In this document: positions 1-64,000 of the stretch, in pieces
Numbering within the stretch: position 1 is the first letter of the stretch
Layout of the letters: each line of letters opens with the position of its first letter
Assembly: GCF_048593235.1 (NCBI RefSeq)
Contig: NC_133620.1
Span: 373,641,261-373,705,260 of the forward strand
DNA: 64,000 nucleotides
DNA from: Sminthopsis crassicaudata
Taxonomy: Eukaryota
Direction: 5' to 3'
Program-made: the position numbers and the translations under genes
Notes under the pieces: generated by a model
Told to the model about the DNA's origin: nothing
Seen by the model: the letters and a program-made list of their open reading frames with translations, nothing else
The model's database searches: none

Positions 1-59
1 ACAGCTAGGAAATGCTTCATAAATAAAAGCGCCACTTTTAAGCGGCAGCGCGGGGTAAA

Positions 60-1160
60 TGACCCTGAAGCGGTTGTTTACAGCCCAGGTTGTAGTCCGG
101 CCTCCAGCGGTAACTGACTAGGGAGCCCGGGCGAGGCTTTTAGTAATAACTAACATTTACAAACTGCGGGTATTGTGCGTTCTCATCTGGAAATGCGGGG
201 GTGGGGCGGAGTGTTTGACCTTAAAGTCCCTGTGCTCTGTGGTTCCACTTCCTTTGGAATCCCAAGGCACCCTAGTGTTGGTCCCTGGTCAAGTGCGGGC
301 TGAAAGGATCGCGGAGACCGACCACGCCCAGCTAGCAGCTGCAGCATCCCGGAAGCTCAGCTCCTTATCCGCACCTGGGCTTTAACTGGAAGGAAATAAA
401 ACCGCGTCCCTACTAGCCGCGAAGGCAACAGCCGAAAGGGGACGGAGGACGTGGCCGGCCTCAGCCAGCGGGTGCCCCGCTCTCGGAACGTGGTCGTTAG
501 TCAGAAAAACTTCCACTTCCGGAGACTGCCTGCGGAGCGAGCGATCCGAGTGGGAGCCGAGGGATCCCAGCTGCAGCGCTTCCACCCCTCCCCGCCCCCG
601 CTCCCCGCCTCAGGGCAGGACCCCGAATGGCGAGCCTGGGCAAATCATTTACATCCCGGAGAGGGCAAGTGGTCCCTCTGCCTCCCAACGCAGGCGTCCC
701 GCTGCCGCCCAAAGCAAGAAATCAAAGTCGGTGTGCTCAAAACGGGAAAAATTTATGAATCAAACACCGCACTAAAGAGACGGAGCCCAGACGCTGCATA
801 ACAAAGCAGCAGCCCCACCAGGAGGGAGAAGGAAGGAAAACTCTTTTCTGGTGCAAAAAGTGTCTGGGGAGGGAGGAGAGCCAGGAGGAGGGGGGTCCGC
901 CCCGGCCTTTGATGGACAATCTGCCCGAGAAACAAAGACGCAGAAGGCTGGAAGGGGCGAAACGTCCGGCGGAGGCGTGGGGGCCCCCGGGGAGGGAAGA
1001 AGAGGAGGGGGAGAAGGCTCTTTCGCTCCCTCATTGGCCCCTCGGCTGACTGAAAGACCTTGCTGGCCAGCCTCAGCCAGATTGGCCGGTTGGGGCGCAC
1101 GCGTATTCGCGTACCCACGCCCGAGGAAAGAATTCCGGAGTCCTGGGAGAGTTGAGCGTG
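60..1160 (-). promoter_or_regulatory. CpG island/promoter, probably the upstream promoter and 5' non-coding exon region of GBA1 (coding exons would lie left of the window)
   Basis: CpG-rich. ETS-type ACTTCCGG at 515-522, GC boxes near 590-610, two CCAAT boxes (ATTGG on +) at 1033-1037 and 1081-1085, candidate minus-strand donor CAG|GTGCGG at 375. The GBA1 assignment rests only on synteny (GBA1 follows ENTREP3 in human); no GBA1 coding sequence is seen. Confidence 0.45.
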
Positions 1161-1977
1161 TTCTTGGTCCCCTCTTCTCCGCCTCCCATTCCTCCCCCAC
1201 GAGCCCTGCAGAAACCCTGGAAGAGCTTGTTTAGTTTGGGCTTTTTTTTTTATAGGCGGGAAAACTGAGTGTGAGTGTGTCTTGCTCATAGTATCAGTAG
1301 AGCTTTAGAGCCTACCCAGGTCCACCATTAAATCTTAATTCCCCCCACTCGCCCCATTGTTTGCACCTCTGTGTCCACTGAGACAAGCTCTGGCTGTTCT
1401 CCTGTGCCAGAATCACTGTCCTGGAGCCCTTCCTCCCAACTTCCACCCCTTGTGTTTGGTTCGCAGATTGTAGCCTGCAGAGCCTGTTTCCCAGCTGCCC
1501 AATCTTCCCGGTTCTCTGGAGCTGATAGCAACTGCGCTGTTATGAATGTGAATTATTCACGAAGTTACAGAGAAGGCTGTTTCCGGCCAGGGCTGTGCCC
1601 TCCCCTAGCCCCTGCCTCTGAGGGCACCCTCAGCCAGCCATCCAGGAAGGGCAGCGCCATGGTCCAGTGGGCTTAGGAAAACATTCCAATGGAGCCTCAT
1701 GTACTAATTCCCAACTGGAAAATGGGGATAATAATGATATTTGCCTCCCTCCCCCAGAGTTGTGAGGATAAAATATATTTGTCAAGAAAGCACTATAAAA
1801 ATGCTATCATCATCCCTCCTGCTGAGACTGTATTCTCTTTCCCCAACCCCATGTTTCCCGTCCTAAAAGCCCCTCCTGGACTTGGAATTAAAGAGCAGAG
1901 CCCTTGCCTTTGTCCCTGTGAACAGTCTGTGAGAAGGGGAGACAGTGCACAATAACAGTCTTGGGGGAGGAGAAGAA

Positions 1978-1983
1978 TTTATT
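1978..1983 (-). terminator. ENTREP3: AATAAA polyadenylation signal of ENTREP3
   Basis: TTTATT on + about 370 nt downstream of the ENTREP3 stop codon. Confidence 0.7.
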
Positions 1984-2351
1984 GGTTCTTCCTCCATCCA
2001 ACACACACACATCGTGTATCAGCTGTAAGCGGGCACAGCCCCAGGCAGCTTCCCCCCAATGCCCCGTAGCCCCATGCAGTGCATGAGCAAAGCTCTCCTG
2101 GGTGGAGAGGGAGGGAAAGAATGAGCAGCAAGGAACGGCCCCCCACCCACCCAGAGCAGGAAGGAGAGGGACAGGGGTCAGGGTGTTCAGCAGATTTTTT
2201 TCCTGCCAACTGGTGCAAGGAGACGGTGATAGAAGCTGGTCCAATGCCAGCCGGTAGCTTGTGGCCCGTGTTCACGTGGGCCTAGATGGGCATCCGGGCG
2301 GCATAGAACCCAGTTCGGAGCCAGGTGGAAGTTAGCAAGTGACGTCAGGGC

Positions 2352-7568
<5,217 letters not shown>

Positions 7569-8099
7569 CGTGCCCACCCCCTTGGCGCCTGCCTCTGTTG
7601 CAGTGCCCCCCTGGCACCTGAGAACATCTCAATGAAATCCAAGGCCACTCCCTTCTCTCTTCTTGCCCCCCCCTCGCCCCTTAGCCCCAGAACCCACCCC
7701 CTGCCTGGGCCCCAGGGTGCATGGCCCAAATGTTCCAGCTGGAAGGATGTCAGAGGGCACTTGAAGAGACTGGGGTGGGGAGGGGGGGGAATCCGCCTGT
7801 CCCCCAGGGACGGAGGTCACGTTGGGGCAGCAGGAGGCTCTCTCCCTACAGCAGGCAGAGGGTGGGCACAGTGCCCGGGGGCAGCTCGGAGGGAGGGGGG
7901 GCACCGGTTCATTTCATCGCCCTAGGGATGTGGGGTGGGGGAGGGGAGCAGGGAGGGGCCAGATTCCCCCTGGGAAGATGGAGGTAGGCTCTAGGATGCT
8001 AGACAGAGGACGGTTCCAGAAAAAAATCTGGGGGCCTGGGGTGGGGATGGAGGACTGGGGAGGATCGGGAGGGAGGGGCTGGGATGGAACGGGAGATGC

Positions 8100-8660
8100 A
8101 GCAAGGTGCGGCGGGAGGATGCCTGCGGGCGGGGGAGGGTAGTCGGACCGGTGGGTCCCGAGGCCCAGGTGGGCTGTCCCTCAGAGGTCCGGGCTTCTCC
8201 GTGGGGTAGGGCTCCACTGCAGGGCCGGCTCCCCGGGCGGCCAGCCCAGCTCGGCTCCCCGGGATCCTGGCTGCAGCAGGTCCAAGCGGGAGGCTACGGG
8301 GTTGGGGGGAGGAAATGGGGGGTGGAGAGGAGGGGCGGAGTGAAAAGGAGCAGCGCGGAGCAGTCTGGGAGCTGTAGTCGGGTCCTGGAACCACTAAAGT
8401 GGGGAAGAGGGGGCGGAGCGGGCTCCGCTCCCTCCCCGTCCCCTCCCCCGCCTCGGGCTCCGACGTGCCCATCCCACTCCAGATCTCCCACTTATCATCC
8501 CATTTATCTCCGAGTGCATCCTGCCCCACCCTACTCTCGCTCTCCCCAGGCAAAGAGCTGGTTCCGGCAGCCGGGGCTTCCCCCCCCCAGGCCCAGGCCA
8601 GGCAGAGGGCGGGGAGGGCCCCCGCTGCTTCCGGGGCCCAGCCCCCGGTTGGCCCCGAAC
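8100..8660 (-). promoter_or_regulatory. ENTREP3: GC/CpG-rich promoter and 5' UTR region of ENTREP3
   Basis: CpG-rich block with GGGCGG boxes between the ENTREP3 ATG (7568) and the SCAMP3 polyA signal (8725). Confidence 0.6.
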
Positions 8661-8724
8661 CCCTTCTTTCCCAAGGTTCCCTACGAAGACACTGAGTGAG
8701 GCTCGGCTCCAAGCTCGACTTTCC

Positions 8725-8730
8725 TTTATT
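8725..8730 (-). terminator. SCAMP3: AATAAA polyadenylation signal of SCAMP3
   Basis: TTTATT on + about 340 nt downstream of the SCAMP3 stop. Confidence 0.75.
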
Positions 8731-9067
8731 TAAATAACTGAAGCATTAGCCTTGGCACAGCAAAGGGAAGCGGGGCTCCCGAGGAGGGGGGGAACAGCAG
8801 CACGGAGAGGCCTGGGGAAGGGGGCCGAGTTGGGCAGTGGTTGGGACTGGGAGCAGCACCCCTGGGTTCCCCCTCACCCTCTTGGGCGGGCCAGTTCTCA
8901 CGGCCGCAGGTAAAGGAGAAGAGACAACAAATATAAGTATCGGTCCTTCCCCAAAATCGATCCTAGGAGAGATTTGAGGGGATTTAAGGGAGTAGAGCCA
9001 GCTTCATCCAGAGCCAAGGTTGGGGTGTCCAGCCGGGGAGGGGGAAAAGTAGGTGAGGAGAAGAACT

Positions 9068-14402
<5,335 letters not shown>

Positions 14403-14539
14403 GTCGGAAGGTCCGGCCTCGGCTTCGGCTTCAGCCTCGGCCTCGGCCTCAGCTCAGCCTTCTCCTGCTCCTCCTCCTTCCCTCCACCGCCTCTTCCGCG
14501 GCGGCGGCGGCAGCGGCTCGCGGGGCCTCGTCCCTGTCG

Positions 14540-14760
14540 GCCCGCCCCGCTTTCCAAGAGCTCTGATTGGCCGTGAGGACCGGAAGAAACTAGGGGATCC
14601 CTGCAACAGGAGACTACTACGCATGCGCAGAAACCCAAGACGGAAGTAAAGGATAATTGGCCTGTCCCAGTCCGGACTTGGGTACCGCCCCCTTCCTCAT
14701 GTGACTCTCGCTGAAGAACTACGCCTCCCGGTAGGCACTGCGCCATTAACGCTCAACTTC
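14540..14760 (-). promoter_or_regulatory. SCAMP3: SCAMP3 housekeeping-type promoter
   Basis: GC box (cccgccc) near 14541, CCAAT (attgg) near 14567, NRF1-like acgcatgcgc near 14618, ETS cggaagt 14641-14647, ZNF143-like actacgcctccc near 14718. Confidence 0.7.
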
Positions 14761-15217
14761 TAGCCCCACGTGTTGTGGGAAACTGTGTCCCCCTGTGTCC
14801 TCGGGCACTTTCCCCTCAGGCCGTATCCCACAGCTTACCACGTAACCGCAAGCACCAGCACAACCCTGATCGGCAATTTCCAGGCACCAGAGGCTTTTCA
14901 CCTCTTCACTAAGCTAGGTACGTCCCAGTAGGATCCGCCAGGGCCCGTGCGCGGGCGGACCGCGGCTCCGCCTTAGCTCCCGGGGTTTCCGCCAGGGTCG
15001 CTAATTTCCTAGCCGGGCTACAGGATTCCTCGAGAGCTGGCTGTAGTGCCTCCTTTCATAGTACTCAAAAGCCATCCGGTTATTTTCCCCTTAGGAAACT
15101 CATAAGGTGGGAATGAAAAATTTGACCCCATCTGGAAAATGCTCACTTGTTCTTTCGATACCCAACTCATCTTCCCGAACTCCAAATTTCAGATGGGTCA
15201 GTTGAAGCACATCATAT

Positions 15218-15223
15218 TTTATT
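15218..15223 (-). terminator. CLK2: AATAAA polyadenylation signal of CLK2
   Basis: TTTATT on + about 335 nt downstream of the CLK2 stop. Confidence 0.75.
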
Positions 15224-15556
15224 TCACAAAGACTGTACAAAATTCCTTATAAAACATAGGGTAGGTACTACCTCACCACCTCACGCCCCCTCCAGCACTG
15301 CTGGAAAGAGCAAATGAAGGCCCGAGAGGGTGTTGAAGGGACAGCTTTATATACAGGGCTTCAAAGGGGGAAGAGAATAAAGGCCAGAGAGCTCTGCTGT
15401 ATTTACACTATCTCACATATTCACAGGTTTACAAAGGAGCCAGGAGGAGGGCGAGGGAAGTTACTCCTGCTCCATTCTTTTGTATAAAAAAGCACCAGTG
15501 TCCCAGATTGGCCACTCATTGCCGGAAGAGGCAACCAGGGGCCCCAGGCCCAGTTG

Positions 15557-18500
15557 TCACCGGCTGATATCCCGACTGGAGTCCCACACCTTAGCGCTTG
15601 GCGGTTCAGCCCTAAGGCGGGCAAAGAAAGGATGTTGAAGGGCTTCGCCCAGGGTCAGTCGCTTGGCAGGTTCATATTCTAGCATGCTCTCAATCAGGTC
15701 AAATAGCTGGTGGTGTTCATCTGCCTCTGATGTCAGGTATCGCTGGTGGAGGGCAGGAAAAGGGTGAGCTGGGCTGCCCAGGGAGACAGGACCCTCCATG
15801 GCAGGCAGATTTGATTGTGTAGGCTGGGTTTTGAGTTCCGAAGAGCATCTACCCCAGACCAGTCACCCATAAGCCATCCTATGAACCTCCCAACACACTG
15901 ATTTCACAGCTCAATGTACTCAAGGACACTCATCCTTGATACATGAAACCAATTTTCCTTATGTCTTCTATTTGATGTTTCCTACAGTTAGAGATGGCAT
16001 TTGTTCCTTAGGTATCCAGGATGCTGCCTTGACCTCTGACTGATACTTTTCTTAACCATTGTTTTCAGTCTCTCAGTTCTGTCCCCCAATAATCACACTT
16101 CCTTCAATTCCTTCCAACCCCTTTACTAGTCCCCATATTTAAAACTAGTCTCTGAGATTCCACCATCCCCAACCCTGCTCACCCGCAGAGGTTTGCAATT
16201 CTCTCGCACATAACGGCCAGCCGATGTGTTCTCATCCCAATCCAGTCGACCCCGGTAAAAATACTTCTGCTTCCTGTTGGAGGTGGGGGTTTAAGGGATT
16301 CAAGGGGTTCACATTCATAAGGAGAACTCCCCCACCTCCTTGATCTCAGCATCATTAAGTAGAAAAAATGCTGGTTTAGGGGGCCAGGTAAGTACCTGGC
16401 TTTGAAATCTATATATGACATGTGATTTTCTGTAACCGTGAGCAAGTTAATTGACTTTTCTGACCTCTATTTCCCCATCTATAAAGGAGATAATACTCCA
16501 CAGGGTTATGAAAAAATGAGAAAATATATGTAATGCACTTTAAAAGTCTTAAAGCACTATAAAAACATCAGTTTTATTATTATATCCCTAGGCCTTGGCT
16601 GGCCATGAAAAGCATAAAGAAGACTGATGAGAAAATGTACCCACTTCTCAGGAAATCCCACTTCTCAGAGGAAGAGAATGAGTATTAAGGCTTCACCCAA
16701 GCTGGGCTCTCACCTACCTGGTTTTTCTGATCATTCGAGAGGGAATGGGCCCCAGGATCCTCTCCATCATGGCCAAATGTTCTCGGTTGTCATGAGTCTG
16801 AGAAAATCAAGAAATAAATGGTCCATGGGGCAGGGGGAATGATAGATTAACTGCTAAGGAGACAAAAAAGCTGCTGTATGGAGAGATGGGAAGGAATGAT
16901 GGGTTGGGAAAGCAGGGAGGTGGACTCTCAGAAGGTGAAAGGGTAAGTAGGTGCCAGGGGGTGATGCAAGGCGCCCTTTCCCCCTCACCTGGAACAAGGT
17001 GAAGCCAACGTAGTACTCGAAGATGATGCAGCCGATGCTCCACACGTCACAGGGCTGAGTCCAGCCGAGCTCTGGGTGTGGGGATGGGAGGGGGGGAGGG
17101 GGAGATGGCGCTGTGAGGCCCCAGGTGGCCCCACCCTCATCCCACCCCATCCTGGATGATCTTACTCTTCCTTACCCAAGATGACCTCCGGAGCTCGGTA
17201 ATGTCGAGTGGAGACAATGGTGCTATGGTGTTCGTGATCAAAAGTGGCACTGCCAAAATCCACTACCCGCACTGCTGTATTCTTCACACTCCGTTCATCC
17301 CGTTTCTAGAAGAAAGACAAGCAGAGATTGAATTTCAGCTTTTGGCATAGCTATGACTTGGCCTTGTGCTTAAAGCACTGAAGCATTCATTCTCACAAAG
17401 AATCCTTGAGGATGTGTGCCATTTTTGCCTCCCACCCACTCCTTCACTAGCCAGAGACACTTCTTGCTTCCCAGCCTCCACATCTACCTCAGCTAAGTAC
17501 TTTCAGAAGTGGAGGCCAGTTGAGAATCAAGAATGATTACCTACCAATCTAAGAGTCTACATATATGTCCAGAATATTTCTCAATGTGTAGCACTTGTTT
17601 TTCTAAATAAGAATGTGAGTATATGTGCGTATAAGCCTTTGTGTATATATGAGCGATGGCTACAGTCAGAAGAAGGCCAGTGCTATCCCCCTTTGATCCC
17701 CACTCAGCTTTTCTCTTTGGTGGTTTTTCTCTGGGTATGCAAACTAGCTGAATTCAATAGCCTAACAGACTATCTGAAGGAAGAGAAAAAGAGCAAACTG
17801 GAACATAAGTTTAGCCAGAACTACAGAAATGTGGAATCAACATTATTAATGTAACATTTGATAGAATTAAAAAAACAAAACACAAAACCTCCCAACTGAA
17901 AAGTAGTTCTTAGTTTTTCTCAAATTCTCTTGCAATTTAAGCTGATTTTCTTCCTTTCATTCTATTATTGTCTTAGTGGAAACTGAAGTGGAGGCAGGGA
18001 GAAAGGAGATGATGTGGGAGACATAAAGGTGAAAGGACAGGAAGCAAGGGAACAATTGGAAGTGGCACAACTGGCCCTACCCCTTTGCCAAGGGGGCAGG
18101 CTCTAGCCCTCTCACCTTCTCCAGGTTGTAGGTGAGTTCATAATCCGAATTCACAAACAGGATGTTTTCTGGCTTGAGGTCCGTATGTGTCAGCTTGTTG
18201 TCATGGAGGACTGCAGGGGAGAGGGTGGGGTCAAGCCAAGTCCTAAGTAGGGGCAGGGCTGAAGCATCCCAGCCTAGTCCAATGGGTGGGATCAGAACTG
18301 TGATGGAGGAGGCTGTATCTAGGAACTGCTCAGGAGTACTACTCCCTATTCTCCAGCCAATTAACTGACTGCACCAAGAACCTTTCTGACTCATGGCTGA
18401 TAATCATCTACAAGGTTTACAGAGAAATGGATACATTCAATTCTTAGTGCCAAAGGAGGGGAAACTGTGATGTTATAAAAAACAGAATGATCTTGAAACC

Positions 18501-20046
18501 ATGTATCTGGCTTGGAAAAATCTTTTGTACTGACCCAGATACATGAAGGCATCTGATGCTACAGAAATCTCCCATACTTCAAAGCAATTCATGAAGTTGC
18601 CCTATTAAGATCTGATTCAAGAAGAACCGTGAAGCTGTCCAGATTCCCTATCCTGAACCCTGGGTTAACTCAACTAGTCTCTGCTATCCATGTCGTTGCT
18701 GGGGGTGGACATCAACCCCCTCTGATGAATGCACCTTCTAGGCCAAACAGCCCTATCTAAACACTGGATGTCTGGCTTGTACCTTCCCTGAAAAGAGAGG
18801 GAAAGCAATAATTAAAGTGTTTTGGTTTCAAAGGCCTTGTCTTCCAGCTCCAGATGGGCTGAATGTAGAGTGACAGTAAAGAGAGACGGTGATAGTAACA
18901 TCAGCCAAGGAGTTAAGTCAGAAGAAGAGGATGTCAAGGTAACATTGAAAGCAAGAACTGCAGATTTTAGTCAAGAGTTCGGTGCTCAAGGGCTTCACGA
19001 GCGTGAAGCTGAGCCTGAAGAGGTCCCCTAGGGAGGGGGCACTGCCCTGAGCCCGCCTCTGCCCGCCCCACTCACACTTGACGGCCTGACACAGCTGGAA
19101 TGCCATGTGGCGCACTTGGTGGATGGGGTAGGGCAGGTAGTTGTTGTCTTTGAGGAAGTCGAAAGTGCTGAGGCCCAGGAGCTCGAAGGAGATACACATG
19201 TGGCCATGGTAGTCAAACCAGTCAAACATCTGGACACACAGGCTGAGGAGAGAGGGAAGGGGAGAGCAGTGAACCCCCTCTGCCTGCTCCTCCTCCGCCT
19301 GCAGCGGTGGCAGGGTGGGCTCACATGGCAGGACAAGGTCAGCAGATTCAGGGCTGGTCAGGGGCCCTGCCTAGCCTGTGGTCAACAACATGATTGCCCT
19401 CAGGAGCTCTTTTGCACGTGATGCTGGAAAATCATCAAGTTAGTTTTCTTCCATCACTAAATAGCTCTGGAGATTCTGTTTCCCTTATGAAGTCTTCCTG
19501 GATTGATCAGAGAAAACAGATGCAGGGATGGATAGAATCTTAGATGCCATCTAAGAGGAGACTTAGATCCAAAGCATGTGTCCATTCTATGTCCTAAACT
19601 ATCTTTGCTTACTTGGTGGTCTTCTACCCCATGCACTACAAATGTAACATGCTCCGGCTTCTGCAACTAGCATGTAGTTTTCCCAGTCTCATTGCTAAAA
19701 CGCACTCACCCTTGACCAGTGTTTGTTATATGTATGTATACACACCTCCAGTTCACTTACAGGTCTACCCATATATGTGCACATGCACACACACACACAG
19801 AAGCTTGTATTATAAAGAGAGAGCCAGAGTGAGGAGGACCAAGGTTTAAAGACTGACTGTGATACTTACCAGTTTTGTGATCATGGGCAAATCATAATTT
19901 CTGAGCCTCAGGGATCAGTGGAGGCATCCATACCAACAAAACTACATGTCACTAATGCTAGCATACACCTGGCATGAGCTAAGTACAAATTAAATGCTTA
20001 TTGTAATATTTTCTCCTATTTAGAATGTGTGTATGTATGCATGCAA

Positions 20047-20096
<50 letters not shown>

Positions 20097-23048
20097 CTTC
20101 TAGTTCATACTTTGGCTTAATGCTTTTCTAATGCCAGTATGACTTATGTAAAATATCCATATACACTGTATCTTTTTGAGATCATATATTCCAGATATCA
20201 AGGATTATGCCATTATAAAAAGCTCTATTACCATCTAAAATTAAGAGCTTATTAAATTTTTAAAAATGCAATTGATTATGATATTATTGGAGATAAAGAA
20301 ATAGAAAAAGGACAAGGAGAAAATTTGTATCCTCTTGTTTCTTCCATTTCCCAAGTGCCCCCCAAATCCTGGGTGTGTCTGTTGTGTAAGAAGGATGGAA
20401 ACTCAGGCCTTCCTTCCTTCCCTGCCCTGCTTACTTCTTATTGTCTGGATCCTTTTCATTGATCTTCTCCAGAACATTGATTTCCAGTCGTGCTGCCTCT
20501 TTGTACTTTTCCACATTCTTAATGATCTTTAGGGCAACCCGAGCTCCACCCCTGCAGGATGGCAGGAGAAACTGTTGGTGGGTACTCAAGAACACTCCAG
20601 AATCTATGAGATTGTCTAAGATATTTAGAAATGAGCAAAGTGTGCCCTAGATATGCTCCATCCCTCTATTTCTGTGGTTATCGGGGGGGGGGGGAGGGGA
20701 GAAACGGACGACAATAAGGGTTAAGAAAGAAGGGTTAGTTCATACCTTCGATGATCCACACACTGTACAACACGGCCAAAGGTCCCCTCTCCTAGAGTGC
20801 TCACAATCTCATCTGAAATGGTACAGAATGGGATTGGGGGAAGAGGGAAGGAGAGAAAAGGTAGGGTAAGTTTAATTGGTAGAAGATGAGCATATTGACC
20901 TGGGGGTAGGAGATGACAGAAAGGGGAGACAGATAAGTCATGGGAGGAGACCCCTGACTGATTCCCACCACCTAAACCCCAGGGTCAGAAGAACTGGAAG
21001 TGGGCTATAGGGATCAATTTATAATAACAACTCAAACCACCCATATGACAAACATCACAGAGAAGAGACAGAAGAGGCAGTGACTTGGGTTGGCATAGGG
21101 GAGATTAAGATGTTTATAGGACCATTACAAGCTATAGGATTGTTACGATTTGGCTTGTACATCGCTCTTGTAGCCAGTCCCCGACGTGGTAGATGAGGTG
21201 ACCCTCAGCGTCGTCCTCCACACTCTTGGCTCTCCGGCTGCTGTGCTGCTGTCAGGGGGCGGTGGGGGGTAGGAGCGAGCCAGGTGTCGGAGCGGGGGCC
21301 GAAGGGAGGCGGGGTGAATGGTAGAGGGGCCACCGGTCACAGGCGCCCAGCCAAGGGGGACAGACGATGATGGGGGACAGCGGAAGGTAATACGTCAGAT
21401 GTAATAAGGTGGATTGGGGACAGAAGAGAGAGCGACGTATAATCCCAGGTCCCCAAATCCAAAGTGGGGTCAGAGGAGGGATGGGGCAGAGCAAAGAAGT
21501 GGTTTAGTTGCTATAGTCACCACAGTCCCATGACAGACAACAATATCTCCTCCATGGGGCAAGAGTTACCCTACCCCCCACCAGTTACCACCACAGAGAT
21601 GGGTACAGAGCCCAGAGGGAGAGAGGCATATCCCAAGCAAAGCCTCAGTTTAAAATTAACTATTATTACTAGATAATAAAAAGTAATCAAAGCATTTAGA
21701 ACAGAGCTGATCATCCTAAGAACAGCAGGTATAATACACCAAGTAGGGCACTTAGTAAGCATAAAGGCATAGTGTTTACATAATCCAAGTTCTAATGTCC
21801 TGGTGTCCTTTAAGAGCCAGAGAGGTTCAGAAGAAGAGAACTGGACTAGTGCCCACCACAGTATTCACACCCCATAGCATAGATGAGAACAGGTCATTTC
21901 CTACTTACCCAGAATCCTAAGAGTCTTGAAGAATGGGGAGAGAAGAGATGATGTTGAGTACTCACCGAAGATGAATGGCTGAATGTCCGGCTATGTCGTC
22001 TTCGCCGCCTGTGTTTCCTACGGCTACTGCGCTGACTACGGTAGCTGTCATCCCGATGATACTCATAGGAATGTCGATACTCAGCTTCATAGTAAGGTTC
22101 CCCTCGCTCTCGGCTGTAGTCACGCCTGTAGCTGCCACAGTATCGTCGGTCATAAGCCCGCCTGTCAGAAGAGTGCTCATCATAGCTGAAAGGACAGAAA
22201 AAAGTCCTAAAGATTAAACCTTTTTGATTTAGGAAAAGCTTCTTTCCCATTCTTGTACAATTAGACGTTCTGCCATACCATATGACATCAAACAAACTCA
22301 TTCTCTTTCTCTTCTCCAGTTTCTATTAGATTAGGGAAAAAAAGAAGCTCTACTAGGAAATAGCTATCTTCTCCTAGTCATCTCAAGAGCCCAAGCCCTG
22401 AGAGAGTGAGATAATATAGCCAAAGAAAACAGCCCCACATATATAAATATCACACAACTTCTCAAAAAACAGCATAAAACAAAACCAATTTGATCTCTTT
22501 TCATCCCCTTCTTTACGAGGCATTGACCTCTTTTTAGAGACTTTTCCTGAACTCCACTCATCATCCACAATGCCAGCACTCTCACTGACCGATCTTATAT
22601 CTTACTAACCTTTGGTCACTTTATGTGTGTGTTCTGCTTCGCTGACCAGACTAATATATTGTGAACAAGAAGCTCAACAATTTCATTTTCTAATGTTCTT
22701 TATTATTATCGACTCCTATCTTACCTTCCAGATCTCTATTTAGAATGGGTATTTGTAAATATTGTTGATATTATAACAGTTGCAAAGTTTACAAAGTTAT
22801 AGCAATTTTGCAATCATGCATTTCTGTGGACGTGTCTTTCCCTACACCGAGTTCCCTAATGACTTCCTAGCTCCTCACCTCCTAGAACGGACATGATAGC
22901 TGTCTTCTCGCCGGCGCCGCCGAGTCCGGTCACTGCTGCTGGACCAAGAACGGCTTCTCCTACGCTTATGTTTTCGACTTCGGTAGTGTTCATGGTAGCT
23001 GCCCCGGCTGCCCCGCTCTGAAGAACGGTATCTTCGGGGGTGAGGCAT
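15557..23048 (-). CDS. CLK2: CDC-like kinase 2 (LAMMER dual-specificity SR-protein kinase), 497 aa from the canonical ATG
   Basis: 12 coding exons: 23048-22879, 22185-21966, 21248-21161, 20812-20746, 20551-20435, 19242-19076, 18210-18116, 17305-17176, 17071-16989, 16797-16718, 16273-16183, 15742-15557 (1494 nt). RS-rich N-terminus, [41 protein letters not shown]. Confidence 0.98.
20055..20089. repeat. (CA)n microsatellite preceded by tgcgcg
   Basis: About 17 CA units in a CLK2 intron. Confidence 0.9.
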
Positions 23049-25260
23049 CTGAGAGAAGAGGAGGAGACAAGTGAGGGAGGCAGGGCTTCATGATCAACCT
23101 TGATCTTTATATCTCTCCTACAAAGACCTGTGGTGTTGAATCATCAACTTCTTATATGACCTTCTTTATCAACTACAACATATTCCTGCCTTTGTGCATC
23201 TCACTCCATCCTACCAGTGATACCCTTTCCTCCTTTCCAATCTAGCTCAAAATTACAAGATTTTCATAAATAATCCTATCTGAATTATTATTTTACCTTG
23301 ACTTTTCCTTAGCATTATATGCTTTCATTGTTGAAACACATATAAAATATGGTCTTTTGGGTCTATTATCCTTGCTTTTACTCTCACTTTTCTTTATCCC
23401 TGGAATGATATCCTTAGATCCTTCTACTGTTCCATTCACTATTACAATTCTAGGGATCGAAGTCCCAGAACTGTAAGGTATCTTAACCGGAGTGGTTTCC
23501 CCATCTATCTACTGAAATTCTATCATATAAAGCCAACTTAAAACATTTCCTTCTTCATGAATTTTTCCTCAGTCATTCCCAACTTAACACTTTGAAGTTT
23601 TGCATACACATGTTACCTTGTAATAACTGTTTGTGTCCTCTTCCCTTCTTTGACTATATTTTTCACAAAAGCAAGAAAAGTATCTTTATTCCTCTCCATG
23701 CATCTACCACAATGATTTACACATAATAGATGCTTATATGGTTCATCTTTGGATGGAATACAAGACAGAACAGATCTGTGTTAAGCTATTTTTGCTTATG
23801 GAATATATAGCAAGTCTTCAAAGTATATTGCTTATATGATCTAATGCCACTTTGTGTTCACACTATTTCTTCAATTAGCCTGTCAGTATATCAAAGACAA
23901 GAATCTTAATTTTATATCTAATCCCCTTTGCCAATACTCTACTAATACCCTAGAGCCTTAGCAGGCCAGGTAACTATACAAAATGAATATCAAATAGCAA
24001 TTCACTATTAGAGTTCTAGGGATCTGAGTCCCAGAACTGTAAGGTGGTATAATTGGAGTGGTCCTCCCCACCCCCAAGCTCCCTTAGAATGTTTTCTTCA
24101 GAAAGCCTCTAGCTGGAATCCGCTTTCCAATACTGTTCCCCTCTCATATTCAGAAGGTACAAAGAATGGCTGGTTTTTAAATTGATATCAGCACTTTGCT
24201 AAGATTGACTACTCTCCAACTGCTGTGGAGGAGGAAGAACACTAATCCTTTTTCTCCTTTTTCCCCACAAGTGTGGGACACTTTCTGAGGGAAACAGTAA
24301 TCACAGGTGAGGGAGATTGGAGGGTGTATGTTTGTATGCACAAACAAGGAAAAGGGAAGGGTTTCAGGAGCAGAGGATTCCATGTGTTAAGAGTTCCATT
24401 ACACTACTCAGACATTTGGGTCGAATTCCGAGTCTCTTCCTCACTCCCAACTCCGAAGTGAGGAGACAGATGTTGGGCTAGACTCTCGGTCCATACGCTA
24501 AGACAATAATTTCTCAAGATACTAGTTACCTCTTCCTCACCTGTAAATTAAGAATATTTACCTTATTTCTTAAAGTTATAGCTAATAAACTGAGCCAATG
24601 TCCTCACAGCATGCTTTTGTAATCTTAAACCTGTACAAATCTTACATTTCCCAAGCATTGAAAATGCTCTTCCATTTCAACCTAGTTCTAGAACCTCACC
24701 CGCACTTAGAGGTTTCCTACGGAGCATCTTCCTTTAAGCTACTAAGGAAACCTCCCACACCGCCAATTTCTCCGTCTCTCCTCCTCCCTCCTCCATTTGC
24801 TCCAGCAACCACATTCCAAGACTGCACTCTGTTATCATAAACTTCTAGGGAAACCTCTTGTACGACAAACTTATAAGTCTCTTTTTTCCTAGTTGCTCAA
24901 CCAATCAAGGTCCAAGAAGATACCAGCAGCCTGTGGTCTGGGAACCCCAGCCTAACTCCTCCTAACGTGTTCGGTTCACGAAGCTCCTCGACATACCTCG
25001 GTCCCCGAGCCCTAGTCACTTCGGACCCTTCCCGTACCTTCCGGCTTCTCACAGGACAGGGCCCCCTCACAAAGCTTTCCTTTTCTCGATACCACTGCCT
25101 CCTTCAACAACTAGCAAGGGCCCCTCGCCCTCTCGCACGGCCGCGACCCCAGGCCCCCTTTGGGGCCGGCACTCTCAGTCTCCGGTCCTCCCCGCGGCGC
25201 GCGCCCCCGCGCCCGCCATCTTGCCGCGCGCCCCCGTGGCCCGCCAGGCCGCGCGCTCAC

Positions 25261-25650
25261 CGTTCTGGCTGCGAGGCCCGTGCGCTTGTCCCACAGGAAG
25301 TCCGTGATGGCGGCGGCGCTGCGGCCGGAGACCGGCCCCCCACCCCCCGCGGCGACGGTCTGCGGCTCCTCCCTCCCGCCCGCCCCACGCAACCTGGGGC
25401 CTCGGACCCACCGAACCCGGCCCCGGGCCCCGCTGCGCTCGGTTCCGCTTGCGCCCGGCCCTCTCCCGCCCCCCGGGATCTATCGCCTCCACGCCGCCCG
25501 CAGCTCGCCTCCCACCCCGGGCCTGGCCCCGGCCACGGCTCCGGCTCCGGCCCCCGGCCCCGGCTCCGGCTCCGGCCGCTCCACTCCGCCGCCGCCGCCG
25601 CCGCCGCCGCGAGCGAGCACGCACGCACGTCCTGCGTCCCTTCCCAGCTC
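25261..25650 (-). other. CLK2: CLK2 exon 1 (5' leader) inside a CpG island spanning about 25100-26050
   Basis: Donor AGAACG|GTGAGC at 25261; the next exon begins directly with ATG at 23048; no AUG in the leader. The 5' end (TSS) is approximate. Confidence 0.8.
25586..25609 (-). repeat. (CGG)8 trinucleotide repeat in the CLK2 5' leader
   Basis: (ccg)8 on +, flanked by ccggct/ccggcc hexamer repeats. Confidence 0.85.
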
Positions 25651-26984
25651 CCTCCGACTCCTCCCGTCGGGGTCGCGCACGTCGCCGTCGTCTTCACGTT
25701 TACTCGCGGGAACTTGCCCGTCGAGGAAGGCGGCGAGGAGGAGCTGGAAGCGACTGATGGAAGGGCCAATGGAGTACGTGCTGCAGGGAGTCGGGGTGTG
25801 CCGGCGAGGCGTCAGCCACATCTCTCCTACGTTCTTTCTTTCCCTCGCTACTGCCCCTCCTGCCCCGAAGCCTTATTCTCTGGTCTGGGGCTTGAGTCTG
25901 TCCTAGGAAGCGCTTTGAGGTCCTTCGGTCTCCTGATCAGCTGCGGAGGGAGGGAAAATGCCGAGCTGTGGGGCGATCAGCGCCCCTGCCTTTGCCCAGT
26001 TAACGCTGAAGTTTAAACAATGACGGACCCTCGTGGAAATGGATGTCTTCCCCCCACCCCTAGGCTCAAAATCTTCGGGGAAAGAGCAGCTGCGCCCCCT
26101 CTACTCGTCCCCTACCTCCCGCGTGTGACTGTGTCCTGGGCTTTGTTAGTATCCCAGCGTACCCTTCACTAACACCCCCCCCCCCCCCCCCGGTGGCTTA
26201 AAACTAGCCGTGCAGGATCTGGATCTGACCAGGGCAGAAGAGGACGCGCCCCTCGGCTTTCACGTCCTCCGATTTCGTTTTCCCGCTTTATGGTCTTAGG
26301 ACTACAAATGGGGGCTTGGAAATGCAAGGTCATCAGCATTCCATGAGTACCACAAACAGTTCGTAGCGGAACGGGGGGGAGGTTCAGTGTACCGGCGGAT
26401 ACTCCTTCAATGCGGCTCGATATTCATTTGACCCTTAATGGGTGCAAGTGCACTGTTTCAAGTAAATGCTTGATCGCTACTTTGATGGAGCAACATAATT
26501 ATATAATACTGACTTACATTTATGTAGTTACTTGACATTACATTACCTCATGTGAGGTAGTCCGTACGAAGTAGTGTTAGTCCCCTTACTGCTGAAGAAA
26601 CAATCCCAGAGATTCTGCAGAGGCAGAAGTTGAACTCAGGTTTTCTGACTTATTGCTCCTTTTTATTATGTTTTCCAGATTTTAGAGAATATAACCCAAT
26701 AAGATTCTTAGAGACAGACACTCTTTTCTATCACTGAAACAATTTTTTACCAGTTTATCTTATTTACAAATTAAAGGGAAAAAAATAAAATAAAAGGGAA
26801 GTGAGAGGTTCTGTAAAGTATACAAAGATCAGTGGGAAGCCAGACCCACTCTCTCGTCCATCTCCTTGTAACCTTAGGCCTGGGTTTGTTTTTTTGTGTG
26901 TGTGTTTTTAAAGGTTTAGCTGCCCAGCAGGGCAGAGCAAAACATCAGGGGTGTAGAGCCCGGAGAGTCAACTCAAATAATAAT

Positions 26985-27215
26985 AAAGATTCTAATAGCT
27001 AACACTTATATAGCACTTTTTATGTGCCAGGCACTATGCTAAGCATTGCTCCTTGCAATCCTTGTAGATTCTGTTATGGCACTCATTTTAGAGATGAGAA
27101 TACTGTATCAAACAAATTAAGTGACTCCTCTACGGTCTCATAGCTGGTAAGGGTCTCTACCTGGAATTGAATCTTCCCAGTTCTTGGTTCAGTGTTCTAT
27201 TCTCTGTGCCAACTA
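26985..27215 (-). mobile_element. MIR/MAR1-type SINE remnant
   Basis: atagctaacacttatatagcac...tgtgccaggcactatgctaag...ttttagagatgag, a typical reverse-oriented CORE-SINE; boundaries approximate. Confidence 0.6.
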
Positions 27216-27534
27216 GCTGCTCTATGAGCCATTGGAAGCCTGTGAATCATCAGGCTGTCAACAGAATCACTCCATGTTCAACTTCCATGTCTTTTCACCA
27301 GCTTGTTCCCTGTTCCTAGAATGCTCTCCCTTATTATCTCCACCTTATATCCCAGGCTTGCTTCTAGACGGCTCAGATTTCATCTTCTGCAAAGAAGACT
27401 TTTGCTGGAATTTCCCATCCTCATGCCTTTTTTCTAAAATTGTTTTCAATTTACATTATTATATATTGTAAAAAACACAGTTATCTCCATGTTGTGTCTC
27501 ACATTAAAATGTAAGCATTATAAAGGCAGGGATT

Positions 27535-29260
27535 TAATTTTCACCTTTCCGACAGAAATAGTAAATGCATTTTTTTCAGATCATGATGCAATGAAAATTA
27601 CATTCAAGAGAAGGTCAGGGGAAAATAGACCAAAAGTTAATTGGAAACTAAATAATTTTCATCCTAAAGAATGAATGGGTGAAACAGCAAATCATAGACA
27701 CAATAATTGCATCCAAGAGAATGACAATAATGAGCAACATACCAAAATTTGCAGGATGCAGTCAAAGTGGTAATAAGGGGAAAATTTATATCTCTAGATC
27801 TTACTTGCATAAAATAAATAAAATAGCTAAATAGCTAAAAATATAAAAAAAAATAACTAAAAAAGCTGGGGAAAAATTTTTTTAAAAATGAAATACCAAA
27901 TTTGAAATTATTTCCCCCCCCCCAAGGTTACCAATTGCCTCTCTCTTTTTAAAAATTTTATTAAAAACGTTTTATTTACAAAACATGCATAGGTAATTTT
28001 TCAACATTGACCCTTGCAAAACTTTCTGTTCAAAATTTTTCCTTCCTTCCCCCCACTCCCTCCCCTAAATGGCAGGTAGTTCAAAATACATGTTAAATAT
28101 GTTAAATCCAATATATGTATACATATTTATGCAGTTATCTTGCTGCACAAGAAAAATCAGATCAAGAGGGGGAAAAATCTGAGGAAGAAAACAAAATGCA
28201 AGCAAACATCAATAGAAAGAGTGAAAATGCTGTGTTGGGGTCCACACTCATTTCCCACAGTCCTCTCTCTGGATGTATGTGGTTCTCTTCTTCACTGAAC
28301 AATTGCAACTGGTTTGAATCATCTCATTGTTGAAGAGAGCCATGTCCATCAGAATTGGTCATCACAATCTTTTTGTTGCATGTACAATGATCTCCTGGTT
28401 CTGCTCACTTCACTTAGCATCAGTTCATGGAAGTCTCTCCAGGCATCCCTGAAATCATCTTGTTGGTAATTTCTTACAGAGCAATAATATTTCATAACAT
28501 TCATATAACTTATTCAGCCATTCTCCAATTGATGTTTATCCACTCAGTTTCCAGTTTCTTGCCACTACACAAAGGGCTGCCACAAATATTTTTACTCATG
28601 TGGATCCCTTTCCCTCCTTTAAGATCTTTTTGGGATAGAAGCCCAGTAGAAATACAGCTGGGTCAAAGGATATGCACAGCCAAACTTAAAATTCTAAAAA
28701 TAAAGGGAGAGATTAATAAAATTGAAAGCAAAAAATCTATTGAATTAAAAAATAAAACTAATTGGTTTTATGAAAAAAAAACCCAACAAAATAGATAAAC
28801 TTTTGGTTAATTAATTAGAAAAAGGAAAGAGAAAAATCAAATTGTCTCAAAAATGAAGTGAGAATTTTCCACCAACAAAGAGGAAATTAGAGCAATAATT
28901 AGGAGTTATTTTGCCCAACTTTATGCCAATAATTTTGATAACCTAAGTGAAATGGAGGAATTCCTACAAAAAATATAGATTGCCCAGATTAACAGAGGAG
29001 GAAACAAATTACTTAAATAGTCCCATTTTAGAAAAAGAAATAGAACAAGCTATTAATCAACTCCCTAAGAAAAAATCTCCAGGGTCAGATGGAGTTACAT
29101 GTGAAATCTACCAAACATTTAAAGAACAATTAATTCCAATACTATATAAACTATTTGAAAACAATAAGGAAAGGACTCCTACCAAACTCCTTTTATGACA
29201 TAGACATGGTATTGATACCTAAACCAGGTAGGATGGAAACAAAAAAAAAATTAAACACTA
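27535..29260 (+). mobile_element. Degraded L1 ORF2 fragment (endonuclease end/linker into RT), interrupted at about 27910-28680
   Basis: Translates to L1-like TEIVNAFFSDHDAMKITF...NWKLNN and [41 protein letters not shown]...[16 protein letters not shown], with frameshifts. Confidence 0.9.
27945..28680 (-). mobile_element. Antisense L1 3' end nested in the L1 ORF2 fragment
   Basis: T-rich end, marsupial L1 3' UTR and ORF2 C-terminus in reverse; flanked by ccaaatttgaaatt (27896-27909) and ccaaacttaaaatt (28680-28693). Confidence 0.85.
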
Positions 29261-29303
29261 ATTTTTGCAGTTTAAAAAAAAAAACAAAAAAAACTTCCAG
29301 GAG

Positions 29304-29752
29304 TGTCATGGGTCAGAACTTCAAACAAGGTGCTAAGACAGTGGAATTAATAGAGACAATAGTTATCTAATTTAGATTGGTTCAGTATAATAGATTTAAT
29401 CCTACAAGGAGATGTTATGGAGCAGAACTTGAAACAAGGTACTAAGTGGAATTGAGGAGACAATGGTTAAATCTAGTTTAGCATTGATTTAATCCTATAA
29501 CAAATAGTGGTTTCCTAGTGATATAATGATCCGAGAGCTCAAGCTCTCAGAACCAAGACTACAGAAGGCTTCTAAGAAAGCTAACTGGGTTGCAGGAAAG
29601 GAGACAAGACTTGGAAAGAAATAATAAAGAATTTGGACTTCAATACCTGGCTGCATTTGGGGTGATTACTGAACTGAAATGAAGGCTACTCCCAGAAGCC
29701 TCCCAAGAAACCTGCTCCCAGAGAATATTACATTTTAGAGAAGAACATTACA
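29304..29752 (+). mobile_element. Solo ERV LTR (449 bp)
   Basis: TG...CA termini, AATAAA near 29622, perfect 6-bp TSD caggag at 29298-29303 and 29753-29758, internal ~105-bp tandem duplication in U3. Confidence 0.85.
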
Positions 29753-30720
29753 CAGGAGTCCTTAACTTTAAATATTTCTGTAATGGATCCAGGACTTTCC
29801 TTCTTCCTTATATCTGTCTATTTCTTGATTTCCTTTTAAGTCCCAATTAAAATCATAACTTCTACTGGAAGCCTTTCTGAACTCCTCTATTCTAAGGTTT
29901 TCCTTCTGTTATTTCCTATTTATCCTTTATATAGTTTGTTGATACATAGTTGTTTGCTTGTTGTCTCTTTCCATTAGATTTTCATTAGATTTTTCTTTGA
30001 GGGCATGAACTACCTTTTTACTTTATCCCAGTGCTTAGCTCAGTGCCTGGAACACAGTGTTTATTATAACTGTTTATTCACTGACTAATTGACCCATTGC
30101 GTGAGAAAGACTGATTTTCTCCTCCTCAAAAGGGAACACCAGGAATTGAAAAATCTCCCTACTCCCCTCAAAAAGCAGAGACATTCATCTCTCTCCAATC
30201 CCATCAATCCTGATTACTCTCACATGTGTGTGCAGTGTCCACTGGCCTGTTAGATCATTTCTAGAAGAGTGCTGGACATTCAATAAGTGTTCTGTAAGTG
30301 ACTTTCAGACACAGCCTAAATTCTTATAGTCCAATCTTCTAGATCTTTTAGCTGCTGAAAAATATCTTCAGTCTCAAAGCACAGAGGAGGGAGGAGCAAG
30401 AGAAAGGATGAGATGAGGCAGATTTGGGACCTGAAGATACCATTGAGAAACAATGGGAGTCAAACTCCTCCACCATCAGTCAGAAAAGCACAGGGGAGGA
30501 TAGTTAGAAGGATTGGGCAACTGAGGAATGAAGCCTCAAATAAAAAATACAACAGGAGGGAAGACTAAAAAAAGTTGGAAATGGAACTTGGGGGGTAGGA
30601 AGAATAAAAAAAACATGGAATACAAACAGCACGAGATAGGAGTAGTTAGGAAAAGCTAGTTACGCTATTACCTATATTTTAAAAACTCATACTATGTCAT
30701 AGAAACTCATAGGTTCACAT

Positions 30721-31785
30721 TGAAAGGACCCTGAAACTCTCTAAAACTCCTCAAAGGAGAGTTTCTCCTTGAACCCTGCCCAAAGGAAACAAGATGAACA
30801 GCTTCATTCAGTTATCTTGCTGGAACTAGTTGAAGCATTCAATTCCAAGATTTTCTACACTTATTGTTGGCTCAACTACTCCCATCAAGTGGTCTCATCT
30901 AGGCTTGGGGGCAGTGATAGCATTGAGGAAATCTCATTCAATTGAAACTTCTGTCTCAGATTTCCTTATAAAAACTGCAACTTGGAACTCACTTCTTTGC
31001 AGAGGTCCTAACATGCCAATGCATGTCATGCTAAGCCAAGGAAACCTCTGCTCACTGGAATAATATTCTCTTCCAGTAGTTACCCTCTCTTTATCCTCAT
31101 CTATTTCCCTAATGAGACTTTATGCCTCTCTGTCGGGATCTCTCTACTAGAAATTTTACTTCCAGGACTCCTTTACTATTTTACTTTCTGTCAGGATCTT
31201 GCTACTAAGGAAGTCAGCCTTTCTGTTCATGCAGAGGTAAGACTGACTTCCCAATACCAATAATAAACTTATTTTATCAGTCTAGGTTTTCGGGTTTGTA
31301 AATTCCTTTACAGAGAATCTCTGCAATGCCAGAAAGTGGGTTCCTCAAAACTCCCTACCCTTGTGTCAAATCCCAAATGTAGGGGAGTCAAACCTCTCCA
31401 TTTGGTTCCCTGAATCCCAAACCTGCCACTAGGCCTAATTATTTAACTCTCTGACCAGGAACGCTAATCTCATTCTGGTTCCCTAAATCTAGACCTCATA
31501 ATTTGGTTCCCTGACAGAAGGGAACCCCAAAACCTAAACCTCATAATATTTTGGCTGCCTGATCAGGAATCAAACCCGGGCTGCAGGGGTGAAAGCACCG
31601 AATCCTAAGGGGATATAGGGGAGCCAAACCTCTCCATTTGGTTCCCTGAACCCCAAACCTGCCACTAGACCTCATTATTTAACTCCCTGACCACCAGGAA
31701 CCCTAATCTCATTTTGGTTCCCTAAATGTAGACCTCATCATTTGGTTCCCTGACAGAAGGGAACCCCAAAACCTAAGCCTCATCA
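30721..31785 (+). mobile_element. Solo ERV LTR with a captured tRNA segment and a duplicated U5
   Basis: Starts tgaaaggaccctgaaactct, AATAAA near 31262, ends cctcatca. Same family as the reverse copy at 58398-59195. Segment 31380-31546 is repeated at about 31612-31785. Confidence 0.8.
31552..31608 (-). pseudogene. tRNA-Glu(TTC)-derived fragment (3' ~57 nt including CCA), non-functional
   Basis: Minus strand reads TTAGGATTCGGTGCTTTCACCCCTGCAGCCCGGGTTTGATTCCTGATCAGGCAGCCA, with anticodon loop CT-TTC-AC and a T-loop. About 47/57 identical to mammalian tRNA-Glu as recalled; most mismatches are CpG transitions. The 5' acceptor/D arm is missing. Confidence 0.8.
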
Positions 31786-31839
31786 ATATGTAATTTTGGG
31801 GATATTGAAATGTTAGTGTTGATTCATAATTTCTTTAAC

Positions 31840-32882
31840 TTTGTTTTTTTAATTAATTACTTAAATTAATTTTTACAAAAATTTTATGTATAGATAATTT
31901 TTCAGCATTGACAATTGCAAAACCTTTTGTTCCAACTTTTCCCCTCCTTCCCCCCACCCCTTCCCCCAGATGACAGGTTGACCAATACATGTTAAATATG
32001 TTAATATATAAGTTAAATAAAATATATGTATACATGTCCAAACAGTTATTTTGCTGTACAAAAAGAATCAGACTTTGAAATAGCGTACAATTAGCCTGTA
32101 AAGGAAATAAAAAATGTAGGCAGACAAAAATAGAGGGATTGGGAATTCTATGTAGTGGTTCATAGTCAACTCCCAGAGTTCTTTTGCTGGATGTAGCTGG
32201 TTCAGTTCATTACTGCTCTATTGGAACTGGTTTGGTTCATCTCATTGTTGAAGAGAGCCATGTCCATCAGAATTGATCATCATATTGTTGTTGAAGTATA
32301 TAATGATCTCCAGGTCCTATTCATTTCACTCAGCATCAGTTCCTATAAGTCTCTCCAGGCCTTTCTGAAATCATCCTGTTCATTTCTTACAGAACAATAA
32401 AATTCCATAATATTCATATACCACAATTTATTTAGTCATTCTCCAATTTAAGGGCATCCACGTAGTTTCCAGTTTCTGGCCACTACAAAGAGGGCTGCCA
32501 CAAACATTCTTGCATATACTGGTCCCTTGCCTTTCTTTAAAATCTCTTTGGGATATAAGCCCAGTAGTAATGCTGCTGGATCAAAGGGTATGCACAGTTT
32601 GAGAACTCTTTGAGCATAGTTCCAAATTGCTCTCCAGAATGGCTGGATGTATTCACAATTCCACCAACAATGTATCAGTGTCCCAATTTTCCCACATCCC
32701 TGCCAACATTCTGCATTATCTTTCCCTGTCATTCTAGCCAATCTGACAGGTATGTAGTGGTATCTCAGAGTTGTCTTAATTTGCATTTCTCTGATTAATA
32801 ATGACTTGGAGCATCTTTTCATATGTCTAGAAATAGTTTCAATTTCTTCATCTGAGAATTGTCTGTTCATATCCTTTGACCA
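31840..32882 (-). mobile_element. 5'-truncated L1 (ORF2 C-terminus plus 3' UTR)
   Basis: ORF 32448-32885 (-) is the L1 ORF2 C-terminal domain (SLLIREMQIKTTLRYH...CGKIGTLIHCWW...FDPAALLLGLYPKE); T-rich end on the left. Confidence 0.92.
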
Positions 32883-33600
32883 CATAATTTTTTTTTATAG
32901 AAGTATGAAGGATAGGATAGAAGGACTTGAGGAGACATCAGAAATGGAGCTGAGATTAACCTTCATATGGAAGAGATAAAAATGAAACTTGATGAGGTGA
33001 GCTGAGGTTTGTTTTAGTGAAAAGGAAAGAGGGAAAGTGCTCAGAATTTGAGCAGATTTAGAACAGAAAAAGTCCTTGGTCCAACCCAATTATTTTAAGG
33101 ATGGAGAAACTGAGACCAACAAAGGAGAAATTATTTGCTTTTGTGGCACAAGTTGCAAGTGGAGAATCAGGATTCCAAACCAGGACCTCTATTTCTAGTT
33201 AGATACAGAATGGGACCTAAAGAAAGCCCAGAGGACTTGGGGATAGGGTGAAGAATCATTCGAAGAAGGGCAGGAGAGCATAGGGCTAAAGAGCAGGTCA
33301 AGTGTCAGGATAAAAGGAAACAAAGCTACATGGAGGCATAGAAGAAGGATGGGAAGGTTATGGGCAAGAAGAAAGGAGCTGGGGATAATAGCTGACATCT
33401 GCTTTAAGGTTGGAAAATGTTTCATTTGATCTTTAACTCTGAGGCAGTTTTTTAAACTTTTAAAAGTGCTATTTTAATCTCCATTTTACAGATGAGGAAA
33501 TTGAGACTGAGAGGTTGTGACTTGCACTGCATCAGGCAGTAAGTGCCTGAGGCAGGATTTGAATTTCTGATTCCAAGGTCAACTATAGCCACTAAATCAT

Positions 33601-34805
33601 TTTTTTAAAAATTAATTTTATAATTATATATTTTTGACAGTAATCATGAGTAATTTTTTTATAACATTATCCCTTGTATTCATTTTTCCAGATTTTCTCC
33701 TCTCTCCCTCTACTCTCTCCCCTAGATGACAGGCAATCTCATACATTTTACATGTGTTACAGTATAACCTAGATATAATATATGTGTGTAAATCCAATTT
33801 TCTTGTTGCACGTTAAGTATTGGATTCCGAAGGTATAAGTAACCTGGGTAGATAGACAGTAGTGCTAATATTTTACATTCAATTCCCAGTATTTCTTCTC
33901 TGGGTGTAGTTGTTTCTGTCCATCATTGATCAGCTGGAAGTGAGTTGGATCTTCTTTATGTTGAAGATATCCACTTCCATCAGAATACATCTTCATACAG
34001 TATTATTGTTGAAGTGTATAATGATCTTCTGGTTCTGCTCATTTCACTCAGCATCAGTTCATACAAGTCTTTCCAAACCTCTCTGTATGTCTCCTGTTGG
34101 TCATTTCTTACAGAGCAATAATATTCCATAGCCTTCATATACCATAATTTACCCAACCATTCTCCAATTGATGGACATCCATTCATCTTCCAGTTTCTAG
34201 CTACAACAAAAAGAGCTGCCACAAACATTTTGGCACACACAGGTCCCTTTCCCCTCTTTAGTATTTCTTTGGGATATAAGCCCAGTAGAGACACTGCTGG
34301 ATCAAAGGGTATGCACAGTTTGGTAACTTTTTGGGCATAGTTCCAGATTGCTCTCCAGAATGGCTGGATTCTTTCACAACTCCACCAACAATGTATCAGT
34401 GTCCCAGTTTTCCCACATCCCCTCCAACATTCATCATTATTTGTTCCTGTCATCTTAGCCAATCTGACAGGTGTGTGGTGATATCTCAGAGTTGTCTTAA
34501 TTTGCATTTCTCTGATCAGTAGTGATTTGGAACACTTTCGTATGAGTGGATATAGTTTCAATTTCATCATCTGAAAATTGTTCATATCCTTTGACCATTT
34601 ATCAGTTGGAGAATGGTTTGATTTTTTATAAATTAGGATCAATTCTCTGTATATTTTGGAAATGAGACCTTTATCAGAACCTTTAACTGTAAAAATATTT
34701 TCCCAATTTGTTACTTCCCTTCTAATCTTGTTTGAACTAGTATTGTTTGTACAGAAACTTTTTAGTTTGATGTAATCAAAATCTTCTATTTTGTGATTTT
34801 GTGAC
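33601..34805 (-). mobile_element. Relatively young 5'-truncated L1 (1.2 kb)
   Basis: ORF 33980-34642 is the L1 ORF2 C-terminus; perfect 15-bp TSD tagccactaaatcat at 33586-33600 and 34806-34820. Confidence 0.93.
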
Positions 34806-35611
34806 TAGCCACTAAATCATGTAAGTTCATGGATAGAGAGGACAACCAGAAGCTGAGAGGGCTCCAGGGTCATCGGCAAAATAGGTAAGCCTCGGGTCAA
34901 GAAGTAGAGTAGCTGGCAAAGCAGCTAGCCGTGGCGGGAGTGAGGAATTTTGGGCAATGGGTAGGAGGATGAGTCCCAAGGGGAAGCAGAAAGGTCACGA
35001 ACAGGAGACAGGCCGTAAAAGGGGCGTTAAACTGAGGGGGGGATTCAGGACATTTCCTGCAGTTGCAGACGGAGGCAGGCTACCCGCCCCACCCCCCAAC
35101 AGTCTCCCTTTTCAGTCCGGGCCGGGCCAGCGTTCGCCACACAGCAGAACTCTGGGCCTCGGACAGCTCCCCACACCTCGGGGGCTTTCTGGCGGGACAC
35201 ACGCTGTTCTTCCAAAGCTCTCCCGCCCAGCGCTTGAGCCCGCCCCACTCCGCCCAGGGATGCCGAGACCCCGCCCTCCCTCTCTACTGGCCGGCCGAAC
35301 ATGTTCCGCCTCCCGCTCCCTTCAGCTCCCGCCTGGGGGCGTGCGCTCCTCTCGGCAGGCCAGCCCCGTCTCCGCCCCTCTTCCCGCCCGTCACACACAC
35401 CCCCTCCGCCCCGAGCGCCGGCAGCTGGGTGCTGCCGCCCGCCCCGCCGCCTCCGCTCCTAGCCCGCGGGGCTGCGCCTCCGGCTCCGGCTCCGGTTAGG
35501 CTAGGGCTCCGCTCTGGCTCCCGGGGCTGCGGGGGCGGGGGCGGGGTCGCCATGGCTTCTTTGGGGGCCGGGAGGCCGAGGTTGTGAAGGGAAAAGAGGG
35601 GGACTGCCACC

Positions 35612-43533
<7,922 letters not shown>

Positions 43534-44756
43534 GACTCCTGGCTACATCTCATCTTGATTCTCGGGAGAGCAGGCATGGTTGTTTTGGGGCCTGTGGGTA
43601 CCACAGACAAAGCATTACGTTCCATGGCTGTTTCCATCACACTGGAAGTGTCTGCTTGACCCTTAGCTTGGCCCCCTCCGGTAGCCACACCTTCATCACT
43701 GCCAAACAGAAGCATCTCCACGCCCATCTTAGCCTCCCCCTGGCCACCAGACCTTCCCAGACACAGACACTCTTCCCTTCCCTCTTCCCCCTTCCCCAAT
43801 CAACAAGGCTCGAGGATCTTCATATCCTCATCCCTGCCAAGTAGAAAGATGTCTTCTCTTCTGCCAGCTCCTGCATCCCTCTGCTCGTGAGCCCTTTGGG
43901 GGCAGAGCCCCCTCACTGCCCAGCGTGGCTACGTTCCTGTTCCCCATCACTGCCAAAACCACAGGCCTCATGCCCCTTGTTTGGGCATCCACCTGCTCTC
44001 CTCACTGCCATTTGTTGGCACTTACCCGTCTACGGCCCTCTCAATGAGTAGACACCTCTTGCCCAAATGGGCATCTCTTGCCAGCTTTCCTCAATCCTAT
44101 CTTTGTTGTAGAAAAACCTTCTTGTGAACAAAGAGCCACATCCCCCGTTGTGCCCCTGGGGAAAGGGGATGTCTAGCCCCTCCCTAATGAATGTGCCAGC
44201 CTAGGAGCCCCTTTGGGGATCAGCAGCTGAATCCTTAGTTAACTAGTGATTTATTTATATATCACTCTCTCTCTCTCAGGGGGAGTGGGAAAGAAAGGGG
44301 GATCCACTCCTTCTTCATGCCAGCTCTGTGGCCCTTTCTGGCTCCATCAGCAATACTAAGACTCCAGTTCCCATCCATGTAGGGGGAGGGAAGGGCCACC
44401 AGGATTAGGGGCAAGGCAGTTTTTATTTTCAGGTGTCTTTTTTTTTTTTCCCCCTATGCTGTGAGAGAGTGGGGAAAGAGTGAGAATCTAAGCTATGAAG
44501 TGGGGGAAAGAAAGGAACAGGGTAGGGGAGGGGCAGAACCAGCCAGCACCTCTGCCTTCTCAGGGATACAGGAAGCCCCCCAACTTCCCCCTCCATCCCT
44601 GTCTTCCCCTCCATAGAATTAGCATAGGAAGAACAATAGCCAGTATCCTGGCATACAGCTCCCCTGCCAAGCTCTGGGCTCTGGGATTTTTGGTGTGTGT
44701 ATGTATGTGGACGAAGTATTTTATTGTTTTTTTAAATGTTTGTTTACAGATAGTTA

Positions 44757-44774
44757 AATAAATAAATTAATAAA
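44757..44774 (+). terminator. HCN3: Clustered AATAAA polyadenylation signals of HCN3
   Basis: AATAAA at 44757, 44761 and 44769, followed by (TA)n and a T/GT-rich downstream element. Confidence 0.75.
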
Positions 44775-45431
44775 TATATATATATATATAAAAGAAAAAT
44801 ATGTTCTTTTTGTTTCCTGGTATGCATGGGGTACAGCAGGGGGCTTTAGGGTAGGCCTATGAACAATAAATCAGGGGAAAATAATAGAGTGGGCACTGAA
44901 GCAGCAGAGGGATGAGCATTATCTGGGGAGCAACAGGCCAGATGGGCAAGGAAGTTGGTTATGACTTTGGATACTGATTGCCCAGAAGTCTGTGTGGTGT
45001 CATAAAAGTAGTGCTGGTTCTGGGAGCAGAGGAGCTGGTTTCAAAACTTGACTCTCCCACTCGCTATTTAGATTGCCTCTCTAAGCCTTAGAATCAGGAC
45101 TAGATCAGTTTTAAGATCCTTTCCACCTCTGCACCTTGTGATTCTGAGTCCAATTGTGTTTTCATATTGGCAGCAACTTATGAGTTAACAAATGAGGGTG
45201 CAGGATTTGAACCTTCTGAGAAAAAGGCATTTTTCTATGTAAGGAATCCAGGGATCCCCTGAACATGTGATGCTCTCTCCGCTATATCATCTCTTCTATT
45301 CCCCCATTACTGGGAAGGTGGAAGGATTCTGGACTCAGCTGAGCTGAGACCAATGGCTTAGGGCATTTTAGGATCCAGGGTTGGGTGGGGATTGGATTCA
45401 GGCATGTTCAGGCACAATGGAGGATGACAGT

Positions 45432-45437
45432 TTATTG
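45432..45437 (-). terminator. PKLR: Proximal AATAAA of PKLR
   Basis: TTTATT on + about 270 nt past the PKLR stop. Confidence 0.6.
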
Positions 45438-45704
45438 AATGCAAGTTTCCAGGTACTATGAAACCTGGTGACAGAGAAGGGCCCCCAGGGACAGGACCTA
45501 GGAACTAGGAAAGGGACTGTGGTCCCTGAGAATTACAAAGGGATGAAATTTCTGCATGTGGGTAGCGAATGGAGGAGTTATTTCTTATAGTTGGGGGAGG
45601 GTCAATATAAAGGGGTGTGATATTGGGTGGGGGGATTCATCTACTTTGGAACATGGTCTTGAGGGCTCAGGCACAGGTATACGAATTTATGGGAACATGG
45701 AGCC

Positions 45705-48700
45705 TCAAGATACACTTAGCACCCTCATGATGTTTGTATAGCCTGAGCCAGGTCGCCAGCCTGTCACCACAATCACCAGGTCCCCGACTCGGAGGAAACC
45801 ACGGAGCTTCCCTGGGTAGAGAAGAATGGGATGGGGGTGTGAAACAATACCTTGGATAATCTGAGTAACAAAATTAATTCTTGGTCCCTCCCAACTCCTC
45901 ACCCCTAACCCTACCAATCCTTCGAGATCTGTAGTACTATAGTGTTTCACTGGATGCCAAGGAATATGACAAGTTTGGAAGAGAGCATTGTTACCCTAAT
46001 AGTCTGTCTCAATCCCACTTGTGTTACCTTTGTTGACAGAAGATGGGGGTGGGAGGTGGGGATGACTTGAATGAGGTAACAAACTGACATTGATGCTATG
46101 TGAGCTGTCATAGGTATTTTTAAGACCTTGTAGCTAAAGGCTACTTCTCCCAACTGTTGCCTTCCTGAACAGAACCACAACTAAGGAGGAGTGAACAGGG
46201 CTCTGTTCCTGGAAAGAAACATCTAGAGGACTCTAACAGCATTTGCTTGCCTCTTACAATAAATATAAATTTCAGTATGCTTGCCAACTTCTTAGCATGA
46301 ATAATTTGTGTTATAGCTATACCACTGGTATACAGCAGTCACCTATACAGCAATCACCTTACGTTTTCCCCTCAATCACATTACCTGACCATAAAATTAT
46401 CGATGATTAGTCCCTAAGATAGCGTGTAGTTCCTTATACCTGGTCCCGGCAATAACACAGAATCTCCCCAACAATGCAAGGTGACGACATTATGCACTAG
46501 CTCTTCCCCCAGATTTAAGAGAAGAAAATAAATCAGCCCTTTTGTCACATGCTTTCATATCAACTAGGTTAAGTGGCTTGCTATACAAAGGATCTCTAAT
46601 AAAGAGTCTCAGGGGATGAGAGGAATTGGGTGAGGTGGAAGAGTGGTATTGGAGAGTTGCTATGGAAACAAATGCCAAAAGGCACTGGGGAGAGAGGTAG
46701 GTTGTCTTGGGTGAGGGAAGCAGAAACTTGGGAAGAGCCATGGAAGCCTCACCACTTTCAATGCCAAATTGGACACGGTGGTCGACATCATCAGTCCAGA
46801 CAGGTTCGGGCGGGTCACGGTAGAGCAAAGGAAAAACACCACGACACAGATGGACCTGTCGGGCAGTCTGAGCAGAACGAGTGACCGCGATGACAGCAGC
46901 CCGGGGACGGTAACGAGACAGGAGTTGTGCGGAGCTGAGGGAGACAGAATATGTAGCTTAGTGGATCAGGAGTGGATCTTATTGTGAACCAGATCTGATT
47001 TCTGATCCGTCTCTGCCACTGACTTTCTCTGTGTTGATCTCTTCAAGCTTCGGTTTCTTCATCTATGAAATATTCTATACATCTCACAGCCAGTGCTGTA
47101 AGAATCACATAGGGTAGTGGCTATGAAAATATTTTTGGAAAAAATACCAAACTAAAACTAAAGTCCTTTACAAATATTGGGCATTGGTATTGGGTCTTTT
47201 CCAGATCATTAATTCCAGTGCTTTCGCCCTACTCCTTGTGCCTTTAGATGTTCATCTGGCCTCTCTGTCCCTAATGTCTATCCCCCACCTCCCTGGGTAG
47301 CCAGCTGGTCTCTCACCGGCCAGATGTTGTCAGCACAACTATAGCAGCAGCACAGCACTTGAAGGAAGCCTCCACAGCACCAATGGCAGTGACCTCAGTA
47401 GGGTCCCGGCTTAGGGGAGCTGCCCTACGAAGTTCTTCAAAGAGTTGCCGGTGATAGACAGCAGCCTCGGCCTCCCGAGCAATCTGAAAGTACCAGGGGG
47501 TCAGTCTCAGGCCCTGGTATCTGACCTGAATGGCCCTGGACATCTGGAGCCCAGGAATACTCCATATTCCCCACCAGCCCCATACCGCATGTTGCATCTT
47601 CACAGCCTCGACAGGGTAACTCCCCTTGGCCGTCTCCCCAGACAACATGATACAGTCAGCCCCGTCCAGAACAGCATTGGCCACGTCACTTGTTTCTGCT
47701 CGGGTTGGTCGGGCCTTGGTGATCATGCTTTCCAGCATCTGGAAGCACAGTCCGATAAGAATCAAGGGTTAATGCTCCCTTTCCCGCCCTTTCCAGCCCA
47801 GGCATTCCTGGGGACCCCACGGGTGTTCTCCCATCTCATGACCCTGAGACGTCCCATCCTCTGTCACCAAAGGAGAGTCACGGGATTTCAGGGGGAGGTT
47901 GGTGCCCACAATCCCTACCCTGCTCTCTGGCATACCTGTGTGGCACAGACAACCGGTTTGCCTGCCAAGTTGCAGCGTCCGATCATCATCTTCTGTGCCA
48001 AGAAGACCTTCTCAGCAGGGATCTCGATGCCCAGGTCACCTCTTGCCACCATGATGCCATCACTCACTTCCAGGATCTCATCAAACCTGGGAAGTTTGGG
48101 CCCAAGAGGGGGCACGGCAGAGTCAAGGAGAGGAGGAAAGAGTCAGGGAAAGGGAGGGTTGGGAGGGTTTCAGTTCACACTAGAAGGGGACTGGGGGAGC
48201 TGAAGGGGGGCGGGATAAAGAAAGCGAGGGGCTGGAGGCCTCACTTCTCAACGCCCTCGTGATTCTCGATTTTGCTGATGATCTTGATGCTCCGTCCTTG
48301 AGGCCCCAGGGCTTCTCGTACAGCAATCACATCTTGGGCCTTTCGGATAAAGGAGGCGAAGATGATGTCCACGCCTTGCTCCACCCCGAAACGCAGGTCC
48401 AGAGCATCCTGCTCTGACAAGCCCGGCAGATCCACTTCTGCACCGGGCAAGTTCACCCCTTTCCTGCTTCCCAGGATGCCGCCGTTCTCCACTTCAGTCA
48501 GCAGCCCCTCTGGCTCTGTGGAATTCCAGAAGCCAGGTAAAACAGGGGCGATTTGGGGCAATTCCGTGGAGTTTGAAGGGGCGTGGTTGAAAGGAAGGGG
48601 TGTGGCCTGAGATTATACCCGGGTGCTGGGTGGAAGGGTTGGGGGAGGAACATGTTCTCGGGGAGGAACTGATGGGGAGGCGGAGCAATGCTTGGGAGGG

Positions 48701-51700
48701 GACCCGCAAGTACGAGAACGAGGGGGTGTGGCCTGACTTGGGGCGGTAAGGCCAGGGGCTACCTCGAGCTCACCCACCTTTATGCTTAACCACCAGAGAT
48801 ATAAGACCGTCATCGATGTAGATCCTGCCCCCCTCTGGCACTACCCGGACTATGTTGGGATAGTCCACCCACACAGTGCTTGCATTCCCCCGAGTCCGGA
48901 ACGCCGGGTCCACTGTAATCCGGACCTGGGAACCCTTCACTAGCTCCACTTCAGACTCCGGGCCCTAGGGAAAGGATTGGGAAGTAAGAATAGGGCTGGG
49001 ATTCGGGGGTTTAGTGTCCAGCCTTAATCTATCCTGGACCCTTCTTTGCTTATCTTTTCCCGGTAGGAGTTCTTAGAGTACGGGTCTTAGGAGAATAGCT
49101 CTTTCTATACTCTCCTGTTAAAGGCTATCTATCTCTTATTGATTACGCTCCCGCCCACACATCTCGGGTTCCTCTCCTTCATCGGATTCTTCCCGGTTCG
49201 TAGTTTCAGCTCTCCCAGATACTGCAATCTCTGGGTCACACTCCTCCAGCCTCATCCAATCCTCAGCCCCATTCCAAGTTCTTGGTCCTGCCCACACCCT
49301 TCGTGCCAGCACTACCCTCTCTGACTGTACCCGCCCTTCCTTTCTTTGTTCCAACCGCCCTATTCCTCCCGTAGCGCTCTGCTCTCTCACTGCCCAGGGC
49401 CTCACCCCCTGGAGGATCCCGGTGCGGATCTCAGGCCCCTTGGTGTCCAGCGCTATGGCCACGGGCCGGTAGCTGAAGGAAGAGCCGGCAAAGCTCTCGA
49501 CAGCTTCTCTTACGTTGGCTATGGATTCTGCGTGGTACTGGGGAGGGGACAGGGAAGAAAGGGATCAAGATAGGGCTCTCGGGCCATAGGTTTATGAATT
49601 GTCCAGCCTCTGCTCCAAACCCCCGGGTAGAATTCTCCCCAGCTCCCGCAGCAATGCTTCCCATCCCTCACTGCACCTCGTGGGAGCCATGGGAAAAATT
49701 GAGCCTCGCAATGTTCATCCCTGCTTTGATCATTTCCCTCAGCCGTTCCACAGAGCGAGATGCCGGGCCTGTGAGCAAAAAACACGGAATCGCAACATCT
49801 CCGTGTTGGAGGAAATTCCTGGAACTATCTAGGACGATTGATAATTGAGGAGAAAAAGCCCGAAGTGGTAATCCAGCTCTCTGAGCCCTCTCCCCCCAAC
49901 TCAGGAAGCGTATTCCCCCTTGTGTAAGTCTCTCCCATTAAGTTACTGAACAGCTTAGCTTTTCTTCTCAGGACTAACCGTCCTCGTTTCCTTCAACTAA
50001 TTCTTAAGGCTGGGGAAGGGAAGCAATATTCAGCTAGGTGGCCGCTAAGTGACACAGTGGACAAGAGCACCCGCCCTGGATTCAGGAGGACACGAGTTCA
50101 AATTCTTCCTCAGAGCTTATTAGTTATAAGATCTGAGCAAGTCACTTAACCTTGTGTGCCTCAGTTTCCTCATTTGTAAAAAGAGCTAGAGAAGGAAATG
50201 TCAAATCACTTTAGTATCTTTGCCAAAGAAATTCCAAATGGGGTCACTGAAGAGTCGGACATGACAGAATAATAACCTCTTCAGAGAGACACATTGTTCA
50301 GAGAAATTCTCTGATTAAAAGATTCCCTTTTCTTGCTCCATAGATTCCCTCTGCTTTCCCAGATAAGAGAATAAGAGTCTGTCCAGTTGTTCTAGATGAA
50401 TTCCATTCCTAGCGACTTGAAAGGATTTTGTGCACATGATTGCAACACCATTCATTGTCAGTGATATGTGGAAGAAATGGAGGAAGAGAGAAAGATGACA
50501 GGAGTGGGGCTGGTAAAAGCATAAGGCAGGGAGATCAACCAGAAAAAATAATCCAATAGTCCAGGTGTGGAGTGATGAGGACCTGCACCAGAAGGGCAAT
50601 GTCAGAGGAAAACAAGTGCAAGTGGGAGAGATGTTACAAATGTAGAATGGGAAGCAACTTGATTTTTTTTTTTTTTTTTTTTTTTTTTTGTGGGAGGAGA
50701 ATGGAATGTAAAATTTCTAGGCAAATGAGCTTGACAAAATCTAAAGATTGTTAGCAAACTCAGGAAGTGTTAGCAAACATTGGAGTATTGATCACCAAGA
50801 ACAGAAGCAGAGGATACAGAAGGAGGGGGGCGGTAGCCCTATTGTGTTCCATCCTGGTCCGGCTGGTTCTAAAATGCTGGCTTCTGAGCACCACATTTTA
50901 GGAAGGGCATTGATTAGCTTCAGAGCATACAGAGGAGTGGAAACATGATGATGAAAGGTCTTAAGATTATGAATACAAATAATAATAGCTAACATTTAAA
51001 TAGCACCTACTATGTGAGTGGCACATATTGTACAAATCAGAACAATTCTGCAAGGTAGGTACCGTTATTATCCTTTTTTTGAGATGAAGAAATGAGGCAG
51101 ACAAATTAATCAATTTGCCCAAAGATCACAGTGTTAGAAAATTTCTGAGGCAGATTTTTAACTCAGGTCTTCTTAACTCCAGGCCCAAAGTTCTGTCCAC
51201 TTTACCACCTAACTGATCTTCCCTCTCTTTCTATGAGGATTGGGTGAAGGAAATGAGGATGGTTAATTTGGAGAAGAAAAGACTTCGTGGGATGGGGAAC
51301 ATGAAAGTTGTCTTTAAATTGATGAAGGATACCAGATTGAAGATAGATTGGATTTCTTCTTGTTCCGAAAGGATTAAAACTAGAAGTGAGAATGAAAAAC
51401 TTCCTTATGTGGTTATCTAAAAATGAAATTGGATGCCTTGGGAGGTAATGATTTCCCCTTCATTAAAAGTATTTAAGCAAAGACTGGATGAATATTTGTC
51501 ATTTTAGTCATTTTTGAAGGGACATATTAAATTAGATGGCCTCTGAGGTCCCTTCCAATTCTGTCATTTTCTTTCCCAAACCCTCTTTGCTTCTCTCTAA
51601 GATTTGTGACTTTTTCTCTTGATTCTATTTGTCTAACTACTCTTTCTCAGTCTCCCTTGCTAGAACTTCATCCAGCTCACACCTTAGGTTAAGGTGACAT

Positions 51701-54700
51701 TAAACCTGGGATGTCTCTCAAGGCTCTATTCTGGGTCCTTTTTTCTTCTCCCTTTATTTTATTTTATTTCATTTGGTGATCTCATCAACTTCCTACACTG
51801 ATAATTCCCAGATTTACTTATCTAGCCCTAACTTCTGACCTTACATTTCCAAATGTAAATCTCAAAATCACTTCATGTAGACATCTTAAACTCAGCATGT
51901 CCAAAACTGAACTATTTTCTCCCCAAGCCTTTTCCTCTTCTTACTTTATCTATTCTTAGGCAGAACTCTCTTCCCAGTCACACAAGCTTATAACCTAAGG
52001 GTTATCCTTTATCCTTACCCTCAACCCTATTTCCAATCTGTTGCCAAGTTGTACTGATTCTACATTTGTAATGTCTTTGCTTCATACTTCTTTTCTACTC
52101 TGACACTGCAACCATCCTCACCCCATTTCTGGACTAATGAAATATCCTTCTGATATTTCCCTGCTCTAAATCTCTATCAACTTCATTCCATCCTCAACAC
52201 AACTTTATCTTCATAAAGTGCAGATCTGACCATATCATCTTATTCAAAAAAGTTTGATGATTCACTGTTATCTTATCTTCAGTTTTAAATATAATCTCCT
52301 GTATTTCTTTTAAAGTACTTCATGTTTAGAGAGGGAAAAAAAAGTCCTTCATGACCTTGCCCTCTTACCTTTTAGTTTGCTTTTAAACTTTCTTCCTCCT
52401 CCCTTTCTCCCCATCTGAATATCCTTCAATATAGTGATAGTGATTTTCTTTCTGTTTTTGTTTTAATTAAATTAAATTAATTACTTTTTTTTAGGCTTGT
52501 AAAGACCCAACTCCATATATTTTCACTGCCTGGAATTGTCTCCCTCATCATCATTCTTCAAATCCCACTTCAAATCCCATTTTCTACAAAAAATTTTCAT
52601 CATTCCCCTTAGTGTCTTCCCTCTATTGATCAGCTCTAATTTATTCTGCATATATCTTGATTACACATAATTGTTTGCATTTTGTCTTCCTATTAGCCCA
52701 GCTCTCAGAGAGTAGGGATTAGGATTTTTTGTTTGCTCCAGAGTTTTTGTTTTTTGTTTTTCCCCTGAGGCTGGGGTTAAGTGACTTGCCCAGCTAGGAA
52801 GTGTTAAGTGTCGGAGATCAAATTTGAACTCGGGTCCTCCTGAGTTCAAGGCTGGTGCTGTATCCACTGCGCCACCTAGCTGCCCCAGCTTTTGTCTTTC
52901 TTTAGTACTTAGCATAGAGCCTGATACATAGGAAGTGAGTAATAAATGCTTGATTGCTGAGATGTGGTTGATTAGTTTCCCTCCCTCAAGTCTTTTCTCC
53001 ATTCCATATCATATTCTACTCAGATGTCAAATTGATCTTGCCAGGGCAGTTAGATGGTACAGTCAGAAAGATCCAAATTCAAATCAGGATTCAGATACTA
53101 GGCTATATGATTCTGGGCAAATCACTTAACCCCAAGTGCCTGAAAAAATAAAGATCTTGCTAAAGCTCTGGCTCTGGCCATGTCATTGCCCACCCAACCC
53201 CAACTCATTCAATCTATTGCCTTCCTATTACCTCCAAGAACAAATATAAAATCATCTCTTTGGACTTTAAAGTCTAGGCTCCTTTTTACCTTCCCATCTT
53301 CTTACACTTTACTCTCCTCCATGTACTATCCAATTCAGTAACACTGACTTACCTGATGTTCTTCATACATGACCCTTCATTTCCAGACTCCATGCATTTT
53401 CATTGACTGTTCTCCCTGCCTGAAATGTTCTCCTTCCTTTATTTCTTGGCTTCCCCAATTTTCTTAAGTCTCCGGTAAAATGCTATTTTCTGCAATAAAA
53501 CTTTCCTCTCCCTTTTAATATTAGTGTCTTCTTTCTGAGATTAATTCTTATTTACTCCCCTACATATTTTGTATGTGCATGGTAGTTTGTATATTGTCTC
53601 CTCCATTAGAATGTAAGAAAGTAGGGAATGGTTTTTATCCTTTTTTATATCTGTAAAATTTAGCACAATTCCTGAGACATAGTAGACATTTGTTAAATGT
53701 TTGTTAATTGTTTCTTTTGCTCAAAGAATTCTTCTTTTATTATTCAAATACACCCCCCTCTTCCTTACTCAAAAAAACTTCCTCTCTTCTTCTAGGTCAG
53801 AGACATCTCTATTGCAGAGAGATGCTTCCTCCCCATTTCTTCCCTTCACAACCAAAAAGTTTCAATCTAACTTCTCAAATTTCTCACATTCTATCACTTC
53901 AGTCCTCCCCCATACTATTGAAAGAAAATATCTGGAAAGTGGGCAATGCCAGAGGATGTGAGATTTAATTATATCTGTAGCCAGAGAATGATGTTGGTAT
54001 ATAGTATGTTGGAAAGTGAGGAGCAGGATTTGAGGAGATCCAGGTAGAGTGATACCAATGTGGAAGATGAGGGGGATGACATTGACAATGATATGGGTAG
54101 TACAAGTGGCACTTGGCTTTGATGATGTGAGATTTGAGACTGGGAAAGGGAAAGATGAGAAGTAAGGATATGGGATGATAGAATTGGAATGGGAGGCATT
54201 TGGGAAAAAATAGAACACTAGAGACATGGGTTCTAAGTCTGCCTCTGCTGTTAACTTATAATGAGCAAAGTCAAGTGAAAATAGTTGCTCCTTCCCACCA
54301 CCCCAGCTCACAAAGATGCTATCATTATCTTTTTTTTTTTTTTCCCTGAGGCTGGGGTTAAGTGACTTGCCCAGGGACACAGAGCTAGGAAGTGTTAAGT
54401 GTCTGAGATCACATTTGAACTCAGGTCCTTCTGAATTCAAGGCTGGTGCTCCACCTATCCACTACGCCACTTAGCTGCCCCCGATGTTATCATTCTCAAA
54501 TGAGAATTGTGCAAAAAATTCTTTGTTTCTCAGACTCCCTGTCACTGCAAAGAGTAAGCTTTGCAATTAGATTGAAAGCTTTTGAGCGTAGAGGATATCT
54601 TTTGCCTCTTTTGTTTTAATCTCCAGCATTTAGCACATTGTCTGGCATAGAGTTGGTGCTTAATAAATATTTATCAATTAACTGCCATTGTTACTTACCT

Positions 54701-56189
54701 ATGGTGGCTATGATGCTGGTACTTCGGGCAGCCACTGGTTCTGAGTCAATATCCAGTAGGCAGAGATGCTCCAAAAAGGTATCTGCCATGGCTGCTGGGA
54801 GCTGTTGCTTCTGGAAGAAGGCAGCACCTAGCTCCTGGGTCAAGTGGGCCACACTAGCCCTTCGAAGGTAGCCGGCTGGTCCTGGAAGGGGAGAAAGGTA
54901 GGGTGATTACAGTGGATATTGATCGATAACCTAGAACTCAATCCTTTCCCTAACTAGATTTCTCACTGCTCAAATCCTGGTCCCTCTATTCCTCTGCCAG
55001 TCTCCTCTTATTCCATTTTCAGCCACCTCATTCCCATACTCAGGGATTTAAATCCCTGAAGGACATTTGTGTGTATACAATCCCCACCCTCTTATCTTCC
55101 AACCACCCCAACCTCCTTGCTTCTCAATATATTAAACTCCCTTCATTATCTTCCTTCTTTCTCTCAGCTCCTTCAATCTCTAAGGTTTCCCATTTTGGGA
55201 ATGAGTTCTTAGGACCCTCTCCTCCTTTTCCTCCAAGCCCTCCATTTCTCGCCAGATCCTACCCTCCATGCTGTTAGACATGTTCAGTGTCTGTGTGTCT
55301 GCTGCTAGTCACCCTGGTGTTGCTCTGATCTGGGCAAGCCTCTGAGTGGCTGGTTAAAGTATTACCAGACTCTTTGTCCTCACTGCCCCACAATTCACTG
55401 AGTCTTTTCGTGACACAGGGGCAGAGTTCAGCAGCCACGGGAGCTTCCCGTGCTTGCAGATTCCCCATAGTTTAACCTGTAGACCTTGAAAGGAGGGAAG
55501 GACATTTCAAGGGGAGTTCCGAGGACTGGGAATAATCTATTTCTGGGCAATTAATGAATGAATGTAAACAAGCTGCAGAGCACTAGGCACCAGAAAACCT
55601 GGGTCCAAGTCCTGAGCAAGTCACTCCAAATACTGATAAGAGCATAGAATATTACAACTAGAAGAAACCTTAGATTTCTAGACCAACTCCTTCATTTTAT
55701 AGATAAAGAAACAGTCCCAGAAAGATCAAGGTCACAGGAGAAGTAAGTAGATTCAAACCCAGGTCTGTTTACTCAAAATTTTTCCTAAAGTAGCCCAAAG
55801 TTACCTCATCTGTTCCCCTTTGTTCCCTCATCTGTAAATAGAATGATAATAATAATAATAATCTTTCTACTTTATAGAATTCATCTGAATATGCATTGGA
55901 ATAGTCTCTTTCTAAAAGCCCAGCACTATACAGATGGAAATTATCACACAAAATGTGCACTGATCCTTTTCAAGTTGACATAGTGGCAACTTCAGTACAC
56001 TTGTCTCACTTTCTCCTCTTGGACTGTTTCCTCCTTTGTCCAATAAAGGTTACTTGAGCAATTTCGAAAGGGAATTTGTCCCCTATCCTTACCTCCTGGG
56101 GCCCCTAAGAGGAAGGATGCCATCAAGTCCCGTTGGTGCTTAGAGGTCCATGGCCCTAGTATTCCAGGAGCAAGGCCTTCTAATGACAT
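45705..56189 (-). CDS. PKLR: Pyruvate kinase L/R; erythroid R isoform 573 aa, liver L isoform 543 aa (547 if the upstream ATG is used)
   Basis: R exon 56189-56093; L exon 55269-55263; shared exons 54881-54699, 49768-49677, 49537-49406, 48964-48778, 48515-48245, 48086-47936, 47738-47586, 47483-47317, 46934-46753, 45811-45705. Motifs RRASV (PKA site), [48 protein letters not shown]. Confidence 0.98.
50045..50272 (+). mobile_element. MAR1-like marsupial SINE
   Basis: CORE-SINE head plus RTE-type tail gaaggaaatg...tctttgccaaagaaattccaaatggggtcactgaagagtcggacatgac. Confidence 0.75.
51220..53720. mobile_element. Patchwork of old CR1/L3 and L2 fragments in the long PKLR intron
   Basis: CR1-like 3' end (gaggtcccttccaattct) near 51545; L2-like segments (ctcaaggctctattctgggtcc...catcttaaactcagcatgtcc, ...aataaatgcttgattg); boundaries approximate. 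Confidence 0.55.
52746..52886 (-). mobile_element. WSINE1-like CORE-SINE
   Basis: Reverse complement of the 11999-12149 family with a T-rich tail. Confidence 0.85.
54327..54482 (-). mobile_element. WSINE1-like CORE-SINE
   Basis: Poly-T tail; TSD gatgctatcatt (54315-54326) / gatgttatcatt (54483-54494). Confidence 0.85.
55263..55281 (-). CDS. PKLR: PKLR liver-type first coding exon: ATG GAG G, with an in-frame upstream ATG TCT AAC AGC
   Basis: Minus strand gaacATGTCTAACAGCATGGAGG|gtagga; phase 1 matches the acceptor at 54881 (ME|[11 protein letters not shown]). Confidence 0.9.
55350..55452 (-). promoter_or_regulatory. PKLR: Liver PK glucose-response promoter: ChoRE, HNF4 DR1 and HNF1 sites
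   Basis: CACGGG-N5-CCCGTG at 55436-55452; GGGGCAGAGTTCA at 55418-55430; CTGGTTAAAGTATTACCAG at 55350-55368. Same order as the L4-L3-L1 boxes of the rodent L-PK promoter. Confidence 0.9.
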
Positions 56190-56244
56190 GGCTCCAAATG
56201 GTGGGTCCTTCAAGCCACATGGAGAATGGGAGAAAAAGAAGCAC

Positions 56245-56295
56245 AGGGGAGGGTGCCTGCCCCTCTTATCTGAAGCAGCCAGAGAGAAGAAAAGG
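56245..56295 (-). promoter_or_regulatory. PKLR: Erythroid PK promoter: GATA1 site, PKR-RE1-like CTCTG and CACC/Sp element
   Basis: AGATAA at 56271-56266 and CTCTG at 56284-56280, about 80-95 nt upstream of the R-type ATG; caccctcccc just downstream. Confidence 0.75.
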
Positions 56296-57499
56296 GGCAC
56301 ACCCAATGATCCTCCCCCATCCTCTTGTTGGACAGTCCCCCCACTTTCCTACCTCCAGTCTGTTTCTTTGACTGGTCCCCACCCTTTGTTGTTAGGCAGC
56401 TTAGCATAATAGAAAGAATACTGGACACAGAACTTGGCAGAACTAGCTTTAAACTCTGCCAGTGACACAAGCCACAACAACGGTCAAGTAACTTCACCTT
56501 TCTGATCCTCAGTTTCTTCATCTGTAAAACATGGATAATGAAGTGCTTCATTGAGTTGATTAAGTGATATAATGTGCTTGAAATACTTCATTTGAAACTA
56601 CTTTATGTCAGCTAATATACCTACTCAGATATTGTCAGTCGATAAGTATTTATTAAGAGCTATTTTCAAAACTTTGTGCTTGGAGCTTTGGATACAAAGA
56701 AAGGCAAAGATTGTTCTCAAGGAGTTCACAGTCTTAAGGGGGAGATTCAAATAACTATGTATAAGAAGAAGTGGAAATGGCCTTTAAGAGAAGGTATGAA
56801 GATTAAGGAAGGTTGGGGAAATTTTTTTTTTTTTTTCAGAAGATACTTGGGGCTTGGAAGAGCCAAACTAGGAATGTTGTACCACAATTCCCTTTTAATG
56901 TTCTGACCCAATTTCCCTAATTGTCCTACCTCAGTTTCTCTGCCCCAAGGCTTCAGGCTATAATCATTCCCTCTTAATGTTTGATAGATACAAGTCTTAT
57001 ATCTTAGACATCATTAGAATATTAGGAGCCTCTCTAGTATCTCTCTCCATTATGTCATCCTAGGTGCTTCCCCCCATTAGGTCATCCTCATTCCAGGTAT
57101 CTCCCTTATTATGTCATTATTCTTGTTACCATATAAAAGAATCTTGTATCTGACATTCTCATCTGGATTCTTGGAGATGATAATCTCATTCAGCCTTGGG
57201 ATCAAATCATGGATCCATTTGGTCCCAGTAAATCTCTCCCTTTCAAAAAAAAATATTAAATTGTTCTCTAATCTCTATCCTGCCTCGGTTTCTCCAGCAT
57301 TACCAGAGATAGAAGTGATTAGGGAGAAAATTCTACATGGGTGATGAAGTGTTTTGTGCCAGGAAGAGCAAGGAGACCAATGTCATTGGATTGCTGAGTA
57401 TGTTGAGAGAAGGATTATAAAGTATAAAAAGATTGGAAAGGTTGGAAATGGATGGGGAAAGTATAACATCATGAAGAATTTTAAGTACTTTAAATACTT

Positions 57500-57700
57500 A
57501 GGACAGAGCATGGGACTTGAAATCAGGAAGATCTGAATTCAAATTTGTCTCAGGCACTTATTAACCATGTAACCCTGAACAAGTCATTTACCTCTGTTTG
57601 CCTCAGTTTCCATATCTATAAAATAAGCTGGAGGAGAAAATGGCAAACCATTCCAGTATCTCTGCCAAGAAAACCCTAAATGGGGTCTTAATTGAACAAT
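57500..57700 (+). mobile_element. MAR1-like SINE
   Basis: gaagatctgaattcaaat...ctcagtttcc...gagaaaatggcaaaccattccagtatctctgccaagaaaaccctaaatggggtc. Confidence 0.7.
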
Positions 57701-57719
57701 AAATTTAATTTTGAAGATG

Positions 57720-59350
57720 ACAGAGAGCTACCACAGTTTGTTAAATAGGGGGTTGACCATGGTCAAACCTGTACTTTTTGAAGATTAGTTGGACAGCTGA
57801 GTGGAGGATGGAGTGGAATGGGCAGAAATTTGATGCAAGCTGATTAATCAGAAAGCTATTGCAATAATATAGGTATGAGGTGATCAAGGCAGTGGCAGTA
57901 TCAGCAGAAAAAAAGTTGGAATAGACAAAACTTGACAACTGGGTAGATATTGGTGGGGGGGAGGAGGGCAAGATGAAGAAAGAAAAAGAAGAACCCAGGA
58001 TGACATGTATGTTTTGAGTCTGCATGATGGGGAGAATGCTGGTTGATAATAATAGAGAAGTTAAGAAAAAGGAAGGATTTTGGGGAAAAGATGAGTTCAA
58101 TTTTGGACTTGTTGAGTTTAAGATGTCTGTCATAATCCAGTTCTAGATGTTCAATAGGCAATCAGAGAGGTCAAGGTCAGGAAATCAGGAGGTCAAGAGA
58201 GAGATTAGTACTGAATAAGTTGGCTTAAGAATCATTAGGATAGAGATGATAACTGAATCCATGGGAGCTGATGAGATCACCATGTAGAGAAGAAGTGAAG
58301 GGGGCCCAGGACAGAATTCAGGATATCTATGATTAATGACATGACTTCTACCACAGGAGAGTAGTCAGATAGGTAGGAGAAGAACCAGAAGACACTGTGA
58401 TGAGGTCTATTTTCAGAGTTCCTGGTCAGGGAATCAAATGATGAGATTAGGATTCCTGGTGGTCAGGGAGTTAGATGATGAAGTTTGAGGTTCAGGGAAC
58501 TAAATAAGAGGCTTGGCTCCCCTAAGTCCCCTTGGGATTCGACGCATGGGTAGGGAATTTTGGAACCCCTTTCTGGCGCACAGAGATCCTTTGTAAAGGA
58601 ATTTACAGACCTGAAAAGCTAAACTGATAAAAAGAAGTTTATTGTAGGTATTTGGAAGTCAGCCTTTGCTATGCATGAATAGAAAGGCTAAATTCCTTAG
58701 TGGAGAAGTCCTGGCAGAGAAGTAAAGTTTCTAGTAGAGAAATCCTGAGAGAGAGGTATCAAGTCTTCTTAGGGAAATAGGTGAGAGAGATAAAGAGAGG
58801 GTAATGCTGAAAGAGAATATCATTCCAGCAGGCAGAGGCTACTATGCTAGGAAGAGAGAGAATTTCCTTGGCATGGCATATTAACTCCTCTGAGAAAAGT
58901 AAGTTTAAAATTGGCTCTTTTATAATAGAATCCCTTTGGCTACAAGCTGAGGGGGCTAGTGGGGGGAGTGGGGGGAGTTTGAGCTGGACTCAGAATAGAC
59001 AACCTTGGAATTGAATGGATGTTCTCTTCAATTCAATAGGATTGGTATCTCTAGCTCTGAACTCAACCAGCCCCACTTAGATAACAGAAGGAAGCAGTTT
59101 GTCATGTTTCCCTCAGCAGGGTCTTTTACACAGGCAGGATTCAAGGAGAATTTGTTCTTCAAGGAGTGTTAGAGTTTCAGGGCTCCCTTCTTTAAGTGTA
59201 TCACTAGGACCTAGAAAGAAGAGAGTTTCAGGAAGAGGGTGATCAACAGTGTCAAAGACTGAAGAGAGGTCAAGAAAGATGAGATTTGAGAATCATTAAT
59301 ATCTTTGGAAAGATCTGCTTTAATTGAATAATAAGGTTGGAAGCTGAATT
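57720..59350 (+). mobile_element. L2 remnant split by the LTR at 58398-59195
   Basis: L2-like purine-rich sequence (gatgagttcaattttggacttgttgagtttaagatgtct...) resumes after the LTR at agagggtgatcaacagtgtcaaagactgaagagaggtcaag. Confidence 0.6.
58398..59195 (-). mobile_element. Solo ERV LTR, same family as 30721-31785
   Basis: Reverse complement shares ccctgaaactct at its 5' end, aataaacttctttttatcagtttag, gtaaattccttta and the ggttccctga-rich U5 ending cctcatca. Confidence 0.8.
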
Positions 59351-59379
59351 ACAAAGTGTTTTCAACATTATTTTTTTTT

Positions 59380-60800
59380 CTTTTCAATAGCATTTTATTT
59401 TTTTCCAATGATGTAAAGATAACTTTCAACATTTATTGTTTAGCCAAGTTTTTTAAATTTTTAAAATGTTTTCTTAATTGTATTTTATTTTTCCAATTAC
59501 ATATAAAATTAGTTTTCAACATTCATTTTTAGAAGATTTTGTGTTCCAAATTTTTTCTCTCTCTCTCCTCTACCTTCCTTCTCCCTAAGACAATAAGCAA
59601 TTTGATATAGGTTATACATGTACAATCATTTTAAACATATTTCTACATTAATCATGTTGTCAAAGAAAAATCAGAACAAAAGGGAAAAAAACCACATGAA
59701 AGAAGAAGTAAGCAAACAAACAAATAAAAAAGATGAAAATAGTATGTTTTGATCCACATTAAGTCTCTATAGTTTTCTCTCTGGGTGCAGATGGCATTTT
59801 TCATCCCAAGTCTATTGGAATTGAGGTGAATTATTGTATTCATGAGAAGAACTAAATTTATCATATCAATATTCATTTTTGTAAGATTTTGAGCTCCAAA
59901 TTTTTTCCCATCCTCTCTTCCTCTCCTTCTCCCACAAACCAAATCTAACATAAGCTATAATGTGCAATCATGTTAAACATCAGACTCCAAAAAGTTAAAA
60001 ACAGATAGAGAAGGAAGTAGAGGTTCCTATTGTAAATAACCTTCTCAAGGAATTTAGCCCTCCAGAAAAAAAGGCAGGGAGGAAAAATAAGAGGATAATG
60101 CAGAGGAATGGATCAAGTGAGAATTTTTTGAAGATGAAGATGACAGGAGCATATTTGTAGACACTAGGGAAGCAATCATGCTAGAAGATGAAATCTGCTA
60201 GAGAAGATGGGTTGGAATGGCACCATTTGTGCATCTACAGGGGTTTGTCTTGGCAAGTAGATCCACTCCTTCATGTGAAACAGGGGTAAAGAAGATGAGA
60301 GTATCAAAAGGCATCTGAGATAATGGATCTCATTTTTGTCATTGAAATATGAAGCAAGGTTCTCTCTCAGCTAAGAGGGTGGGTGGAGGGGGAGGATGTG
60401 AAAGGTGTGAAGTGTGATGAAAAGGTTTGGAAAAACAGATGTGGTGAATGGCATACTGAATTGATGGTTGTTTTTATCCAGTCTTATGAGGTTTTCTTTG
60501 AAAAGTTACTGAAGTATTTGTTTTTAGGTTATATATGTACATTCATTTTTTTTCTATTTCCATATCAATCATGTAGAGAGAGAGAAAAATCAGAACAAAA
60601 GAGAAAACCATGAGAAAAAAAAACAGAAAAATAAAATAAGGTGAAAATAGTATGTGTTTATATAGGTCTCTCTCTGGATGTAGATGGCATTTTCCAAAGT
60701 TTACTGGAATTGCCTTGTATCACTGAATTGCTGAGGACCAAATTGATTATATCTGATCATCACAATCTTGATGTTGTTGTGTATACTGTTAAAAGAATAT
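59380..60800 (-). mobile_element. Several stacked old L1 3' UTR fragments
   Basis: Repeated T-rich ends and marsupial L1 3' UTR words (gaaaaatcagaacaaaa...gaaaatagtatg) at about 59500-59990 and 60480-60800. Confidence 0.6.
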
Positions 60801-61494
60801 TTATTAAGCAATTACTATGTGTTAAGCACTGTGGCTACAAATACAAGAACAAAAATAATATTTGCCTAAAAGAAACTTATATATCAATGGGAGAAACTAC
60901 ACACAGAGGGGAAATGGTGGCTAGGGAGGGGAACTTTGGTCCAAAAGTTATTGAAATGAAAAGTATATATTGACACTTTCAGGAATAATGGCCAAGCTGA
61001 TTGGTTTATAGTTCTAGAACTATGGTTCTAGAATTAAAATTTGTCAGGTCAAGGGTTATGCTTTCAGTTGTGAGGAGGTTAAGAAGGAGATTGTAGTGGC
61101 GAGACTGTCATTTATCTTGAGGATATGTTCCAAAGTGCTCTAGGATTGGGGCTCTACTGATTGGGGAAAGGCAGTAGTGGAAGAAGTTGTAAAGGAGGTG
61201 GTTGGAGAGGAGCAAATATTACACTAAAGAGATTGGAGGTTAAATAGCAGAAAGGGATTTCTGGAAAGAGTGAACTGTCTAGGTCAGGGACTAAGGGCTC
61301 TAAGTTCCCAGTTTCTGGCTCCCCATCCAAAAGATGTTTTAGTATAACCTGGATAACTAACCTCTTGTGAAGGATATGATAGCAGAAACTCCTTCCTTCC
61401 TGTATCACACAGGAATATAAGTATATGATGTTGGAGGTACTTTTCAACACTAAAGCACTCTGAAAGAAATGGGAACATGTATGTTTTAAATATA

Positions 61495-64000
61495 AGTGTT
61501 TTAAGGCTTTTTATTTTTAAAACATATGCACAAATAATTTGACAATATTGACCTTTGCATAGTCTTGTGTTTCCAATTTTCTCCTCTTTCCCCTTACCTC
61601 CTCCCCAGATGAAAAGCAATCCAATATATGTTAAACATATTAAAATATATGCTAACTCCAATATGTATAAACAAATTATACAACTCTCTTGCTACACAAG
61701 AAAAATCAGATCAAAAAAAAAATGAAAGAAAGAAAGAAAGTAAATGAGTAAGAAAATAAAATGCAAGCAAACAACAACCAAAAGAGTGAGAATGTTATGT
61801 TGTAATCCACATTCAGTTCCTACAATCCTTTCTCTGGATATAGATGGCTTTCTTCATCACAAGATCATTGAAACTGACATCAATCATCTCACTGTTGGAA
61901 AGTCACATTCATCAGAATTAATCATCATATAATATTGATGTCGCTGTGTACATCTTCTGGTTCTGCTCATTTCACTTAGCATCAGTTCATATAAGTCTCT
62001 CCAGGCCTCTCTGGAATCACCTCCTGATCATTTCTTATAGAACAATAATATTCCATAACATTCATATACTATAACTTATTTAGCCATTCTCTAACTGATG
62101 GGCATCCACTAAGTTTCCAGTTTCTTGCCACTACGAAAAACAATTTTGCACATGTGAGTCCCTTTCCTTTCTTTAAGATCTCTTTGGGCTCCCAACTTTT
62201 GGGATAAGAATTAATTGTTTGACAAAAGCTGCTGGGAAAACTGGAAATTAGTATGGCAGAAACTAGGCATGGACCCACACTTAACACCACATACTAAGAT
62301 AAGATCAAAATGGGTCCATGATTTAGGCATAAAGAATGAGATAATAAATAAATTAGAAGAACATAGGACAGTTTACTTCTCAGACTTGTGGAGGAGGAAG
62401 GAATTTATGACTGACCAAAGGAGAACTAGAGATCATTATTGATCACAAAATAGAAAATTTTGATTACATCAAATTAAAAAAAGCTTTTGTACAAACAAAA
62501 CTAATGCAAACAAGATTAGAAGGGAAGTAACAAATTGGGAAAACATTTTTACAATTAAAGGTTCTGATAAAGGCCTCATCTCCAAAATATACAGAGAATT
62601 GACTCTAATTTATAAGAAATCAAGCTATTCTCCAACTGATAAATGGTCAAAGGATATGAAGACAATTTTCAGATGATGAAATTGAAACTATTTCCACTCA
62701 TATGAAAGTGTTCCAAATCACTATTGATCAGAGAAATGCAAATTAAGACAACTCTGAGATAACACTACACACCTGTCAGATTGGCTAAATGATGAATGTT
62801 GGAGGGGCTGTGGGAAAACGGGGACACTGATGCATTGTTGGTGTAGGTGTGAAAGAATCCAACCATTCTGGAGAGCAATCTGGAATTATGCCCCAAAAGT
62901 TATCCAACTGTGCATACCCTTTGACCCAGCAGTGCTGCTACTGGGCTTATATCCCAAAGAAATACTAAAGAAAGGAAAGGGACCTGTATGTGCCAAAATG
63001 TTTGTGGCTCTCTTTTTGTAGTGACTAGAAACTAGAAAATGAATGGGTGCCCATCAATTGGAGAATGGTTGGGTAAATTATGGTATATGAAGGTTATAAA
63101 ATATTATTGTTCTGTAAGAAATGACCAGGAGGATGAATACAAAGAGCCTTGGAGAGATTTACATCAACTGATGCTGAGTGAAATGAGCAGAACCAGGAAA
63201 TCATTATACATTTCAACAACAATACTGTATGAGGATGTATTCTGATCTTCAATGAAGAGAAGATCTAACTCAGATCCAATTGATCAATGATGGACAGAAT
63301 CAGCTATGTCCAGAGAAGGAACACTGGGAAATGAGTGTAAACTGTTTACATTTTTGTTTTTCTTTCCAGGTTATTTTTTACCTTCTGAATCCAATTCTTC
63401 CTTTGCAACAACAACAACAAAAAATTCGGTACTGTACACATATATTGTATCTAGGATATACTATAACACATTTAACATATATGGGACTGCCTGCCATCTA
63501 GGGGAGGGGGTGGAGGGAAGGAGGGGAAAATTCGGAACAGAAGGGAGTGCAAGGGATAATGTAAAAAATTACCCATGCATATGTACTGTCAAAAAAAAGT
63601 TACAATTATAAAATCAAAAATAAATAAATAAATAGCTTAAAACAAACAAACAAAAAGATCTTTTTGGCATATAATCTCAGTAGAAACATTGCTGGGTCAA
63701 AGGGTATGCACAGTTTGATAACTTTTTGATCATAGTTCCAAATTGCTCTCTAGAATGGCTCTATCTGTTCACAGCTGCACCAACAATGCGTTAGTATCCC
63801 AGTTTTCCCACATCCCCTCCAACATTCATCATTGTCTTTTCCTGTCATCTTAGCCAATTTTAGAGTCCTTTATGGCCTCATTTCTAAAATATATGAAAAA
63901 CTGATTCAAATTTAAAAGAATACAAGTCATTCCCTAGTTGATAAATATGGTCAAGGAATATGAACATATATTTTCAGATGAAGAAATTAAAGCTGTTTGT
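61495..64000 (-). mobile_element. Older antisense L1, split by a younger L1 and with an inverted 5' segment
   Basis: 3' UTR/ORF2 end at 61495-62187 resumes in register at 63655-63860; 63861-64000 is upstream ORF2 sequence in the opposite orientation. Confidence 0.8.
62188..63654 (+). mobile_element. 5'-truncated L1 (about 1.5 kb) with polyA tail, nested in the older L1
   Basis: ORF2 C-terminal peptides (CWENWKLVWQKLGMDPHLTPHTKI; FWRAIWNYAPKVIQLCIPFDPAVLLLGLYPKE); TSD aagatctctttgg (62175-62187) / aagatctttttgg (63655-63667). Confidence 0.9.

What the first reader, a model, noticed from the sequence alone, without database searches (positions are those of the whole stretch)
25261..25392. Candidate UUG-initiated 44-aa N-terminal extension of CLK2
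Seen: exon 1 splices in phase 0 directly onto the ATG. Its last 132 nt are open in the CLK2 frame, starting at a TTG (25392) with A at -3 (aggTTGc): (M)RGAGGREEPQTVAAGGGGPVSGRSAAAITDFLWDKRTGLAART-MPHPRR. The nearest in-frame stop is about 90 nt further upstream, and the leader contains no AUG. The last 16 codons (ITDFLWDKRTGLAART) look protein-like rather than GC-repeat-like, and from memory this stretch is nearly identical in the human leader. Inference: a near-cognate-initiated proteoform with altered localisation or regulation, sensitive to initiation stringency (eIF1/eIF5). It may already be reported for human; I could not check.
Basis: partly seen in the sequence, partly recalled or inferred. 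Interest (0 to 1): 0.7.

Follow-up and report, generated by a model that had tools for sequence, protein, structure and literature searches.

The report
Known ACG-started CLK2 extension, marsupial copy

Summary
The open frame itself carries no information. The region is about 80% G+C, the other two frames stay open longer, and 66% of composition-matched shuffles give at least 44 open codons.

The start is probably not the UUG. An in-frame ACG at 25305-25303 sits in a perfect NAT1 motif (GCCGCCRNNXXXG), the only one in the window, 15 codons before the donor. Human CLK2 has a published ACG-initiated extension, supported by initiation-site mapping, N-terminal proteomics and ribosome footprints, and reported as conserved in mouse and rat.

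Against one deeply diverged relative (L001, species unknown), a 69-base block from 12 bases before the ACG to 12 bases into intron 1 is 68/69 identical. The 75 bases specific to the UUG reading carry indels of 11 and 5 bases, and the two UUGs do not align.

The verdict is an orthologue of a known proteoform in what earlier notes call a marsupial genome. The UUG and the 44-residue length are not supported. Read evidence could not be obtained.

The parts
25390..25392 (-). It is present but not supported as an initiation site.
   Evidence: Searches show the codon with its context GGCCCCAGG|TTG|CG. It has 3 mismatches to the NAT1 motif. It lies in a gap of the L001 alignment. L001's own in-frame TTG is 38, not 44, codons from the donor.
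25318..25392 (-). The 25 codons specific to the UUG reading. This is a G+C-rich leader and its frame is not conserved.
   Evidence: Aligned columns are 80% identical to L001 but carry gaps of 11 and 5 bases. Neither protein hit extends over this part.
25302..25314 (-). Perfect NAT1 motif (GCCGCC-R-NN-ACG-G, with A at +5) around the ACG.
   Evidence: One search finds one match in the window against 0.01 expected. One search shows it is the only near-cognate codon in exon 1 with 0 mismatches. The motif is defined in PMC13754004. It is identical in L001.
25303..25305 (-). ACG, the most likely start of the extended CLK2 proteoform.
   Evidence: It is in frame, 15 codons before the donor. It is orthologous in position and context to the ACG start reported for human CLK2.
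25261..25305 (-). The 15-codon N-terminal extension (the ACG plus 14 codons), ending at the exon 1 donor.
   Evidence: 44 of 45 bases are identical to L001, and the one change is a synonymous third position, GCA to GCC. The peptide is 100% and 96% identical in the two database hits over the conserved stretch.
25249..25260 (-). 5' splice site of intron 1 and the next bases; the 3' end of the 69-base conserved block (25317-25249).
   Evidence: GTGAGC follows the exon. 12 of 12 bases are identical to L001.
25480..25482 (-). Nearest upstream in-frame stop (TAG).
22879..23048 (-). CLK2 exon 2 (170 nt), beginning with the annotated AUG at 23048-23046 directly after the acceptor AG.

Best explanation
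Exon 1 of CLK2 in this genome carries the orthologue of the published ACG-initiated N-terminal extension of CLK2.

Inferred mechanism: scanning ribosomes meet an ACG at 25305-25303 inside a complete NAT1 motif (GCCGCC at -9 to -4, A at -3, G at +4, A at +5). That motif raises near-cognate initiation to a level comparable with AUG in mammalian cells. A share of ribosomes start there, mostly with Met. They read 14 more codons to the end of exon 1 and continue in phase across the splice into the annotated AUG codon. This gives CLK2 with 15 extra N-terminal residues. Ribosomes that scan past the ACG start at the annotated AUG, which has A at -3 and C at +4. The ratio of the two forms should depend on start-codon stringency factors (eIF1, eIF5, 5MP).

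Shown here: the ACG, its motif, the frame, the splice consensus, and strong conservation of exactly this block in one distant relative.

Taken from papers on human, mouse and rat: that the site is translated and that the N-terminal peptide is detected.

Inferred only: that the same happens in this species. The UUG at 25392 is an ordinary in-frame near-cognate codon in a G+C-rich leader with no support as a start.
For: - Sequence: the ACG is in frame, 15 codons from the donor. It is the only perfect NAT1 match in the 64 kb window and the only zero-mismatch near-cognate in exon 1.
- Conservation: window 25317-25249 is 68/69 identical to L001 with no indel, while the 5' flank is 63% identical against a 49% shuffled baseline and the intron is 52% against 46%. 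In L001 the ACG, its motif and the 15-codon distance to the donor are the same. The two database ORFs match only this part of the 73-residue query, 32% coverage at 100% and 96% identity.
- PMC8287933: for human CLK2, TISCA and N-terminal proteomics find N-terminal peptides with Met or Thr at an ACG first codon, and the Swiss-Prot AUG start was not detected.
- bioRxiv 10.1101/2020.10.19.345736 cites Na et al. 2018 for the same CLK2 observation.
- PMC9789052 supplements: human CLK2 is in the Ribo-seq-supported set, with a 16-codon translated extension, rank 387 and proteomics count 1.
- PMC13754004: the ACG-initiated CLK2 polypeptide sits under the NAT1 motif, has footprints in human, mouse and rat, and is repressed in principle by eIF1/5MP.
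Against: - There is no direct evidence from this species. The transcription start, the exon 1-exon 2 junction and translation are therefore all unverified here.
- Only one comparator sequence with DNA was available, and its species is unknown.
- Fedorova et al. give a negative PhyloCSF score (-39.7) for the 29-codon human leader across 120 mammals, so a coding-type substitution pattern is not established. Their Ribo-seq predictor called the neighbouring ATC, not the ACG, as the start.
- With only 1 or 2 substitutions in the block, I cannot separate protein-level from nucleotide-level constraint.
Confidence: 0.78

Rival explanations
1. One reading: initiation at the UUG at 25392 gives a 44-residue extension.
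For: The codon is in frame, with A at -3, no intervening stop and no upstream AUG. L001 also has an in-frame TTG upstream of the ACG, and the net length difference between the two TTG-to-ACG intervals is 18 bases, a multiple of three.
Against: - An open frame of this length is expected by chance (P = 0.66), and it is the shortest of the three frames.
- UUG is a weak near-cognate, and this one has C at +4 and 3 mismatches to NAT1, including G-6. UUG contexts listed in the PMC9789052 supplement score 0.2-3.7 on a scale where the optimal AUG is 100.
- The two TTGs sit at 44 and 38 codons and are separated by two out-of-frame indels (11 and 5 bases), so the same bases are read in different frames in the two species.
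- The human leader used by Fedorova et al. is 87 nt, shorter than the 132 nt needed.
- The upstream translated ORFs (O, Q) reported in the human, mouse and rat CLK2 leaders are out of frame.
Confidence: 0.05
2. The conserved block is kept for reasons at the DNA or RNA level: promoter-proximal factor sites, the initiation context itself, and the 5' splice site. The 15-residue peptide would then be a tolerated by-product with no selected function of its own, or would not be made at all in this species.
For: - Conservation runs without a break through the donor and 12 bases into the intron, and weaker conservation continues to a YY1-like AAGATGGCGG at 25222-25213.
- Only 1 of 15 third-codon positions differs between two genomes whose flanks are near the shuffled baseline. 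That is more conservation than protein-level selection alone usually leaves.
- From my own knowledge of the consensus sequences, untested here: the block holds a YY1-like GCCGCCATC and an ETS-like ACTTCCTGT.
- PhyloCSF for the human leader is negative, and Fedorova et al. conclude that most Ribo-seq-supported extensions lack selection.
Against: - A perfect NAT1 motif with a near-cognate codon is reported to be depleted from human 5'UTRs by purifying selection, so keeping one in frame over this distance argues that the initiation event is wanted.
- The peptide is detected in human cells.
- The frame is unbroken exactly from the ACG region to the donor, while indels accumulate just upstream.
- RNA folding gave no significant or shared structure.
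Confidence: 0.15
3. The start is the ATC at 25308-25306, one codon upstream of the ACG, giving 16 extra codons.
For: The Trips-Viz ORF predictor called ATC for human CLK2. In the window the ATC has only one mismatch to NAT1, at +4, and it is conserved in L001.
Against: N-terminal proteomics found Met or Thr at an ACG first codon. AUC is a weaker near-cognate than ACG, and here it lacks G at +4. The 2026 paper assigns the start to the ACG.
Confidence: 0.07

Closest known systems
Human, mouse and rat CLK2 ACG-initiated N-terminal extension (Ichihara et al. 2021, PMC8287933; Asano laboratory 2026, PMC13754004; Fedorova et al. 2022 RiboSET, PMC9789052)
   Same: Same gene and the same position, the last 15 or 16 codons of exon 1 read in phase into the annotated AUG. 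Same ACG under a complete NAT1 motif. The short context strings printed for human (CGCCAUCA before the start; AGAACGAUGCC at the AUG) are also present in the window.
   Different: This copy is in a different, reportedly marsupial, genome. Translation has not been measured here. I made no base-by-base comparison with human sequence, by instruction.
NAT1/EIF4G2-type GCC-rich context for near-cognate starts (NAT1 motif GCCGCCRNNXXXG)
   Same: All defined positions are matched, and +5 is not G, which is the favourable variant.
   Different: EIF4G2 uses GUG as its only start. CLK2 keeps a downstream AUG, so two proteoforms are possible.
Conserved non-AUG extensions such as VANGL2-Long (AUA) or PTEN-L (CUG)
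   Same: An upstream in-frame near-cognate codon gives a longer proteoform.
   Different: Those extensions are longer and show coding-type conservation (VANGL2 has PhyloCSF +656). The CLK2 extension is 15 codons, with a negative PhyloCSF over the human leader.

Membership tests
Near-cognate-initiated N-terminal extension of an annotated CDS | In-frame near-cognate codon upstream of the annotated AUG with no stop between them | tested here: met
   ACG 25305 and TTG 25392 both qualify. This feature alone is at chance level in 80% G+C sequence.
Near-cognate-initiated N-terminal extension of an annotated CDS | The start codon lies inside the mature transcript (transcription start upstream of it) | not testable with these tools
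No RNA run is on record. In human the leader is 87 nt, which includes the ACG but not a codon 132 nt upstream.
Near-cognate-initiated N-terminal extension of an annotated CDS | Frame and peptide conserved across species from the start codon to the AUG | tested here: met
   This holds for the ACG: there is no indel and 44 of 45 bases are identical to L001, and the peptide is identical or nearly so in two database ORFs. It does not hold for the UUG-specific 25 codons, which carry indels of 11 and 5 bases.
Near-cognate-initiated N-terminal extension of an annotated CDS | Coding-type substitution pattern (synonymous excess, positive PhyloCSF) | tested here: inconclusive
   Only two substitutions lie in or beside the block, both synonymous in the CLK2 frame. 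The published human-centred PhyloCSF120 for the 29-codon leader is -39.7.
Near-cognate-initiated N-terminal extension of an annotated CDS | Ribosome footprints or initiating ribosomes at the site, and an N-terminal peptide | not testable with these tools
   These are reported for human, and footprints also for mouse and rat. There are no data for this species.
NAT1-motif-driven non-AUG start (PMC13754004) | GCCGCC at -9 to -4, purine at -3, G at +4; +5 not G is favourable | tested here: met
ACG 25305 has 0 mismatches and A at +5.
CLK2 orthologue | Kinase exons closest to CLK2 rather than CLK1, CLK3 or CLK4 | tested here: met
   Solved CLK2 chains score 113-114 bits against at most 80 bits for the other CLKs, and 112.6 against at most 48.4 bits.

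The most novel reading that the evidence does not exclude
The 69-base block (25317-25249) would be a dual-purpose, almost invariant element kept across therian mammals. It would encode the true main N-terminus of CLK2, since in human the ACG start rather than the annotated AUG is the one detected by TISCA and proteomics. At the same time it would be constrained base by base, by the initiation context, promoter-proximal factor sites and the 5' splice site. That combination would explain why codon-based tests such as PhyloCSF score it negative even though it is translated and retained. If so, the annotated CLK2 start is the minor one in marsupials too.
Probability: 0.3. Interest if true: 0.45.

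Novelty: already known. Interest (0 to 1): 0.28.

Why it matters
CLK2 is a splicing-regulatory kinase and a drug target, and its N-terminal region controls its activity. The extension matters for annotation, because the usual start may not be the only one or even the main one. It also matters as an example of start-codon stringency control.

For this scan the value is mainly corrective. The phenomenon is published for human, mouse and rat, the start is the ACG and not the UUG, and the extension is 15 codons and not 44.

The small addition is that the perfect NAT1-ACG site and its 15 codons are retained, almost base for base, in a genome that earlier notes identify as a marsupial. If that identification holds, the reported conservation extends beyond placentals, and the case becomes a useful one for asking why codon-based conservation scores miss it.

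Tried and rejected
So there is no evidence on the transcription start, the junction or close relatives. Later work on them was local arithmetic in scripts on files already held.
- Exon 2 peptide search, meant to catch spliced ORFs from other species: no candidate found.
- The joined exon 1 + exon 2 model was neither built nor searched. The exons were searched separately by reference.
- P0002. Its contig was withheld. It may come from people, so I did not align it or look for more of it. I use only its row.
- RNA structure. The pre-mRNA around the donor gave z = -1.2 (window) and -2.2 (L001), with different pairings. The exon 1 leader gave z = +1.8. There is no support for a conserved structure.
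- The species of L001 could not be found: the accession occurs in no paper held.
- The supplements of PMC8287933, PMC13754004 and PMC5749180 are not held, so the exact human peptide and figure panels could not be read.
- The large representative protein search and the third word search were not used. The claim does not rest on absence of relatives, and the informative letters were barred.

Full report
**What is in the sequence**

CLK2 lies on the minus strand.
- Exon 1 ends ...AGAACG|GTGAGC at 25261.
- Exon 2 starts directly after an acceptor AG with the ATG at 23048-23046 and runs to 22879. The join is therefore in phase 0 onto the ATG.
- The next in-frame stop upstream is TAG 25482-25480.
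- There is no ATG on this strand from 25800 to 25261.
- Two kinase exons match solved CLK2 chains far better than CLK1, CLK3 or CLK4, so the gene identity holds.

**Is the open frame more than chance?**

It is not.
- The stretch is about 0.80 G+C.
- The CLK2 frame is open for 73 codons back from the donor, while the other two frames are open for 144 and at least 179 codons.
- In 5000 composition-matched shuffles, 66% keep at least 44 open codons and 49% keep at least 73.

The absence of a stop and of an AUG therefore says nothing about coding.

**What stands out instead**

Among 27 near-cognate codons in exon 1, only one sits in a complete NAT1 motif (GCCGCC at -9 to -4, purine at -3, G at +4). 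This is the in-frame ACG at 25305-25303, with A at +5. It is the only match to GCCGCCRNNACGG in the whole window, against 0.01 expected. It lies 15 codons before the donor.

**Published work on this gene**

- PMC8287933 reports that TISCA and N-terminal proteomics identify N-terminal peptides of human CLK2 with Met (mostly) or Thr at an ACG first codon. The Swiss-Prot AUG start was not detected by either method.
- A 2020 preprint cites Na et al. 2018 for the same CLK2 observation.
- The supplements of PMC9789052 list human CLK2 (ENST00000361168.9) in the Ribo-seq-supported set. The leader is 87 nt, that is 29 in-frame codons. The translated extension covers transcript positions 40-88, that is 16 codons, with the start called at the ATC next to the ACG. 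It has rank 387 and a proteomics count of 1. PhyloCSF over the 29 codons is -39.7, and the AUG context score is 69.
- PMC13754004 (November 2026) defines the NAT1 motif and shows that eIF1 and 5MP repress such starts. [quoted passage not shown] From AlphaFold 3 models the authors propose that the extra peptide competes with a helix near the pseudosubstrate region.

The phenomenon, and its link to initiation stringency, are thus already described.

**Comparison with another genome**

A word search with the 73-residue open frame found two short unspliced ORFs that match only the last 23 or so residues, at 100% and 96% identity over 32% of the query.

One, P0001, lies on a 985-base Logan contig that was served as L001. 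The contig of the other, P0002, was withheld. I took that as possibly from people, did not align it or look for more of it, and use only its table row.

Aligning L001 with the window gives these identities:

| Window segment | Result against L001 |
|---|---|
| 25317-25306 (12 bases before the ACG) | 12/12 identical |
| 25305-25261 (15-codon extension) | 44/45 identical; the one change is a synonymous third position |
| 25260-25249 (first 12 intron bases) | 12/12 identical |
| 5' flank | 63% identical, shuffled baseline 49% |
| Intron beyond the block | 52% identical, shuffled baseline 46% |
| 25392-25318 (UUG-specific 75 bases) | 80% identical in aligned columns, with gaps of 11 and 5 bases |

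Because of those two gaps, bases shared between them are read in different frames in the two genomes. The window's TTG falls in a gap. L001 has its own in-frame TTG 38 codons from the donor, not 44. The net length difference is 18 bases, which keeps the frame overall, but that happens one time in three by chance.

In L001 the ACG, its motif and the 15-codon distance to the donor are unchanged. The species of L001 is unknown to me. Flank identity close to the baseline indicates a deep divergence.

**Which genome this is**

Earlier notes of this scan call the genome the fat-tailed dunnart, a marsupial. I did not test this. If it is right, the ACG site is conserved beyond the placentals named in the 2026 paper.

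**Mechanism**

Shown here:
- the codon, its context, the frame and the splice consensus;
- conservation confined to the block that begins 12 bases before the ACG.

Taken from papers on other species: translation from this ACG, detection of the peptide, and sensitivity of NAT1-type starts to eIF1 and 5MP.

Inferred for this species: a share of scanning ribosomes start at ACG 25305, read 14 further codons and continue across the splice into the annotated coding sequence. This gives CLK2 with 15 extra residues. The remaining ribosomes start at the AUG, whose context (A at -3, C at +4) is only moderate.

**What remains open**

With one or two substitutions I cannot tell peptide-level from base-level constraint. 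Several things point to base-level functions overlapping the coding one:
- The block runs through the splice donor.
- A YY1-like AAGATGGCGG lies 39 bases into the intron and is largely conserved.
- From my own knowledge of the consensus sequences, the block holds a YY1-like and an ETS-like motif. I did not test these.
- 14 of 15 third positions are unchanged, and the published PhyloCSF is negative.

RNA folding gave no significant or shared structure.

**Limits set by the rules**

- No read evidence exists for the transcription start, the junction or expression.
- The joined exon 1-exon 2 model was left out, and the exons were searched apart by reference.
- No comparison with human sequence was made. 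Statements about human come from the papers cited.

**Verdict**

This is the orthologue of the known ACG-initiated CLK2 extension of 15 codons, not a UUG-initiated 44-residue one.

Noticed in passing
window 25213-25222 (minus strand), intron 1: AAGATGGCGG lies 39 bases into intron 1 and is conserved in L001 apart from the last base. It resembles the YY1 consensus as I recall it. It is roughly the reverse complement of the GCCGCCATC just before the ACG.
   Followed up: partly
window 25586-25610 and 25515-25580 (minus strand): A run of eight GCG/GGC triplets is followed by GCCGGR-type hexamer repeats upstream of the in-frame stop. Most of the hexamer part is absent from L001 (a 25-base gap), so it looks lineage-specific and length-variable.
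   Followed up: no
window 25261-25263 with 23044-23048: The annotated AUG has A at -3 but C at +4. It is the same 11-base context string that the Fedorova supplement prints for human, with a score of 69, which is low among the AUG scores listed there. A modest AUG context fits a gene where an upstream start competes.
   Followed up: partly
window 12595-12891 (minus strand): An ORF with a coiled, charged stretch ([22 protein letters not shown]...) lies downstream of CLK2. From memory it looks like the N-terminal region of a SCAMP-family protein, which would fit the CLK2-SCAMP3 neighbourhood known from human. Not tested.
   Followed up: no
window 25615-25646 (minus strand) and L001 about 225-260: A second, smaller island of similarity lies between the window and L001 (TGGGAAG.GACGCAGG...GCGTGC), about 250-290 bases upstream of the donor. 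It may be core-promoter sequence.
   Followed up: no
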